A stretch of DNA of 61,511 nucleotides, counting the filler, from Deltaproteobacteria bacterium (GTDB lineage Bacteria; JAUYMQ01), in the NCBI GenBank assembly GCA_030698575.1. It is 12 parts of 12 records of this genome, joined end to end, with 100 filler letters (N's around TTAATTAATTAA, not from the genome) between each part and the next. Parts side by side here need not be neighbours in the genome. Positions count along the whole stretch, not along the records: positions 1 to 8,222 come from JAUYMQ010000225.1; 11 more parts are not named here. One strand, 5' to 3'. The notes beneath the pieces were generated by a model that saw only the letters and a list, made by a program, of their open reading frames with translations, was not told the origin of the DNA and ran no database searches. Below, one piece after another: positions 1 to 61,511 of this stretch. Position 1 is the first letter of the stretch. Every line of letters begins with the position of its first letter. The translations under genes and the position numbers were made by a program.

Positions 1-213
1 AACCGCGGCTATGGTTTCCGTGAGGGGCTCGCCTTCGCGATCGGCGCGGGGCTCGGCCTGACGCTGGCGCTCGTGCTCATGGCCTCGATCCGCGAGAGCG
101 TCGACTTCGCCGATGTCCCGGATGTCGCCAAGGGCACGGCGCTGGTGCTCCTCATCGCCGGCAGCCTCTCGCTGGCCTTCATGGGCTTCGCGGGGCTGCT
201 CTCCTCGGCGTGA
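1..213 (+). CDS. Rnf/Nqr electron transport complex membrane subunit (RnfA/NqrE family), 3' part
   Basis: Frame 1 reads ...FAIGAGLGLTLALVLMASIRESVDFADVP...LLIAGSLSLAFMGFAGL*, the typical RnfA/NqrE C-terminus; 5' end lies outside the window. Confidence 0.85.
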   Translation, partial: NRGYGFREGLAFAIGAGLGLTLALVLMASIRESVDFADVPDVAKGTALVLLIAGSLSLAFMGFAGLLSSA

Positions 214-220
214 ACCGGCC

Positions 221-541
221 ATGACCGCGATCCTGGGCATCCTCGCCCTCGCCGTGCTCTTCGCGCTGTTCGGACTCTTCATGCGCGGGCGCCAGCGGGA
301 GTGCGGAAGCGGCTCATCGTGCGCAGCCCTGGGCCCGGACGGCGTCTGCCCGGCGAACCCCGACGCGTGCCAGGCGATCGCGGTGCGCGCTGCCCAAGCA
401 AACCCACCGCTCCGCTCACGACCCGGGGTCACGGCGCTGGACGTCGGCGCCGCGCAGCTCCGGCGATCCCTTCGGACCCGGATGCGGCCGGGAGGACGTA
501 CATCCATGGAGGACAATGGACATGCCGGACCGCACGGTTGA
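221..541 (+). CDS. small membrane-anchored Cys-rich protein
   Basis: ATG at 221, N-terminal hydrophobic helix, then C-x5-C-x8-C-x6-C; the C-terminal tail may not be genuine. Confidence 0.5.
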
Positions 542-3002
542 GCTCCCGATCCGGGGCATGAGCTGCGCGTCGTGCGTGGCCAAGATCGAATCGACGCTGG
601 CGCGGCAACCCGGAGTGGTGCAGGCCACCGTCAACCTCGCTACCGAGCGGGCCAGCATCCGCGTCCAGGACGGCGCCACCCCCCGGGGGCTCGTCGAGGC
701 GATCCGCGACCTGGGCTACGAGGTCCCCGGAGAGACCATCACGATCCCGGTGCGCGGGATGTCCTGCGCCTCGTGCGTGGCGAAGATCGAGGAGGGGCTG
801 GCGAGCCTCCCGGGCGTCCTGTCCGCCGCGGTCAACTTCGCGGCGGAGCGGGCCACCGTGGAGTACGTCCCGACCCAGGTGGCGGTCGAGGACTTGCGTG
901 CCGCGATCCGGGATCTCGGCTACGAGGTCGGAGAGGTCGCCGGGGCGGCGACGAGCGCGGAGGACCTGAGCGAGCGGGAGGCGCGGAGTCACCAGGCGCT
1001 GCTCTGGAGGCTCCGCCGGAAGATCGCCGCCGGCGCCGTGCTGAGCGTCCCGGTGTTCCTGGGAAGCTATCCGTCGCTCTTCCCCTGGGTGCCGGACATC
1101 CTCCAGAACTTCGTCGTCCTCTGGATCTTGACCACGCCGATCCAGTTCTGGGCAGGGTGGCAGTTCTACCGCGGGGCCTGGGCCGCCCTGCGGCATCGGA
1201 CCAGCGACATGAACACCCTCATCGCGGTGGGGACCTCGGCCGCCTACCTCTACAGCGTGGGGCTGATCCTCTTCCCCGGGTTCTTCCGAGCCCAGGGCGT
1301 CGCGCGCGAGGTGTATTTCGACACCTCCACCATCATCATCACGCTGATCCTTCTCGGGCGGTACCTCGAGGCGGTGGCGCGGGGGCGGACCTCCGAGGCG
1401 ATCAAGAAGCTGATCGGCCTGCAGCCCAGGACCGCCCGGGTCATCCGGCACGGCAGCGAGACCGACATCCCGGTCGCGGAGGTCGTGTCGGGCGACCTGG
1501 TCGTGGTCCGGCCCGGCGAGAAGGTGCCGGTGGACGGCGTGGTCCGCAGCGGGGCGTCGAGCCTCGACGAATCGATGGTCACCGGCGAGAGCATGCCAGT
1601 GGACAAGAAGGCCGGCGACGAGGTCATCGGCGCCACCCTCAACACGACGGGCTCGTTCACCTTCGAGGCCACCAAGGTCGGCAAGGACACGGTGCTGGCC
1701 CAGATCATCAAGCTGGTCGAGGCCGCGCAGGGCTCGAAGGCGCCCATCCAGCGGCTCGTGGACACGGTGACCGGCTACTTCGTCCCGGCGGTGATCGGCA
1801 TCGCGGTCGTGACCGGGCTTGCCTGGTACGCGCTCGGGCCGGCGCCGGCGCTGACGTACGCGCTGCTCAACTTCGTCGCCGTGCTCATCATCGCCTGCCC
1901 CTGCGCCCTGGGGCTCGCCACGCCCACCTCGATCATGGTGGGCACCGGCAAGGGGGCTGAGCACGGCATCCTGATCCGGAGCGGTCAGGCCCTGGAGACC
2001 GCCCACAGGCTGCGGACGCTGGTCTTCGACAAGACCGGCACCTTGACGGCCGGAAAGCCGGCGCTGACCGATGTCGTGCCGAGCAGGGCATTCATCGCCG
2101 ACGATTTCCTGCGCCTGGCCGCGAGCGCAGAGCGCGGCTCCGAGCATCCCCTCGGCGGGGCCATCGTCGACGGCGCGCGCCAGCGAGGGCTCGCCCTCAC
2201 CGATGCCGAGGACTTCCACGCGGTGCCCGGCCACGGCATCGTCGCCCGTGTGGATGGCCGCTCGGTCCTGGTCGGCAATCTGCGCCTCATGGAGGACCGC
2301 GGCGTCGATGGCGGACTCCTTACGGATGAGGCCGCGCGCCTGTCCAGCGCGGGGAAGACGCCCATGTACGTGGCGGTGGACGGACGGGCGGCCGGGCTCG
2401 TGGCGGTGGCCGACACCCTCAAGCCCAATTCGGCCGCGGCGGTCGCCGCCCTGCATCGGCTCGGCCTGGAGGTCATCATGATCACCGGGGACAACCTCCG
2501 CACTGCCGAGGCCATCGCGCGCGAGGTCGGAATCGACCGGGTGCTGGCCGAGGTCCTCCCGGGGGACAAGGCCAAGGAGGTCAAGCGGCTCCAGGACGAG
2601 GGCAAGCTCGTGGGAATGGTCGGCGACGGGATCAACGACGCGCCCGCCCTGGCGCAGGCCGACATCGGCCTCGCCCTCGGGACGGGCACCGACGTGGCCA
2701 TGGAAGCGGCGGACATCACGCTCATGTCCGGAGACCTCCGCGGCGTCGTGACAGCCATCGCGCTGTCCAAGGCCACGATGCGGAACATCAAGCAGAACCT
2801 CTTCTGGGCGTACGCGTACAACACCGCCCTGATCCCGGTGGCCGCCGGCGTGCTGTTCCCGTTCTTCGGCTGGCTGCTCAACCCGATCCTCGCGGCCGCG
2901 GCCATGGCCACCAGCTCGGTCTCCGTCGTCTCGAACGCCCTGCGCCTGCGGCGCTTCCGGCCGCCCGTCCTGCTGGACCACGAAGGGAGGCGGAACCGAT
3001 GA
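516..3002 (+). CDS. copA: Cu(I)-translocating P1B-type ATPase
   Basis: Two GMSCASC metal-binding domains, [24 protein letters not shown] and MxxSS motifs. Confidence 0.95.
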
Positions 3003-3289
3003 AACCCCTGAACCTCACCGTGATCGGCCTGACGCTCGGGCTCCTCAGCGCCATCACCTTCACCCTCTGTATCCTCTGGGATCTGGCCCTGCCCGCGTAT
3101 TCCATGATGCGCGTCTGGGAACTGGTGCTTCCGGGCTTTCGCGGGATCACCCCCGCGAGCTTCGTCCTCGGGCTCGCCGAAAGCTTCCTCTACGGCGTCT
3201 ACGCGGCGCTGGTGTTCGTGCCGCTCTACAACTGGCTGTCGCGGCGAATTGGCGCACAGCCCGCGACAGGAGGGATGAGACATGACTGA
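2999..3289 (+). CDS. DUF5676-like small membrane protein
   Basis: Hydrophobic 96 aa protein with LPGF..I...SF.LGL.ESFLYG.Y pattern; ATGA overlap with copA. Confidence 0.7.
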
Positions 3290-3524
3290 ATGGATCACGG
3301 CGAACTGGATCTGGATCGTGCTCGCGCTCGGCGCGGGGTGGTTTCTCCTGCGCCGCGGCGGCGCGGGCTGCGGGATGGGCGGCCACGGACGTCATGACCA
3401 GTCGGCGCCCGTGGCGAAGGGTCTCGACACGGATAGGTCACCTTCGACCGTCACCCATGACGAGCAGCTGACGAAGGGCGCGAGCTCCGCAGGCACGCCC
3501 CGCCGGCGTGGGGGGTGCTGCTGA
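3282..3524 (+). CDS. small membrane protein with Cys/His motifs (DUF2933-like)
   Basis: EWI..NW TM helix, GCGMGGHGRH and C-terminal GGCC; overlaps the upstream gene. Confidence 0.6.
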   Translation: MTEWITANWIWIVLALGAGWFLLRRGGAGCGMGGHGRHDQSAPVAKGLDTDRSPSTVTHDEQLTKGASSAGTPRRRGGCC

Positions 3525-3606
3525 GCGGGAGCCCCGGCCGCGGCGCCCCGGAATGAGCCGGGCCGCCCGAGGTGGATGGAACCATCACACCGAGAGGAGG
3601 TCAATC

Positions 3607-3774
3607 ATGACAAAGGATCCTGTGTGCGGGATGGAGGTCGACGAGAAGAAGGCTGCGGCGACGGCGACCCATGAGGGGAAGACCTATCACTTCTGCGCCG
3701 CTGGCTGCAAGAACAGCTTCGAGAAGAACCCGCAGAAGTATCTCGGCAGCCAGGGCGGTCACTCCGCCCACTGA
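3607..3774 (+). CDS. YHS domain metal-binding protein
   Basis: MTKDPVCGMEVD...GKTYHFCAAGCKNSFEKNPQKY; GGAGG RBS upstream. Confidence 0.9.
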   Translation: MTKDPVCGMEVDEKKAAATATHEGKTYHFCAAGCKNSFEKNPQKYLGSQGGHSAH

Positions 3775-3961
3775 ACATCCGGGGAAGGGGTTCGGGGGCC
3801 CTCGCCGACGATCGGGGGACTGGCCCCCTTGGGCTGACAGAATGTCGGACGTCCCGGCCGCACGCGTCCCCGGCTGACGTTCCGTCAGAGACGTCGTGCG
3901 AGGCCTCCCGAGCCCCTCCCCGCAAGCGCGCAGATCTTTGGCTCTTTCCTATTCCGGACTT

Positions 3962-3977
3962 TGGCATTCCCGTTGCT
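3962..3977 (+). promoter_or_regulatory. putative sigma-54 (-24/-12) promoter
   Basis: TGGCATT-CCCG-TTGCT, with correct GG/GC spacing, about 80 nt upstream of the cupredoxin gene. Confidence 0.55.
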
Positions 3978-4054
3978 TCTGCATGTTCTTGCCGGAGACG
4001 GGCTGGCCGAGCAGGCGTCTTCGTCCTGCCATGAACACGAGACGGAGGTGACCG

Positions 4055-4498
4055 ATGGGACATGGGCAGAGGCGGAACAAGCGGGCGAAGCGATGGAAGC
4101 GCAACGCGTACATTCTTATCGTCGGGACGGCGGTCGTCACCGTGGCCTGGCTGGTGGCGCCGGCGGCGCGTGATACAGGCCCGGTGCCGCCCGGCGGGCA
4201 AGTCGTCGACATCGACGGCACGATGGGCGGGTTCTCCATGCAGGAGATCCGCGCCAAGGCCGGGCGGCCGCTGACCGTGCGCCTCACCAGCGTGGACACC
4301 CAGTTCCACACGGACGGCGGCGGCAAGCACCAGTTCGCCATCGACGGGCTGGGCGTCAACATCATCGCTCCCCCGAAGGGCACGCGATGGGCGACGTTCA
4401 CGCCGGCGACGCCGGGAGTCTACGAGTACTACTGCGACGTGTGCTGCGGCGGCCGCGCGAACCCGACGATGCAGGGGCGACTCATCGTGGAGGCGTAG
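4055..4498 (+). CDS. membrane-anchored cupredoxin domain protein
   Basis: TM anchor, HQF and PGVYEYYCDVCCGGRANPTMQGRLIVE cupredoxin-type C-terminus. Confidence 0.8.
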   Translation: MGHGQRRNKRAKRWKRNAYILIVGTAVVTVAWLVAPAARDTGPVPPGGQVVDIDGTMGGFSMQEIRAKAGRPLTVRLTSVDTQFHTDGGGKHQFAIDGLGVNIIAPPKGTRWATFTPATPGVYEYYCDVCCGGRANPTMQGRLIVEA

Positions 4499-4501
4499 CA
4501 C

Positions 4502-5311
4502 ATGCGCGCCGCCCGCGTCCTGACCTTCTCCGTCCTGGCGGTCGCCGCGCTCGGCGTGGCCGCGTGGCTCGGCCTCGGGCGGCCGCCGACACCGGCGTTC
4601 ACGGGGCTGCCGCCTGTGGTCACGCTTGGCACCGTCGTCGTCGCCGGCTTCGCCGACGGCTTCAACCCGTGCGCCTTCACGGTCCTGCTCCTGTTCGTCG
4701 CCTCTCTGCTGGCAGCCGCGCAGCTCCGCACGGGGGAGGGCGCCGTGGCGGTGCGGGGACGCGTGCTCGGGCTCGGGTCGATCTACGTCGCGGCGGTCTT
4801 CCTCACCTATCTGGCGCTCGGCCTCGGCCTCCTGGCCACCAGCGCCATGTTCACCCAGGCCCATGTCCCGGCCCGCATGGCGGCCGTGCTGTCCATCGCC
4901 CTCGGGCTCTGGATGTTGAAGGACTACTTCATCCCGGACCTCGGGGTCCGCCTTCAGGCGCCCGCCGCGGTCGGCGAGTGGGCACGGGCGTCGGCCCGTC
5001 GCATGACGGTGCCCGGTCTCGTCGCCGGCGGTATCCTCATCGGGCTCTGCACCGTTCCGTGCAGTGGCGCCGTCTACCTCGCGGTGCTCTCGCTGCTGGC
5101 CGCTCAGGCGGACCGCCTGGCCGGCTTCGGCTATCTCCTCCTCTACAACCTGATGTTCATCCTGCCACTGGCCGCGCTCCTCGTCGCCGCCTCCTCCCGC
5201 CCCGTGCTGGCCCGCCTCGCCCGGTGGAACCTCGCGCACCGGGAGCGGATACGCCTCGGGCTCGGGACGGGCGTCGTGCTGCTGGGCTTCGCCATCCTGG
5301 TCACGGTGTGA
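4502..5311 (+). CDS. CcdA/DsbD-like transmembrane thiol-redox protein
   Basis: Multi-TM protein with ADGFNPCAF and LCTVPCSGAVY Pro-Cys motifs. Confidence 0.8.
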   Translation: MRAARVLTFSVLAVAALGVAAWLGLGRPPTPAFTGLPPVVTLGTVVVAGFADGFNPCAFTVLLLFVASLLAAAQLRTGEGAVAVRGRVLGLGSIYVAAVFLTYLALGLGLLATSAMFTQAHVPARMAAVLSIALGLWMLKDYFIPDLGVRLQAPAAVGEWARASARRMTVPGLVAGGILIGLCTVPCSGAVYLAVLSLLAAQADRLAGFGYLLLYNLMFILPLAALLVAASSRPVLARLARWNLAHRERIRLGLGTGVVLLGFAILVTV

Positions 5312-5814
5312 GCCGTGCGCCCGGCCTCGCCCGCCGCGCGGCCGCGCCTGTCGTGCTGGCGCTGCTCTTCCTCGCGACGGGCTGCGGCCGCCCGCCCGAC
5401 GTCCCGCCCTCGCTGGCCGGCCTGCCCCTCACCCATACCACGCAGGGCGCGGAGGCGCTCGCGGAGATCGGGCGCCTGCACGGCAAGCGGATGCTGCTGC
5501 GGGACGCCTGGGTGGCGCATTACGAGCGCAACGCCGCCGTCGCCATGCTGTATGTGTCGCGCTCGCACCTCGGCCCCGTGGCGCGGTGGCAGTTCTCGCG
5601 CATGGTCGACGGGATCGGGCGCGGCGCGGCGAATACCGAGGGGCGCTTCACCCACCTGAAGGCACGCAACGAGGCCGGCATCCCACTCTATTCGGCGCTC
5701 GGGCTCGGCCAGGTCCACTACTTTTACCGCAGCGGGCCGGCCATCGTCTGGCTTGCGGCCGACGCCGAGGTCGCTCGCGAGGCGCTTGCCGAGACGGTCC
5801 GTCTCATCCGTTGA
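5308..5814 (+). CDS. putative lipoprotein
   Basis: GTG overlaps the upstream stop (GTGA); lipobox VLALLFLATG-C. Confidence 0.65.
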   Translation: MSRAPGLARRAAAPVVLALLFLATGCGRPPDVPPSLAGLPLTHTTQGAEALAEIGRLHGKRMLLRDAWVAHYERNAAVAMLYVSRSHLGPVARWQFSRMVDGIGRGAANTEGRFTHLKARNEAGIPLYSALGLGQVHYFYRSGPAIVWLAADAEVAREALAETVRLIR

Positions 5815-6178
5815 GGCAGCGGAGCCTTCATGACGGTGACGATGCAGTATCGGTGGATCCTCATCCCGGCGGGCGCTCCCGGGTTGGGCGCAGCCGTTGC
5901 GGTCTACGTCCACGAGCGGAGGCGCTGCGCCCGGCTGGCGTGCCGCATGGCCGGCCGCCGGCTCACGCTGGCCCTCCTGATCCTCGCCCCGATCCTGCTC
6001 GCCACATCCACCGCGCTGGACCGCCTCCCCGAGTTGACGTCGGGTCTGATCGCCCGGGCCAGCGGGGATCGCCCGTCAGGGCGGGCGTCCGCGACGCGCT
6101 CCCGTGCTTGACCACGTGAGGGAACGTGTTAGCATCATCGATGGGTCCAGCAGAGTGACGGTGAGCCTCCGAATCAAG

Positions 6179-6484
6179 ATGACGACCAGGGAATTTTCCG
6201 CGCTGACCGCTGTGACGGCGCTCCTCGTGTTGCTCTTCTGCCTCTCCAGCTCCGCTTCGGCTCCCGCCGCCGAGACTGGATGCGCGGAGTCCGACTCCTC
6301 AGTCAGGGTCTGTGGGCAGTCGCGTCTCGCGGATCCCGTCCCAGCCATCGTCCCCCAGGTTTTCCCGATGCAGTGGGACCGGGCGGTGACCGCCTCGCTT
6401 CCGGTGCTGTCGGCTCCCTCGTTGGTTTCGCAGATCCACGCGAGCCCCTCGTCTCCGCGCGCTCCACCCGCTTCGCTCGCCTAG
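6179..6484 (+). CDS. putative secreted leader protein with C-terminal RAPP motif (DUF2946-like)
   Basis: Signal-like N-terminus, Cys residues, ends SPSSPRAPPASLA*; lies upstream of the selenoprotein pair. Confidence 0.55.
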   Translation: MTTREFSALTAVTALLVLLFCLSSSASAPAAETGCAESDSSVRVCGQSRLADPVPAIVPQVFPMQWDRAVTASLPVLSAPSLVSQIHASPSSPRAPPASLA

Positions 6485-6869
6485 CTCCGCTTCAACCGTA
6501 GCCGGCTGCTCCGCCCGATTCGATAAGGTCGGCGTCCGCTCCGGGGTCCCTCCGGCCTCGCGTTGCGCACCCGCCCCTATCCGGCGAACGGCCGGCCTCC
6601 CCCGAGTCCGCGCAGGCGCGTCCGCCGCGCTGACCGCCAGCCGGCGTGCCAAGGGCGGGGGATGGCCGTCGAGGCCATGCGGGCGCCGAAGGCGCAGAGG
6701 TCACCGTTTGCGTGGAGCCAGGCTCACCGGAGAGCACGAGGGCGAGACGGATGGAACAGAGGATCGGCACGACCGGCCGGGTGCGGGTCCGCACGATCAA
6801 CCGCTGCTCTGGCGAGCCGGCCAGCCATCTGGCCGCACAGCTAGAGCAGAGCACAGAAGCGGGGGCGAG

Positions 6870-7775
6870 ATGAGACTGATCACGATGTGGCGGAGTCTGG
6901 TGGGATCTCTGGTGTGTCTGGCCGTGGTCGGCGGGCAACTGCCCGCCTGGGCGGGCGAGCGGCCGTCGAAGGGGCAGGCGAAGCGCGCCTTCGAGCATGT
7001 CCACGCGCTAGCGATGGATGCGGAGGGGCGAAGCCTCTACCTGGGGACGCACCCGGGGCTCTCCCGCACCGAGGATCGGGGCCGGACCTGGCAGCCGGTC
7101 ACGCTGTCGGCGACGCATGGCCCCCTGGATACCATGGCGCTGATCGCTGACCCGAAGGACCCGGGGACCCTCTACGTGGCCACCCACGAGGCAGGAGTGT
7201 TCAAGACGCAAGACGGCGGACGCTCCTGGGCCGAGACCAGCACGGGACTCGGAGGGCTTGACGTTCACGGCCTCGCCCTTGACCCCAACGACCCGCGGAA
7301 GCTGCATGCCGCCGTGCGCGGGCGGGGTGAGGGGGTGTACCGGACCACCGATGGCGGCGCCGTGTGGGTGAGGGTGGACGACGGGCCCGCCGGTGAGGTC
7401 AAGGTCCTCACCTCGGTGAACATCCCCACGGGGATGGGCGGGATCTTCCTCTACGCCGGCACGGCCGAGGGCCTGGTCCGCAATCCGGACTGCTTCTGAG
7501 GGTGGAAGGCGGTGGGCGGGCTGCCCACCAGGCGCACGGTGAACGGCTTTGCGGTGAGCCCGGAGAACCCCAACCTGATGTACGCGGCGATGCGCGACGG
7601 GATCTTCCGCAGTGACAGCGCCGGGGAGACGTGGGCCCGCGTGACGAATGGCCCGAAAAACGTCGCGGCCGTCACGGTCAACCCGAAGACGCCCAGCGAG
7701 CTCTACGCCGCGACGATGGACGGCAAGATCTTCCGGAGCGTCGATGGAGGCATGCGGTGGAACGAGTCTCGCTGA
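6870..7775 (+). CDS. secreted BNR/VPS10-type beta-propeller protein with in-frame TGA at 7497-7499 (candidate selenocysteine)
   Basis: Signal peptide and repeated S/T-x-D-G-G-x-T/S-W boxes on both sides of the TGA in the same frame (NPDCF*GWKAVGGLP...RSDSAGETW...RSVDGGMRW). Confidence 0.75.
7511..7529 (+). promoter_or_regulatory. putative bacterial SECIS hairpin
   Basis: GGTGGGCG-GGC-TGCCCACC stem-loop starting 11 nt after the TGA at 7497. Confidence 0.65.
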
Positions 7776-8222
7776 CAGTCGCGGCCGTCTTCCTCCTCGT
7801 GATCGGGGCGCCTTTCGGCGCGACCGCAGGCGGGGCGAAACACCCGTTCGACGCGATGGCGGTCCATCGCCCCGTCGAGCTGTTGCCGGTGCCCGAGTTC
7901 GTGTTCACGTCCCTCGACGGGCGCGAGGCCCGGCTCACCGACTTGCGCGGGAAGGTGATCGTGCTTGGGTTCTTCACGACCACGTGACCGAACTGCCGGC
8001 GGGAGGCTCCCGCCAAGGCGAAGCTGTACCGGGAGTTCAAGGAACGAGGCGTCGAGTTCGTGGGCGTCGGGTTGCGCGAGAACGCGGCCGCGCTCAGGGT
8101 CTTCGCCCGGGAGTTCGGGATCGAGTTTCCGCTCTGGATCGAGCCGCAGGGCCGGAGCCCCGCCGCCTTCGGCGTATGGGGCCACCCCAGCACAATCCTC
8201 ATCGACCGGGCGGGCACAGTCG
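7757..8222 (+). CDS. TlpA/ResA-like thioredoxin-fold protein with UxxC motif (candidate selenoprotein), 3' truncated
   Basis: GTG start with GGAGG RBS; ...LTDLRGKVIVLGFFTTT*PNCRREAP...GVEFVGV...PSTILIDRAG; TGA 7985-7987 sits at the first Cys of CxxC. Confidence 0.88.
7998..8014 (+). promoter_or_regulatory. putative bacterial SECIS hairpin
   Basis: GGCGGGA-GGC-TCCCGCC perfect stem starting 10 nt after the TGA at 7985. Confidence 0.7.
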
Positions 8223-8322
8223 NNNNNNNNNNNNNNNNNNNNNNNNNNNNNNNNNNNNNNNNNNNNTTAATTAATTAANNNNNNNNNNNNNNNNNNNNNN
8301 NNNNNNNNNNNNNNNNNNNNNN
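8223..8322. other. artificial contig spacer (same type at 11304, 18352, 22954, 26917, 30022, 35479, 38721, 43120, 50459 and 58609)
   Basis: 100 nt of N with central TTAATTAATTAA, which gives stops in all six frames. Confidence 0.98.
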
Positions 8323-8523
8323 ATCGGCGGCAAGATCATCGCCCGCGAAACCGTCCGCGCTCTGCGCAAGGACGTGACCAGCAAATGCTACGGCGGCGAC
8401 GCCACCCGCAAGAAGAAGCTGCTCGAGAAGCAGAAGGCGGGGAAGAAGCGGATGAGGCAGTTCGGCAAGGTCGAGATCCCGCAGGAGGCCTTCATCGCGG
8501 CGCTGAAGATGGATGATGATTGA
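8323..8523 (+). CDS. lepA: elongation factor 4, C-terminal part
   Basis: [62 protein letters not shown]. Confidence 0.97.
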
Positions 8524-8620
8524 GGGTGCGGAACGACTTGTTCTCTTCTCCTCTGAGCCTTAGGAGCGTCCACTTCTCGAGAAGTGTGAGTTTGCTTCGG
8601 ACAATCGTGGTGAAGCGCAG

Positions 8621-9478
8621 TCAGGCTACTGGACGCTGTAGAGGTCCTAGATAAAGCTCGGGCTCACGAGCAAAATCCACCTCTGCTGCAAGGGCGCGGA
8701 GAAGGGCAACTCGCCAGTCATTGCGACCGAAGTCATTGGACAGGCTTGTAGCTGAGGCTTCGAGGAAGGTCCTGAGTGCGGCCTCGCCGATGGTGCCCAC
8801 CTGCAGAATTCCCACCCTTTGTTCTGAGAGATAGGTGTTGATCCGTTTGGGGTAGCGCTCGTTCAGCTTCAAACGGTCAAGCTGGAATTGGAGTTTCGCC
8901 GCAAGGATGGGATCGATGTTGGCAGCATCGATCCGGAAGCTCACTTGAAGGGCACCATCCACATACAAGGCATCGGCCCTCAGGAAATCCTGATCGGGTA
9001 GCGTCTGGAAATAGGGGTGAATGAAGCCCGGCGCAGTGGCGTCGTCCAAGCCGGGGACAATGGCACGTTTAGCGTTGTTGCAGGGATTGCAACTCGGGAT
9101 GAGGTTGCGCGGATAGATCGCCAGTTCCCCGTAAGCGCTGCGAGGAAGATAGTGATCTAGGTCCCGTGGCTCGCCGAATCCGCAATAGGGACAGATGTCA
9201 GCCGAGGCTAAAAGTCGGACGCGAAGGTCAGCCAACCTGCCGCCGACCTGCACCTGATCATAAGCGGCTTGGAGCGCCTGTCTTGCCCCATTGAGCTCGG
9301 GAGGCGCCAGGTCGAGGTGCGGCTGGCCCAGAAGGTCGTCGTAGAGTTGGTAAACCGTGTGAACAGCGCCTCGCTCTACCGCCGACAGCGCATAAACCGG
9401 CAGCCCGTTGGCGTAGGTCAGAGCACGATCTAGAATCGCGTCCAGATCGCCACGCGCATCTGGAGTGAGGTTCCACAT
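8621..9478 (-). CDS. HNH endonuclease (PtuB-like)
   Basis: CPYCG...LDHYLP...NLIPSCNPCNNAK. Confidence 0.85.
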   Translation of the reverse strand: MWNLTPDARGDLDAILDRALTYANGLPVYALSAVERGAVHTVYQLYDDLLGQPHLDLAPPELNGARQALQAAYDQVQVGGRLADLRVRLLASADICPYCGFGEPRDLDHYLPRSAYGELAIYPRNLIPSCNPCNNAKRAIVPGLDDATAPGFIHPYFQTLPDQDFLRADALYVDGALQVSFRIDAANIDPILAAKLQFQLDRLKLNERYPKRINTYLSEQRVGILQVGTIGEAALRTFLEASATSLSNDFGRNDWRVALLRALAAEVDFAREPELYLGPLQRPVA

Positions 9479-9485
9479 GCCCGGA

Positions 9486-11090
9486 CTATCTGCTGGCTAG
9501 GAGAGTCATGACAAAGGCCCGCGCCTGAAGGCTCATGCCTTTGTCGAACAGCTTTTCGATTCCCTCCAAGGTCATGCCTGCATCAACGAGGGCGGCGAGA
9601 GTCTTATGGAAGTCGGTTGCCTCCGTCGCGAGACCGAAAACCTCATTGGTAATCTCGCCAATACTCTCTCCGTAGGTCTCAATTGTCGGCGGGCGGATGC
9701 GCGTCTCGGCCGACCGGCGGACCACCGCGATGTGGCGGGCAAGGGTTTCCTGGACTACGACCGGCGAATGGGTGGCGATCACTGCGAAAGCATCATTCTG
9801 CCTGAGTATGAGGCGCATGGCATGCATCAGGGCCGCGAGGAGCGGAGGATGCAGATGGCTTTCGGGCTCGTCGAACAGGACGATCGATTTGGGTTCGGTG
9901 AAGGCGACAAGGGATGCCGCCGCGTGCATGACGATCTTGTGCCCGGTGCTCCATGAGTCGAACCGGGCAATCGGGGCTTGGATGACCGCCGTAGCAGGAT
10001 CGGTACCGAGATCGGTGAAAGAGGCGTCGGTTGCAAGAATGCGACAGACTTGGCCAAACAACTCCTGTCGGCCCGCTTCTTGAATCTGGCCAATAGTCGT
10101 ACCGAACTCGTCCGACAGCTCCTGACTCGACTTGAGGATGATCCTTTCCTGTCGATCCAAGTCCAACGGCTGAATGGGATTTCCGTCGACATCGCCGATA
10201 CCCTCGGCCTGCATCAACTCCCGGCGCATGCTGCGCAGGCCGCAGTAGTGATAGCGGCCGCTGCCACGAGCCATGTCGTCGACAATTTGCTTCTGCTCAG
10301 GGTACCCCACGCCCGGAAGCTGGAAAGCGTCGAAGGCGCTGTAGGCCAAGTTGACTACACGGGTGAAGCCGATCCCTGCTGGCTCGATCTCACCGAGGCT
10401 TTGCAAGGCTTCGCTGGCCCGGTCTCGCTGAGAGGCATGTAGAATGCGGGCCAAGCGCGAGATCAGGGTGCTCTTTCCAGCTCCGTTTCGGCCGATCAGG
10501 ATCGCGACACGATCGGGGAGTGCGGCGGAGGTATTCCGCCAGAAGCGATCGCCCGGAGCCTCGAACGAGAGCCTGAGCGGATCGGCCCACCCTCTTACCT
10601 GGAAAGATAGGTCCAAGCCCAGACGTGCCACGCGTGTATAATCCCGAGCGAGCAGGACGGCCGCGTCGCGGCGGAAGGTTTCCCATTCGATGTCGCGGAC
10701 GACTGATGTGCTCCAGCCGGGCTCGTCCAAGAAGGCTGCGGCGTGGTCTGGATAGGCCAAGGCGTCTCGGAGCGCTTCTAGGACCTCCTTGCGAAGATCC
10801 TCGGGCAAGGTTGCAAGCCGCTCGTAGTAGTCTAGGTCCTGCCCTAACGAGACGAAGTCGGGGCCGAGCGGCGCCAGCGTTCCAACCGGGAGCAGAAGCC
10901 CGTCAGCCTTTGTCTGACCGCGGCGGAGAATTTTGACCTGACCGATCCGCCCGGAAAATTCCGGCATGGACACGTACAGGTGGTAGAGGGTCATGAAGCT
11001 GAAATCGTTCCAACCGTCCCGCTGAAGGCCAATACCTTCGAAAGAGGAGGGCTCAGATTTGGAACGAGGAAAGACGGTAATGGCGATCAT
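9486..11090 (-). CDS. ABC/AAA_21-type ATPase (PtuA-like)
   Basis: Walker A GRNGAGKST, WSTGHK signature, Walker B VLFDEPESHLHP, H-loop ATHSP. Confidence 0.85.
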   Translation of the reverse strand: MIAITVFPRSKSEPSSFEGIGLQRDGWNDFSFMTLYHLYVSMPEFSGRIGQVKILRRGQTKADGLLLPVGTLAPLGPDFVSLGQDLDYYERLATLPEDLRKEVLEALRDALAYPDHAAAFLDEPGWSTSVVRDIEWETFRRDAAVLLARDYTRVARLGLDLSFQVRGWADPLRLSFEAPGDRFWRNTSAALPDRVAILIGRNGAGKSTLISRLARILHASQRDRASEALQSLGEIEPAGIGFTRVVNLAYSAFDAFQLPGVGYPEQKQIVDDMARGSGRYHYCGLRSMRRELMQAEGIGDVDGNPIQPLDLDRQERIILKSSQELSDEFGTTIGQIQEAGRQELFGQVCRILATDASFTDLGTDPATAVIQAPIARFDSWSTGHKIVMHAAASLVAFTEPKSIVLFDEPESHLHPPLLAALMHAMRLILRQNDAFAVIATHSPVVVQETLARHIAVVRRSAETRIRPPTIETYGESIGEITNEVFGLATEATDFHKTLAALVDAGMTLEGIEKLFDKGMSLQARAFVMTLLASR

Positions 11091-11147
11091 GACATCTCCC
11101 TTCTATGACAAGACCGCTCGTTTCAGCCTCTGAATGCTTCATCTTCG

Positions 11148-11303
11148 TCACCCATCCGCAATCGCCGCAAACCCCCGCCGGCTGTTCCAGTCCATCTCGC
11201 CACCCAACCGCTCCACCACCGCCGGCGCCTCGGTCCGCTCCAGCGCGAGCGTCGTGATGGCCTGCCGCGAGACCTTCACGATCAGGACCGGCTTCGGCTC
11301 GAT
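11148..11303 (-). CDS. hypothetical protein, C-terminal fragment
   Basis: Open frame IEPKPVLIVKVSRQ...GFAAIADG* with GC3-rich codons running from the contig edge. Confidence 0.5.
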   Translation of the reverse strand: MEPKPVLIVKVSRQAITTLALERTEAPAVVERLGGEMDWNSRRGFAAIADG

Positions 11304-11403
11304 NNNNNNNNNNNNNNNNNNNNNNNNNNNNNNNNNNNNNNNNNNNNTTAATTAATTAANNNNNNNNNNNNNNNNNNNNNNNNNNNNNNNNNNNNNNNNN
11401 NNN

Positions 11404-11601
11404 GACCGCGACGGCGAGGTCGCCATTCGGCAGCGCGGCCATGTGCCGCACCGGTCCGAGCGATTCGGCGAACACGACGGCGCAGAACCCCGGCGGCAGG
11501 GCGAGGCCGGCGTTGTGGGGAGAGCACTGCTGAGCGGACAGAGATTCGGGGAGGGCGGCGACCAACACCGCCACGGCGGAGACGACGAGTGTGCGGGTCA
11601 T
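11404..11601 (-). CDS. PQQ-dependent sugar/sorbosone dehydrogenase family, N-terminal part
   Basis: Signal peptide followed by GLALPPGFCAVVFAESLGPVRHMAALPNGDL. Confidence 0.75.
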
Positions 11602-11685
11602 GCGTTGAATATAGAGCGGTCGCCGCCACCACTCCGCCAGCCCCCGAGGCCTCCCGGGTTTCGCGAAATCACGCTTTTCACTATA

Positions 11686-12804
11686 GTGACGCATGGTCCT
11701 CTTGCCTTGCGAGGGGGCGTAACGGCCCCGCGTCGAAGCACGCCAGCCGGCTCGGACCGGACCGTGCTGCTCGAGTGCCGGCTCGAGCAGCTGCGCGGCG
11801 CGCTCGACGAGGCGCGCGCCGAAGCCGATCAGGCCCGCATCCGCCTCGCCGAGGCTCTTGCCCGTGAGGCCGGTGAAACCCAGCGTCTGAGCGTGCTCCA
11901 GGACGAGGTCGCCCGCGCCCGTGCGGAAGTCGCCGCGCTGCACCGGCGACTGGAACACTCCGAGGCGCTGCGCGCCAAGCTCCAGGGACATCTCTTCGAG
12001 TCGGACGGTAAGGGCGACGCGCAGGAGCTGGTGCGCCTGCGGCGGGAAGTGGCTGCGGATCGGGAGCGCATCGCCGCCAGCGAACAGACAGCCTCGCAGC
12101 TGCGGGCTCGCGTGGACGAGCTGGTGGCATCCCGCGAGACGTTGCTCACGCGGGTGGTCGAGTGGCAGCGCGCCGTGCGCGACGGCGACACCGAAGCCGT
12201 CGACCTTGCCGAGTTCATCGCCAGCCTGCGCCGCGCGGTCCTCGACCTCGAACGGGACAACGCACTGGGAGAGCGGCGCGAGGCCGTGCTGCGCGAGCAG
12301 CTCGAGCAGGCGACAGCGCCATCGGCGGTGCCCCCTCCCCCGTCCCCCGTCCCCCCTCCCCCTTCTCCTGCGGACGATCTGGTCGCGGCGCTGGCGGCGG
12401 CAAAGCACCCACAGGACCAGGTGGAGCTGCTCCTCCGGCTCGGCCGTCGCGGCGGGGGGGGCGGGGGGGGCGACGACGCGTTTTATGCCGTCCGCCCCTG
12501 GGCCACCGCTGAAGATCCAAACGTTCGCGCCGCGGCCTACCAGTCGCTCGGCCGGCTGCTGGAACGGGACCCGGCGCGGCTCGAGCCTCACATCCGCTGG
12601 GGGATCGCCGACGCCAACCCGCACGTTCGGCGGCGCGTCGTGCTCGCCGCGGCCGCGGCGCGCGGGCTCGCCCTGCGGCCGCTCCTGGAGCCGCTGAGCG
12701 GCGATCCCGACCCCCAGGTACGCCGCATCGTGCATCGGATCCTTCGCGCCACCTCCCAGGACCCTCAACGCACGGAAGCCGGAATCGTGCAGCGAGCTTC
12801 ATAG
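11686..12804 (+). CDS. PomY-like coiled-coil + HEAT-repeat protein
   Basis: Long coiled coil, Pro-rich linker, HEAT repeats (DPNVRAAA, DANPHVRRRV, DPDPQVRR); coupled to the ParA gene; start codon uncertain. Confidence 0.7.
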   Translation: MTHGPLALRGGVTAPRRSTPAGSDRTVLLECRLEQLRGALDEARAEADQARIRLAEALAREAGETQRLSVLQDEVARARAEVAALHRRLEHSEALRAKLQGHLFESDGKGDAQELVRLRREVAADRERIAASEQTASQLRARVDELVASRETLLTRVVEWQRAVRDGDTEAVDLAEFIASLRRAVLDLERDNALGERREAVLREQLEQATAPSAVPPPPSPVPPPPSPADDLVAALAAAKHPQDQVELLLRLGRRGGGGGGGDDAFYAVRPWATAEDPNVRAAAYQSLGRLLERDPARLEPHIRWGIADANPHVRRRVVLAAAAARGLALRPLLEPLSGDPDPQVRRIVHRILRATSQDPQRTEAGIVQRAS

Positions 12805-13769
12805 TGGAGATCCGTTACAAGCGGAGCCACTTCGCCAAGCTCCTGGGCTTCACGGACCAGCAACTGTCCGCCGCGGACAAACTGCCCGAGCTGAAGGCAC
12901 TCGGCGGCGGACCCGCTTCGTACCAGCCGCGACACCTGTCGGCGTACCGCAGGGTGTTGGACCGCCACCCTCGCCGGGAACCGCCGCGCCGCCAGCTCTT
13001 CCTCAACTTCAAGGGTGGCACCGGCAAGACCAGCCTCTCGGTGGCGTACGCCTACCGGCTCGCGGAGCTGGGCCATCGGGTCCTGCTGATCGACCTCGAT
13101 TCACAGGGGCACGCGACCCAGCACCTGGGCCTCGCCGCCGAGAGCCTCGAGCGCACGATCTTCGAGATCCTGGTCAATGGAGTACCGATCGAAGACGTGA
13201 TCGTGCCGCACGCGCTCGCCGAGTTCGATGTGCTTCCGGCCAACCTGCGGATGACGACCATCGACATCTCGCTCATGCCGATGGCCGGGCGCGAGTACAA
13301 GCTCCAGCGGGCCCTCGCCGGGGTGTTGGACCGCTACGAGTTCATTGTCATGGACGCCCCGCCCTCCTTTGGGCTGCTGAACCTCAACGCGCTGATGGCG
13401 TCCGACGACCTGCTCGTGCCGGTGCTTCCGGATTTCCTGTCGTTTCACGGTCTCAAACTGCTGTTCGAGACGCTGGGCCAGCTCGAGGACGACCTGAACC
13501 ACCGGCTGCAGCGGATCCGGATCGTCATCAATCAGTACAACCCCACGACCCGGATCGCACGCGAGGCCAAAGGGGCGCTGGAGTCGCACTACCCTGAGTT
13601 TCTGTCGGAGACGATCGTGAGGCAGTGCACGCAGTTCGCACGGGCCTCGAGCGACGGCCTGCCCATCAATGCCTACGCTCCGTCGTCCAAGGGAGCCAGG
13701 GACATCGACGCCCTTATCACCGAGATGATCAGCGCGCGCTTCGAGCGCGCGATGGAGAGGAGCGCGTGA
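12804..13769 (+). CDS. pomZ: ParA/MinD ATPase, PomZ (AgmE)-like
   Basis: RRQLFLNFKGGTGKTS, DLDSQGHAT, MPMAGRE, DAPPSFGLLNLNALMA and DFLSFHGLKLLFET match the Myxococcus PomZ sequence as I recall it. Confidence 0.8.
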   Translation: MEIRYKRSHFAKLLGFTDQQLSAADKLPELKALGGGPASYQPRHLSAYRRVLDRHPRREPPRRQLFLNFKGGTGKTSLSVAYAYRLAELGHRVLLIDLDSQGHATQHLGLAAESLERTIFEILVNGVPIEDVIVPHALAEFDVLPANLRMTTIDISLMPMAGREYKLQRALAGVLDRYEFIVMDAPPSFGLLNLNALMASDDLLVPVLPDFLSFHGLKLLFETLGQLEDDLNHRLQRIRIVINQYNPTTRIAREAKGALESHYPEFLSETIVRQCTQFARASSDGLPINAYAPSSKGARDIDALITEMISARFERAMERSA

Positions 13770-14521
13770 CCACCGGTTTCGATGCCAACGTTCCAGCCCG
13801 CAAGCCGCGGACGATCTCCCGGGTGCTCTCCGAGCTCACGGCCGTTCCCGGGTCCTCACCCCCTGACCCCCTCTCCCTTCGGGAGAGGGGGGACGAGCCG
13901 CCAGCGACCATCGAGCTGGCGGCCGAGCCTCCGCCTCCGCCTCCGAAAGCGGGCCCGCGCGTGGCGCGCGCGAAGAACGGTAAGGAGCGGACCGCGTCGC
14001 TGCGGGAGCGTCTGGCGATGACCGCTCACGCCGGTGGTGCCGAGCCGCAGCAGACCGCTGCCCGAGTGCGGGAGTTGATCGAGGCCATGCGCGCCCGGCT
14101 CGAGTCCGCGATCGAGGAACGGACCCGGCTAGCTGGGGAGCTGGAGGAAGCTCGCGCCGCGCTCGGGCGGGGCGAGGCCGAGCTGAAGAAGGAGCGCCGG
14201 GCGCGGGCCGCGCTCGAGGCTCAGGCCGAGGAGCGGCGGCGGATCGCCGAGGAAGCGGTGGCCGAGGCGGAAGCGCTCGCCGCCGAGCGCGATCAGGTGC
14301 TCGAGGAGATTGCCGGGCTGCGCGGGCTCGAAGACCAGGCGGGCCTGCTGCAGGAAGCTGAGGCGGAGCTGGCCGACCTGGATGGGCGGCTGCAGGAGGC
14401 GCAGTCCGGTCGCGCGCGCGCCGAGGCACGTTGCCGGGAGCTTACGGCGGAAGTGGAGCGCCTGTCCGCGGCCGGCGAAGCGCTCGAGGCCCTTGAGTCG
14501 CTGGTGAGACGCAGTCCCTAG
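13766..14521 (+). CDS. PomX-like protein (basic N-terminal peptide, Pro-rich region, C-terminal coiled coil)
   Basis: GTG overlaps the pomZ stop; MTTGFDANVPARKPR places K13 and R15 as in the PomX activating peptide. Confidence 0.7.
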   Translation: MTTGFDANVPARKPRTISRVLSELTAVPGSSPPDPLSLRERGDEPPATIELAAEPPPPPPKAGPRVARAKNGKERTASLRERLAMTAHAGGAEPQQTAARVRELIEAMRARLESAIEERTRLAGELEEARAALGRGEAELKKERRARAALEAQAEERRRIAEEAVAEAEALAAERDQVLEEIAGLRGLEDQAGLLQEAEAELADLDGRLQEAQSGRARAEARCRELTAEVERLSAAGEALEALESLVRRSP

Positions 14522-14814
14522 CGCAACGCGCGCGCGAGCATCGCAATCGCGCCGACCGCGCCCACCCAGAACACGAACGACCACCTGATCAGATCGCCGA
14601 AGCGGCGCTCGAACCGGGTCTCGAGCGTCGCGAAGCCCACCTGCATCTCTTGTCGCAACTCGGCGATGTCCGCACGTAACTGGTCAAAATCGCCGTGCGT
14701 AGCGACGTCGCGGTCGCGCGCGTCCATCTCATGCATCCAATTCACAAACTCGGCGCCCTCCTGTCCCCCGAGGGTTTGCTGGAGCTTCTGGGACAACCGA
14801 GGCGTGATGGGCAC
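14518..14814 (-). CDS. small coiled-coil protein with C-terminal TM helix (DUF1640-like)
   Basis: MPITPRLSQKLQQTLG...LRADIAELRQEM...LIRWSFVFWVGAV. Confidence 0.65.
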   Translation of the reverse strand: MPITPRLSQKLQQTLGGQEGAEFVNWMHEMDARDRDVATHGDFDQLRADIAELRQEMQVGFATLETRFERRFGDLIRWSFVFWVGAVGAIAMLARALR

Positions 14815-15013
14815 GCCCCAACCTAACGTACGCTCGGCGAACCCGAAGATCAATTTCGTCCCGACGGGACCAAGAAACTGCACAGCTGAAAGAGTGACCA
14901 GAATTCCAGTTGGGCCGTGCGCTGAAAGCCTGTCCTGAGCGGAGCGAAGGACGCCGGCTCGGCGAATACGCGAGCCCTGAATCGTAGGACGCATCGTTCT
15001 TCGCGGCCACCCC

Positions 15014-15063
15014 TTGCATGCCGCGAACGCTTGCGTTACACTACTGAACCATATGGTTCAGTA
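15014..15063 (+). promoter_or_regulatory. sigma-70 promoter with palindromic operator
   Basis: TTGCAT-N17-TACACT (15014-15042) and perfect 22-bp palindrome TACTGAACCATATGGTTCAGTA (15042-15063) over the ArsR start. Confidence 0.7.
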
Positions 15064-15418
15064 TATGAGGACCCGCCTTGATACTTCGTTCGCCGCGCTC
15101 TCGGACGCCACGCGGCGTGGCGTTCTGGAGCAGCTCGGACGAGCCGACGCTTCGATCACGGACCTTGCCGAGAAGTTCCACATGACGCTCACGGGCATGA
15201 AGAAGCACGTCGGCGTTCTGGAGCAGGCGGGGCTCGTCACCACGAAGAAGATCGGGCGCGTGCGGACGTGCCAGCTGGGCCCGCGCCGATTGGAGGAAGA
15301 GACGGTGTGGCTCGAGAGGTACCGCCAGCGCTGGGACGAACGCTTCGACGAGTTGGACAAGGTTGTCGAGGAACTGACACGAAAGGAGAAGAGCGATGAA
15401 CGCAAGAATCGAAAGTGA
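15053..15418 (+). CDS. ArsR/SmtB family transcriptional regulator
   Basis: LDTSFAALSDATRRGVLEQL...KHVGVLEQAGLV. Confidence 0.9.
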   Translation: MVQYMRTRLDTSFAALSDATRRGVLEQLGRADASITDLAEKFHMTLTGMKKHVGVLEQAGLVTTKKIGRVRTCQLGPRRLEEETVWLERYRQRWDERFDELDKVVEELTRKEKSDERKNRK

Positions 15419-15914
15419 GCCCGGCCCCGTGAAGAACCGCACCACGGTGGAACGGAAGTCGGACCGCGAGGTGATTGTCACGCGGACCATCAACGGCCCG
15501 GCGCGCATCGTGTTCGAGGCATTTACCAAGGCCGAGCTGCTCAAGCGTTGGTGGGTGCCCAAGTCGATGGGAATGACCCTGCTGTCCTGCGAGGTGGATG
15601 CTCGTGTCGGAGGCAAGTACCGATTGGTATTCGACCACGGTGGCCCCGAGCCTGCCGCGTTTTTTGGGTCGTATGTCGAAGTGAAGCCGTACTCGCGCCT
15701 CGCGTGGACCAATGAAGAAGGTGGCGAGGGCGGGCCTGTCACCACGGTGACCTTCGAGGAAAAGGGCGGCAAGACGCTGGTGGTCCTGCGCGAGAGCTAT
15801 CCTTCGAAGGAAGCGCTCGACGCTGCCGGCACCGGAGCAGCCGATGCAATGGTCGAGACGTTCGATCAGCTGGACGAGCTTCTCGTCGCCCTGGGTGAGA
15901 GCTCGGGACAGTAA
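15396..15914 (+). CDS. SRPBCC/AHSA1 domain protein
   Basis: REVIVTRTINGPARIVFEAFT...WW.P...DARVGGKYR. Confidence 0.9.
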   Translation: MNARIESEPGPVKNRTTVERKSDREVIVTRTINGPARIVFEAFTKAELLKRWWVPKSMGMTLLSCEVDARVGGKYRLVFDHGGPEPAAFFGSYVEVKPYSRLAWTNEEGGEGGPVTTVTFEEKGGKTLVVLRESYPSKEALDAAGTGAADAMVETFDQLDELLVALGESSGQ

Positions 15915-16486
15915 CAGAAACGCGGATCTCGCGGTCGGTCGTCCGATAGTCCCGGCTCACACTGGCCGGGGCTATCGGGCGGAGTCGCGAACATTCGATC
16001 GACGGGTCCCACGCTCACGGCGCAGCGTTCCGCGCCGGTCGCGTCCTGAGGTGCGCCCAGGCCCGGCCGAGCAGGGTGATGGCCAGGCGAGAGCGCGGCA
16101 AACCCGCGCGGCGGACGGGTACGCTCGGCTTTCGTGACAAGCGCTGCAAACGCCGCGGTGGTGCCGGCGAGGAAGACAGACCCGAAGCGAACCAGATCCG
16201 TCGCGAGGTCGCGGAAGCCGTCGAGCGGATCGTCAGAGAACCCCGGGTATCGCGCTTGTCCGCGCCCCACGGCGGCGCGGGCGAAGTCTTCGTGCAATAG
16301 CGTGGCAGCATCGACGCGCATGGCGCACGCTGAATTCCAGCGAACGGTTCGCTCGTGCGAGCCGCCATGGGCATAGAGTCCGCCGCCGCCGCGATCGACT
16401 TCGCTGGCCTGATAGACGAAGCCGTACGGAACAAGAACGGGCGAGAGGAGTTCGACGCCGCGTCGGCGCAGCTCAATGGCATCCAT
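15866..16486 (-). CDS. cassette-borne hypothetical protein (possibly degraded)
   Basis: Starts just after an attC; contains YPGFSDDPLDGF; 3' end runs into the convergent gene. Confidence 0.5.
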   Translation of the reverse strand: MDAIELRRRGVELLSPVLVPYGFVYQASEVDRGGGGLYAHGGSHERTVRWNSACAMRVDAATLLHEDFARAAVGRGQARYPGFSDDPLDGFRDLATDLVRFGSVFLAGTTAAFAALVTKAERTRPPRGFAALSPGHHPARPGLGAPQDATGAERCAVSVGPVDRMFATPPDSPGQCEPGLSDDRPRDPRFCYCPELSPRATRSSSS

Positions 16487-16504
16487 CAGTATGAAGCTGT
16501 TGCT

Positions 16505-16588
16505 ACCTAACGTTCCGAATGAGCCGCGCGCCTCAACGAGGCGATCACACGAGACCGTTGGCGCGCCGGCTCCATTCGGATGTTAGGC
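16505..16588 (-). mobile_element. integron attC site
   Basis: Minus strand GCCTAAC...GTTAGGT with imperfect inverted repeat CCGAATGGAGCCG/CGGCTCATTCGG; overlaps the stop of the upstream ORF. Confidence 0.85.
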
Positions 16589-16939
16589 GGCAGCCGCGAA
16601 ACGAAGCCAAAGGAAGGCAAGACCGAACACAGCGAATCCCGAAAGAAGGAACACCATCTGACGAAACTCAGAAGCGCGAAGCCTTGAGAACTCTTGCGCC
16701 AGGTGTGGATCGGCGATCTCGGCGAACCCGCGCTGCATGACAAAGCGAAAGTAGGCGCCACGTTGGAGAATGTGGAAGTAGTGTGGAAATGGCCTCCCGA
16801 GTTCCGCGTATTGCCCAGGACACCGCTCCGCAAAGCGCCGGCACAGCTGACGCCCGCGACGGGCAGAGGCAAACACCCAAAGCCCGTTGATCGCGAAGAA
16901 TACGGCTCCTGCGAGCCCAATTGCGTGTTCGACCTGCAT
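16583..16939 (-). CDS. cassette-borne small membrane protein
   Basis: Two hydrophobic segments; bounded by attC sites; stop lies inside GCCTAAC. Confidence 0.7.
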   Translation of the reverse strand: MQVEHAIGLAGAVFFAINGLWVFASARRGRQLCRRFAERCPGQYAELGRPFPHYFHILQRGAYFRFVMQRGFAEIADPHLAQEFSRLRASEFRQMVFLLSGFAVFGLAFLWLRFAAAA

Positions 16940-16943
16940 GTCC

Positions 16944-17033
16944 GTCTAACGGATCGCGCTTAAGCTGCGGCGCGCGGATGAAAGATGCATTCCCTAATCT
17001 ACGCGCGCCGCCAGCTTCAAGCGCTGGTTAGGC
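16944..17033 (-). mobile_element. integron attC site
   Basis: Minus strand GCCTAAC-CAGCGCTTGAAGCTGGCGGCGCGCG...CGCGCGCCGCAGCTTAAGCGCGATCC-GTTAGAC. Confidence 0.9.
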
Positions 17034-17459
17034 GGCTTGCCCTCCGGGGGCACGATCCGACACACGATAGATGTAGGCATCGTGTATCAAATGACCATTG
17101 ATCACGTTTCGTGTAAACCTGATCCCGTTGACCGTAGGGCCAGTGCTAACGGCGGTGCGAAGGAGAGAAACGAGATAATGCCGAGGATCAACGACCTCGA
17201 TGTCACTGAGCGCCAGCTGGCTGCGGGCGTCCGGGAGTGTGGCGAGTGCTGTCTGAATCGACTCGTAGGCCTGTCGAGGTCCGGACAGGGCGACGCGGGG
17301 GGAAGCGAGCACCAGCTTCCAAGTGTTCACCTCCGGCAGATAAAGCCAAAACGCGGCAAAGACCGGCCATTCGACCTCGTCGAGCTTCCGGACGAGATCA
17401 GCCCCGGCTTTCATCATGCCCTCAGTGAGGACGTTTTTTACCAGAGTGTCTTCAGCCAT
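17028..17459 (-). CDS. hypothetical partner of the HEPN protein (cassette)
   Basis: Overlaps the HEPN gene; stop lies in the attC end. Confidence 0.75.
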   Translation of the reverse strand: MAEDTLVKNVLTEGMMKAGADLVRKLDEVEWPVFAAFWLYLPEVNTWKLVLASPRVALSGPRQAYESIQTALATLPDARSQLALSDIEVVDPRHYLVSLLRTAVSTGPTVNGIRFTRNVINGHLIHDAYIYRVSDRAPGGQAA

Positions 17460-17854
17460 GTAAGCACACCATGTGTATCGTCAGTCACCGCAGCCCATAG
17501 GTCGCGGGCTCCAATATCGTTGATTGTACTGTCATACCGACTGGTTTCGTTCCAGTCCTTTACGGTGCTCCAGTTAACCTCGAACGGCTTGTCTGTCGCG
17601 ACCCTCTCATCAAACTGCTTCTTGAGCCCCGAGATTGCCAGCAATTGCCCCAGGTCGTGAGTGTAGCTCTCGAGGATGAGCTTGCGGTCAGGGAAATCAT
17701 GCTCTCGTATCTGCTTGGCGACGCAAGCCTTTAGTGCGCACTCTACAGCGTACCCGATCAGGTAGTAGGCGCCATGGTAATGGCCGGCCTCGAGCAGCAC
17801 CTTCGCTTCGGCAACCCGAATGCCAGCGAGGGCCTGAAGCTCAGCTCGGTTCAC
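17438..17854 (-). CDS. HEPN domain protein
   Basis: EAKVLLEAGHYHGAYYLIGYAVECALKA...THDL..L...W....RY. Confidence 0.8.
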   Translation of the reverse strand: MNRAELQALAGIRVAEAKVLLEAGHYHGAYYLIGYAVECALKACVAKQIREHDFPDRKLILESYTHDLGQLLAISGLKKQFDERVATDKPFEVNWSTVKDWNETSRYDSTINDIGARDLWAAVTDDTHGVLTWLKTLW

Positions 17855-17886
17855 GATAACTCAAGCAATTGGAGAGTACGCAAGCC

Positions 17887-17905
17887 GCCTAACGGATCGC
17901 GCTTA
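17887..17905 (-). mobile_element. truncated attC (one arm only) at the IS insertion point
   Basis: CTAACGGATCGCGCTTA is identical to 16946-16962, then the sequence diverges into the IS flank. Confidence 0.7.
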
Positions 17906-18022
17906 GTTGGTATGAAGCGGTAGCTGGACCTCCACGGTCTCGTGGTGGCAAGCTGAGCCCCACACGCTTGTTCCCGCGCTCACCGTCTTGCGACGGGGCG
18001 CACACCGGGAGGCCAGCTACCA

Positions 18023-18351
18023 ATGGATACGATAGGGCTCGATCTGCACAACCGCGAGAGTCAGCTGTGCGTGCTGACGGAGGCGGGGGAGATCGTGGAG
18101 CGCCGGATCGTCACCAGTCGCGCGCGGTTCACGGTGGTGCTCGGGGGCCGGCCCCCGGCGCGCATCCTGCTCGAGGCGTCGACCGTGAGCGAGTGGGTGG
18201 CCCGGCACCTGGAGACCCTCGGGCACGAGGTGATCATCGCGGATCCCAACTTCGCGCCGATGTACGCCACGCGCCGCCGTGGGGTCAAGACGGACCGGCG
18301 CGACGCGCGTACGCTTGCCGAGGCCTGCCGGCTCGGGGCGTATCGGCGCGC
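18023..18351 (+). mobile_element. IS110-family transposase, N-terminal DEDD domain (truncated)
   Basis: IGLDLH...LLEAST...KTDRRDA. Confidence 0.92.
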
Positions 18352-18451
18352 NNNNNNNNNNNNNNNNNNNNNNNNNNNNNNNNNNNNNNNNNNNNTTAAT
18401 TAATTAANNNNNNNNNNNNNNNNNNNNNNNNNNNNNNNNNNNNNNNNNNNN

Positions 18452-18492
18452 TGTCATTGCGAGGAGGGCCGCAGGCCCGACGAAGCAATCTC
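18452..18492. repeat. REP-like palindromic element
   Basis: TGTCATTGCGAGGAGGGCCGCAGGCCCGACGAAGCAATCTC, with ATTGC/GCAAT arms and an internal hairpin. Confidence 0.5.
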
Positions 18493-18574
18493 CCGGCCAA
18501 CCCGGTTCCAAAAACTCCCCGCCTGTATTAAACTGCCCACTCTCGCACGCAACGAGCCGCTGCCGAGGAGATCG

Positions 18575-19900
18575 ATGCCTCCCAAGACGAAGTACGCCAA
18601 GAGCGAGGGGGCCAGCATCGCCTACCAGGTGCTGGGTGACGGCCCCTTCGATCTGCTACTCATTCCAGGTTTCGTCTCCCACGTCGAAGCCGTCTGGGAT
18701 TTTCCAGGCGGCCGGCGTTTCCTGAACCGGCTCGGCTCCTTCTCACGCCTCATCCAGTACGACAAGCGAGGCACGGGCCTCTCCGATCCCGTCTCCGAGG
18801 TGCCTTCGACGGAGCAACGCGTGACCGATGTGCAGGCCGTCCTCGACGCGGCCGGCTCCGAGAAGCCCGCCATCATGGGCGTCTCCGAGGGCGGGCCCCT
18901 GGCCATCCACTTCGCCGCCCACCATCCCGAACGCACGCGGTCCCTGGTGCTCTATGGCACCGCGCCGCGGTTCGCATATGCGCCCGACTATGAGGGGGGG
19001 GCGCCTCCCGAGGTCTTTGAAACGATGCTGCACAGCATCGAGGAGCACTGGGGAGAGGGCGTGCTGCTCGATGTGTTCGCCCCGAGCCTGGCGGGCGACC
19101 CCGCAGCATTGGAGCTATGGGGACAATTTCAGCGGGTCGCGGCCAGCCCGTCGATGGCCCGGAAAGTCACCGAGGCGCTCTTCAAGATTGACGTCCGCGA
19201 TCTTCTCCCTCGAATCCAGGCTCCCACACTCGTGCTCCATCGCGCCGACGAGATTGCCGTCCCGGTCCAGAGCGCGCGCTACATGGCGGAGAGAATTCCG
19301 GGCGCAAAGCTGGTGGAGCTCCCCGGCGCGGACCACATGCCCTTCGCCGGCGACGTCGACGCCCTCGTGGGTGAGATCGAGGAGTTCCTGACGGGCGAGC
19401 GGCACGGGGATGAAGCCGAGCGCGTGATGGCGACAATTCTCTTCACCGACATCGTCGATTCAACGCTGAAGGCGCGAGAGCTGGGCGATCACGGCTGGGG
19501 AGAGTTGCTCGAGCGGTACCACGCGGTTGTGCGGAAAGAGCTGGCGCGTTTCAACGGGCGCGAGATGGATACTGCGGGCGACGGCTTCTTTGCCGCATTT
19601 GATCGCCCGGCCAAGGCGATCGAGTGCGCGCGCGCCGTTCGCCAGGCGGTGGAGAAGCTGGGCCTCAGGGTCAGGGCGGGGCTCCATGCCGGCGAGTGCG
19701 AGATCGTCGGCAAGAAGCTGGGCGGGATGGCCGTCCACATCGCGGCGCGTGTCATGTCGCTGGCGGGGCCCGGCGAGATCCTCGTCTCCGAGACGGTCAA
19801 GTCGCTGCTGCTCGGCTCGAATCTCCCCTTTGACGACCGCGGCGTTCACGCCCTGAAGGGGATTCCCGCCGAGTGGCGCCTCTTCTCCGCCGGCAATTGA
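18575..19900 (+). CDS. alpha/beta hydrolase - class III adenylate/guanylate cyclase fusion (LipJ-like)
   Basis: YDKRGTGLSD and GVSEGG; TILFTDIVDST, AGDGFFA, GLHAGE, AVHIAARV. Confidence 0.9.
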   Translation: MPPKTKYAKSEGASIAYQVLGDGPFDLLLIPGFVSHVEAVWDFPGGRRFLNRLGSFSRLIQYDKRGTGLSDPVSEVPSTEQRVTDVQAVLDAAGSEKPAIMGVSEGGPLAIHFAAHHPERTRSLVLYGTAPRFAYAPDYEGGAPPEVFETMLHSIEEHWGEGVLLDVFAPSLAGDPAALELWGQFQRVAASPSMARKVTEALFKIDVRDLLPRIQAPTLVLHRADEIAVPVQSARYMAERIPGAKLVELPGADHMPFAGDVDALVGEIEEFLTGERHGDEAERVMATILFTDIVDSTLKARELGDHGWGELLERYHAVVRKELARFNGREMDTAGDGFFAAFDRPAKAIECARAVRQAVEKLGLRVRAGLHAGECEIVGKKLGGMAVHIAARVMSLAGPGEILVSETVKSLLLGSNLPFDDRGVHALKGIPAEWRLFSAGN

Positions 19901-20653
19901 CTACTGCCGCTGCCCGGTGGGCCGGATGAGCACCTCGTTCACGCTCACGTGCGGCGGCTGCGAAACCGCGTAGAGAATGCCCCGCGCGATGTCCTCCGAT
20001 TTCAGCACCTCGCCGATCTCCGCCTTCATCTTCTCGACCGCGGGCGCGATCATGGGATGCGAGCTATGTCCGGCCAGCTCGGTCTCGACGAATCCGGGCT
20101 CGATGGTCGTCACACGGACCTTCCCGCGGTTCACTTCCTGCCGCAGCGCCTCCGAGAAGCCGCAGACGCGGAACTTCGTGAAGTTGTAGACAGCGGCGCC
20201 GGCGGCGGCACGGCGGCCGGCTATTGAGGAAATGTTCACGATGTCACCGCCCCCCTGCTCGAGCATGATGGGAAGCGCGGCGTGGGTGCAGTAGAGAAGC
20301 CCCAGAATGTTCACCTCGACCATCCGGCGCCACTCGTTCGTGTCGGCGCCGATGACGGGGCCGAGCAGCATCACGCCCGCGTTGTTCACGAGGATGTCGA
20401 GCCGGCCCAGCTCCTTCTGGGTGCGCTCGATGAACCCCCGCGCTTCGCTCTCCTGCGTGATGTCCGTCTCGATCGCCAGCGCCTTCCCGCCCGCCGACTG
20501 GATCTTCTTCGCGAGCGCATCCAGCCTGTCGGCCCGCCGGGCGCCCAGCGAGACGACCGCGCCGGCTTCCGCCAGCATGACCGCGGTGGCCTCGCCGATT
20601 CCCGACGACGCTCCCGTGATTGCCGCCACCTTCCCCTTCAACATCTTCTCCAT
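19901..20653 (-). CDS. short-chain dehydrogenase/reductase
   Basis: TGASSGIG, NNAG and YNFTK motifs. Confidence 0.93.
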   Translation of the reverse strand: MEKMLKGKVAAITGASSGIGEATAVMLAEAGAVVSLGARRADRLDALAKKIQSAGGKALAIETDITQESEARGFIERTQKELGRLDILVNNAGVMLLGPVIGADTNEWRRMVEVNILGLLYCTHAALPIMLEQGGGDIVNISSIAGRRAAAGAAVYNFTKFRVCGFSEALRQEVNRGKVRVTTIEPGFVETELAGHSSHPMIAPAVEKMKAEIGEVLKSEDIARGILYAVSQPPHVSVNEVLIRPTGQRQ

Positions 20654-20678
20654 GAAGCTTCCTTTCGAATTGGGTAAA

Positions 20679-21089
20679 CTAGCTCGCCTTCAGGGCCCGG
20701 GCGGCGCGCGCGTAGTCCTTGGCCTTGACCCATAGGATTGCGCCGAAGCGCCCGTTCCCGGCGCAAGTCGCATCGACGGCGGTCATGTTGATGCGGGCAT
20801 CGGCGAGGCGCTTGACGTGCCGGTAGACGGCGCCGATCTGATCCGTACCGGTGATCAGGAAACCACGCTTGACCTTGCCGAGCTTCCAGCCGTTTTTCTT
20901 CGCGACACGGCGTACGCCCGCCATGTCGGCGGTCACGAGATCGATCTGGGACTTGCCCCCCTTGTCGGGAAATCCCGTGAAAGCGAGCAGGTTGACCCGC
21001 CCTTCCTGCAGCCCGCGCAGCACCTGCGCCGCCGTTCCCGCCCGGTTCGGAACCTTGACGTCCACGTAGCTCATTTTGCGCACCGCCAT
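20679..21089 (-). CDS. ACT-domain-like protein
   Basis: Two ACT-like repeats (VPNRAGTAAQVL...VNLLAF; DQIGAV...LADARIN). Confidence 0.65.
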   Translation of the reverse strand: MAVRKMSYVDVKVPNRAGTAAQVLRGLQEGRVNLLAFTGFPDKGGKSQIDLVTADMAGVRRVAKKNGWKLGKVKRGFLITGTDQIGAVYRHVKRLADARINMTAVDATCAGNGRFGAILWVKAKDYARAARALKAS

Positions 21090-21102
21090 GACAACCCCTC
21101 CT

Positions 21103-21849
21103 TTATTGTGCTTGGATTCGGGTACCGCAGATCACCACTTCGCCGTCACGGACAGGAAGGCCGCGCCCGCGCGCCTCGCTCATGAAGCGCTCCCGGTCGG
21201 CCACGTCGAGAACGATGCGCGACAGTCCCTCGCCCCTTCCATCCGTCTCCTTCTCGAAATCGATGAATCCGCCTTCGATGGCGATCCGCGGGTCACCCCC
21301 CTCGCCGGTCGAAAGCGGCCGGCCGAGAATCCGCGACCACCGGTCGGCCAGCGCCGCGGGGCGCGACGCCTGGATGCCGATGCCCGTGATGGCGCGGACA
21401 ATCTCACTGCGCGGGCGTGATTGCCAGTCGGGACCTGCCCAGAGCCAGGAGGACGGCGGCCGCGCCGCGTCGAGTGAGAGGATGGCGCCCCCGACGTCAC
21501 GCGGATGAAGGTGGGTCGCCGAGATCTCGGGCAAGTCGATGCTCCAGACCACTCGCACCGCCAGTTCCGCCACGCGCTTTCGCTCCTGCTCCAGATCGTC
21601 GCACTGGAGGATCACCATGTAGCCGGCGTCGCCGCCCTTCCGGTCGAGGTACCGCGCCGCGGAAGCGTCGGCGGTCACGGGACAGACGACCTCGATAAAA
21701 GTGTCGCCGAGAGCCATGACGGCGTTCTGCAGCCCGAAGACCCCCACGTTGGGATCGCGGAAGCAGACCTCGGTTCCCAGCACGCTCGCGAGCGAGGCAA
21801 CCACGGGCTCCAGCTCGCGCGCGGCGAGCACCACCTGCCTGATCCTCAT
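21103..21849 (-). CDS. VOC/glyoxalase-like family protein
   Basis: RQVVLAARELEP...FGLQNAVM..GDTFIEV...HLHPRDVGGAILSLD. Confidence 0.75.
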   Translation of the reverse strand: MRIRQVVLAARELEPVVASLASVLGTEVCFRDPNVGVFGLQNAVMALGDTFIEVVCPVTADASAARYLDRKGGDAGYMVILQCDDLEQERKRVAELAVRVVWSIDLPEISATHLHPRDVGGAILSLDAARPPSSWLWAGPDWQSRPRSEIVRAITGIGIQASRPAALADRWSRILGRPLSTGEGGDPRIAIEGGFIDFEKETDGRGEGLSRIVLDVADRERFMSEARGRGLPVRDGEVVICGTRIQAQ

Positions 21850-21864
21850 GATCGCGCCACCTCC

Positions 21865-22257
21865 TCAGGCCGCTGCCATCATCTTCTCGCGCACTATTCC
21901 CGCCAGCTTCGCGAGGCCGTTCATCGGGCGAATCATGACGTCCAGGTTCTGAATCTTGCCGTCGTCGTTGAGCGTGATGAGATCGATCCCCTGGAGCTTG
22001 AGATCTCCCACCCTTCCGGTGAACTCGAGGGCCAGCTCGCGCCCGTCAATCCACTCGCGGTGGTACGTGAAGTCGTCGATCGTGCTGATGATGATACCGA
22101 GGAGTCGCTGCACGACCGGCTTGGTCTCGAGCTTGGTCCAGTAAGGCGGCGCGCCCATCGTCATGTCGTCGGCCAGCAGCGCCTCGAGTCCGGCCGCGTC
22201 GCGGGTGGCGACGACCTTGTGCCAGCGCTCCAGAAAAGCCTTTGCATCCACATCCAT
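21865..22257 (-). CDS. SnoaL/NTF2-like protein
   Basis: W...D..GLEALLADD...ALEFTGRVG...GIDLITLNDDGKI..L.VMIRP. Confidence 0.8.
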   Translation of the reverse strand: MDVDAKAFLERWHKVVATRDAAGLEALLADDMTMGAPPYWTKLETKPVVQRLLGIIISTIDDFTYHREWIDGRELALEFTGRVGDLKLQGIDLITLNDDGKIQNLDVMIRPMNGLAKLAGIVREKMMAAA

Positions 22258-22496
22258 ATCCCAAGCCCTCCTTTCAATCCTTCTGAGCCCACCTTACGGG
22301 GCTGGCCCGTGAAAGATCAAGCGAGCCGCCGGGGCGCGGGGACAGTCCCGCGGAGAAAGGCGAATGGCCCATGCTGGAGGCTGCGGCCGGGGCCCGGAAG
22401 GGGCACCCGTGGACGCGCAAAGCGCCGGGGCGTTAGGATGCCGATCCGCGATGGCAAGATTAGCCCCGGGGACCAACCCCGGGATGAGGAGGACGC

Positions 22497-22953
22497 ATGC
22501 GCGCCCTGACTGATGGACTCTGGGTGGCCGACCGCACGCTCAAGATCCTGGGCACCCACCTGCCGATCCGGATGACCGTCATCCGGCTTTCAGACGGAGG
22601 GCTCTGGCTCCACTCTCCGGTGCGGCTCGACGCCCAGACGCGAAAATCGCTCGACGCCCTGGGTCCGGTGCGGCACGTCGTGGCGCCCAACAAGGTGCAC
22701 CACCTGTTCGCACGCGCCTACTTCGAAGCCTATCCCGATGCGCGCGTCTTCGCCTGTCCCGGACTCGCGGAGAAGCGCAAGGATCTGCCGTTTCACGGCA
22801 CCCTCTCCGATGAAGCCCCGAAGGCCTGGGCCGGAGAGATCGATCAGCATCTGCTCGGTGGCATCCCCTACCTTCAGGAGGTTGACTTCTTCCACGCCGC
22901 AAGCCGCACGCTCCTGCTGACCGATCTGGTTTTCCACGCCGAGCCGACCACTC
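22497..22953 (+). CDS. DUF4336-like protein (3' truncated)
   Basis: RMTVIRLSDGGLWLHSPV...VAPNKVHHLF...FFHAASRTLLLTDL. Confidence 0.8.
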
Positions 22954-23053
22954 NNNNNNNNNNNNNNNNNNNNNNNNNNNNNNNNNNNNNNNNNNNNTTA
23001 ATTAATTAANNNNNNNNNNNNNNNNNNNNNNNNNNNNNNNNNNNNNNNNNNNN

Positions 23054-23694
23054 CGCCGGCAGGCACGGGCCACGGCGGCGGCGTACTGGCGGCCAGGGGC
23101 GTCGTTATCCGGGAGGATCACCACCTGCTGCACCCCGAGGCGCGCGAGCTGCTCCGCGTATTCATCGCGGAAGGCCTGCGCCCCGCCGGGTGACGTGGTG
23201 GCCGTGATGCCAAGTCCTCCGAGCCGGTCGGCGTCCTTCTCGCCCTCGGTCCAGTACACGCACGCTTGCTCAGCGAGTGTGGGCAGCCGGTACAGCACGC
23301 GATGGACGTCCTTGAGATTCCAAGTCCAACCGCCCGCGCCGTCTGCGCGCCGTAGCCGGAAGTCCTTGGGCTCATACTTCACCACCTGGTAGAGCAGCGC
23401 GGCGGCGCCGTCCGTGTAGTCGTAGGTCGCCACAATGCGGCGGGCGCTTCCTCGAGGGCGCGGCCCTGGGCTGTTTGGCGAACACAGAGCCTTCATGTCG
23501 AGCCCGACGGCGCGGGCGATCTGCTCGACCGTGCAGCTCGCGTGGCACTTGACGATCAGGCTTCCGGTGTCCCCGTCGCGGAAACTAAGTGACGCGCGCC
23601 GGTCATCGTGTCCCGGGCACTTCGCGTCCCACCACTGGCCGTCACCGCGGTGTCGCGCGCCCTTCACGAGCCGGGCAAACTCTGCGGCCGTCAC
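23054..23694 (-). CDS. phage/satellite-type primase (Zn finger + TOPRIM), truncated
   Basis: CPGHDD..SLS...KCHASC; YDY.D; EGEKDAD; ILPDNDAPG. Confidence 0.85.
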
Positions 23695-23858
23695 TCGTGT
23701 TCCTCGAGGAGCACAAGCGCGTCGAGCCAGAGCGAGATGCGACCCGACCACGGCCACCCATGCCGGTCAAACGCCGTCTCCACGATTCCGCGAGCGGCGC
23801 GGGCCTCGAGCGCGACGGGGTTGCGCGTCAAGGACAAGTGTGTGAAGGTGGTTTTCAT
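23691..23858 (-). CDS. small hypothetical protein coupled to the primase
   Basis: MKTTFTHL...LEEHE; stop overlaps the primase GTG. Confidence 0.4.
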   Translation of the reverse strand: MKTTFTHLSLTRNPVALEARAARGIVETAFDRHGWPWSGRISLWLDALVLLEEHE

Positions 23859-23913
23859 CCAGTCTCCACGCGCCTGGGCCATGGCCGACAAGCCGCCCCG
23901 GCGCGTTCTTGTT

Positions 23914-24141
23914 TCAGGCCGACACAGGATTCGGGCGACCAGCTTTCTTCGATCGCAGCCGCTGTGCACGGGCACGCTGACGCCGCAACTGCTCGACGGC
24001 GCTCGGGTCGAATAGCCGTCGGCCGGTGGCCGTCCGCATAGCCACAGGCAGCGTGCCGCCGTCCGCAAGCTGCCGTACCCGAAAAGGCGAGACGCGCAAC
24101 ACGAGGGCCGCCTGGCCCGTTTCGAGAAGCTCATTCGCCAT
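23914..24141 (-). CDS. MerR/excisionase-like helix-turn-helix protein
   Basis: LLETGQAALVLRVSPFRVRQLADGGTLP...TGRRLFD; GGAGG RBS. Confidence 0.75.
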   Translation of the reverse strand: MANELLETGQAALVLRVSPFRVRQLADGGTLPVAMRTATGRRLFDPSAVEQLRRQRARAQRLRSKKAGRPNPVSA

Positions 24142-24172
24142 CGTTGATCACCTCCACTATCTCGTTTAGCGC

Positions 24173-25231
24173 ATGGTAGAGTGGGGCGGAAGAAGCGATA
24201 AAGCTCAGCGGGCTTTATCGCGGGTCAGATGGGGCCTCGGGCGCGCCGGCCGAGGCGAGACAGAGAGGGCAGATGTGGACGTAGCGCCAAAGACCGATAG
24301 CGACACGGGGAGTCTCCTCGATCTCCTCCGCCACCTCGTCGCTTCGGTGCAGCGGGTCGACGGGGAAGGCGCGCGGCCCCTCCGCCAAATCGAAACCTTG
24401 TCTGTGAAAGCCCTGGGAAGGCTCCTTCATCACCAGGACCCGCGGCTTAAGAAGCTCGCTGAGGACGAGCGCTCACGGCGAGCGAACCTGCGGCGGGGGC
24501 TGGCGAGGTTCGATCGCATCACCGCTGCCTGGGCCCTGCGCCGCTCACCGGCACTCGCGCAGGCCAAGGCGGTGCTCGCTGCTCTCCCCCTGAGCGACGC
24601 GGCTAAGGCGCACATTTCCCACCTCCTTCGTGGCGCCCCAGTCGGTCGGTTTCGTGATCGTCGAGAGGCACCGAGGGTGGCCGAGCTCTGCGCCACGCTC
24701 CTGCAGGCGCCTAAGGAGCTTATCGAGCTCGTCCGTGCGGCCGAAACATCACAGGGATTATCCCGGGGCACGGCGGAGGCCATCGCCGAAGCTCGAGCCG
24801 CGAGCCCCTTCTTCGGGATGGTGGGGCGACTGGTGGGGGAGCTTGAGCTCGAGCCTCTTGATTCGGAGATCCGTCGGTACTGGGGCCGCCCGAGCGCGGC
24901 CCACTGGGCGAAGCTCGCGGATGCCATCGCCGCTGAGATCAAGCTAGAAAGTCCTCGATGCATGTGGCCCTGGGTTGCGGACCTGCTTCGCCCATTGATC
25001 GAAACGAGCGGGGACAAGATCCTCACTGACGCGGTCCATATTCGCCAGCTCGTGGATCACCTCCATCGTCGTCAACGCCCAAAAGGGATCGACGGGGACC
25101 AGGCCACGATCGCATTGGCGGACTTCCTCGAATCCACTGAGATGAGTGACGAGCTGTGGGCCAAGATGAGGGCTACGCCCCAGCAAGATGAGGGCTACCC
25201 CCCAGGACGTCGCACGGAGATGAGTCAATGA
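24173..25231 (+). CDS. hypothetical protein (start uncertain)
   Basis: 352-aa ORF divergent from the HTH gene and coupled to hicB. Confidence 0.5.
   Translation: MVEWGGRSDKAQRALSRVRWGLGRAGRGETERADVDVAPKTDSDTGSLLDLLRHLVASVQRVDGEGARPLRQIETLSVKALGRLLHHQDPRLKKLAEDERSRRANLRRGLARFDRITAAWALRRSPALAQAKAVLAALPLSDAAKAHISHLLRGAPVGRFRDRREAPRVAELCATLLQAPKELIELVRAAETSQGLSRGTAEAIAEARAASPFFGMVGRLVGELELEPLDSEIRRYWGRPSAAHWAKLADAIAAEIKLESPRCMWPWVADLLRPLIETSGDKILTDAVHIRQLVDHLHRRQRPKGIDGDQATIALADFLESTEMSDELWAKMRATPQQDEGYPPGRRTEMSQ
25162..25205 (+). repeat. 22-bp tandem duplication
   Basis: CAAGATGAGGGCTACGCCCCAG / CAAGATGAGGGCTACCCCCCAG (one mismatch). Confidence 0.85.
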
Positions 25232-25434
25232 AGGCTACGCTCACGATGGAATACTGGCGCGACGGGGCGTGGTGGGTCGGCCAGCTCCGCGAAGTGCCAG
25301 GCGTGTTCAGCCAGGGGAAGACCCTCGCCGAGCTGGATGCGAATCTCCGCGACGCCTACCGGCTTGTACTGAAGGACCGGCAGCCCGTTCGGCGCCGGGG
25401 GGTCCGCCGAAGGCCCCTCGCGCTCGCCGTGTGA
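25228..25434 (+). CDS. hicB: HicB family antitoxin (short form)
   Basis: WWVGQLREVPGVFSQGKTLAELDANLRDAY. Confidence 0.88.
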   Translation: MKATLTMEYWRDGAWWVGQLREVPGVFSQGKTLAELDANLRDAYRLVLKDRQPVRRRGVRRRPLALAV

Positions 25435-25640
25435 AACGTGAGGCGCTCCTCCGCGAGCTGAAGGGTGCCGGCTGCGTTCTCAAGCGACACGGGAAACGCC
25501 ATGACCTCTACACCAACCCCCAGAACGGACGGAGTGCTCCGGTTCCCCGGCACACCGAAATCGCCAACACGCTCTGTGAGGTGATCCGCAAACAGCTTGG
25601 GATCAGATCCCAGCGCGACACTCGGAAGGGGGAGTCATGA
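25431..25640 (+). CDS. hicA: HicA family mRNA interferase toxin
   Basis: MKREALLRELKGAGCVLKRHGKRHDLY.NP....APVPRHTEI; GTGA overlap. Confidence 0.88.
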   Translation: MKREALLRELKGAGCVLKRHGKRHDLYTNPQNGRSAPVPRHTEIANTLCEVIRKQLGIRSQRDTRKGES

Positions 25641-26203
25641 GCAGGGAGGACGCGCGATGGGCACTCGGCCTCGTTGTCGGGGTTGGGGTGGCGGTGTATG
25701 CCGGGGTCCTCGCGTGGAAGCAGGCGCTCGGGTTAGTCGGCTACTTCGGCGCGTATGTGGTGGCGATGGCGGCTGGCATCGCCCTGATTTTCGTGTGCAT
25801 GGCGCTGACCGGCGTGAGCCTGGAGTTGTTTGAGTGGCTCTGTAAGAGGTTCCCCGTGCTGGGCTCCGCGGCGGGACGAGTCTTCTGCTGGGTGCTGTCG
25901 GCAGTGATCCTAGTCTTCGCGGCGGTGGTTGCTTGGCACGTCGCGTGGGACATGGGCGGCTTCGCGTCGGCCAGTCCCGGCGCTTCCCTGATCGGGCTTC
26001 TGGGCGCCTTCTGGTTTCCGCTTGTGGCCGGCCTCGTGGTGCTCGCCCGCGCCATCTGGCGGCGGTATCGGCCGGATAGGCCGCCGCGGCGAGCAGCCGA
26101 CCCCAAGTGTCCCGGCGACGGCTCAAGCCAGACAGCGCTTGACTACAAGCTGAGGGAGATCGACGACGAATTCGTTGATCTCGGCGAGCCGCCACGGCGG
26201 TAA
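25637..26203 (+). CDS. hypothetical membrane protein
   Basis: About four hydrophobic helices; ATGA overlap with hicA. Confidence 0.55.
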   Translation: MSREDARWALGLVVGVGVAVYAGVLAWKQALGLVGYFGAYVVAMAAGIALIFVCMALTGVSLELFEWLCKRFPVLGSAAGRVFCWVLSAVILVFAAVVAWHVAWDMGGFASASPGASLIGLLGAFWFPLVAGLVVLARAIWRRYRPDRPPRRAADPKCPGDGSSQTALDYKLREIDDEFVDLGEPPRR

Positions 26204-26258
26204 ATCGGCTCCACGAGAGGGTTGATCCGATCGCTGGGCGAGTGACAGGATCCCTTAG

Positions 26259-26729
26259 TTGCTGGCGCTCGATCGCCTCGCTCTCCGGGTGCAGGGGGGC
26301 TGTCCAGTGTGGAATCCGGCTCACCACTCGGGTCAGGATAACCTGGCCTGGAGCCTCTTGAGAGCCATGGAATGGGGGCGGTGGCCAATCTTCTTGTCGC
26401 AGCCCGTGGCCCCAATCCTTCTCATGTTTCTAAATTGGGAATCGGTTGTCGCCGGGGTCGTCGTCGCGAATCTCGGGTGGGCCGTGCTTGTGCGTTACCG
26501 TTTCGTCAGTGTTCGAGCGGCATACCTCGGGGTGTTCTTCGCCAAACTCAAGTGGTTAACGTGCCCGACCTCAGCCGCGTATCTCTTCGCTCATGGCGCG
26601 GCTACCTCGGCGGTACTGGCTCTCTTGTGGCCGCTTGTCATTTTCGTGCTCGGCGCCGCGCCTACCACCCAGGTCGGGAGAATACAAAGCATGTTCATGA
26701 AGGCATTGGACTGCGAGAGGTTGACGTGA
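26259..26729 (+). CDS. hypothetical membrane protein (start uncertain)
   Basis: Hydrophobic ORF with lower GC. Confidence 0.5.
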   Translation: MLALDRLALRVQGGCPVWNPAHHSGQDNLAWSLLRAMEWGRWPIFLSQPVAPILLMFLNWESVVAGVVVANLGWAVLVRYRFVSVRAAYLGVFFAKLKWLTCPTSAAYLFAHGAATSAVLALLWPLVIFVLGAAPTTQVGRIQSMFMKALDCERLT

Positions 26730-26819
26730 GGGAGCGTCTGCCGGGCGTCAGGTCCTCGCACCCTCGCCAGGAGGGCAGCCAGCATAGCGAGGACGCTCCC
26801 GCCATGTCCGACTTAGGCC

Positions 26820-26916
26820 CAATGCCGTTTAGATAACACGACGACGGCTGTTCCGCCGTGATCGCTTGAGGGGGTAGTTGCTCATCTTGATCTTCACCGC
26901 GCGCGGGAAGCGCCGC
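26820..26916 (-). mobile_element. IS4-family element end: transposase C-terminus plus terminal inverted repeat
   Basis: Minus frame RRFPRAVKIKMSNYPLKR...VI* (26915-26829) running into CAATGCCGTTTAGATAA, an IS4-type IR. Confidence 0.7.
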
Positions 26917-27066
26917 NNNNNNNNNNNNNNNNNNNNNNNNNNNNNNNNNNNNNNNNNNNNTTAATTAATTAANNNNNNNNNNNNNNNNNNNNNNNNNNNN
27001 NNNNNNNNNNNNNNNNCATGGAGATCGAGAACCCCCGCCGCCTGCTGGGCCTCTGAGCAGGCGCCG

Positions 27067-27119
27067 CTTTTCACAGGGCGCCCCACCCTCTCCACACCCT
27101 TGTCCACAGCTATTTCACA
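27067..27119. promoter_or_regulatory. cluster of DnaA-box-like 9-mers
   Basis: CTTTTCACA, CTCTCCACA, TTGTCCACA and TATTTCACA in the same orientation, upstream of a minus-strand ATG at the contig edge (27017-27019). Confidence 0.5.
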
Positions 27120-27150
27120 GCCCCGCGACGGCGGGGTGCGGCCCCGGTCT

Positions 27151-27363
27151 TCAAGCCTTGCGGATCCGGATGTAGATTTCCTCGCAGCGGAGCGAGCAGA
27201 AGTAGACGTCGGTGTCGGTGGGATCGCCGTAGCCGGTGGCGGCGCCGGGCGCGGGAATCGCGCACGCACCGCACACCGGTCGAGTGCAGGCGAGGCAGGT
27301 GAGCGGGGCAGGCAATCCGCAGCGAGTGCAGGCGGGGTCGGTGCTGACACTGGGCTCTGTCAC
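27151..27363 (-). CDS. small Cys-rich zinc-finger-like protein
   Basis: CTRC, CLAC, CGAC and FCSLRC; coupled to the GMC gene region. Confidence 0.55.
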   Translation of the reverse strand: MTEPSVSTDPACTRCGLPAPLTCLACTRPVCGACAIPAPGAATGYGDPTDTDVYFCSLRCEEIYIRIRKA

Positions 27364-27400
27364 GTGTTCATCCTCAGTACGGCGTCCGGGTGGTGTTGCC

Positions 27401-28933
27401 TCAGCCGAAGTACCGCTCTGGTTCCTGATTCATCAGATCGGCGAAGTGAGTCGCGGCGACGTAGACCGGGAGCTGGGTGTTCACGAGAACCGACGTGGGG
27501 AAGATGCTTGCGTCGGCGACGACCAGGTTCGGAACGTCGTGGCACTGCCCCCAGGAGTTCACGACGGTCTTCGCCGGATCGGCTCCCATGCGGCAGCTTC
27601 CCTGGGGGTGGTAGGAGAGCATGCTGAGATCCCCCGGCTCCATCGGCATGTCGTCGACCAGGTCGAGATCCTTTTCGGAACGCAGGACGGTCGGGATGAT
27701 CGTGGGCAAAACAACTTCTTTTGCCCCCGCGGCAAACCAGATTCGCGCGCCCGCCTTGAACCCCTTTCGCATCCTCTCGCGATCTTCCGGACTGACCCGG
27801 TACTCGATCTTCTTCATGCCGTCTTCGAGATAAACCCTCCCCACGTTCGCATCATGGTTGAGCTGGACCATGTTCGTCATGTGATCAGCGCGCCTGGCCA
27901 GCGGCACGCACTCCGATCCGATGCCGGGCACCGAGAAACCGTTCAGGAGAAAAGCGTCCGGGCAGGCCCCCTGGAACAGCACGCCGCCCTTGTCGTCCGG
28001 CGCGAACTCGTCGCAGAGCACGCCCTGAAGGGCGCCCTCCCACCCCTTCACCACCGCTTCGAAGACCCCGATAATGTTCAGTGAAGGGTGGCAGGAGAAG
28101 TTCAGCCCGACCTGTCCGCTGCTGTTAGCGACGCCGTTCTTGAGGAGCAGGAGCGGCGTCTGGACAGCGCCCGCCGCCAGCACCACGGCGTCGGCCTCGA
28201 CAACAAGCGTCGCTTTCATCCGTCCCGTCCGCGGGTCGCGGATCACGGCGCCCACGCCCGTGGCCCGGCCGCCCTCCATGCGAATTTCCTCCACGCGCGC
28301 ATCGGCGTACACCCGCGCCCCCTTCTCGATGGCCCAGGGGACGTAGGTGACGAGCATCGACTGCTTCCGGTCATACCGGCAGCCCGCCATGCAGTAGCCG
28401 GCCAGGGCGCAGTTTTTGATGTTTCGCGGCGTGGGCCGGACCGACCAGCCGAGCGCCTCGCACCCCCGCTTCATGAGCTGGCTGTTCTGGTTGATCTCGT
28501 GGGGCTGGTTCGCGTGGATCCAGAGCCGTTTTTCCACCAGATCGAACTTCGGCCCCAGTTCGGCGGGCCCCATGCCCTCGACACCGAACTCCTCATGCCA
28601 CTGCTCGAGGATCCAGTCCGGTACCCGCAGCGCCACGGTGGCGTTCACGACGGTCGATCCGCCCACGCAGGATCCCTGGAGGATGTTCAGATCGCCGTCC
28701 ACGTTCGTCTGCCGGGCCTTGTCGACGAAGAGCCGATCGAACATGTCGGCGTAGTTCTCGTTGAAGGCGGTCGAGGGAACGTAGGGGCCCGCCTCGAGCA
28801 GAACGACCTTCTTGCCGGCGGCTGCCAGCTCATAGGCCATGACGGCGCCACCCGCGCCGGAGCCCACCACCACCACGTCGGCCTTCTCCCTCACCGATGC
28901 GGTCTTGATATGTACGGCCTCGATGATGTTCAA
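27401..28933 (-). CDS. GMC family oxidoreductase (FAD)
   Basis: VVVGSGAGG, GSCVGGSTVVN, HPQGSCRMG, VADASIFPTS..VN. Confidence 0.92.
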   Translation of the reverse strand: MNIIEAVHIKTASVREKADVVVVGSGAGGAVMAYELAAAGKKVVLLEAGPYVPSTAFNENYADMFDRLFVDKARQTNVDGDLNILQGSCVGGSTVVNATVALRVPDWILEQWHEEFGVEGMGPAELGPKFDLVEKRLWIHANQPHEINQNSQLMKRGCEALGWSVRPTPRNIKNCALAGYCMAGCRYDRKQSMLVTYVPWAIEKGARVYADARVEEIRMEGGRATGVGAVIRDPRTGRMKATLVVEADAVVLAAGAVQTPLLLLKNGVANSSGQVGLNFSCHPSLNIIGVFEAVVKGWEGALQGVLCDEFAPDDKGGVLFQGACPDAFLLNGFSVPGIGSECVPLARRADHMTNMVQLNHDANVGRVYLEDGMKKIEYRVSPEDRERMRKGFKAGARIWFAAGAKEVVLPTIIPTVLRSEKDLDLVDDMPMEPGDLSMLSYHPQGSCRMGADPAKTVVNSWGQCHDVPNLVVADASIFPTSVLVNTQLPVYVAATHFADLMNQEPERYFG

Positions 28934-28977
28934 GGGACTGTCCCTCTTTTCCCCTCTTTTCCGGCGGGCGATTGTTC

Positions 28978-29562
28978 TTATTCGGTTGGCAGCGGCGCGT
29001 TCCCCAGCGACGGGATCGTCTCGCGCAGGTAGAGAGGACCGGCGTAACCAACGGACTTCCAGGTGACCGGCGCCTGCCAGTAGCAGGAGATGAGCGCGCG
29101 CGTGAGGACCTGGTAGACCGCCTTCTGCACCGCGTTGCCGGTGCGCCAGCGGAGGATGTAGCCGCGGGCATCATCATCGGAAAGCCGCGTGAAGGAGCGA
29201 AAATGCCAGCCGATGACGATCGCGCCGTACTCGAAGAGCCGGAGCCCGTCGGCCACCTGCTTGCGCACCGGATCCGGAAAGGAGCCGAAGAATCGATCGA
29301 GGTTGTCGAACACCGGAACCTGCCGGTAGTCGGGGAGCCCGTCGCCGGGCGGTGGGAGCACAACGGGCGCGGCCTTATGGAAGACGGCGTATTCCAGATC
29401 GCTCAGGTGGGAGAAGTTCGCGGGACGCGCAGGCGCATCCGGGGCGGGCCCGCAGCCGGGCAGCAGTGGCGCGGCGAGGCCCAGCGCGCCGGCCCCGAGC
29501 GTGAGCTTGAGCAGGTCGCGTCGCGTCACCCCTGAAAGCGGGTTCGGCCCCTGGTTATCCAT
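28978..29562 (-). CDS. Tat-exported lipoprotein, gluconate 2-dehydrogenase subunit-3-like partner
   Basis: TRRDLLK twin-arginine motif, LLPGC lipobox, W..VGY.GP. Confidence 0.7.
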   Translation of the reverse strand: MDNQGPNPLSGVTRRDLLKLTLGAGALGLAAPLLPGCGPAPDAPARPANFSHLSDLEYAVFHKAAPVVLPPPGDGLPDYRQVPVFDNLDRFFGSFPDPVRKQVADGLRLFEYGAIVIGWHFRSFTRLSDDDARGYILRWRTGNAVQKAVYQVLTRALISCYWQAPVTWKSVGYAGPLYLRETIPSLGNAPLPTE

Positions 29563-29565
29563 CCT

Positions 29566-29862
29566 TCAAACGCCTTTCAGCCGCCGCGCGATCTCGTCCG
29601 GATACTCGGGAAAGTAGCGCGCGATGACGTTCAGCTCGAACCGCCCGAGGATCGACTCCTTCGGCTCCCGCTCGAGCAGGAAGCGGAACGACTCCTCCAC
29701 CAGCGCGGCGGGGTCACCGCCCCCGCCGAAGCGCGCGAGATCCTTCTCGCTCACCGTCACCTCGTGGCGCGTCTCGCCCTTCCCTTCCCGCACCCGCACC
29801 TCGAAGGCGTGGCCCGGCTTTGCATCGCGAGATTTCACCGTGATCTGCGCGTCGGCGCTCAT
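29566..29862 (-). CDS. conserved hypothetical protein
   Basis: LVEESFRFLLEREPKESILGRFEL.VI..YFPEY. Confidence 0.75.
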   Translation of the reverse strand: MSADAQITVKSRDAKPGHAFEVRVREGKGETRHEVTVSEKDLARFGGGGDPAALVEESFRFLLEREPKESILGRFELNVIARYFPEYPDEIARRLKGV

Positions 29863-30020
29863 CGGGATACCGCCCAGCTGATGAAGCTCACGACGAGGGA
29901 GCCGAGAATGGCCGGGAAGAGGCCGCTGACTCGAAAACCATCGAGCATCGCGGCCACGAGTCCCAGCATGGCACCATTGATCACCAAAAGAAAGATCCCC
30001 AGGGTCAGGATCGAAAGCGG
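29859..30020 (-). CDS. YvlD/phage-holin-like membrane protein, C-terminal part
   Basis: PLSILTLGIFLLVINGAML...GF.VSG.F.AILGSLVVS. Confidence 0.8.
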   Translation of the reverse strand, partial: PLSILTLGIFLLVINGAMLGLVAAMLDGFRVSGLFPAILGSLVVSFISWAVSR

Positions 30021-30121
30021 CNNNNNNNNNNNNNNNNNNNNNNNNNNNNNNNNNNNNNNNNNNNNTTAATTAATTAANNNNNNNNNNNNNNNNNNNNNNN
30101 NNNNNNNNNNNNNNNNNNNNN

Positions 30122-33100
30122 TTCGGCGAAGGGGTGCCCGAAAAGCGTCTGGCCGACCTGGGTGATGCGGCCGAGGGGGTCGTACTGGAAAGTGCGCTGC
30201 CCCGCCGCATCGTCGATGGCCGAGAGGCGCCCCTGGGCGTTGGGGCCCTGATCGTAGATGTAGGTGGCGCGGGTCTGCGAGGCGCCGCCGCCGAGGTCCA
30301 GGCGCTTGGCGCTCAGGCGCGAGAGGGCGTCGAAATCGAACAACAGCTGATTGCCCCGCGGGTCGGTGCGCGCCGTCATGCGTCCCAGGGCGTCGTAGGC
30401 ATAGAGCCACGTCCCCGCGTCGGGATCGATGAGGCGCCGGCGCCGGCCCAGCGTGTCGTAGGTCAGCGCCATGGGATTTCCCTCGGTGTCGGTGATGCCG
30501 GCGAGCCGGTCGGTGAGATCGTAGACGTAGCGCGTGGTCTGGGGGGTGGCGCCGTCGAAGTCCCGCACCGCCTTTGTGTTCCCGCGAGCGTCGACGAGCA
30601 CCTCCTGCACTTTTCCGGCCGGGTCGGTGCGGCGGCGGCTTTGATCCACCGCGCCGTCGCCGTCGAGGTCGCCTACAAGATAGGTGAAGGTCGTGGTTCG
30701 GGGCGTGCCCTGCTCGTCGGGGGAGGTCGTGGTGAGGGGCAAGCCGAGGGCATCGTAGGTCAACGCCGTTCCGGGCCTCGTCTCGTCGAGCGGCACCAAC
30801 GTGGGAGTGGGATCGGTCGCCTTAAAGGGGAAGCCCGCCTTCGAGACCCGCCCCAGCAAGTCGCGGAACGTGTCTTCCAGGATCCAGTCGCTCGCATCAC
30901 TCGGCCGCGCGGTGCGCACGGCGCGCCCGAAGCCGTCGAGGTAGGCAAGGAGCTGGACGGTGTGCGAGGGCGCGCTCGCGGTGCCCGACTCCAGGATTTG
31001 CGTCTCGATGACCGCCGGAAAAACGTTGAGGTCGTAGCTGCGCTTCACCTGCGCCAGCCCCCCGCCCGCAGTGACCTCCGTCGGCCGGCCGAGGGCGTCG
31101 TAGGTGAAGTCCGTCACGTTGCCGTCGGGCTCCGTGCGCCGCTTCGGAAGCCCCAGCCCCGGCGGCGCGCCTGGCGGATCGTACTCGAAGAGCGTCGTCA
31201 GCGTCTCCGGCGTGCCGGCCGCCTCGACCACCTGCGTGGCGTACGCACCCGCGGGGCCGTAGGTGATCTGCCGCTTGATGCCGAGACCTCCCTCGTCGCC
31301 GGTGATCTCGGAAACGTTGCCGTGGGCGTCGTAGGAAAAACCGCTCTGGACGTAAGACTCCGCCGAGGTGAGCGGGTCCCTCAGCCACCGGCGAAGCGCG
31401 GTGATGTCGCCCGTGGCGACGGTGCCCATCGTCGCGGCGCCGTCGTAGAGGATCTCGGTTTCCGCCTCCCGATCGGCGAAGAGACCGCTCGCCGGCGTGA
31501 CGTAGACGTGCGAGGGGAAGCCGAAGCGGTTCGTCATGGGATCGGCGGGTGTTGCGTACTCGAGGAACGTGAAGCGCTCGTCTCCCGCCTGCGTCACGTC
31601 ACCCAGGAACTTCTCCGCCGTCGCGTTGCCGCGTGAATCGTACTCGGTGAGGGTGCGCGTGGCGAGCGACTGCGAGGGTGTCGCCGGGTCGAAGACCGTG
31701 GCGTCTTTCTGCACGGGCAGCGCCAGCCGAGCCGATGCCGCATCGGGCGAGCCCGTGAAGCGCGCTTTCCAATCCGAGAAGGCGACGAGCGTCGGATCGG
31801 CCGGGGCGAGCGCGCCCGTCGTGCCGTCGGGGAAAAAGACGGCGGGCGCGGCGTCAGCCGCCGTCATGAACGCATAGGCTGCCTCCTCCCGCCGGAGCGG
31901 CATGAGCCCGCCGCCCGCCGCCGGGCCCATCACGACCATGGACTTCTCGATCCCCGCCAGCCCGTCGCTCTGGTGGAAATGCCGCTCGACGACCGAGCCG
32001 TCGGGCCGCGTGACCGAGACCATCTCGAATCCGCGGAACTCCCGCCGCGCGCCGTCGAACGCGCCCCCTGCGTAATCGAACGTCGTCATGGCCATCGAGT
32101 CCGCCTGCCCCAGGCCGTCGTCGGTCGTGATGGCGCTTACCACCTGCACGGGCGTTGGGAGGTCAGGCCGGCCGTCGCCGCCCGTGTTGTCGAATTGCGT
32201 GGAAGGAACATAAGTGAGAGAGGTCGTGCCTCCCAGGGGGGACACGATGCGGTTCAGAAGATCAGGCTTGGTCCCCTGGTTGAGGTAGGTCTTTTTCAAC
32301 CCCGCTGCCGCGGCGATGAGAATGTCGGGCAGGCCGTCGCCGTTTACGTCGGAGAGGCGCACGCCGAGGTCCTTCGAGTTCTTGTCGACGAAGGCCGCGT
32401 TGGCAGGCACGTTCCAGGCGGGCTCGGCGACCCACGGGCTCCCGCCGTTCGTCGTCTGATGGTTCAGCCAGGCGTTCAACACGAGGGTGCCGTTATCGTC
32501 GCGGGCCTGGACGAGGTCGAGCGCGCCGTCCCCGTTCACGTCCGTGATGCGCATGCCCTGATCGTGGGTGACGGGAATGCCCTGGTTGAGTTTTTCCAGA
32601 TCGATGACCGCTGGCACGGCCCAGGCGTCGTCGCGGATGAAATCGGTGCCGTCGTTCAGGTAGGCGTTGACCGGCGCCGAGCCGGTGATGTTGGAGCTGA
32701 AGCGGGTGACGAGATCGGTGAGCCCGTCGCCGTTCAGGTCAAGCAGGCGTTTTCCCAGTCGCAGGTGCGTGACAAGGTTGATTCCATTGGTGAGGAAGAG
32801 AAACTGCTGCTGAACAATCACGGAATCGAGCAAACAGGAGGACGCGAAGGTATCGCAGATAATGTAACGATCGGTTTTCAGTGTAGCGAAGTTCGTGCCC
32901 GTATTGAGTTGATAGCCTCGATTGACGACCTGGCCCCCGCCGACCAAGGGGTGAATCAGAAACTTCTTCAGCAGAAGGTCGGGGCGTCCGTCGCCGTTGA
33001 GATCGACCGGCTGCGTCGGCCCCTCGGGATTGGCCCCGGTCGCGCCGTCGCGCAACGAGAAATGGTTGACCAGATCGATGTTGTTGCTCCAGGCGGGCGT

Positions 33101-34594
33101 GGACACCCAGGTCGCGCCCGTGTTCAGATAGGCCGCCCGGTCGGTCCCCTGATAACCCGCCGTACCGTCGCGCTCCCGGATCTGCAGCAGATCGAGCTGG
33201 CCGTCGCGGTCGAGATCCAGGAAAACGAAGCCCTGATCCTTCCCCTTGTCGTCGGCGAGATCCACCGGAATGGTCCAGGCGGGGCTGGCGGTGGCGTCGA
33301 AGCCGGTGCCGTTGTTCAGGTAAACCTCGCGCGCCACGTTCTTCTTGGAACGCACCACATCCACGAAGCCGTCGCCGTCGACGTCGGCCAGCCGCGCCCC
33401 GGTATCCTTCTTGTCGGTCTCGACGAACTGAAGCAACCCGGGAAGATTCCACCCGCTCGCTCCCTGGTCGCTCCACCCCATCGTTCCGCCGTTGCCCGCG
33501 TTGTCCGTGTAGGTGAAAACCGTGGGGGGGAGCGCTGTCACGCCGTCGCTCCCAACCTCTCCCACCGAGGCGAGAAGCGAGCGCCCCGAGTCTGCACTTT
33601 GCGTGTACGCGAAGTCATACCGGCGCGCGAGGGCCCCGTTCACCTTGACGTCGATCCGGGCCAGGCGGCGGTCGAGAAGCGTCTTGAATCCGGCGAGGTA
33701 GTTCTGCGGCTTGTCGGGCCGGTCCTCCGTCACGAACTCGATGGTCCTGAGATCGCCGACGGGTACGCCGCCGCGGTAGGCGTAGGCGATGGCGGACAGG
33801 AAGGCCAGGTTGGTCCCGGAGGGCTGGGTGTAGGCGTAGCGGATCTCGTTCCCGTGGGCGTCGGTCACGCTGTCGAGGTGCCAGGCGAAGGGGAGGCCGT
33901 TCGTCGTATGGACCACCCGTGCGTCGGTGTTGAAGCCGTAACGCGAAACGCTCCCCTGCTTGTCGCGCACGACCCAGTAGTCGCCGCCCGTCGTGATGTG
34001 CTCGATGCGCAGAAAACTTTCGCGGCGCGTGTGATACGTGGCCGGCGACTGGCTGTCGAGAAGGAGGTCTTCCCCGTCGAACTGGAAGGTGTCGGATGCG
34101 CTGTAGCCCGGAACCCCCTCGCGGAGAGACCGCTGGATCGTCCCGGCGCCGTATCCCCATCCCACGCCGATCCAGCCGTTGCCCTGCTGGCTGCTATAGC
34201 CGATGGCCACCGACGGCTGGACGCCCCCGGCCCCCTGGGGGGCCGCGATCGGCAATCGGGCCGTCGCCGCCCCCGTGAAGGGGTCGCTGGAGGCAACCGA
34301 CGACGACGCCACGCCCGGCGCCCCCGTGCCTCCGCGCGCCTGGATGACCGTCGAGCCGTCCGTCGGGTCGACGGCCGCCTGGGAAAGCGACGGCGGGAAG
34401 GCCAGGAGGAAGGCCAGGGCCAAACACAGGAGGCGCCGGGGCAAGGGGAGCCCGGGAAAGACGTCCCGGGGGGAGTGCGCAGAATCCGACAGTCGGGATG
34501 TCAGGAAAATCCGACACCCCGACCGGCGGGAATCGCTGGCGCACGCGGGCCTGAACGGGAAAGAGGTATAAAATCGGGGGAATGAGAAAGACAT
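30122..34594 (-). CDS. SpvB/TcdB-like FG-GAP + RHS/YD repeat protein (3' truncated, start uncertain)
   Basis: Signal-like segment, SpvB-like N-terminus (YSS..GNGWIGVGW), D.NGDG..D repeats, REFRGF, many YD.LGR repeats. Confidence 0.9.
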
Positions 34595-34649
34595 GGGGCT
34601 CGTTCCTTCGGAGACCCGGGCGCCGGGATGAACGCCGAGATCATCTGGA

Positions 34650-34664
34650 GCAAGCTCCGTGCCA
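34650..34664 (-). promoter_or_regulatory. sigma-54 promoter
   Basis: Minus strand TGGCACG-GAGC-TTGC, perfect -24/-12 consensus upstream of the RHS gene. Confidence 0.8.
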
Positions 34665-34814
34665 GATTCCGTATAGGAGGCCGCGGGGGCCGGAAGACGC
34701 GAGAACCAAGGAGAAAAATGGAGTCAGCTTCGGGGGCAAAGAAAGGAGCGGCGCGGTCTGCCGCGGACGCGTCCAGCGAACTCAACGCGCGAATTCGGGA
34801 TGGCGCCCGGCCTG

Positions 34815-35477
34815 TCAATCCTCGGACTTGGAGGCGATTCCCAGCTTGTCCATCTTGTATTTGAGCATCCGGCGGGTAATGCCGAGCATCTCGGCGGCCT
34901 GGGTCTGGACGTAGTCGCACCGCTCGAGGGCGGCGATGATGATGTCTTCCTCGAACTGATCCTCGGCCTTCTGGAAGTCGATGTTGCCCGAGAGAACCTC
35001 GCGCCGCAGGAAATTCGCCCGGTAGTTGTTGACCACCTCGTCCGGCAGATCCTCCACCTCGATATGATCCCGGCCTGTGAGCGTCACGACGCGCTCAACC
35101 ACGTTCTCCATCTCGCGGACGTTGCCCGGCCACTCGTAGTTCACGAGCAGATCGAGGGCCTTCCGGCTGAACTGGGACTTCGACTTGCCGCTGCCCTTGA
35201 TCACCTTCCCCAGGAAGTGATCGAGAAGCAGCGGAACGTCCTCGCGGCGTTCCCGAAGGGGCGGCAGGAAGATGGGGACGACGTTGACGCGATAGAAAAG
35301 ATCGGAGCGGAAGGTGCCCTTGCGGATGGCTTGCTCGAGATCCTTGTTGGTGGCCGCGATGAGGCGCACGTCGATCTTGATCGTCTCGACGCCGCCGACG
35401 CGCTGGATCTCCTTCTCCTGCAGAACGCGGAGGATCTTCGCCTGGGTGGCCAGCGACAGCTCGCCGATCTCGTCGAG
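34815..35477 (-). CDS. sigma-54-dependent transcriptional activator (NtrC family), C-terminal part
   Basis: LDEIGE, LRVLQE, RLIAATN, FRSDLFYR, WPGNVRE and Fis-type HTH. Confidence 0.93.
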   Translation of the reverse strand, partial: LDEIGELSLATQAKILRVLQEKEIQRVGGVETIKIDVRLIAATNKDLEQAIRKGTFRSDLFYRVNVVPIFLPPLRERREDVPLLLDHFLGKVIKGSGKSKSQFSRKALDLLVNYEWPGNVREMENVVERVVTLTGRDHIEVEDLPDEVVNNYRANFLRREVLSGNIDFQKAEDQFEEDIIIAALERCDYVQTQAAEMLGITRRMLKYKMDKLGIASKSED

Positions 35478-35579
35478 GNNNNNNNNNNNNNNNNNNNNNN
35501 NNNNNNNNNNNNNNNNNNNNNNTTAATTAATTAANNNNNNNNNNNNNNNNNNNNNNNNNNNNNNNNNNNNNNNNNNNNG

Positions 35580-36155
35580 GCCGGCAAGCTGAAGGTATTT
35601 CTCGATCTGAAATTCCACGACATCCCCGCGACCGTCGCCGGGGCGACCCGGGAGGCGGTGAAGCTCGGCGTCTCGCTCCTGGACGTTCATGCAGCCGGGG
35701 GTCGCGCGATGATGGAGGCCGCTGCGGAGGCCGCCGCGGACGAGGCGGCCAGGCGATCCATCGAGCGACCGAGGCTCCTCGGCGTCACCGTGCTGACGAG
35801 CCTGGAGGGCGTCGCGCTCGCCGAGACCGGCGTTTCCGGATCCGTGCCGGATCAGGTACGCCGCCTCGCTGTCCTGGCGCGCGAGGCAGGGCTCGACGGG
35901 GCCGTCGCGTCCCCGCGGGAGATCTCGCTCCTGCGCGAGACCTGCGGCAAGGATTTCCTCATCGTGACGCCGGGCATCCGGAGAGGTGACGAGCCCGCCG
36001 ACGATCAGCGGCGGACACTGCCGGCGGCCGGGGCCGTGGCCGCCGGCGCCGACTATCTGGTGGTGGGGCGCCCCGTGACCGCAGCGGCTGATCCCGCGGA
36101 GGCCTTCGAGCGGCTTGCGGCGGAAATGGAATCGGCCGTTGAGCCAGGACCGTGA
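35580..36155 (+). CDS. pyrF: orotidine 5'-phosphate decarboxylase (5' truncated)
   Basis: [30 protein letters not shown]. Confidence 0.95.
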
Positions 36156-36913
36156 GAGGGCGAGGCGGGACGTCCCGGCAACACCTTTATGGCGTGCACC
36201 CGATCAGCGAAGCGCTGCGAGCGGGACGCCGCCGGGTTGCGCGCCTATGGCTGCTGCCGGCGGGGAAGAGTCAGGATCGTCGCGTGGAGCTCGAGGCGTT
36301 GGCGCGCCGGAGCGGCGTTCCGGTGGAAAGCGCGCCCCGGGATCGGCTCGATCGGCTGGCGGGGACACCCGAGCACCAGGGCGCCGTGGCCGAGGTTGAT
36401 TCCTACCCCTATGAAGACGAGTCGGGGCTCATTCGCCGCGTCGGGAATCTCACCGAGGCCCCGCTGCTGCTTGCGCTCGATGGCATTCAGGACCCACGAA
36501 ACCTGGGCGCTCTGGTTCGCGGCGCCAACATCGCGGGCGCCCACGGGGTCATCATCCCGAAGGACCGCGCCGCGGAGATTACCCCCGCCGCCGCGAAGGC
36601 AAGCGCGGGAGCGGTCGAGCACACGCCGGTAGCGCGCGTCACCAATCTGGTGCGCACCCTTGCCGATCTGAAAAAGGCCGGGCTCTGGGTGGTTGGGGCT
36701 TCGGCGGAGGGCTCAACGCCGCTCGCGTGGCTGCGCGGCGGCGAGCCCATGGTGCTCGTGATCGGCGCGGAGGGGCGCGGATTGCGCCCGCTCGTGCGGA
36801 AGACCTGCGACCTCGAAGTGGCCATTCCGGTGCGAGGAGCGATTGCTTCCCTCAATGCGGCGATGGCTGGGGCCATCCTGCTCCATGAGGCGCGCCGGCC
36901 GGCAGGAGGGTGA
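36152..36913 (+). CDS. rlmB: 23S rRNA Gm2251 methyltransferase
   Basis: [36 protein letters not shown]. Confidence 0.92.
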
Positions 36914-36948
36914 TGGGCGGTTTCTTCACCGCGTGAGTGGGAGAGCGA

Positions 36949-37689
36949 ATGCGTCTGGCGGTTCTCTCGGACATCCATTCGAACATCGAGGCCCTCGACG
37001 CGGCCCTCGCGGCCGCAGGTCGCCTCGGGGCCGACCGGATCGTGACCTGCGGTGATCTGGTGGGTTACAACGCCGACCCGAACGCCGTGCTCGACCGGCT
37101 CCGGGAACTCGGGATCGTCTCCGTAATGGGGAACCACGATGCGGCCGCCTCCGGCCTCGAGGAGCCGGTCTACTTCAACCCCTACGCGCGGGCTGCGGTG
37201 CTCTGGACGCGGGAGACGCTGACCCCCGATAACGGGGCTTATCTCCGCAAGCTCCCCACCCAGGCACGGGTCGGGCGGAACGTGCTCCTGGTGCACGGTT
37301 CCGTGCTCGAACGCGATGCATATCTGTTCGAAGGGGAGGCCGCGGCGGCGGACCTGGAAGCGCTCTGGGGCAGCTATCCCCGTGTAAAAATTGGGTTTTT
37401 TGGGCACACGCACTATCCGGGGGCCTTCCTTGCCCGAAAGGGGGGGCCGATTGAGACCGATGACGGGGCGGCCCTCAGCCTTCGGCGGGGGTGGCGCTAC
37501 CTTATAAACCCGGGGAGCGTGGGACAGCCGCGGGACGGGGATCCCCGTCTGGCCTTTGTCTTGGCGGATTTGGGCACGGGGGTCGTCGAACGCCACCGGG
37601 TGGCCTATCCGGCGGCGGCCGCGGCCCGGAAGGTCCGTGCGGCGGGGCTTCCCGAGTACCTGGCGGCACGCCTCGAGGAGGGGCACTGA
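36949..37689 (+). CDS. metallophosphoesterase
   Basis: SDIHSN, GDLVGY, GNHD, HG, GHTH, NPGSVGQPRD. Confidence 0.92.
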   Translation: MRLAVLSDIHSNIEALDAALAAAGRLGADRIVTCGDLVGYNADPNAVLDRLRELGIVSVMGNHDAAASGLEEPVYFNPYARAAVLWTRETLTPDNGAYLRKLPTQARVGRNVLLVHGSVLERDAYLFEGEAAAADLEALWGSYPRVKIGFFGHTHYPGAFLARKGGPIETDDGAALSLRRGWRYLINPGSVGQPRDGDPRLAFVLADLGTGVVERHRVAYPAAAAARKVRAAGLPEYLAARLEEGH

Positions 37690-37739
37690 CCCCCCCGCCG
37701 GGGTGCTCGAGCAGAAAGCCGCGATGCGGCATTTTTAGC

Positions 37740-37768
37740 TTGCAGTCTGCAAATTTACTTATTATCCT
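37740..37768 (+). promoter_or_regulatory. sigma-70 promoter of the tRNA-tuf operon
   Basis: TTGCAG-N17-TATCCT followed by a GC-rich discriminator just before tRNA-Thr. Confidence 0.6.
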
Positions 37769-37778
37769 GCCCGATCAC

Positions 37779-37853
37779 GCTGGCGTAGCTCAATGGAAGA
37801 GCAGCTGATTTGTAATCAGCAGGTTGCGGGTTCGAATCCCATCGCCAGCTCCA
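37779..37853 (+). tRNA. tRNA-Thr(TGT)
   Basis: GCTGGCG acceptor, CTGAT-TTGTAA-TCAG anticodon arm, GTTCGAATC, CCA end. Confidence 0.95.
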
Positions 37854-37975
37854 TCTCGCGGTGGCGAAAAACCAATCAGCCTTGCGTTACTTTCCCCCGG
37901 GTCGCCTGAGTTCGGGGCAACCGACGGCAGGGGACTACGATTCGCCAGTGCCGGGATGCGGTGGCTTTGTCTTGG

Positions 37976-38061
37976 GGAGGGGTTCCCGAGCGGTCAAAGG
38001 GAACAGACTGTAAATCTGTCGCCGTACGGCTTCGGAGGTTCGAATCCTCCCCCCTCCACCA
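37976..38061 (+). tRNA. tRNA-Tyr(GTA)
   Basis: GGAGGGG acceptor, ACAGA-CTGTAAA-TCTGT, long variable arm, CCA end. Confidence 0.95.
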
Positions 38062-38130
38062 TCACGCATGCATGGCGGCGAAACTTTTTCATCCGGTTTG
38101 AGAGCACGCCCCCCCGGCGGGGCGGTTCGG

Positions 38131-38206
<76 letters not shown>

Positions 38207-38270
38207 AATTTCTGACATGGAACCCCGCAGGTCGCTCCCGGGCGATGGCATTGGCGTTCCAGTAAAGGTC

Positions 38271-38347
<77 letters not shown>

Positions 38348-38560
38348 GCGTAAGCCACCGGGCGGCTGGCCCCCGGCTCGATGGTTAATCGGGATACCGA
38401 GCAAAGAGAGTCTGCACGGGCCGGCGTGCCCGGCCTCCGTTGATTCTGACACGCGACGCCGGACAGCGAGCAGTTCGGCGATCCTTACGTCCAGGCGCCT
38501 CGGCGCGCGGCCCGTCGGGCTGCCCCGGCGCAGCCCCCGGATGCTTCGAGGAGAGAGAGG

Positions 38561-38720
38561 ATGTCGAAGGAGAAGTTCAAGCGTAACAAGCCGCATGTGA
38601 ACGTGGGGACGATTGGTCACGTGGACCACGGGAAGACGACGCTGACGGCGGCGATAACGCTGGTGCAGTCGAAGAAGGGGCTATCGGACTTTGTTCCATT
38701 CGACTCGATCGACAAGGCGC
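38561..38720 (+). CDS. tuf: elongation factor Tu, N-terminal part
   Basis: [33 protein letters not shown]. Confidence 0.98.
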
Positions 38721-38869
38721 NNNNNNNNNNNNNNNNNNNNNNNNNNNNNNNNNNNNNNNNNNNNTTAATTAATTAANNNNNNNNNNNNNNNNNNNNNNNN
38801 NNNNNNNNNNNNNNNNNNNNGAGGTTGGTGAGGAGCACCTCGGGGGACGCCACGCGGGCCCGCCCCGCC

Positions 38870-40123
38870 CTACAGCTTGCAGAGGCCTCCGGGTCCGGCA
38901 GCATCGCCCGGCGTGCCCGTCAGCCCCAGAGACTTGACGGGGACGGAGCGGTACTCGCTGCCGACCTTCTGGATCTGGCGCACCCAGGTGGGGTGACGGA
39001 TCGCGTGGTTCGGGCCGAAGGAGCACTCCCCGCGGGGCCCGACCCACCGCCGCTGGGCGATGGCGTCGATCATCTTCTCGTTGTCCGGGACGCCGCCGGC
39101 GGCGTCCAGCCCGTGGACGAGGCAGGTGCCCACGTCGTAGCCGAGGGCGTGGGGGTCGTCCACCAGCTCCTCGGGGGCGAACTTCTTGAAGTCGGCGATG
39201 AAGTCCTGGTTCTCCTTGTGCGAGAGCCAGTGAGAGTAGTGGATGATGTCGTAGTGGCCGACGCCAGCCTCGCCGATGGCCTTGGCCTGCACGTCGGAGA
39301 AGCCGCCGATGGTCTGCACGATGGCGATGCCCTCGCGCTTGAGGCCGAACTCGTCGAACTGCTTGGCGAGGGCCACGAGGTCGCTGCCGCCGATGAAGCC
39401 GGTGAGGACCTTGGGCCGGGGGCTCGCGTTCTTGATCTGGGCGATGTACGGGGCGAACTCGGCATTGCCCAGCGGCGGGAAGGCCGTTCCGACCACCCGG
39501 CCGCCGCCCTTCTTGATGCCCTCGTCCATCCAGCGGACGATGTCCTTGCCCGTGATGTAGTCCGAGCCCATCAGGAACACGTCCTTGCCGAGCGTCTCCA
39601 GGATCCACGGCACCACCGGCGCGCTGACGCTCCAGATGGTGTGGCCGACCATGAACGTGTAGCGGCTGCAGCTGTCCCCGGCGATCTTCACGTTGCCGCC
39701 ATAGACGAGGAGCATGAGCTTCTTCTTGTTCTTGCAGTACTCGGACACGGCCAGCGCCTCGTGCGCCGCCACCGGGCCCACCAGGACATCCACGCCCTCG
39801 CGCTCGACGAGGCGCTGCGACTTCTGGACCGCCACGTCGGGCTTGACCTGGCTGTCCTCGATGAAGAACTTCACACGGTCGCGGTACTTGCTCTTCTCGA
39901 AGGCCAGCCGGATCCCCAGCTCGCTACGCTTGCCGATGATGGAGAACACGCCCGAGTAGGCCGACACGATGCCGACCTTGATCTCCCGGCTCTGGGCGCG
40001 GGCGACGTTGACGGTCGCGGGGAAGGGGCCGGCCACGGCGGCGGCTGCGGCGGCGCCGGAGGCGGCCTTGAGGAATGCGCGGCGGGTGACGGGAGAGGGC
40101 TGGATCTCGACCTTCTTGCTCAT
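38870..40123 (-). CDS. ABC transporter substrate-binding protein (branched-chain amino acid/Leu-binding family), Tat signal
   Basis: TRRAFLK, IKVG....SG, ED...KPD.A, DY..G, GPRG. Confidence 0.88.
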   Translation of the reverse strand: MSKKVEIQPSPVTRRAFLKAASGAAAAAAVAGPFPATVNVARAQSREIKVGIVSAYSGVFSIIGKRSELGIRLAFEKSKYRDRVKFFIEDSQVKPDVAVQKSQRLVEREGVDVLVGPVAAHEALAVSEYCKNKKKLMLLVYGGNVKIAGDSCSRYTFMVGHTIWSVSAPVVPWILETLGKDVFLMGSDYITGKDIVRWMDEGIKKGGGRVVGTAFPPLGNAEFAPYIAQIKNASPRPKVLTGFIGGSDLVALAKQFDEFGLKREGIAIVQTIGGFSDVQAKAIGEAGVGHYDIIHYSHWLSHKENQDFIADFKKFAPEELVDDPHALGYDVGTCLVHGLDAAGGVPDNEKMIDAIAQRRWVGPRGECSFGPNHAIRHPTWVRQIQKVGSEYRSVPVKSLGLTGTPGDAAGPGGLCKL

Positions 40124-40587
40124 GGCGCGGGCCTCCTCGAGTGGCGACGGTGTCGGTGAAGGGCGTCGCTATCCTAGAGGCAGGCCCGCCGGCGAGTCAA
40201 GAGCAGACCACCGGCTCCCCCAGCTCCCGGAAGGTCAGCGAATGGGGGGAGTTGGACAGCTCGCACCACACCCAGTCCACGCGCGCTCGGGGATTCTGCC
40301 CGCCCAGCGGCGAGCCCTGGCCGTGCTCTTGGTGAGCACCTCGGACAAGCGTAGGTCCTGGCCTGCGAGGACGAATACCCGCTGATCTGGGGCCTGTTCG
40401 TCGTGGCCCTGTGCCCGGCCCCAGGCCTTCCACGGGCCCGCGCCGCGCACGTGGACACCCGGCGCGTCGGGACCGCCGGGCGGGCGGGGGGCCTGCGCTT
40501 GCCCGCCGCTGAGCGCGCTGTCGCCGTCGCGCCGCTTCGACTAGAATCGCGTGCGAGTGCAGCCCGACGCTCGCAGGGGGGGCAGGG

Positions 40588-42081
40588 ATGAGGAACCCGT
40601 TCACTCGGATCGGCCTTCGGACATGGGTCGTGATCGCCGTCGCGATCCTGGTGTTGGGCTGGGGCCTCTTCCGGCAGCTGTCGGCGATGGACCCGCGGTT
40701 CTTCCTGATGTCGTCGGTCGGCCTCCGGGGACTCGCGCTCTACCTGGTTGGCGACTACAGCGGCGCTGCGCGATCGTATCGTGTTCACCTAAAGGACGTT
40801 GTGCAGCAGACCCGCGAGGAGGTTGAACCCGCCTGGGGGGCGCTCATCGAGGGTGACTTTGTCAGGGCGAAGGCGATCGCCAGGGAGCAGGTGGCGGGGC
40901 CGCTTGCCAAGGAGGCTCTGCTGACGCTGGGCGAGGTCGCGCTGGCCGAGGGCGAGCCGCGTCAAGCCCTGAACTACCTCGCCCAAGTGCTCGAGAAGGA
41001 GACCGATCAATTCGACGCTCGCCTGCTCGGCTCTCTGGCCCACGCTCGGCTCGGCGAGTACCCTCGCGCCATCGATGCGGTCAGCCGCGCCCTCCGCCAC
41101 GACCGCGCGGAGCGGCGGATCACGGTGTTCCTCGCCGCGCTCGAGACCACGGGTGACCTCTCCAGGCTCCCGTCGGGGCAGCGGCCGCTCTGCCTCGTGG
41201 CCCATTACTACAGGTACCTCCGTATCTACGATCCTGCCAACGGGGGCGCCGCGATACGCTACGCGCGAGCGGCGATCGATGCTGGTGATCAACCCGGCGA
41301 TGCCTTTCTCACGATGGGCGTCATCTACGCGAAGCAGGGCCAGCGGGAGTCGGCGTTTCAGAGCTTCCTGGAGGGGACCAGGCGGAACCCCAGAAATGCT
41401 GAAGCCTACCGGTGGGCCGCCCGCAGCTACTCCGATCGGGGCGACCTCGTCAACGAGTATCGGATGTGGAAGGCGGCCTTCGATGCGGCGCCGGGAGACG
41501 GATATTACGCGGACGGCCTCCACGACGTCTTGACGCGAAAGCTGGGCGACTACCGCCAGGCGATCCAGGTGTACCGCGAGGTCCTCAGGACGAGGCCGGA
41601 GGAAGGTGCCGTGTGGAGCCGCCTCGGTGACGTGTACCGGGTCCTTGGAGATCACCCGTTGTCGGTGGAGGCCTACGAGAAGGCTGCCGCCCTCGATCCC
41701 CGCGATCCGTCGCGGCTCGTGAGTCTCGGCTGGGCCCTGCTCCAGACCGGGGAGAAGGGCAAGGCCGTCTTGCTGTTCGAAGAGGCCGTCAGCCTTGATG
41801 CTGGCCGGGCGGACTCGTACTACGCGTTGGCCTCCGGCTACTATGGGCTGAGGCGTTACCCGGAGGCGATCGCTGCCCATGAGCGGTCCATCGCCCTCGG
41901 GGGTGTGAAACGGCCCGACCAGCTGTTGCCGCTGTGCGGCCTTTACCAGCAGGCCTCCGCGTTCGAGCGCGCCGAGCGGTGCGTGAACGCTGTTCTGGCC
42001 ATGGAACCTGGCAATGTCACCGCGCGACGCTGGCTGCGGGATATCCAGCACAATCTCGCGCTCAAGCGGGGCCAACAGTGA
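40588..42081 (+). CDS. membrane-anchored tetratricopeptide repeat protein
   Basis: N-terminal TM helix and many TPR-like repeats. Confidence 0.8.
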   Translation: MRNPFTRIGLRTWVVIAVAILVLGWGLFRQLSAMDPRFFLMSSVGLRGLALYLVGDYSGAARSYRVHLKDVVQQTREEVEPAWGALIEGDFVRAKAIAREQVAGPLAKEALLTLGEVALAEGEPRQALNYLAQVLEKETDQFDARLLGSLAHARLGEYPRAIDAVSRALRHDRAERRITVFLAALETTGDLSRLPSGQRPLCLVAHYYRYLRIYDPANGGAAIRYARAAIDAGDQPGDAFLTMGVIYAKQGQRESAFQSFLEGTRRNPRNAEAYRWAARSYSDRGDLVNEYRMWKAAFDAAPGDGYYADGLHDVLTRKLGDYRQAIQVYREVLRTRPEEGAVWSRLGDVYRVLGDHPLSVEAYEKAAALDPRDPSRLVSLGWALLQTGEKGKAVLLFEEAVSLDAGRADSYYALASGYYGLRRYPEAIAAHERSIALGGVKRPDQLLPLCGLYQQASAFERAERCVNAVLAMEPGNVTARRWLRDIQHNLALKRGQQ

Positions 42082-43119
42082 TCCGCTGGATCCTGCTCCT
42101 CATCAAGCATCTGCTGCTGGTGGGACTCTGCGTGTGGGCCCTCTACGTGCAATGGGCCTACCGGGTGCCGGGCTCGGCAGTCTTCGTGTTCCTGCCATGG
42201 ATCGGCGTCGGGCTAAGCACGCTCACCCTTCTCGTTCTGGTCGGCGAAGTGCTGCGACGCGCACCGCCCGACGACCCGCTCCGGCGGCTCATTCACGGGA
42301 TCGAGCAAGCTGACAGTCTGCTGATCCTCGCCTTCTGCTTCTACAGCCTGTTCCTCTTCACCAATGCCCGGATGGCGTCCGGCGCGGCCGTCCCCCAGGC
42401 GTCGGACATCCTGGCTATCGGGGGCGGCGAGCCAGACACGGGGCTCACGAATTGGTACGGGTGGGCCGACCTGCGGTCGTGGCGTGACCCGGGACGGAGC
42501 GAACGGCTGCTGCTCTACGACGGGGAACGCCGCACCCTGTGGGGCGGGCAGGCGGTGCTGGTCGACCTGCGGCGGGGGTTCTTCAACGTGCCGTGGGTTG
42601 CCAAGGTGGAGCCGGACGAAGAGCGGCGCCTCCGAGGGATCCTCAAGGTCACGCCGACAGCTTCACAAGTGTGGAAGGATCTCGCCAACCTGCAGTTTCG
42701 GCGCGGGCGGTACGACGAGGCATTGGCGACCGCCCTGGAGTACCTGAAGGTCTATCCGGACGACGATGAGTTCGCGGTCCGCCTGGCCGGCGACTTCTAC
42801 AGCGCCGACCGGTGGCCGAGCGCGGTGCCGCTCCTGGAGCCGTTCCTGACCCGCAAACCGACCTTCCAGATCTACCGCTTCCTCGGGTTCGCCATGACCC
42901 GGGCTGGCCGACAGGCGGAAGGGGTTGCGCTCATCAAGAAAGCGATCGCGCTCGAGCCCGACGAGTGGTGGTCCTACTACGTGCTCGCCTATGCCTACTT
43001 CTACAACGGCGAGCTCAGGGAGGCCGAGCCCTGGTTCGAGAAGCTCCTGGAGCTCCGGCCGGACTTCCCCGAGATCGAGGACCGGCTCCGCGCCATCCGC
43101 GGGCAGAAGGCAGGCCGAT
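42078..43119 (+). CDS. multi-TM tetratricopeptide repeat protein (runs to the contig edge)
   Basis: GTGA overlap, three TM helices, C-terminal TPRs. Confidence 0.75.
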
Positions 43120-43219
43120 NNNNNNNNNNNNNNNNNNNNNNNNNNNNNNNNNNNNNNNNNNNNTTAATTAATTAANNNNNNNNNNNNNNNNNNNNNNNNN
43201 NNNNNNNNNNNNNNNNNNN

Positions 43220-44924
43220 TGCCGGACTTGATCAAGATCGTCGTGGCGGCCGCGAGGGCCGTGGCGGCCAGGAGCTGGTTGGCGATCCCGAACAGCGGCC
43301 ACAGCGAGTTGATGCCGCCCAAGGGGTCCATCACTCCCTGATAGAGGAAGTAACCCCACCCCCCCACGATGAGCGCCGACGAGAAGAGGTTCGCGGAAAG
43401 CGACGAGGTGCGTCCCAGCGGGGAATAAACATTCCCGAGCAGATCCTGCATCATGAAGCGCCCGACGCGCGTCCCGGCATCGAGCGTTGTCAAAATGAAA
43501 AGCGCCTCGAACATGATGGCGAAGTGGTACCAGAGCGCCTTGACCGCATCCCCTCCGAAAACCTGTGAAAGGATCTGCGCCATCCCCACGGCCAGTGTCG
43601 GCGCGCCCCCCGTGCGAGAGAGGAGCGAGTGCTCACCGATCTGACGAGTCAGCTCCTGAAGCGCACCGGCATCCAGAGCGTAGCCCCAGCCGCGGATCAC
43701 GGTGGCCGCTTCGGCTGCGGTGGTGCCGATCAGCGAGGCGGGCGCGTTCATTGCGAAGTACACGCCGGGATCCATGACGGCGGCGGCCAGAAGCGCCATG
43801 AGCCCGACGAATGACTCCATCAGCATCGCGCCGTACCCAATGATGCGGGCGTCGGACTCGCGATCGAGCAGCTTGGGCGTCGTTCCGCTGGCGATGAGCG
43901 CGTGAAATCCGGAAATGGCGCCGCACGCGATGGTGATGAAGCAAAAGGGGAATACCTTCCCCGCGAATACAGGACCGGTGCCATCGATGAAGGCCGTGAG
44001 CGCTGGCAGTTTCACGGGCGGGTTGACAGCGGCCAGGCCGGCCGCAAGGAGAAGCACCGTCCCCAGCTTCACGAACGCGGAGAGGTAGTCGCGCGGCGCC
44101 AGGAGCAACCAGACCGGGAGTACGCTTGCCAGGAACCCATAGATGATGATCGCCAGGGCGAGGGTCTGCTTGTCGAGATCGAACCAGACCCTCAGCGCGG
44201 CGCTTTCGTCGATCCAGCGCCCCGCATAGACCGCGAACAGCACCAGTGCGAGGCCCCACAGTGTCGCCTCGACGATGCGACCCGGTCGAAGCCGCACCAT
44301 GTAGATTCCCATGGCCATGGCAATCGGAATGGTCGCCGCGACGGTCGAGGTGGCCCAGGGGCTCCCGAACATCGCATTGACGACCACCAAGCCTAGCACG
44401 CCGATCAGGATCAACATGATCGCCAGCACGCCGACGAGCGCGGCCGCGCCACCCACGGGCCCGATTTCCTCGCGCACGATCTGTCCCAGGCTCTTGCCGT
44501 CGCGCCGCATCGATTCCACCAGGATGATGAAATCCTGCACCGCGCCGCCGAGAACGACGCCGATCACGATGTAGAGCGTTCCTGGAAGATATCCGAACTG
44601 GGCCGCCAGGATTGGCCCGACGAGCGGCCCAGGCCCCGCAATGGCGGCGAAGTGATGGCCGAATGCGACCCAGCGGTTGACCGGAAAGAAATCCTTGCCG
44701 TCCCGCAGCCGATGGGCGGGCGTCGGACGGCTGTCGTCGAGCTGCAGTACTTTCAGGGCGAGAAAGCGCGAGTAGAAACGGAAACCGATGAGGTAGATGC
44801 TGATCGCCGCAATCAGGAACCAGGCGCTCGAGAGAGGTTCACCGCGGGTGGTGGCGACAACAGAGAGCGCGGTCGCGCCGACGAAGGCGATTGCGATCCA
44901 GATCAGGGCGCGCAGGAACTTCAC
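43220..44924 (-). CDS. cstA: carbon starvation protein A (peptide/pyruvate transporter), 3' truncated
   Basis: [48 protein letters not shown]. Confidence 0.95.
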
Positions 44925-45147
44925 GATGCGATTGCTTCCTGCCGGTCAGCCGCCGGCTGCAGACCCGCACGCCGATCGCATGGCACGAGGCCTCAACGTC
45001 CGGCGCCGCCTTCGCCGCTGTCGACACTGGACGGGCGGTGGCGGATCATGGGTTGCGCGGGATCCGAAATCAACAGGAATCTTAGAAGGTGGTTTCCGCC
45101 GGCCGGCTCCGCCGCGGACAGCCTGGTGGTGGGATGGCGGGCCGGGC

Positions 45148-45528
45148 TCAGTCCTCTTGAAGCAGGCGGCGGACGGTTTCCACGAGGTCGGCTGAATCGA
45201 AGGGCTTCGTCAGGTAGGCATCGGCGCCGCAGTCCAGGCCGCGAGCGCGATCGGCCTCCTTGCTCCGTCCCGTGAGCATCAGGATGGGAATGGCCTTGTG
45301 GCGCGGATCGGCTTTCAGCAATCGGCAGACGCTGTATCCGTCGCGCCCGGGAAGCCCGAGATCAAGGATGATGAGGTCCGGCTTTTCCTCTCGCGCCAGG
45401 GAAAGGCCGTCATCCCCGTTGCGCGCGCCAAGGACGGTGAAGCCCACGGATTCAAGGCGCGTCCTCAGTGTGAGCTGAATGGCTGCCTCGTCCTCTATCA
45501 CCAGCAAGCGCTTGTTGGTCATATCCAT
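45148..45528 (-). CDS. single-domain response regulator
   Basis: LLVIEDE, PDLIILDLGLP, MLT, YLTKPF. Confidence 0.9.
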   Translation of the reverse strand: MDMTNKRLLVIEDEAAIQLTLRTRLESVGFTVLGARNGDDGLSLAREEKPDLIILDLGLPGRDGYSVCRLLKADPRHKAIPILMLTGRSKEADRARGLDCGADAYLTKPFDSADLVETVRRLLQED

Positions 45529-45591
45529 CGATTTCCCTCGCCGGGCGCACCGAAATGAAGCAGGCCCGAAAGGCGACTCGTCCGCCCCGGT

Positions 45592-45987
45592 TCAGCCATC
45601 GCCAAGAATCGTTTTGACCGCATCGAGGACTTCTTCCAGCTCGAACGGCTTGTAGATGTGCTGCTTGGCGTTCGACCAGGTCTCGAGAAACTCCTCGCGC
45701 TCGGAACTTTCGACATTCCGGGCCGTCAACATGATGACGGGGCAGCGTTTGACGCCGGGAATGCGCTTCGCGTCCTCGTGCAACCGCCTGGCCACCTCGT
45801 AGCCGTTCTTCCGCGGCATCATCACGTCGAGGACGATCAGATCCGGCTCCTCGAAGCGCGCCGCGCCATAGGCCTGATGGCCATCCGTCGCGGTGACCAC
45901 CGTGTATCCCTCTGCTTCAAGTGCAAACCCCAGGGACTCGAGAATGTCTGGTTCGTCATCCACAATCAGAATCTTCTTGGGCTCCAT
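45592..45987 (-). CDS. single-domain response regulator
   Basis: ILIVDDE, PDLIVLDVMMP, MLTA, KPF. Confidence 0.9.
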   Translation of the reverse strand: MEPKKILIVDDEPDILESLGFALEAEGYTVVTATDGHQAYGAARFEEPDLIVLDVMMPRKNGYEVARRLHEDAKRIPGVKRCPVIMLTARNVESSEREEFLETWSNAKQHIYKPFELEEVLDAVKTILGDG

Positions 45988-46011
45988 TCCACTCTCCTCC
46001 GGGCTCAAGCG

Positions 46012-48120
46012 CTAGAGCTCCGAAAACGGATCCAGATCCACCTTTAAATTTCCCCCATCCACGACGCGCAGTCGGCCCGTTTTGTCGGAAAGACAGGCCT
46101 GAAGCTCGGGGATAGTGATGCCGTCGTCCGGGTAGGTTGCAACGCCGAACCGCAGCTGGTCGCGGGCCGTTCCTTCCCCGCACGCCGACTCGTTGAGGGT
46201 CTTGTCCAGGCTTCTGAGAACGCGGAAAGCGTCGGCCTTCGCCGCGCCGGGCAACACAACCTGTATCTCGCGCCGCGCAGGAAAGTCGAAGACCCGCTCC
46301 TCATGTTTCTTCGCATTCTTCTGAATTACCGATAGGACTTCCTTGAAGGCCAGATCGAGCGCCGCCGCGCCCTCTGCTCTGCGCGCGGCCACGCCCGCCT
46401 CGAACCTCACGACCACGATGCTGAGAACCTCGTGCATCCTCCGGCACCGCTCGAGGGCCGTGCGAAGGCTGAACAGGTAGAAGTTCTCCCCCGAAAGCTC
46501 CGGCAGCGCGAAACGGAGAGCGGCGCCCCGCTTGATCCCGCTCTCCGCCCAGATGGCGCCGCCGTGCGAGTCGATGATCTTCTTCACGATGGCAAGGCCA
46601 AGCCCCGTCCCCTTGATCCCGCCGCCATGACTGACGACGTGAAACTTGTCGAACACAGATTCGAGTTGATCGGCGGGGATCCCGGCACCCGTATCCTCCA
46701 CGCTCACCACGACATGCCGCTTCACTTCGAAGCCCAGCTCCGGCGCTCTTTTCAAAGGCTCGTCGGTCACGCGCGCGCTGACGGTGATCGCCCCTCCATC
46801 CGGCGTGAACTTCAGCGCGTTGCCAATCAGGTTCGTCATGACATGCTCGATGGCGGACGGGTCTGAATAGATAGGTGGCAAATCCGGCGGGATCTCGCGC
46901 TCGAACTTGATCCGCTTCGCCTCGGCCTGGCTCGAAAGACAGGTCATAGAGGCGTCGATTGGCGCCAGTACGCTGCCCTGCTCGTACTTCAGCTCGTCTT
47001 TGCCGGCCTCGCGTCGTGAAAGATCCAGAAGATCGTCGATGAGCTTCGCGAGGTACCGCGAATTTCGATCGGCTATGCCGATGAACTTGCTCACCTTCTC
47101 TTGCACCGGCCCCAGCCTGCCCGAAAGCACCAGGGAGAGGGCGCTTCGAATGGAGGTGAGGGGGGTGCGAAGTTCGTGGGAAATATAGGAGACGAACTCG
47201 GTTCTGAGCTTCTCGAGAGCCTTCTCCTTCGTGATGTTCCGGAGAACGACCACGGCCCCCCTCTGTGCGGTGGTAGGCCGGCCGTCCGCACGGTCTCGTG
47301 CCTGGGACGGGTCCCGCGGAGCAGGAAGTGCGCTGGTCACGGCGCCGAATGTATCTTCTCCAATGTGGATCTCCCGGACGGTCGGAACGTCGTCAGGGCC
47401 CGACTTCGCGCCGGCTCCCGGATCGAAGGTGAGCACGCGGCAGAGCGTCTTGTAGTCGCAATCCGGATCGTCGAGGCGGGCGGCCAGGGTCATCCGGGCC
47501 GAGGGGTTCAGATTCACCTCGTTCCGGCCGCCGGTGATGATGACCCCATCCTGCATGCTCTCGAAAACAATCTCCAATTTTCGCTTCTCGATCTCGACAC
47601 GAGACTTGGCGGCCGCCAGGTTGTCCTCCAGGCGCTTGATGCGAAGCATCGACTCCACACGAACCGAGAGCTCCACCGGATGGATGGGCTTCGTGACGTA
47701 GTCGTTTGCGCCCTCACAAAACCCGGCAATCTTGCTCTGGATATCAATTCTGCCGGTGACGAGAAGGATGGGAAGAAAAGCTTCTCGCGGCATCGCACGA
47801 AGCCGGCGGCAAACTTCGAAGCCGCCCAGTCCGGGCATCTCGACATCGAGCAAGACCAGGTCGGGATCGATTTCTTCGAACCGATCAATCGCCTCCTGGC
47901 CGTCTTTCGCGTCGAACACCTCGTAGCAAAGCGGTTCGAGATGATCTCGAATGAGCTGCCGATCGAAGTTCGTGTCATCGACGACCAGGATTCGCGGACG
48001 CCTGGCGGGCACCTCCGGATCGGCACCCGGCGCAAATGTCGCCTCGGCCTCCTGGACCGGTGCAACGGACGTCTCGATCGCGTCCTGGAGGAACGGGTTC
48101 CGGTGTCGGGGCGTGCTCAT
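46012..48120 (-). CDS. hybrid histidine kinase (REC-PAS-like-HisKA-HATPase-degenerate GGDEF)
   Basis: ILVVDD/LLDVEMP; SHELRTPLTSI; NLIGNALKFT; DTGAGI; GTGLGL; C-terminal GVATYPDDG without a GGDEF motif. Confidence 0.9.
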   Translation of the reverse strand: MSTPRHRNPFLQDAIETSVAPVQEAEATFAPGADPEVPARRPRILVVDDTNFDRQLIRDHLEPLCYEVFDAKDGQEAIDRFEEIDPDLVLLDVEMPGLGGFEVCRRLRAMPREAFLPILLVTGRIDIQSKIAGFCEGANDYVTKPIHPVELSVRVESMLRIKRLEDNLAAAKSRVEIEKRKLEIVFESMQDGVIITGGRNEVNLNPSARMTLAARLDDPDCDYKTLCRVLTFDPGAGAKSGPDDVPTVREIHIGEDTFGAVTSALPAPRDPSQARDRADGRPTTAQRGAVVVLRNITKEKALEKLRTEFVSYISHELRTPLTSIRSALSLVLSGRLGPVQEKVSKFIGIADRNSRYLAKLIDDLLDLSRREAGKDELKYEQGSVLAPIDASMTCLSSQAEAKRIKFEREIPPDLPPIYSDPSAIEHVMTNLIGNALKFTPDGGAITVSARVTDEPLKRAPELGFEVKRHVVVSVEDTGAGIPADQLESVFDKFHVVSHGGGIKGTGLGLAIVKKIIDSHGGAIWAESGIKRGAALRFALPELSGENFYLFSLRTALERCRRMHEVLSIVVVRFEAGVAARRAEGAAALDLAFKEVLSVIQKNAKKHEERVFDFPARREIQVVLPGAAKADAFRVLRSLDKTLNESACGEGTARDQLRFGVATYPDDGITIPELQACLSDKTGRLRVVDGGNLKVDLDPFSEL

Positions 48121-48337
48121 GGGTAATCCCCCGCTGGGGCACAATGGCCCAGCACGGCGCTTATTTACCCATCGGCAGAATCGGGCCGCTTCTGGTTAAG
48201 GAATCCAGCCAGGTCCAAAAGCCCCCCCTGACCCGCGTCAGGGCGATACCCCAGCGGGCAGGTCAAGTATGCGCATGGGCTGCGGCTACTTGGGGCGCCC
48301 GGGCGGGGCAACTGATCGTGATCGCCAGGGCCTCCCC

Positions 48338-48386
48338 TTGACAGGCGCCGGACCGGGCAGTATTAAATGATATTGAATTTCAATTT
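48338..48386 (+). promoter_or_regulatory. sigma-70 promoter with Fur-box-like operator
   Basis: TTGACA-N17-TATTAA overlapping AAATGATATTGAATTTCAATTT, upstream of feoAB. Confidence 0.75.
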
Positions 48387-48458
48387 CTGGTCAGGAACCT
48401 CGCACCCGCCTCGAGACTCCCTGGCCTGGTCCGGCTGTAGGTCTGGATTAAAGACATC

Positions 48459-48752
48459 TTGAAGACTACCCATCCTCAGCAGAAAACCGCTTCCCCCGCC
48501 GGAGCCACCGGCCCATCCGCCCCGCTCCTCACCCTCCCGGTGGCGGTCCCTGCCCGCCTGTGCGACGCCCCGGAGGCCGGCGAACCGCCAGCCTGGCTCG
48601 TCTCGCTCGGCTTTGTGCCGGGAACGAGTGTCCGTATCATCCGCTTCGCACCGTTGGGCGGCCCCGTCGAAATCGAGATTCGCGGGACGCGTGTCTGCGT
48701 GCGCCGGGCCGATCTGGCCGGATTCTCGGTGGTCCGGGAGAACGCGCCATGA
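48459..48752 (+). CDS. feoA: ferrous iron transport protein A
   Basis: LVSLGFVPGTSVRIIRFAPLGGPVEIEIRG. Confidence 0.85.
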   Translation: MKTTHPQQKTASPAGATGPSAPLLTLPVAVPARLCDAPEAGEPPAWLVSLGFVPGTSVRIIRFAPLGGPVEIEIRGTRVCVRRADLAGFSVVRENAP

Positions 48753-50458
48753 ACGCCGCATCGACGGGCGCGCCCAATTTTCTGGAGACCGTCGCCGGCA
48801 CGGCGCCCGCGCCCTACCGTTGCGCCCTCATCGGCCCGCCGAACGCCGGGAAGACGACGCTGTTTAATGCTTTCACCGGAGCCCGGGCGAAGGTGGCCAA
48901 CTTCGCCGGCGTCACGGTCCAGCGACGCGTGGGGCGCCTGCGGGGTGAGCCCCGGGAAGTGAAGCTCATCGATCTTCCCGGCGCCTACAGCCTCGAGCCG
49001 GAAAGCCAGGCGGAGGCCGTTGTGCAGGAGGTCCTGTCAGGCACGCATCCGGGAGAAGCGAGGCCGGACGCCCTCCTCCTGGTGCTGGACGCGACGACCC
49101 TTCCCCGCAGCCTCGGCCTGGCGGCCGAGACCCTGCACCTCGGAATTCCGATGATCCTGGTGCTCACCATGATCGACGAGGTTCGCGCGCGAGGGCAGCG
49201 CATTGACGTGATGAAGCTCTCGGAGCTTCTGGGCATCCCGGTCCTGGGCGTGGTGGGCACGAAGGGCGTCGGGATGCTGCAGCTTCGCAGGGCCCTTGCC
49301 TTACCCGAGCGCTGGTGGCGGCCAAAGACCCTTCCGCCGGTTGCCGATCCGGTGGCGCGGTACGCCTGGGTCGACCAGGTCGTCGCGCAGGTCTGCACCA
49401 GCGCGGCCGGCATCGACGCGCGCACGGAACGGGCGGATCGGCTGCTTCTTCACCCGGTCTGGGGAGTACTGACCTTCGCGGTCGTCATGATCGCCCTCTT
49501 TCAGAGCATCTTCGTCCTTGCCGCGCCCGCCATGGACGCCATCGAGGCGGGCATCGGCTGGCTGGCATCGGTTTCGGCGCAGTTTCTTCCGGCGGGACTC
49601 ATCCAGGATTTCTGGGTGAATGGCGTGCTCGCAGGCGTCGGCTCGGTCGTCGTCTTCGTGCCGCAGATCGCCATCCTGTTCCTGCTGATTCATTTCCTGG
49701 AAGACGTGGGCTACATGTCGCGTGCGGCCTTTGTCGTCGATCGCGTCATGGGAGGCGTGGGCCTGCAGGGACGGAGCTTCGTCCCGCTGCTGTCGAGCTG
49801 CGCTTGCGCCGTGCCGGGGATCCTCGCGGCGCGGACCATCCCATCGCACAAGGACCGGCTGGCGACCATCCTGGTGGCGCCCCTCATGACCTGCTCGGCG
49901 CGCCTTCCCGTCTACACGCTCATCATCGCCGCCTTCATCCCGGCCGAGCGCCTCTGGGGCTTCGCGGGCTTGCAGGGACTGGTAATGCTCGCGCTCTACC
50001 TGCTGGGCGCCCTTGCCGCACTCGGCTCAGCCGCGCTGCTGAGCCGGACGTTGCTCCGGGGAACGCCCGCGCGCTTCTACATGGAGCTTCCCCCATACCG
50101 CCTTCCGTCGCCGAGGCTCCTCGCCCAGCAGGTGTGGGGAAGCGTGAAGGCATTCCTCGTTCGCGCAGGAACGGTCATCCTCGCGCTCTCGCTTCTCTTC
50201 TGGGTCCTGCTGAGCTTTCCGCGCGTGGAGGCCGCGCCCGGGATGAACACGCAGCAGACCGCTCAGGCGCAGATCGAGCAGAGCATGGCCGGACATATCG
50301 GCCGCGCCATCGAACCGATCATCGCACCGCTGGGATACGACTGGCGCATTGGCGTGGGCCTGACAGCCAGTCTCGTGGCGCGCGAGGTGATCGTCTCGAC
50401 GCTTGCGCAAATCTACGCGGTCGGGGATGAAAACTTCGAGGGGCTGCGCGCCGCGCTG
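48749..50458 (+). CDS. feoB: ferrous iron transport protein B (3' truncated)
   Basis: GPPNAGKTT, NFAGVTV, DLPGAYSL, LEDVGYM.RAAF, CSARLPVY, AREV. Confidence 0.95.
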
Positions 50459-50724
50459 NNNNNNNNNNNNNNNNNNNNNNNNNNNNNNNNNNNNNNNNNN
50501 NNTTAATTAATTAANNNNNNNNNNNNNNNNNNNNNNNNNNNNNNNNNNNNNNNNNNNNCCGAAGGATCCTGGAGAGCAAGTTTCATACCGTTTTTCGGGA
50601 TCGATGGGACTTCGTAAGGGCGCGGTCTGAAAGGGCAATCGTGATTGCCGGGTAAGCCCGGCACAGGGGATGCGGGACAAAAATGTACAGGGACGACAAA
50701 ACGGGGCGAAACGGCCTGGAGGCT

Positions 50725-53700
50725 TCAGTCCGACCCGAGCCGTGTCCTGCTCGAAAGGCCCGGCGCAACCTCGGGGGTTCGCCCCGCAGGCGCCGGGCCG
50801 GCGTCGGCGGCCACCGGCTTGCGCGCGGGCGCGTGCACCCGGCGCCGGAAAGAGAAGCGATCGACGTAGGTGAAAACGACGGGGATCACGACGAGCGTGA
50901 GCAGGGTCGAGGTGATGAGGCCGCCGATGATCGCGATGGCCATCGGCGAGCGGAACTCCGCGTTCGCGGCCTGGCCGACCGCCGTCGGGATCATGCCGAA
51001 AATCATGGCCAGGCTCGTCATGACGATCGCGCGAAGCCGGATGGGGCCAGCCTTCAGCATGGCCTCGCGGGCCCCCAGCCCGTTCTGGCGCTGCACGATG
51101 GCGTGGTCGACGAGCAGAATTCCGTTCTTCGTCACCAGCCCCATGAGCATGACGATGCCAATCATGGGCGACATGCCCAGGTGCTTCCCCGTCAGGAATA
51201 GCGCGAGGAACGCGCCGATGACGGCCAGAGGCAGGGCAAGCATGATGGTGAAGGGGTGCAGGAAGGAGTCGAATTGCGCCGCCAGCACCATGTAAATGAA
51301 CAGGATCGCGAGTCCGAGCGCGGCAAGGAGGGCCTGAAACGATTCCTCCATCCGCTGCGCCTCGCCGGAGAAACCCCAGGCATAGCCCGGCGGAATGTCC
51401 ATCGCCTTCATCCCTGTCTGGAGGTCCTTGATCACGTCACCGAGCGCGCGGTTCGGCGAGTTGGCCGTGATCGTCACCTGCCGCTGCCGGTTTTCGCGTT
51501 CGATTTGTCCCGGCCCGGTCCTCTCCTGCAGATCGGCGACTTCCTTCAGCAGGACCAGCGACCCGCGGGCCGTGGAAACCAGCATGTTTTCCAGAAGCGA
51601 CGGCGCCTCCCGATCCGTTTCCTTGAGCCGCACCCGGATGTCGTACTCGTCCCGGCCGTCCCTGTAGAGGCTCGCGACCTCGCCCTCCACGGCGGTGCGA
51701 AGGCTCCGGGCCATGCCTCCCACGCCGACTCCCGCATTCGCGGCGCGCTTGCGATCGAGCACCACCGCCACCTCCGGCTTTCCAAACTCCAGCGACGTGT
51801 CCACGTCCACCGCGCCCGGCGTGTCACGCGTGAGCCTGTAGGCCGATCGGGAGAGGCCCGTGAGGGTCTTGAGATCGTTGCCGCGAATGTAGAGGTTCAC
51901 CGGATACTCGCCGGCGCCCTCAGCCCAGGGAATCTCGGCGAGGACGAACTTGAGGCCGGCGATGTTCTTGATCCGGGCCCTTATGTCGTCCTGGATCTCC
52001 CAAATCGACTTGTTCCTCTCCAGTTTCGGCGTGAAAAGCGCCCGGATGGTGGCCTGGTTGACGTCCTCAGAGACGGCGCCCAGAGCGGCCGAACGCCCGA
52101 CCACCGTGTACATGCGCACGTAGTCGGGGTGCTCCGACAAGACCTGCTCGACCCGCTTCACGACCTCATCCATCGCCTTGTAGCTCGTTCCCACAGGCAT
52201 CTCGAGCGCGATGTTGAACTCCGAGCGGTCCTCCTTCGCGACGAATTCGGAGCCCATGAGCCCTGCGACGAAGATCGAGATCACGAACATTCCGAGCGCG
52301 GCCCCGAGCACCGTCTTGCGATGATCGAGCGCCCAGCGGAGGACCGTCTCGTACCGGGCATATGTGCGATCCCAGAACCGCACGAAGTAGCCGAGGATCG
52401 GGTGCGTTTCGATCTGCTGGCGGTAATCCGGAGCCACCGGTTTCATCACATTGGCCGAGAGCATCGGGTCCAGGGTGAAGGAAACAAAAAGCGAGATCAT
52501 CACCGCAGCCACGACGGTCAACCCGAACTCCTGGAAAAACTTGCCGACAATTCCCGACATGAAGCCGACGGGGAGGAAGACCGCCACGATGGTGAATGTG
52601 GTCGCCATCACGGCCAGGCCGATCTCCGCCGTCCCGACCCGCGCGGCGGTCACGGGATCGTCGCCTTCCTCCATGTGGCGGAAGATGTTCTCCCGCACCA
52701 CGACCGCGTCGTCGATGAGCATGCCGATGGCGAGCGAGAGCGCCATGAGGGTCATGATGTTGATGCTGAACCCCATGAGCCACATGAAGAAGAAGGTCGA
52801 GATGACGCTCGTGGGAAGGGCCAGGGCGCTGATGACGGTGCTGCGCCAGTCGAGCATGAAGATGAAAATGACGAAGACGGCCATCAAGGCCCCGTAGAAG
52901 ATGGAGAGCCCGACCTCGTCAACCTGAAGGTTCACCCGTTCGGCCGAATCGATGATCGTGATGAGCCGGTAATCGGGCGGCAGCACCTCGCGGAGCTTGT
53001 CCACGGCATGAAAGACGTTCTCGGCGACCTCGACAGTGTTGGAGCCCGACTGCTTGCGGATCTCGACGGCGACCGCAGGCAGTCCGTTCGTCCGCGCGCT
53101 CTTGCGGACCTCCTTGTAACCATCCACGACGGTGCCGATGTCGCGAATGCGGACCTGGGTGCCCCCTTCATCTGAAACCACCAGATCGGCGATCTCTTCG
53201 AGATTCCGGAACTCTCCGAGCGTGCGGATCGTCAGCTCGCGCTGCCCGCTCGTCACATGCCCGCCGGGAACGTTCATGTTCTCGGAGCGCATGAGCCCCA
53301 CCACGCGCTCGATGGGGATTCGATGGGCCTGCAGCGCGTGGAGATCGAGGTTGATCTGGATCTCGCGCTCGAGCCCGCCGATGATGTCCACCTGGCCGAC
53401 CCCGTCGACCCCCTCGATGGCGGGCTTGATGAGGTCCTCGGTCGCGCGGCGAATCTCGTAGGGATTTCGGTTGGCGGCGATGCTGTAAACAAGGACGGGC
53501 GTGTCGGCGGGATCGAAACGTTCGGTCAGCGGATCCTCGACATCCTCCGGCAGCAGGTGCCGGACCGTTTCGACCTTCTCGCGCACGTCGACCGCCGCCA
53601 GCTTGATGTCCGTCTCGAGGCGGAACTCGGCCAGCACGGTGGAGACCGATTCGCGGGACCAGGACTGGATCCGCTTCAGACCGCTGACACCGCTGACGGC

Positions 53701-53910
53701 CTCCTCGATTGGCTTCGTGACGAGGGTTTCGACTTCCTCAGGACTCGCGCCGGGATAGGGCGTCGTGATGATGACGACGGGAAAGGCGACGTCGGGAAAA
53801 AGATCGAGCTGGAGCTTCCCGCACATGGAGATGAGGCCCAGGACCATGAGGGCCGAGATCACCATGACCGTGAAAACAGGGCGCCGGATGCTGACTTCGG
53901 AGATCCACAT
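50725..53910 (-). CDS. RND efflux permease (AcrB/HAE1-like)
   Basis: SIRRPV, YPGASPEEVE, GMLIDDAVVVREN, GLVTKNGILLVD, RLRAIVMTS. Confidence 0.95.
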   Translation of the reverse strand: MWISEVSIRRPVFTVMVISALMVLGLISMCGKLQLDLFPDVAFPVVIITTPYPGASPEEVETLVTKPIEEAVSGVSGLKRIQSWSRESVSTVLAEFRLETDIKLAAVDVREKVETVRHLLPEDVEDPLTERFDPADTPVLVYSIAANRNPYEIRRATEDLIKPAIEGVDGVGQVDIIGGLEREIQINLDLHALQAHRIPIERVVGLMRSENMNVPGGHVTSGQRELTIRTLGEFRNLEEIADLVVSDEGGTQVRIRDIGTVVDGYKEVRKSARTNGLPAVAVEIRKQSGSNTVEVAENVFHAVDKLREVLPPDYRLITIIDSAERVNLQVDEVGLSIFYGALMAVFVIFIFMLDWRSTVISALALPTSVISTFFFMWLMGFSINIMTLMALSLAIGMLIDDAVVVRENIFRHMEEGDDPVTAARVGTAEIGLAVMATTFTIVAVFLPVGFMSGIVGKFFQEFGLTVVAAVMISLFVSFTLDPMLSANVMKPVAPDYRQQIETHPILGYFVRFWDRTYARYETVLRWALDHRKTVLGAALGMFVISIFVAGLMGSEFVAKEDRSEFNIALEMPVGTSYKAMDEVVKRVEQVLSEHPDYVRMYTVVGRSAALGAVSEDVNQATIRALFTPKLERNKSIWEIQDDIRARIKNIAGLKFVLAEIPWAEGAGEYPVNLYIRGNDLKTLTGLSRSAYRLTRDTPGAVDVDTSLEFGKPEVAVVLDRKRAANAGVGVGGMARSLRTAVEGEVASLYRDGRDEYDIRVRLKETDREAPSLLENMLVSTARGSLVLLKEVADLQERTGPGQIERENRQRQVTITANSPNRALGDVIKDLQTGMKAMDIPPGYAWGFSGEAQRMEESFQALLAALGLAILFIYMVLAAQFDSFLHPFTIMLALPLAVIGAFLALFLTGKHLGMSPMIGIVMLMGLVTKNGILLVDHAIVQRQNGLGAREAMLKAGPIRLRAIVMTSLAMIFGMIPTAVGQAANAEFRSPMAIAIIGGLITSTLLTLVVIPVVFTYVDRFSFRRRVHAPARKPVAADAGPAPAGRTPEVAPGLSSRTRLGSD

Positions 53911-53919
53911 GAGGGCGCC

Positions 53920-55113
53920 TCAGAATGCCGTGTCGGCCGACTCGGCCCGGGAGGTCGCCTTTGCTCCGGTTTCCCCCTCGGGACGGACGGGCGTCCCGTC
54001 TTCGACGACGGTCTGCCCCTGGACGATGAGGCGGGCGCCGGGCTCGAGGCCCGAGGCGACGATGGCGTTGAGATCGTCGGCCCCGCCCAGTGAAACGGGG
54101 GTCATCCGCGCCTTCGCGTCTTCGACGACGAAGACGACCACCTTCCCTTCCCGGTCCACCACCGCGGCCTTGGGAATGAGCGTGACGCCCTCGTGACGTT
54201 CCAGAACGAGGTTCGCGGTGGCGAACATGCCCGGCTTCAACACGTGCTCCGGGTTCTCGATCTCAATCTCCGCCTCAGCTCGACGGGTGCCCTCCGCCAG
54301 GCTCGGAGAGAAGTGCGTAAGCACGCCCTCGAAGGTGCGGCCCGGGAGCGCCCGGAGCGAGACAATTGCCCGCTGGCCTTCCTTCACGCGCGGAAGGTCG
54401 TTCTCGGTGATGCCGACAGTGAGCTTCACGCGGGCGAGATTCTGCACCTCGTAAATCGCTACAGCCTGCCGGCTGCCCATGATCTGCGTTTCAACCATGG
54501 TGCCGACGTCAATGTAGCGCTGCGAAACGGTTCCATCGATGGGAGACGTGACGCCCGTATCGGCCAGCCGACGCCGCGCAAGCTCGAGCGCCGCCTCGGC
54601 TTCCTTGACCCGCCCCGCGCTCACCTTCTCGCCCGAGAGCGCCGCCTGCAGAGCCTGGGTGGAGATGACATTGTCTTTAAAGAGTTTCTGCGAGCGCGCG
54701 GCGTCCCGCTCGGACTGCTCGAAGCTCGCGCGCGCCTGGGCGAGGATGCCCTCGAGCCGCTTCACGTCCAGCCCGTAATCGACGGGATCGATCAACGCCA
54801 GCGCTTCGCCGGCGCTTACTTGATCACCGATGGATTTGTGGATCTCGGCGATGCGCCCGCGCACTCTCGCGATGACCTGGACCGACTGGATGGGCTCGAT
54901 GTTTCCGGTCAGGCGCGCCAGCTCATCGAGGTTCCCCACGGTAACCGTGGCGGTCTCAACGGGCACAGCCTGGGAGATTGCATCGGCGCCACGCGTGGTC
55001 CCCTGTCGCATGGAGTTCACCCGATAAGCGACGAGGAGCGCAACAATAACGATGCTGGTGACGAGCCAGGGGCGTCTCTTCATCGGGTTCCACGCTGTCT
55101 GAAGGCGGGACAC
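53920..55113 (-). CDS. RND periplasmic adaptor (membrane fusion protein)
   Basis: TM anchor, lipoyl halves (G.I..I....GD.V; SPIDGTV), LKPGMFA. Confidence 0.92.
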   Translation of the reverse strand: MSRLQTAWNPMKRRPWLVTSIVIVALLVAYRVNSMRQGTTRGADAISQAVPVETATVTVGNLDELARLTGNIEPIQSVQVIARVRGRIAEIHKSIGDQVSAGEALALIDPVDYGLDVKRLEGILAQARASFEQSERDAARSQKLFKDNVISTQALQAALSGEKVSAGRVKEAEAALELARRRLADTGVTSPIDGTVSQRYIDVGTMVETQIMGSRQAVAIYEVQNLARVKLTVGITENDLPRVKEGQRAIVSLRALPGRTFEGVLTHFSPSLAEGTRRAEAEIEIENPEHVLKPGMFATANLVLERHEGVTLIPKAAVVDREGKVVVFVVEDAKARMTPVSLGGADDLNAIVASGLEPGARLIVQGQTVVEDGTPVRPEGETGAKATSRAESADTAF

Positions 55114-55474
55114 ACGGCCAGCTGTTCCAGAGCAGGGGGCTGACCAAGGGGTCAGGCCAGGAGCCGACTCTACGTCCCGCGCCTTTCAAGTAGGAGTATA
55201 ACCACCGCCCCATCAACCCGAAAGCTCGGCCCAAAAAAAACTGCCCTTCTCAGAACCGGCCCCGGGCCGCACCGCCCCCGCTCAGCCGGTTGCCCCCGGC
55301 AGGGGCATTCTTTACATTCGGCCTAGAAAAAAGGGCGCTGTCCTCCTTTTCGGAAAAGTCGGCCGGCGACTGAACACGCCCGGCCGAAGGGGCAGAGTCG
55401 CCGTCTCACGAACGACGGTGCCCGGTTCCCTTCCGCGGCTGCCTCCCGGGGCCGTGCATCCACCTCATGGGGTC

Positions 55475-56650
55475 ATGAAACGCATGCCGACCGACCTGAG
55501 CCCGCCCCGGAAGAACCCGCCTGCCGTCAACCTGGCGGAGTGGCGCGCCCTGTTTCCGATCACGCGCAAGCTGGTCCACCTGAATCACGCGGGTGTCTCT
55601 CCGGTCTCCACACGCGTGACCGGCGCCATGGAGCGCTTCCTTCATCTGTCGTCGCACACCGGCACGCTTCACTACGACCAGATGGAGGCGCAGGCCGAGC
55701 AGGCGCGCGAGAAGTTTGCGCGGCTCATCGGAGCGGAGGTCGGCGAGATCGCGTTCGTCAAGAACACTTCCGAGGGGCTCGCCCGCATTGCGAACGGACT
55801 TCCCCTGGTAAAGGGGGATCGCATCGTCACGACGAACCTGGAGTACCCTTCGAACGTCTATCCCTGGTGGCACCTCGGCCGCCGCGGGGTCGTGACGCTC
55901 ATGGTGAAACACGACGACGGCCGGATCCGCATCGAGGACATCGAGAAGGCGCTCGAGCCGCCCACCCGCCTCCTCGCGATCAGCTCCGTCGAGTTCGGCA
56001 ATGGCCTGGCAAACGATCTCGAGACCCTGGGCCGGATGTGCAAGGAGCGAGGCGTCTGGTTCTGCGTCGACGCCATCCAGTCGATTGGCGTGATGGAACT
56101 CGACGTCAACAGATGCGGAATCGATTTCCTTGCCGCCGATGGGCACAAGTGGCTGCTTGCCACAGAGGGCGTCGGCGGAATGTTCGTTTCGCGCCGGGTC
56201 ATGGCGGACGTCGACCCGGTGAATGTGGGCTGGAAATCGGTGGTGAACCGGGGAGACTATTTCACTTACGAGCTGCGCTTTCCGGACTCCGCGCTGAAGT
56301 TCGAGGAGGGGAGCCTCAACCTCTGCTCGCTCTGGGGTTTCGATGCCGCCCTCGGCCTCATCCTCGAAGTGGGCGTGCCCGTTATCCAACGGCGCGTCAT
56401 CATGCTGCTCGACCGGATGATCGCCGGCTTGAGCGAGAAAGGCTACCCCATCACGAGTCCGATCGGGCCCGGCGAGCGATCTGGAATTCTCACCTTCCGC
56501 CCGCGGGACGGCGCTGACGCGCACGGGCTGGTCCGCGGCCTGAGGGCGGCCGGCTTCATCACGGTCGAGCGCGCCGGCGCCATCCGTGTGTCGCCGCATT
56601 TTTACAACAGCGAGGAAGAGATCGATCGGTTCCTGAAGGAGCTCTCCTAG
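55475..56650 (+). CDS. class V PLP-dependent aminotransferase (cysteine desulfurase-like)
   Basis: HLNHAG.SP, NTSEG, VDAIQS.G, DGHKWLL, IRVSPHFYN. Confidence 0.9.
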   Translation: MKRMPTDLSPPRKNPPAVNLAEWRALFPITRKLVHLNHAGVSPVSTRVTGAMERFLHLSSHTGTLHYDQMEAQAEQAREKFARLIGAEVGEIAFVKNTSEGLARIANGLPLVKGDRIVTTNLEYPSNVYPWWHLGRRGVVTLMVKHDDGRIRIEDIEKALEPPTRLLAISSVEFGNGLANDLETLGRMCKERGVWFCVDAIQSIGVMELDVNRCGIDFLAADGHKWLLATEGVGGMFVSRRVMADVDPVNVGWKSVVNRGDYFTYELRFPDSALKFEEGSLNLCSLWGFDAALGLILEVGVPVIQRRVIMLLDRMIAGLSEKGYPITSPIGPGERSGILTFRPRDGADAHGLVRGLRAAGFITVERAGAIRVSPHFYNSEEEIDRFLKELS

Positions 56651-56665
56651 GAAGGCCCGTCAATC

Positions 56666-57676
56666 ATGGCGAAAGGTCAGAAAGGCGGGCGGCGCAAGGC
56701 CAAGCCGCGCAAGGGAAGTCCCGGGGACGCCGGGAAGCCTCTCCTGCCGGAGGTGCTTCTTCCCGACGCCGAGCCCGACGATGGCATTGCGCTGGAAACA
56801 GCCGCTGTCACCGAAGCCGGCGACGCCGCGGAAACCGGCCTCATCCTCCGGCGCAGCGCCCTCCAGCGCTACTTCGCCGACATCCGCCGCTCGAAGCCGC
56901 TCAGCCGCGAGGAGGAACACAAACTCGCCGTGCGCTACCGCGAGTATGGCGACGTCGACGCGGCCTACTCGCTGGTCATGGCGAATCTCCGCCTCGTCGT
57001 GAAGATCGCGATGGAGTACCAGTCGGCCTACTCGAACCTGCTCGATCTCATCCAGGAGGGGAACATCGGCCTGATGGAGGCCGTCAAGCGGTTCAACCCC
57101 TACAAGGACGTCAAGCTGTCTACCTATGCAGCCTGGTGGATACGCGCCTTTATTCTCCGTTACATCATCAACAACTTCAGGCTTGTGAAGATCGGAACCA
57201 CGCGCGCCCAGCGCAAGCTCTTCTTCAACCTGAACAAGGAGCGCCAGCGGCTCGAGGCGATGGGCTACACCGCCACGCCGCGCCTGCTCGCGTCGAATCT
57301 GGACGTCACCGAGAAGGAAGTCGAGGAGATGACATCCCGGATGGCCCAGCCGGCGCAGTCGCTGGATCAACCCATGGGGAGCGAGGGGCATACCACGCTG
57401 CTCGACTTCATGAAGGACGAGGCCGAAGGACCCGAGGACGCGGTTGCGCGCGAGCAGATGCGTAGTCGCGCGCTCGAGATCATCGGCGAGATGGCGGAGA
57501 AGCTTCCGGAGAAGGAGCGCGCGATTCTCGACCGCCGACTGCTTGCGGAAGAACCCGAAACACTCGAGCAGATTGGCAAAAGCTTCAGCGTCTCGAAGGA
57601 GCGTATCCGGCAGCTCGAGGCGCGGCTGATGGGCCGCCTCCGCGACACCCTGCGCGCCCGCCTGCTTCCGCCGTGA
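56666..57676 (+). CDS. rpoH: RpoH/sigma-32 family RNA polymerase sigma factor
   Basis: NLRLVVKIA, DLIQEGNIGLM, YAAWWIRA, RpoH box QRKLFFNL, SKERIRQLE. Confidence 0.88.
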   Translation: MAKGQKGGRRKAKPRKGSPGDAGKPLLPEVLLPDAEPDDGIALETAAVTEAGDAAETGLILRRSALQRYFADIRRSKPLSREEEHKLAVRYREYGDVDAAYSLVMANLRLVVKIAMEYQSAYSNLLDLIQEGNIGLMEAVKRFNPYKDVKLSTYAAWWIRAFILRYIINNFRLVKIGTTRAQRKLFFNLNKERQRLEAMGYTATPRLLASNLDVTEKEVEEMTSRMAQPAQSLDQPMGSEGHTTLLDFMKDEAEGPEDAVAREQMRSRALEIIGEMAEKLPEKERAILDRRLLAEEPETLEQIGKSFSVSKERIRQLEARLMGRLRDTLRARLLPP

Positions 57677-58347
57677 CAAGCATCCTGCTGAAATTTTACC
57701 TCCGCCACGAGAAGGCCGCGCTCATCCTGGGGGTCACCGGGTTCTTCCTCCTCGGCTACCTCGCCATCGCGCTCCACACCGCCGGAGGCAATGCGCACAG
57801 CCTGGCAACGCCGCTGGACGCCGCCCTTCCCTACGTCCCCGAGGCATGGCCGCTCTACCATGCGGTGTATCTCCTGCTCTTCATCCCCACGCGCCTCTAC
57901 TCGCGGCCACCCGAAATGCGCCGCGGGGCGGCGGCCAACATCGCCTGCATGACAGCGGCTTACGCCGTCTTCCTGCTCTACCCCGTCGGCGACGCCTCGC
58001 TCCTGAACAGCGCCGGCCTGACGGAGGCGACTGCCTCCGCGGGCGGCAATTTCGCCATGCTCTTCGACGATCGCGGCATGAACTGCTTCCCGAGCCTGCA
58101 CGTGGCCCTTGCGACGATCGCTGCGTTCTGCTGCGCCAGGGCTGACCGGCGACTGGGGATGTTTGCCTGGACGCTCACCGGCCTGATCGCCGTTTCGTCT
58201 CTTCTGCTCAAGCGCCACTACATTGTGGATCTCCCCGCCGGATTCGCGCTCGGCGCATTCATTTACACGCTCATCCTGCGAGACCACTTGGGTCGGATCC
58301 CGTCCGCGGGGCGAATGGCTGCTGCGAGCCCGGCCGCGGCATCATGA
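57673..58347 (+). CDS. PAP2 / inositol phosphorylceramide synthase-like membrane protein
   Basis: NCFPSLHVA and KRHYIVD motifs, multiple TM helices. Confidence 0.8.
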   Translation: MTSILLKFYLRHEKAALILGVTGFFLLGYLAIALHTAGGNAHSLATPLDAALPYVPEAWPLYHAVYLLLFIPTRLYSRPPEMRRGAAANIACMTAAYAVFLLYPVGDASLLNSAGLTEATASAGGNFAMLFDDRGMNCFPSLHVALATIAAFCCARADRRLGMFAWTLTGLIAVSSLLLKRHYIVDLPAGFALGAFIYTLILRDHLGRIPSAGRMAAASPAAAS

Positions 58348-58608
58348 TGCGGCGTTGCGCCCGGCTCGCCCGCGCCCTCCTCCCGCTCGTTGCGGCAGCG
58401 CTTTTGATCGCCCCGGCCCAGGCCGAAGGCGCGAGCGCCGCGCCCCTCGACGCCCCCGTCGTCGTGCCTGCACGCGCGCTGGGCGGCCTCGTGGGCGAGC
58501 GGATCGGATCCCTCAGGCTGCTTCGCTGGACCGGCGAGAGTTTCGCGGCCGTGCCGTTCCAGATCGACCCGCGCGAGCGCCGCGCGCGCCCGGGCCGCCA
58601 CCCCAGGC
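58344..58608 (+). CDS. secreted hypothetical protein (truncated)
   Basis: Signal peptide ending AQA, then PVVV...VPFQID. Confidence 0.6.
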
Positions 58609-58708
58609 NNNNNNNNNNNNNNNNNNNNNNNNNNNNNNNNNNNNNNNNNNNNTTAATTAATTAANNNNNNNNNNNNNNNNNNNNNNNNNNNNNNNNNNNN
58701 NNNNNNNN

Positions 58709-59937
58709 GAGTGGAGGATGGAGCTGTCGGCCTTGAGGGTTTCCGAACTGCCGGTAAAGACCATGCGCCCGCGCTCAAGCACCATGGCCTCGGAGGCCAG
58801 TTCGAGCGCCAGATGGGCAAACTGTTCAATCAGCAGCACGCCGATGCCGCTATTGACCGCAACCCGCAGCGCCTCGGCCAGATTGGGGTTGCGGTAGTCC
58901 GCTACCCCGGCCTGGCCGAACGTCTCCGGCGTCACGGCGCCGTAGGGCCCCCCGGGACTGAGGATCTCGATACGATCGTCAAACCAGTACACTCGCACGG
59001 GGGCATTGGTCGCTTCGTAGCTGCGGTGCAGCACGGCGTTACGAACAAGTTGCTGAAGCGCGACTAGCGGATACGGCTGCCGGCGCGTCTCGACCGGCCC
59101 TCTCGTGAACTCCACTGCCGTGCGGTTGTGTGCCGCTAGCTTCTCATCGATGCGCCGCAGGACGTCGCCCACCAGCCCATCGATCACCTGTTCGTCCGCG
59201 ACGGGATCGGCCAGCTCCCTGCCTGCTATTCGCAAGAACTGGATGTACGCGCCCGGGAGGAAGTCGCGCGTGCGAATGCCGAGCACCAGGATGCCTAGGG
59301 TCGTGGGAGTCGGATCGTCAGCAGTAACAATCATCTTGGTCACGGCAAGGCGCTGCTCGTAGCTGCGGTCATTGAGTGCCAGGATGTCCGGGGCAACGGC
59401 CGCCGGCAGATACACACCTTCGAAGAGGTGTCGATCGAGGTCGTCGAGGGAGGCCGAGGGCACCGGCTGCACGTCGAAAGGCCGGTCGCGGTGACGCCGC
59501 TTCTCGTTGAGGATCCGCTCGTCCTGGGCGGTGGCAATACCGCGCCGCGGCCCGATTCGGATATGGACCCGTCCTCTATATCGCACTGGCGGAGAGTCGG
59601 AGGGCTCGACGATGAGCACGGCCATCTCCGCGCCGCGCAGGGTACGCTTGCCCACAGTGAAAGAGGGAGGCGGCACGGTGTTGCCGTCGGTCTTGACGTC
59701 GGCGAGATTTCGGAGCAACACATCGGTGACGTTCAGTCCGGAAGGCGAACCGTTGTCCCTTGCGCCTATGAAGACGACGCCGGCCCGCCCGTGGGCAGGC
59801 AGGTCGTTGGCGAAGGCGCAGACGGCCTCGCGCACCGTTGTTGGCGCATCCCCTTGGAACGATTGCTTGCGCTCCGCAAGATCCGACTCCAAGTCGGCCA
59901 GCATCCGCTCCAACTCTTCGTCAGAGTACGTCGTCAT
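58709..59937 (-). CDS. Schlafen/AlbA_2 + HATPase_c_4 ATP-binding protein; C-terminus replaced by a LivF-like ABC ATPase tail
   Basis: ESDLAERK, CAFAND, G.....G..D.G; NAVLHRSY, DRIEILSPGG, YRNPNLAEAL, then an abrupt switch to GVLLIEQ...LERGRMVFTG. Confidence 0.75.
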
Positions 59938-59942
59938 CGCTC

Positions 59943-61511
59943 TCAGCGCGGACCCTCGGCTCGGACAAGCAGCTCCGCGAAATCGTAGTTCACGCTCGTC
60001 ACCCCGAAGTCCGGCTCACGCTGGAAGGGGCGGCGCACGTAGTGGACACGGCACGTATCATCCGTCAGAAACTCGACGATGGCCAGGATGAAGTCCTCCG
60101 GCTTGTTGAGGGAATAGAGGATCTCGTTCCTGGTGACCGTGATGGTGGCCGCCCCGGCTACCCGCCCCTTCACCTCGATGAAGCGCAGCCGGCCGGTGCC
60201 CGGGACGCGGCTCTCGATGTCGTAGCCGAGCTTCTCGTGCTCGCGGTCGGTGGGCTCGAAGCCGAGGCCCCGCTCGATCTCCATCACGATGGCGCGGGCC
60301 CGGGCGGCGGACGCCTGGGTGTCGGGGGACGTGGCCACCGGCGAGGCGCTCAGGCCGGTCATGGCGGCGATGAGCCCTGCGGGCACCACCAGCAGGCCGC
60401 CCAGGACCACGGGTGGCAGGGGGGCGATCTGGCCCTCCAGCTTCAGGTCCTCCAGGCGCTTCTCGAGGCGGGCCTGCAGGGCGTCGGCGCGCTTGCGGGC
60501 CTCGCCCGAGTTGAGCCGGGCGGTGGGCTTGCCCGCCTGCTCCTGGAGCTTGAGTTCTTCGGCGCGATGGTCCCAGTAGCTGATCTCCTTGGTGAGCCGA
60601 TCCTTCACCGCCGCCTCGGTCTTGGCGACCAGTTCCAGCTTACGCGCGCGCACCTCCGCGATGTGCTCGGGCACCACGTGGGCGACGGCGTGAGCCTGCG
60701 CTGTCTGTTCCAGCTCGCGGGTGATCCAGGCGCACTCCGGGCGGGCCAGCAGGGCCTCCACGCCCGGCTCGCCGGTGGCGAGGGGCCGGTAATCGAGGTA
60801 GGGCGCGTAGTGCAGGTGCCGCGCGTTGCCCGCCGCATCCAGCTCCACGTAGAGCATGCGCCTGGATACGACACGCCGCTCGCCGGAACGCGTCAGGCTC
60901 GCGTCCTGGATCGCGTGCTCCAGGTAGAACAGCACGCGGGGCGCGACGCCCGGGTCACGCTCGTCCACCAGCGCCGTGCCCCGGCGCAGGAGGTCGCGGT
61001 GGCGCTCCAGCGTGAGGTCGATCACGGCATCGAGCAGCGCGTGGCCGGGACAGACGAAGGCGGCCAGCGGCTGCCCTTGGGGCGCGATGAGCGCCTTCTC
61101 GAAGGCGATCCGTTCGTAGCGTGGCAGCACGGGCTCGCCGATGCCGATGAGGCGGTCGCGGTTGCGGACGGGCGCCGGGACATGCGTGATCTCGTAACGG
61201 CGGGGCTCTCGCTGCTTCGCCGTGCCGCCGAGCCGCCGGAAGGCCTCCAGGAAGAAGGACTCGATGTAGTGCGGCTGGAGCCGCCGGGCCTCGGCCCGCT
61301 CCATCTCCTCGCGGATGCGGTAGACGCGGCTCGCGTCCATGGCGTCGTGGGCGAGGGCGCGCTCTTCGAGAAGATCCTGGAGTTGGCGCCGGTCGAAGGC
61401 GTTGGCCACCACTTGCGTGAGGCGCGCGCGCACCTCGGGCTGCTCACCGTAGCGGATCGCCTGGATCAGCAGCTCGCGCAGCGGCCGGCCCTCGAACTGG
61501 AGCTTGCCGAG
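59943..61511 (-). CDS. SNF2-type helicase C-terminal region with DUF3883/NOV_C nuclease domain (5' truncated)
   Basis: ARRLQPHYIESFF, PGHALL, GYDIES...RFIEVKGR...VTRNE. Confidence 0.82.
   Translation of the reverse strand, partial: LGKLQFEGRPLRELLIQAIRYGEQPEVRARLTQVVANAFDRRQLQDLLEERALAHDAMDASRVYRIREEMERAEARRLQPHYIESFFLEAFRRLGGTAKQREPRRYEITHVPAPVRNRDRLIGIGEPVLPRYERIAFEKALIAPQGQPLAAFVCPGHALLDAVIDLTLERHRDLLRRGTALVDERDPGVAPRVLFYLEHAIQDASLTRSGERRVVSRRMLYVELDAAGNARHLHYAPYLDYRPLATGEPGVEALLARPECAWITRELEQTAQAHAVAHVVPEHIAEVRARKLELVAKTEAAVKDRLTKEISYWDHRAEELKLQEQAGKPTARLNSGEARKRADALQARLEKRLEDLKLEGQIAPLPPVVLGGLLVVPAGLIAAMTGLSASPVATSPDTQASAARARAIVMEIERGLGFEPTDREHEKLGYDIESRVPGTGRLRFIEVKGRVAGAATITVTRNEILYSLNKPEDFILAIVEFLTDDTCRVHYVRRPFQREPDFGVTSVNYDFAELLVRAEGPR

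Follow-up and report, generated by a model that had tools for sequence, protein, structure and literature searches.

The window, as we call the whole 61,511-nucleotide stretch of deltaproteobacterial DNA that was analyzed, is made up of 12 contigs joined by N-spacers, and the contig that concerns us ends at position 8222. On this contig lie two adjacent, coupled genes, each carrying a single in-frame TGA, and the pair was recovered with all of its described features where the initial annotation had placed them (Table 1). Read through its TGA, the upstream gene encodes a predicted exported beta-propeller with the sequence ...VRNPDCF-U-GWKAVGGLP... and with Asp-box/BNR repeats on both sides of the putative selenocysteine (Sec). 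The downstream gene encodes a TlpA-like protein and overlaps the last 19 nt of the propeller gene. Standard ORF calling reproduces the predicted split of the two genes into four ORFs (6708-7499, 7512-7775, 7631-7987, and 8060-8278).

Table 1. Features of the contig that carries the two predicted selenoprotein genes, in window positions
Feature	Position	Strand	Basis or remark
Copper P-type ATPase (CopA-like)	516..3002	+	Pfam E1-E2_ATPase, Hydrolase, HMA x2
DUF5676 two-TM protein	2999..3289	+	Context gene
Cupredoxin-like protein resembling the CuA domain of NosZ/CoxB	4055..4498	+	Context gene
Membrane protein, two Cys in predicted TM segments	4502..5311	+	Faint likeness only, to the DsbD membrane domain
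Predicted propeller selenoprotein gene	6870..7775	+	Read-through translation; 301 codons plus stop, single in-frame TGA; by sequence inspection, start ATG at 6870 and final stop at 7773-7775
Predicted Sec-type signal peptide of propeller (residues 1-29, ...LPAWA/GE)	6870..6956	+	Assigned by eye from sequence
G-M-G-G loop (residues 188-191), A-B loop of blade 4	7431..7442	+	Alignments; strand positions from model
Cys208 codon (TGC) of propeller	7491..7493	+	TGA instead at three related sites
Predicted Sec210 codon (TGA) of propeller	7497..7499	+	TGA conserved across related loci
Propeller SECIS-like hairpin, GGTGGGCG-GGC-TGCCCACC	7511..7529	+	11 nt 3' of TGA
Predicted TlpA/ResA-like UxxC selenoprotein gene	7757..8222	+	GTG start at 7757; 3' end cut by contig end
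Predicted Sec77 codon (TGA), first Cys position of CxxC	7985..7987	+	Gives FFTTT-U-PNC
Cys80 codon (TGC), resolving Cys of U-P-N-C	7994..7996	+	Sequence
TlpA-like SECIS-like hairpin, GGCGGGA-GGC-TCCCGCC	7998..8014	+	10 nt 3' of TGA

The propeller TGA is retained beyond chance. Homologs were expected to share it, and the same TGA stands at aligned codon 210 in 40 of 41 related loci, with TAA, TAG, or a sense codon in none; these loci come from metagenome-assembled genomes (MAGs) under about ten phylum- or class-level names. Counting the related loci, the window, and a second copy in one locus (L039), there are 42 propeller sites, and the reading frame continues past the TGA at every one of them. 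Protein identity to the window propeller is 65% before the TGA and 57% after it (36 loci). As their terminal stop, the propeller genes use TGA (28), TAA (6), or TAG (7; n = 41). Because D-U-F-U is read in place of D-C-F-U at 3 of the 42 sites, residue 208 is taken to exchange between Cys and Sec.

Matching hairpins had been proposed behind both TGAs, and they are seen at the spacings given in Table 1 and are conserved in relatives. The propeller hairpin occurs at 42/42 sites, 11 to 12 nt 3' of the TGA, with a loop of GGC in the window and GTC at the other 41 sites. Synonymous sites inside it are constrained and nearly invariant: entropy at the four-fold degenerate third positions of codons +5, +6, +7, and +9 after the TGA is 0 to 0.28 bits, compared with 0.76 to 1.9 bits at the 32 other four-fold degenerate propeller sites tested. 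Pairing in the stem extends to 94.2% of cells, a level that 228 of 500 shuffles reach, and since four of the eight pairs never vary, the stem offers too little variation for a covariation count to be informative. The hairpin of the TlpA-like gene is present in the window and in 10 orthologs; in 9 of these 11, all six pairs of the core can form. An Rfam scan of positions 6500 to 8222 returned two chance-level matches, neither of them SECIS-related.

No sel genes were found in the 12 contigs of the window, and the evidence for Sec machinery comes from the genomes of relatives. In all five related genomes tested, selD is present with one in-frame TGA of its own; selA was found in 7 of 10 genomes and tRNA-Sec, scoring at least 68 bits, also in 7 of 10, and selB exceeded its cut-off in 2 of 5. 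The three relatives (of 10) from which selA and tRNA-Sec are both absent are all incomplete MAGs. Taken with this machinery, the conserved TGA, the continued frame and protein conservation beyond it, and the well-spaced hairpin lead us to read both TGAs as Sec codons, as had been suggested. We put the probability that both are genuine selenoprotein genes, decoded via the ordinary bacterial SelB/SECIS route, at about 0.93.

Other ways of reading the TGAs fare poorly. Every database entry treats the propeller TGA as a true stop, and ...DCF is the exact end of 115 of the 120 best database homologs, out of 1366 matches. On that reading, the cell would make either two propeller polypeptides, covering blades 1-4a and 4b-6, or the N-terminal 209 residues alone. 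We regard this as very improbable, as the break would fall within a beta-hairpin, and it leaves unexplained the frame kept at all sites, the exclusive use of TGA over TAA and TAG, the second TGA in place of a Cys codon at three sites, the synonymous constraint inside the hairpin, and the identity retained downstream. Even less credible, with no evidence found in its favor, is an origin in sequencing or assembly errors, or insertion of Trp, Gly, or Cys through an altered code or near-cognate read-through. Independent assemblies from many studies carry the TGA, and contigs from three runs in three studies bridge 7497-7499; of the 40 differences listed, with 88 more beyond the listing, none falls on either TGA. 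An altered code is further opposed by the use of TGA as the terminator of 28 of 41 of the same genes and by the TGA within selD itself.

The TlpA-like protein is the more familiar of the two products. It matches Pfam AhpC-TSA and Redoxin at 76 and 62 bits, and its FFTTT-U-PNC aligns with WC-x-PC of neighboring paralogs, with 31 CxxC paralogous matches, bearing out the proposal that TGA occupies the first Cys position of CxxC. A full-length ortholog of 184 aa in one locus (L006) is 80% identical, and a UxxC ortholog with hairpin occurs in 10 loci beyond the window. Prx-like, TlpA-like, and redoxin-family UxxC thiol:disulfide oxidoreductase selenoproteins are cataloged (PMC13188914, Table 1), and the window protein shares with them the AhpC-TSA/Redoxin fold, Sec at the first CxxC position, an export signal, and a hairpin 10 nt past the UGA. 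Nothing essential sets it apart, and from its sequence we assign it as a further member, a UxxC selenoprotein of an already known kind; its score against the WAxxUGC family model (41 bits) is far under the cut-off of 300.

The propeller is the less familiar product. AF2 models it as a BNR propeller of six blades (pLDDT 93.6, pTM 0.91), and the sequence matches Pfam Sortilin-Vps10, BNR, and PSII_BNR at 54, 35.2, and 28.5 bits (cut-offs 33, 27, and 27). A fold search (VIA) with the model ranked six-bladed propellers first (Z 24), and Foldseek against the PDB gave generic BNR and WD40 propellers only, at a TM of about 0.6 and with no functional lead. A blade-by-blade match of the motif to the five other Asp-boxes can be read directly in the sequence, and by this alignment the Asp-box of blade 4 (consensus S-x-D-x-G-x-T-W) is rebuilt as N-P-D-C-F-U-G-W. 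In the model, Cys-x-Sec occupies the remodeled Asp-box hairpin of this blade, and the rebuilt motif is predicted to set Cys and Sec on opposite sides of the turn, beside the G-M-G-G loop, which is invariant in Sec forms and lost from Sec-less relatives. An invariant cluster of His43/45/61/106/133 and Met89 falls at inner-strand starts and second-strand ends of blades 1 to 3 and may form a metal site of its own within the central channel. Strand topology predicts that this cluster is on the propeller face opposite to the Cys/Sec hairpin, the placement of Cys208, Sec210, Met189, and the His cluster relative to one another following from strand order only.

The Cys alignment anticipated at both TGAs is present at the TlpA-like site and missing at propeller residue 210, for which no Cys form was found among the homologs searched, an unusual situation for a selenoprotein family. 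Four relatives, which represent only about three independent lineages, are without Sec; the whole hairpin motif (Cys-x-Sec) is gone, and His43, Met189, Cys208, and Sec210 are lost together in 4/4, while His45/61/106/133 and Met89 are retained. One further protein, the only close full-length homolog among the matches examined, has Leu at residue 210. Non-Cys residues in propeller homologs, which the initial annotation had counted against a selenoprotein, therefore occur only in the trivial sense of the four motif-less relatives and this one Leu protein. A profile search of 1.84 billion representatives with the propeller alignment (A1) is silent on Cys forms, as its top 150 matches are all giant multi-propeller BNR proteins. 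When Sec-less relatives were sought in species-representative genomes, the sole close match was a Tectomicrobia locus already in the set, and the remaining matches were generic BNR proteins of 24 to 36% identity. Three Streptomyces loci (L047-L049) considered as family relatives were rejected, being GH74-type enzymes of 741 aa in a sugar-uptake context. Among selenoprotein families generally, Cys-containing homologs at the Sec position are usual, not obligatory.

The gene neighborhood provides the main clue to function. The copper cluster reported in the window was borne out, with the CopA-like ATPase, DUF5676, and cupredoxin genes lying upstream of the propeller gene. The name CcdA given to the product of 4502-5311 was not supported at family cut-offs: NCBIfam DsbD scores 17 bits against a cut-off of 330, Pfam SfLAP scores 24 bits and is below cut-off, and the DsbD family in Pfam gave no match. 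A copper marker gene is found in 36 of 42 propeller loci and a thiol-redox gene in 39 of 42, compared with 0 of 15 control loci for each. A multicopper oxidase is encoded in 22 loci. In 14 of them its gene is the immediate same-strand neighbor of the propeller gene; 8 loci show it overlapping the propeller's end, and 6 have it 22 to 121 nt upstream. This oxidase, and not the UxxC TlpA, is the commonest direct neighbor family-wide. It is absent from the fetched DNA at 20 of 42 loci, the window included; in the window's clade, the UxxC TlpA gene is the one that overlaps downstream. Small Rieske proteins are encoded at 11 loci, and 8 loci encode di-haem cytochromes c. Judged by gene content, the family belongs to periplasmic operons for copper resistance and copper homeostasis, where its most frequent immediate neighbor is a multicopper oxidase, a context that fits copper binding and repair of copper-induced damage alike.

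We consider it somewhat better than an even bet that the propeller presents a periplasmic Cu(I)-binding hairpin, with a reduced Cys/Sec pair that is recharged by TlpA-like proteins. The exported propeller would use this pair, possibly together with Met189, to take up Cu(I) exported by CopA and would sequester it or hand it over to copper proteins such as the multicopper oxidase. Copper or oxygen could oxidize the pair to a selenenylsulfide, which neighboring TlpA-like reductases would re-reduce; in the window's clade, this would be the overlapping UxxC selenoprotein. Electrons for these reductases would cross the membrane via a DsbD-type protein. The TlpA relay, as a service to the propeller, is plausible from gene order. 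A stricter version, in which an obligate Cys-Sec (or Sec-Sec) hairpin is itself the Cu(I) ligand feeding the multicopper oxidase and no Cys-only version is tolerated, is offered tentatively, and we would sooner doubt it than not.

Two other functions deserve consideration. The propeller might be a periplasmic redox or redox-repair enzyme in which a Cys-x-Sec selenenylsulfide cycle reduces or isomerizes copper-damaged disulfides, peroxides, or Cu(II), with copper not a ligand. Most CxU or UxxC selenoproteins are thought, in the available portion of one recent catalog (PMC13188914), to be redox proteins; thiol-redox genes are close by in nearly all of the loci, and the Rieske proteins and cytochromes hint at an electron path. 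Set against this are the location of the hairpin, which the model puts on the propeller rim with no recognized cofactor site beside it, and the tightest linkage of the family, which is to a multicopper oxidase and not to a reductase. Moreover, Met, which is co-conserved with the motif, is a typical Cu(I) ligand. We hold a redox enzyme to be rather unlikely, and less likely still a CutF-like factor, not a general copper buffer, dedicated to maturing the adjacent multicopper oxidase or delivering its substrate. Such a factor would account for the overlapping or closely spaced oxidase genes and has a precedent in the multicopper-oxidase operon cutFOG, where CutF is a small Cu-binding accessory protein according to the available text of PMC8456105. 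It sits poorly with the many loci, the window among them, that have no oxidase in the fetched DNA and with the UxxC TlpA gene that takes the overlapping downstream position in the window's clade.

Comparison with known systems sets the propeller apart from each of them. Periplasmic copper accessory proteins also include CueP, with the Scs thiol-redox system, CusF, and CopC. Together with CutF, these resemble the propeller in being small exported proteins encoded next to a multicopper oxidase or CopA and in relying on Cys-type ligands, putative in the propeller, that have to be kept reduced. The resemblance is one of how they work: there is no homology, the propeller has a different fold and Sec instead of Cys, and its putative copper binding is suggested by gene context. 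Metal-handling selenoproteins, namely the SO_0444 Cu/Zn efflux transporter (UxC), CopZ-family forms, a MerT-like protein, and an E1-E2 ATPase with UxxC (PMC13188914, Table 1), likewise combine Sec and Cys in a short motif in a heavy-metal resistance context; their folds are unrelated, however, none is a soluble secreted propeller, and none matches the window propeller in sequence. Closer in fold are the BNR/Asp-box propellers (Ycf48, GH74 xyloglucanases, sialidases, and F510_1955), which share with it Asp-box repeats, Pfam matches, and the propeller fold. Ycf48 is seven-bladed and the GH74 enzymes have two propellers, whereas the window protein is six-bladed, has one Asp-box turned into a Cys-x-Sec hairpin, and is found in a copper-operon context rather than one of carbohydrate or photosystem. 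No NCBIfam selenoprotein model matched the propeller. The only NCBIfam matches were to the F510_1955 family glycosylhydrolase NF045728 (119.1 bits, below its cut-off of 175), a family without known function in the available text of PMC3948429, and to the Ycf48 model NF010237 (32 bits, below its cut-off of 326).

That the propeller is a selenoprotein of an unrecognized type, as first suggested, agrees with these model searches and with the available portion of the 119-family prokaryotic selenoprotein catalog of May 2026 (PMC13188914), which has no entry for it. PMC13326102, PMC12013277, and PMC9312934 make no mention of a propeller-type selenoprotein. Within the catalogs compared, the finding would add a selenoprotein family with an uncataloged fold, the beta-propeller, and an uncataloged anatomy, an Asp-box converted to Cys-x-Sec. 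It would also correct what are apparently many database entries cut at residue 209, judging from the best matches.

Copper detoxification in uncultured bacteria that abound in soil and groundwater would, on this finding, be linked to the use of selenium. The absent Cys form and the Sec-x-Sec variants make this family a good case for what Sec does beyond Cys at a metal or redox site. Should the more tentative proposal of an obligate Cys-Sec Cu(I) ligand prove true, there would be a selenium-dependent branch of periplasmic copper defense, and Methylomirabilota/Rokubacteria, Binatia, Tectomicrobia, Nitrospinota, and further lineages of soil and groundwater would rely on the selenium supply for their copper tolerance.

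The initial annotation described two adjacent genes, each carrying one in-frame TGA followed by a SECIS-like hairpin, and read them as a tandem selenoprotein pair; the described features are confirmed, and the reading is supported. Both genes lie on the contig at positions 1 to 8222 of the window, which strings together 12 contigs from an assembly with 66% G+C, separated by N-spacers. Contig ends therefore truncate the genes at 8222, 11303, and the remaining junctions, and neighbors across a spacer are unlinked. Ordinary ORF calling breaks the pair into four pieces, just as anticipated, and both hairpins are found where they had been placed. The propeller reads through as ...VRNPDCF-U-GWKAVGGLP..., and the GTG start of the TlpA-like gene falls 19 nt before the end of the propeller stop codon. 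A contig other than that of the propeller holds a candidate Septu-like defense pair, judged from PADLOC matches to PDC-M01A (346 bits) and PtuA (259 bits), and to PDC-M01B (133 bits).

Conservation of the propeller TGA is evident across relatives. A search of 5.8 billion protein clusters returned 1366 matches to the propeller, and 115 of the best 120 are 180 to 238 residues long, all ending ...DCF; cut-short members carry the NCBI name "WD40/YVTN/BNR-like repeat-containing protein." The five full-length proteins among the best 120 comprise four without the motif, reading PFRE, LSGE, SLGG, and SLGV at the site, and the database protein P0005 (321 aa), the only close full-length homologue among them. 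P0005 reads CF-L-GW, with Leu at the Sec position, one base from TGA, and may represent a genuine substitution, a nonfunctional copy, or an error. Species-representative genomes yielded 56 loci, including 41 close relatives at 45 to 72% identity. The latter come from MAGs labeled Rokuibacteriota/Methylomirabilota/NC10, Binatia, Deltaproteobacteria/Syntrophobacteraceae, Tectomicrobia, Nitrospinota, Acidobacteriota (Vicinamibacterales, Acidiferrales), Limnocylindria, Eisenbacteria, and Beta- and Gammaproteobacteria. The aligned codon is TGA in 40 of these 41 loci, inside an invariant D-[C/U]-F-U-G-[W/F]; in the sole exception, L040, a deletion and frameshift garble the site. With the window and the second tandem copy in locus L039, TGA is present at 42 of 42 sites, a count that includes L019, from a genome flagged unpublished (G008) that also enters the Sec-machinery genome count. 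Terminal stops of the 41 propeller genes with a complete 3' end are mixed (28 TGA, 6 TAA, and 7 TAG), and identity to the window propeller is 65% on the 5' side of the TGA and 57% on the 3' side (36 loci). The family is widespread and split by annotation, and the Sec reading of the TGA is supported.

Three sites (L027, L030, and the first L039 copy) have a second TGA in place of the Cys codon and read D-U-F-U. Since two Sec codons one codon apart must share one hairpin, one of them lies 6 nt beyond the usual spacing.

The propeller hairpin, GTGGGC-GGTCT-GCCCAC or a close variant, starts 11 to 12 nt past the TGA at all 42 sites, with the loop GGC only in the window and GTC elsewhere; no Rfam family matches it. 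Its pairing (94.2% of cells) was equalled in 228 of 500 shuffles, and the covariation count found changes on both sides of the stem in two pairs; with a stem this close to invariant, covariation counting cannot help. Synonymous sites are more informative. Of 36 four-fold degenerate third positions, restricted to residues with at least 90% conservation, 32 have 0.76 to 1.9 bits of entropy; the remaining four, at codons +5, +6, +7, and +9 counted from the Sec codon, make up the hairpin and have 0, 0, 0.16, and 0.28 bits, respectively. This constraint acts on RNA, not protein.

For the TlpA-like gene, an AhpC-TSA/Redoxin protein with a ResA/TlpA-like thioredoxin fold (Pfam, NCBIfam), 10 of the 41 loci encode a UxxC orthologue reading FF[TK]T[TWF]-U-P-x-C-RRE. 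All 10 have the hairpin GGCGGG-loop-CCCGCC 10 nt past the TGA, and with the window counted, 9 of 11 cores pair completely, supporting this gene, like the propeller, as a genuine Sec-type gene. The full-length orthologue in L006 has 184 residues and is 80% identical. Around the propellers, tblastn found 31 CxxC and 11 UxxC TlpA-like matches and 13 lacking that motif, including several with SCO1-type C-x3-C-P. Table 1 of PMC13188914 already includes UxxC selenoproteins of the redoxin, TlpA, and Prx-like groups, so the TlpA-like gene adds a new member to a known type. A thioredoxin-fold gene near the L032 propeller has U-D-S-C at the active-site position and is a possible further selenoprotein.

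The 12 contigs of the window encode four ordinary tRNAs and lack selA, selB, and selD. Related genomes were examined for Sec machinery. In the first five (two Rokubacteria, Acidiferrales, Tectomicrobia, and Limnocylindria), selD with one in-frame TGA is present in all, selA in three, selB above cut-off in two, and tRNA-Sec in three (69 to 76 bits). In four of five further Rokubacteria genomes, selA and tRNA-Sec lie on one contig. Three MAGs (G001, G002, and G006) lack both, and because these genes share a single contig, loss of that contig would explain the gap; G001 and G002 carry Sec-type selD.

The propeller protein scores above Pfam cut-offs for Sortilin-Vps10, BNR, and PSII_BNR. Its only NCBIfam matches, F510_1955 "glycosylhydrolase" (119 bits, cut-off 175) and Ycf48 (32 bits, cut-off 326), fall below both cut-offs, and it is therefore a member of neither family; F510_1955 itself is described as an Anoxybacillus lipoprotein of function not known (PMC3948429). 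An AlphaFold2 model of the mature domain from a 41-row alignment (pLDDT 93.6, pTM 0.91) has six four-stranded blades. In a fold search of 48,161 representative chains, six-bladed propellers came first (NHL, PknD sensor, SMP30/lactonase, and sialidase; Z 24.2 to 18.6, rmsd 2.7 to 3.4 Å, 225 to 254 residues aligned), and Foldseek returned GH74 enzymes and Ycf48 at a TM of about 0.6. Lined up by eye, five blades have ordinary Asp-boxes (SRTEDRGRTW, FKTQDGGRSW, YRTTDGGAVW, FRSDSAGETW, and FRSVDGGMRW), and the blade 4 counterpart is VRNPDCFUGW, so that Cys and Sec lie on the two sides of the Asp-box hairpin tip, between strands 3 and 4. All 36 Sec forms in alignment A4 share H5, H7, H23, M51, H68, H95, D100, R120, R130, D133, G150-M151-G152-G153, D169, C170, F171, U172, and G173 (mature numbering); four Sec-less relatives keep H7, H23, H68, and H95 and lack H5, M151, C170, and U172. 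Strand order suggests that the His residues sit at the starts of inner strands and ends of second strands in blades 1 to 3, on one face near the axis, and that the G-M-G-G loop and Cys-x-Sec hairpin of blade 4 occupy the opposite face.

The propeller family is tightly linked to periplasmic copper and thiol-redox genes. Upstream in the window, a CopA-type ATPase carrying two HMA domains is accompanied by a DUF5676 protein, a cupredoxin similar to the CuA domain, a membrane protein that resembles DsbD only faintly, and two ORFs without assignment. The ORF just upstream of the propeller has relatives that also lie upstream of the propeller in L009 and L028 (40 to 43% identity) and no match in Pfam or NCBIfam. 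Pfam annotation of seven other loci identified copper export and oxidation proteins (CopA, multicopper oxidase, and RND and HlyD efflux parts), regulators (CsoR and MerR), proteins for copper delivery and assembly (the chaperones and factors SCO1, DUF411/CopG, PCYCGC, Caa3_CtaG, and YtkA), thiol-redox proteins (several TlpA-like, DsbA-like, and DsbD_2), and electron carriers (Rieske proteins and one di-haem cytochrome c). By local tblastn with representatives of these neighbors against all loci, the 42 family loci, window included (328 kb), contain TlpA-like genes in 32, multicopper oxidase in 22, SCO1 in 18, DsbD_2 in 13, Rieske in 11, and CopA in 10, with any copper marker in 36 and any thiol-redox gene in 39; every count is 0 of 15 in control loci of distant BNR proteins fetched together with them (L042 to L056, 141 kb). 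The oxidase starts before the propeller stop in 8 of its 22 loci (a 19-nt ORF overlap in L018 and L023), ends 22 to 121 nt upstream of the propeller in 6 (NC10-type), lies 530 to 3939 nt away in 7, and is ambiguously placed in 1. In the window's clade (L006, L022, L024, and L026), it is the UxxC TlpA gene, not the oxidase, that lies downstream and overlaps the propeller. Several loci encode a small exported Rieske [2Fe-2S] protein downstream of the propeller, in one case fused to a TlpA-like domain, which hints at an electron path in these copper clusters.

Coordinates of features in the window and in loci from related genomes
Sequence	Feature	Position	Details
Window	Propeller gene	ATG 6870, stop 7773-7775	In-frame TGA 7497-7499; 301 residues on read-through
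Window	Propeller hairpin	7511-7529	
Window	TlpA-like gene	GTG 7757 to contig end 8222	3' cut; TGA 7985-7987, FFTTT-U-PNC
Window	TlpA-like hairpin	7998-8014	
Window	ORF upstream of propeller	6104-6484 (+)	126 aa, signal-peptide-like start
Window	Septu-like candidate pair	8621-11090 (-)	534-aa ATPase adjoining 285-aa protein with Cys/His nuclease-like motif
Window	Spacer	8223-8322	N44-TTAATTAATTAA-N44; also at ten further places
L039	Tandem propeller selenoprotein genes	716-2403	First D-U-F-U, second D-C-F-U, then overlapping multicopper oxidase gene
L027	D-U-F-U	5622	
L030	D-U-F-U	5616	
L039	D-U-F-U	1208	
L032	Thioredoxin-fold gene	2778-3134	U-D-S-C
L013	Rieske gene	6410-6940	
L018	Rieske gene	8043-8546	
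L027	Rieske gene	5970-6518	
L007	Rieske gene	6183-7004	

The propeller had been proposed as an unfamiliar type of selenoprotein, and this holds against the catalogue: none of the 119 prokaryotic selenoprotein families and subfamilies in Table 1 of a May 2026 review (PMC13188914) is a propeller or BNR protein. The main texts of that review and of the deep-Sep and BSepDB papers make no mention of the terms propeller, BNR, sortilin, photosystem, Ycf48, or glycosyl, and the review and the BSepDB paper also lack WD40 and YVTN; a 2022 review mentions none of propeller, BNR, sortilin, photosystem, WD40, or multicopper. A full-text literature search returned nothing relevant on BNR or bacterial beta-propeller selenoproteins or on selenocysteine in Rokubacteria. 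A groundwater MAG survey (Deng et al. 2026, as told in PMC13188914) reports "potentially novel candidate selenoproteins" and assigns 63 selenoprotein genes to one Methylomirabilota MAG, and the propeller family may be listed there, in Haft & Tolstoy 2025, or in paper supplements. Relative to the catalogue texts examined, what is new in the propeller is its fold, motif anatomy, and gene context.

From its gene context, we infer a copper function for the propeller. One functional analogy is CueP with the Scs system. The closest parallels are CutF (PMC8456105) and other small copper accessory proteins encoded in operons with a multicopper oxidase. The Cys/Sec hairpin and Met189 (M151 in mature numbering) would form a site on the protein surface for Cu(I) binding or redox chemistry, with neighboring TlpA-like reductases keeping the Cys/Sec site reduced, and the cluster of His and Met residues may provide another metal site of older origin.
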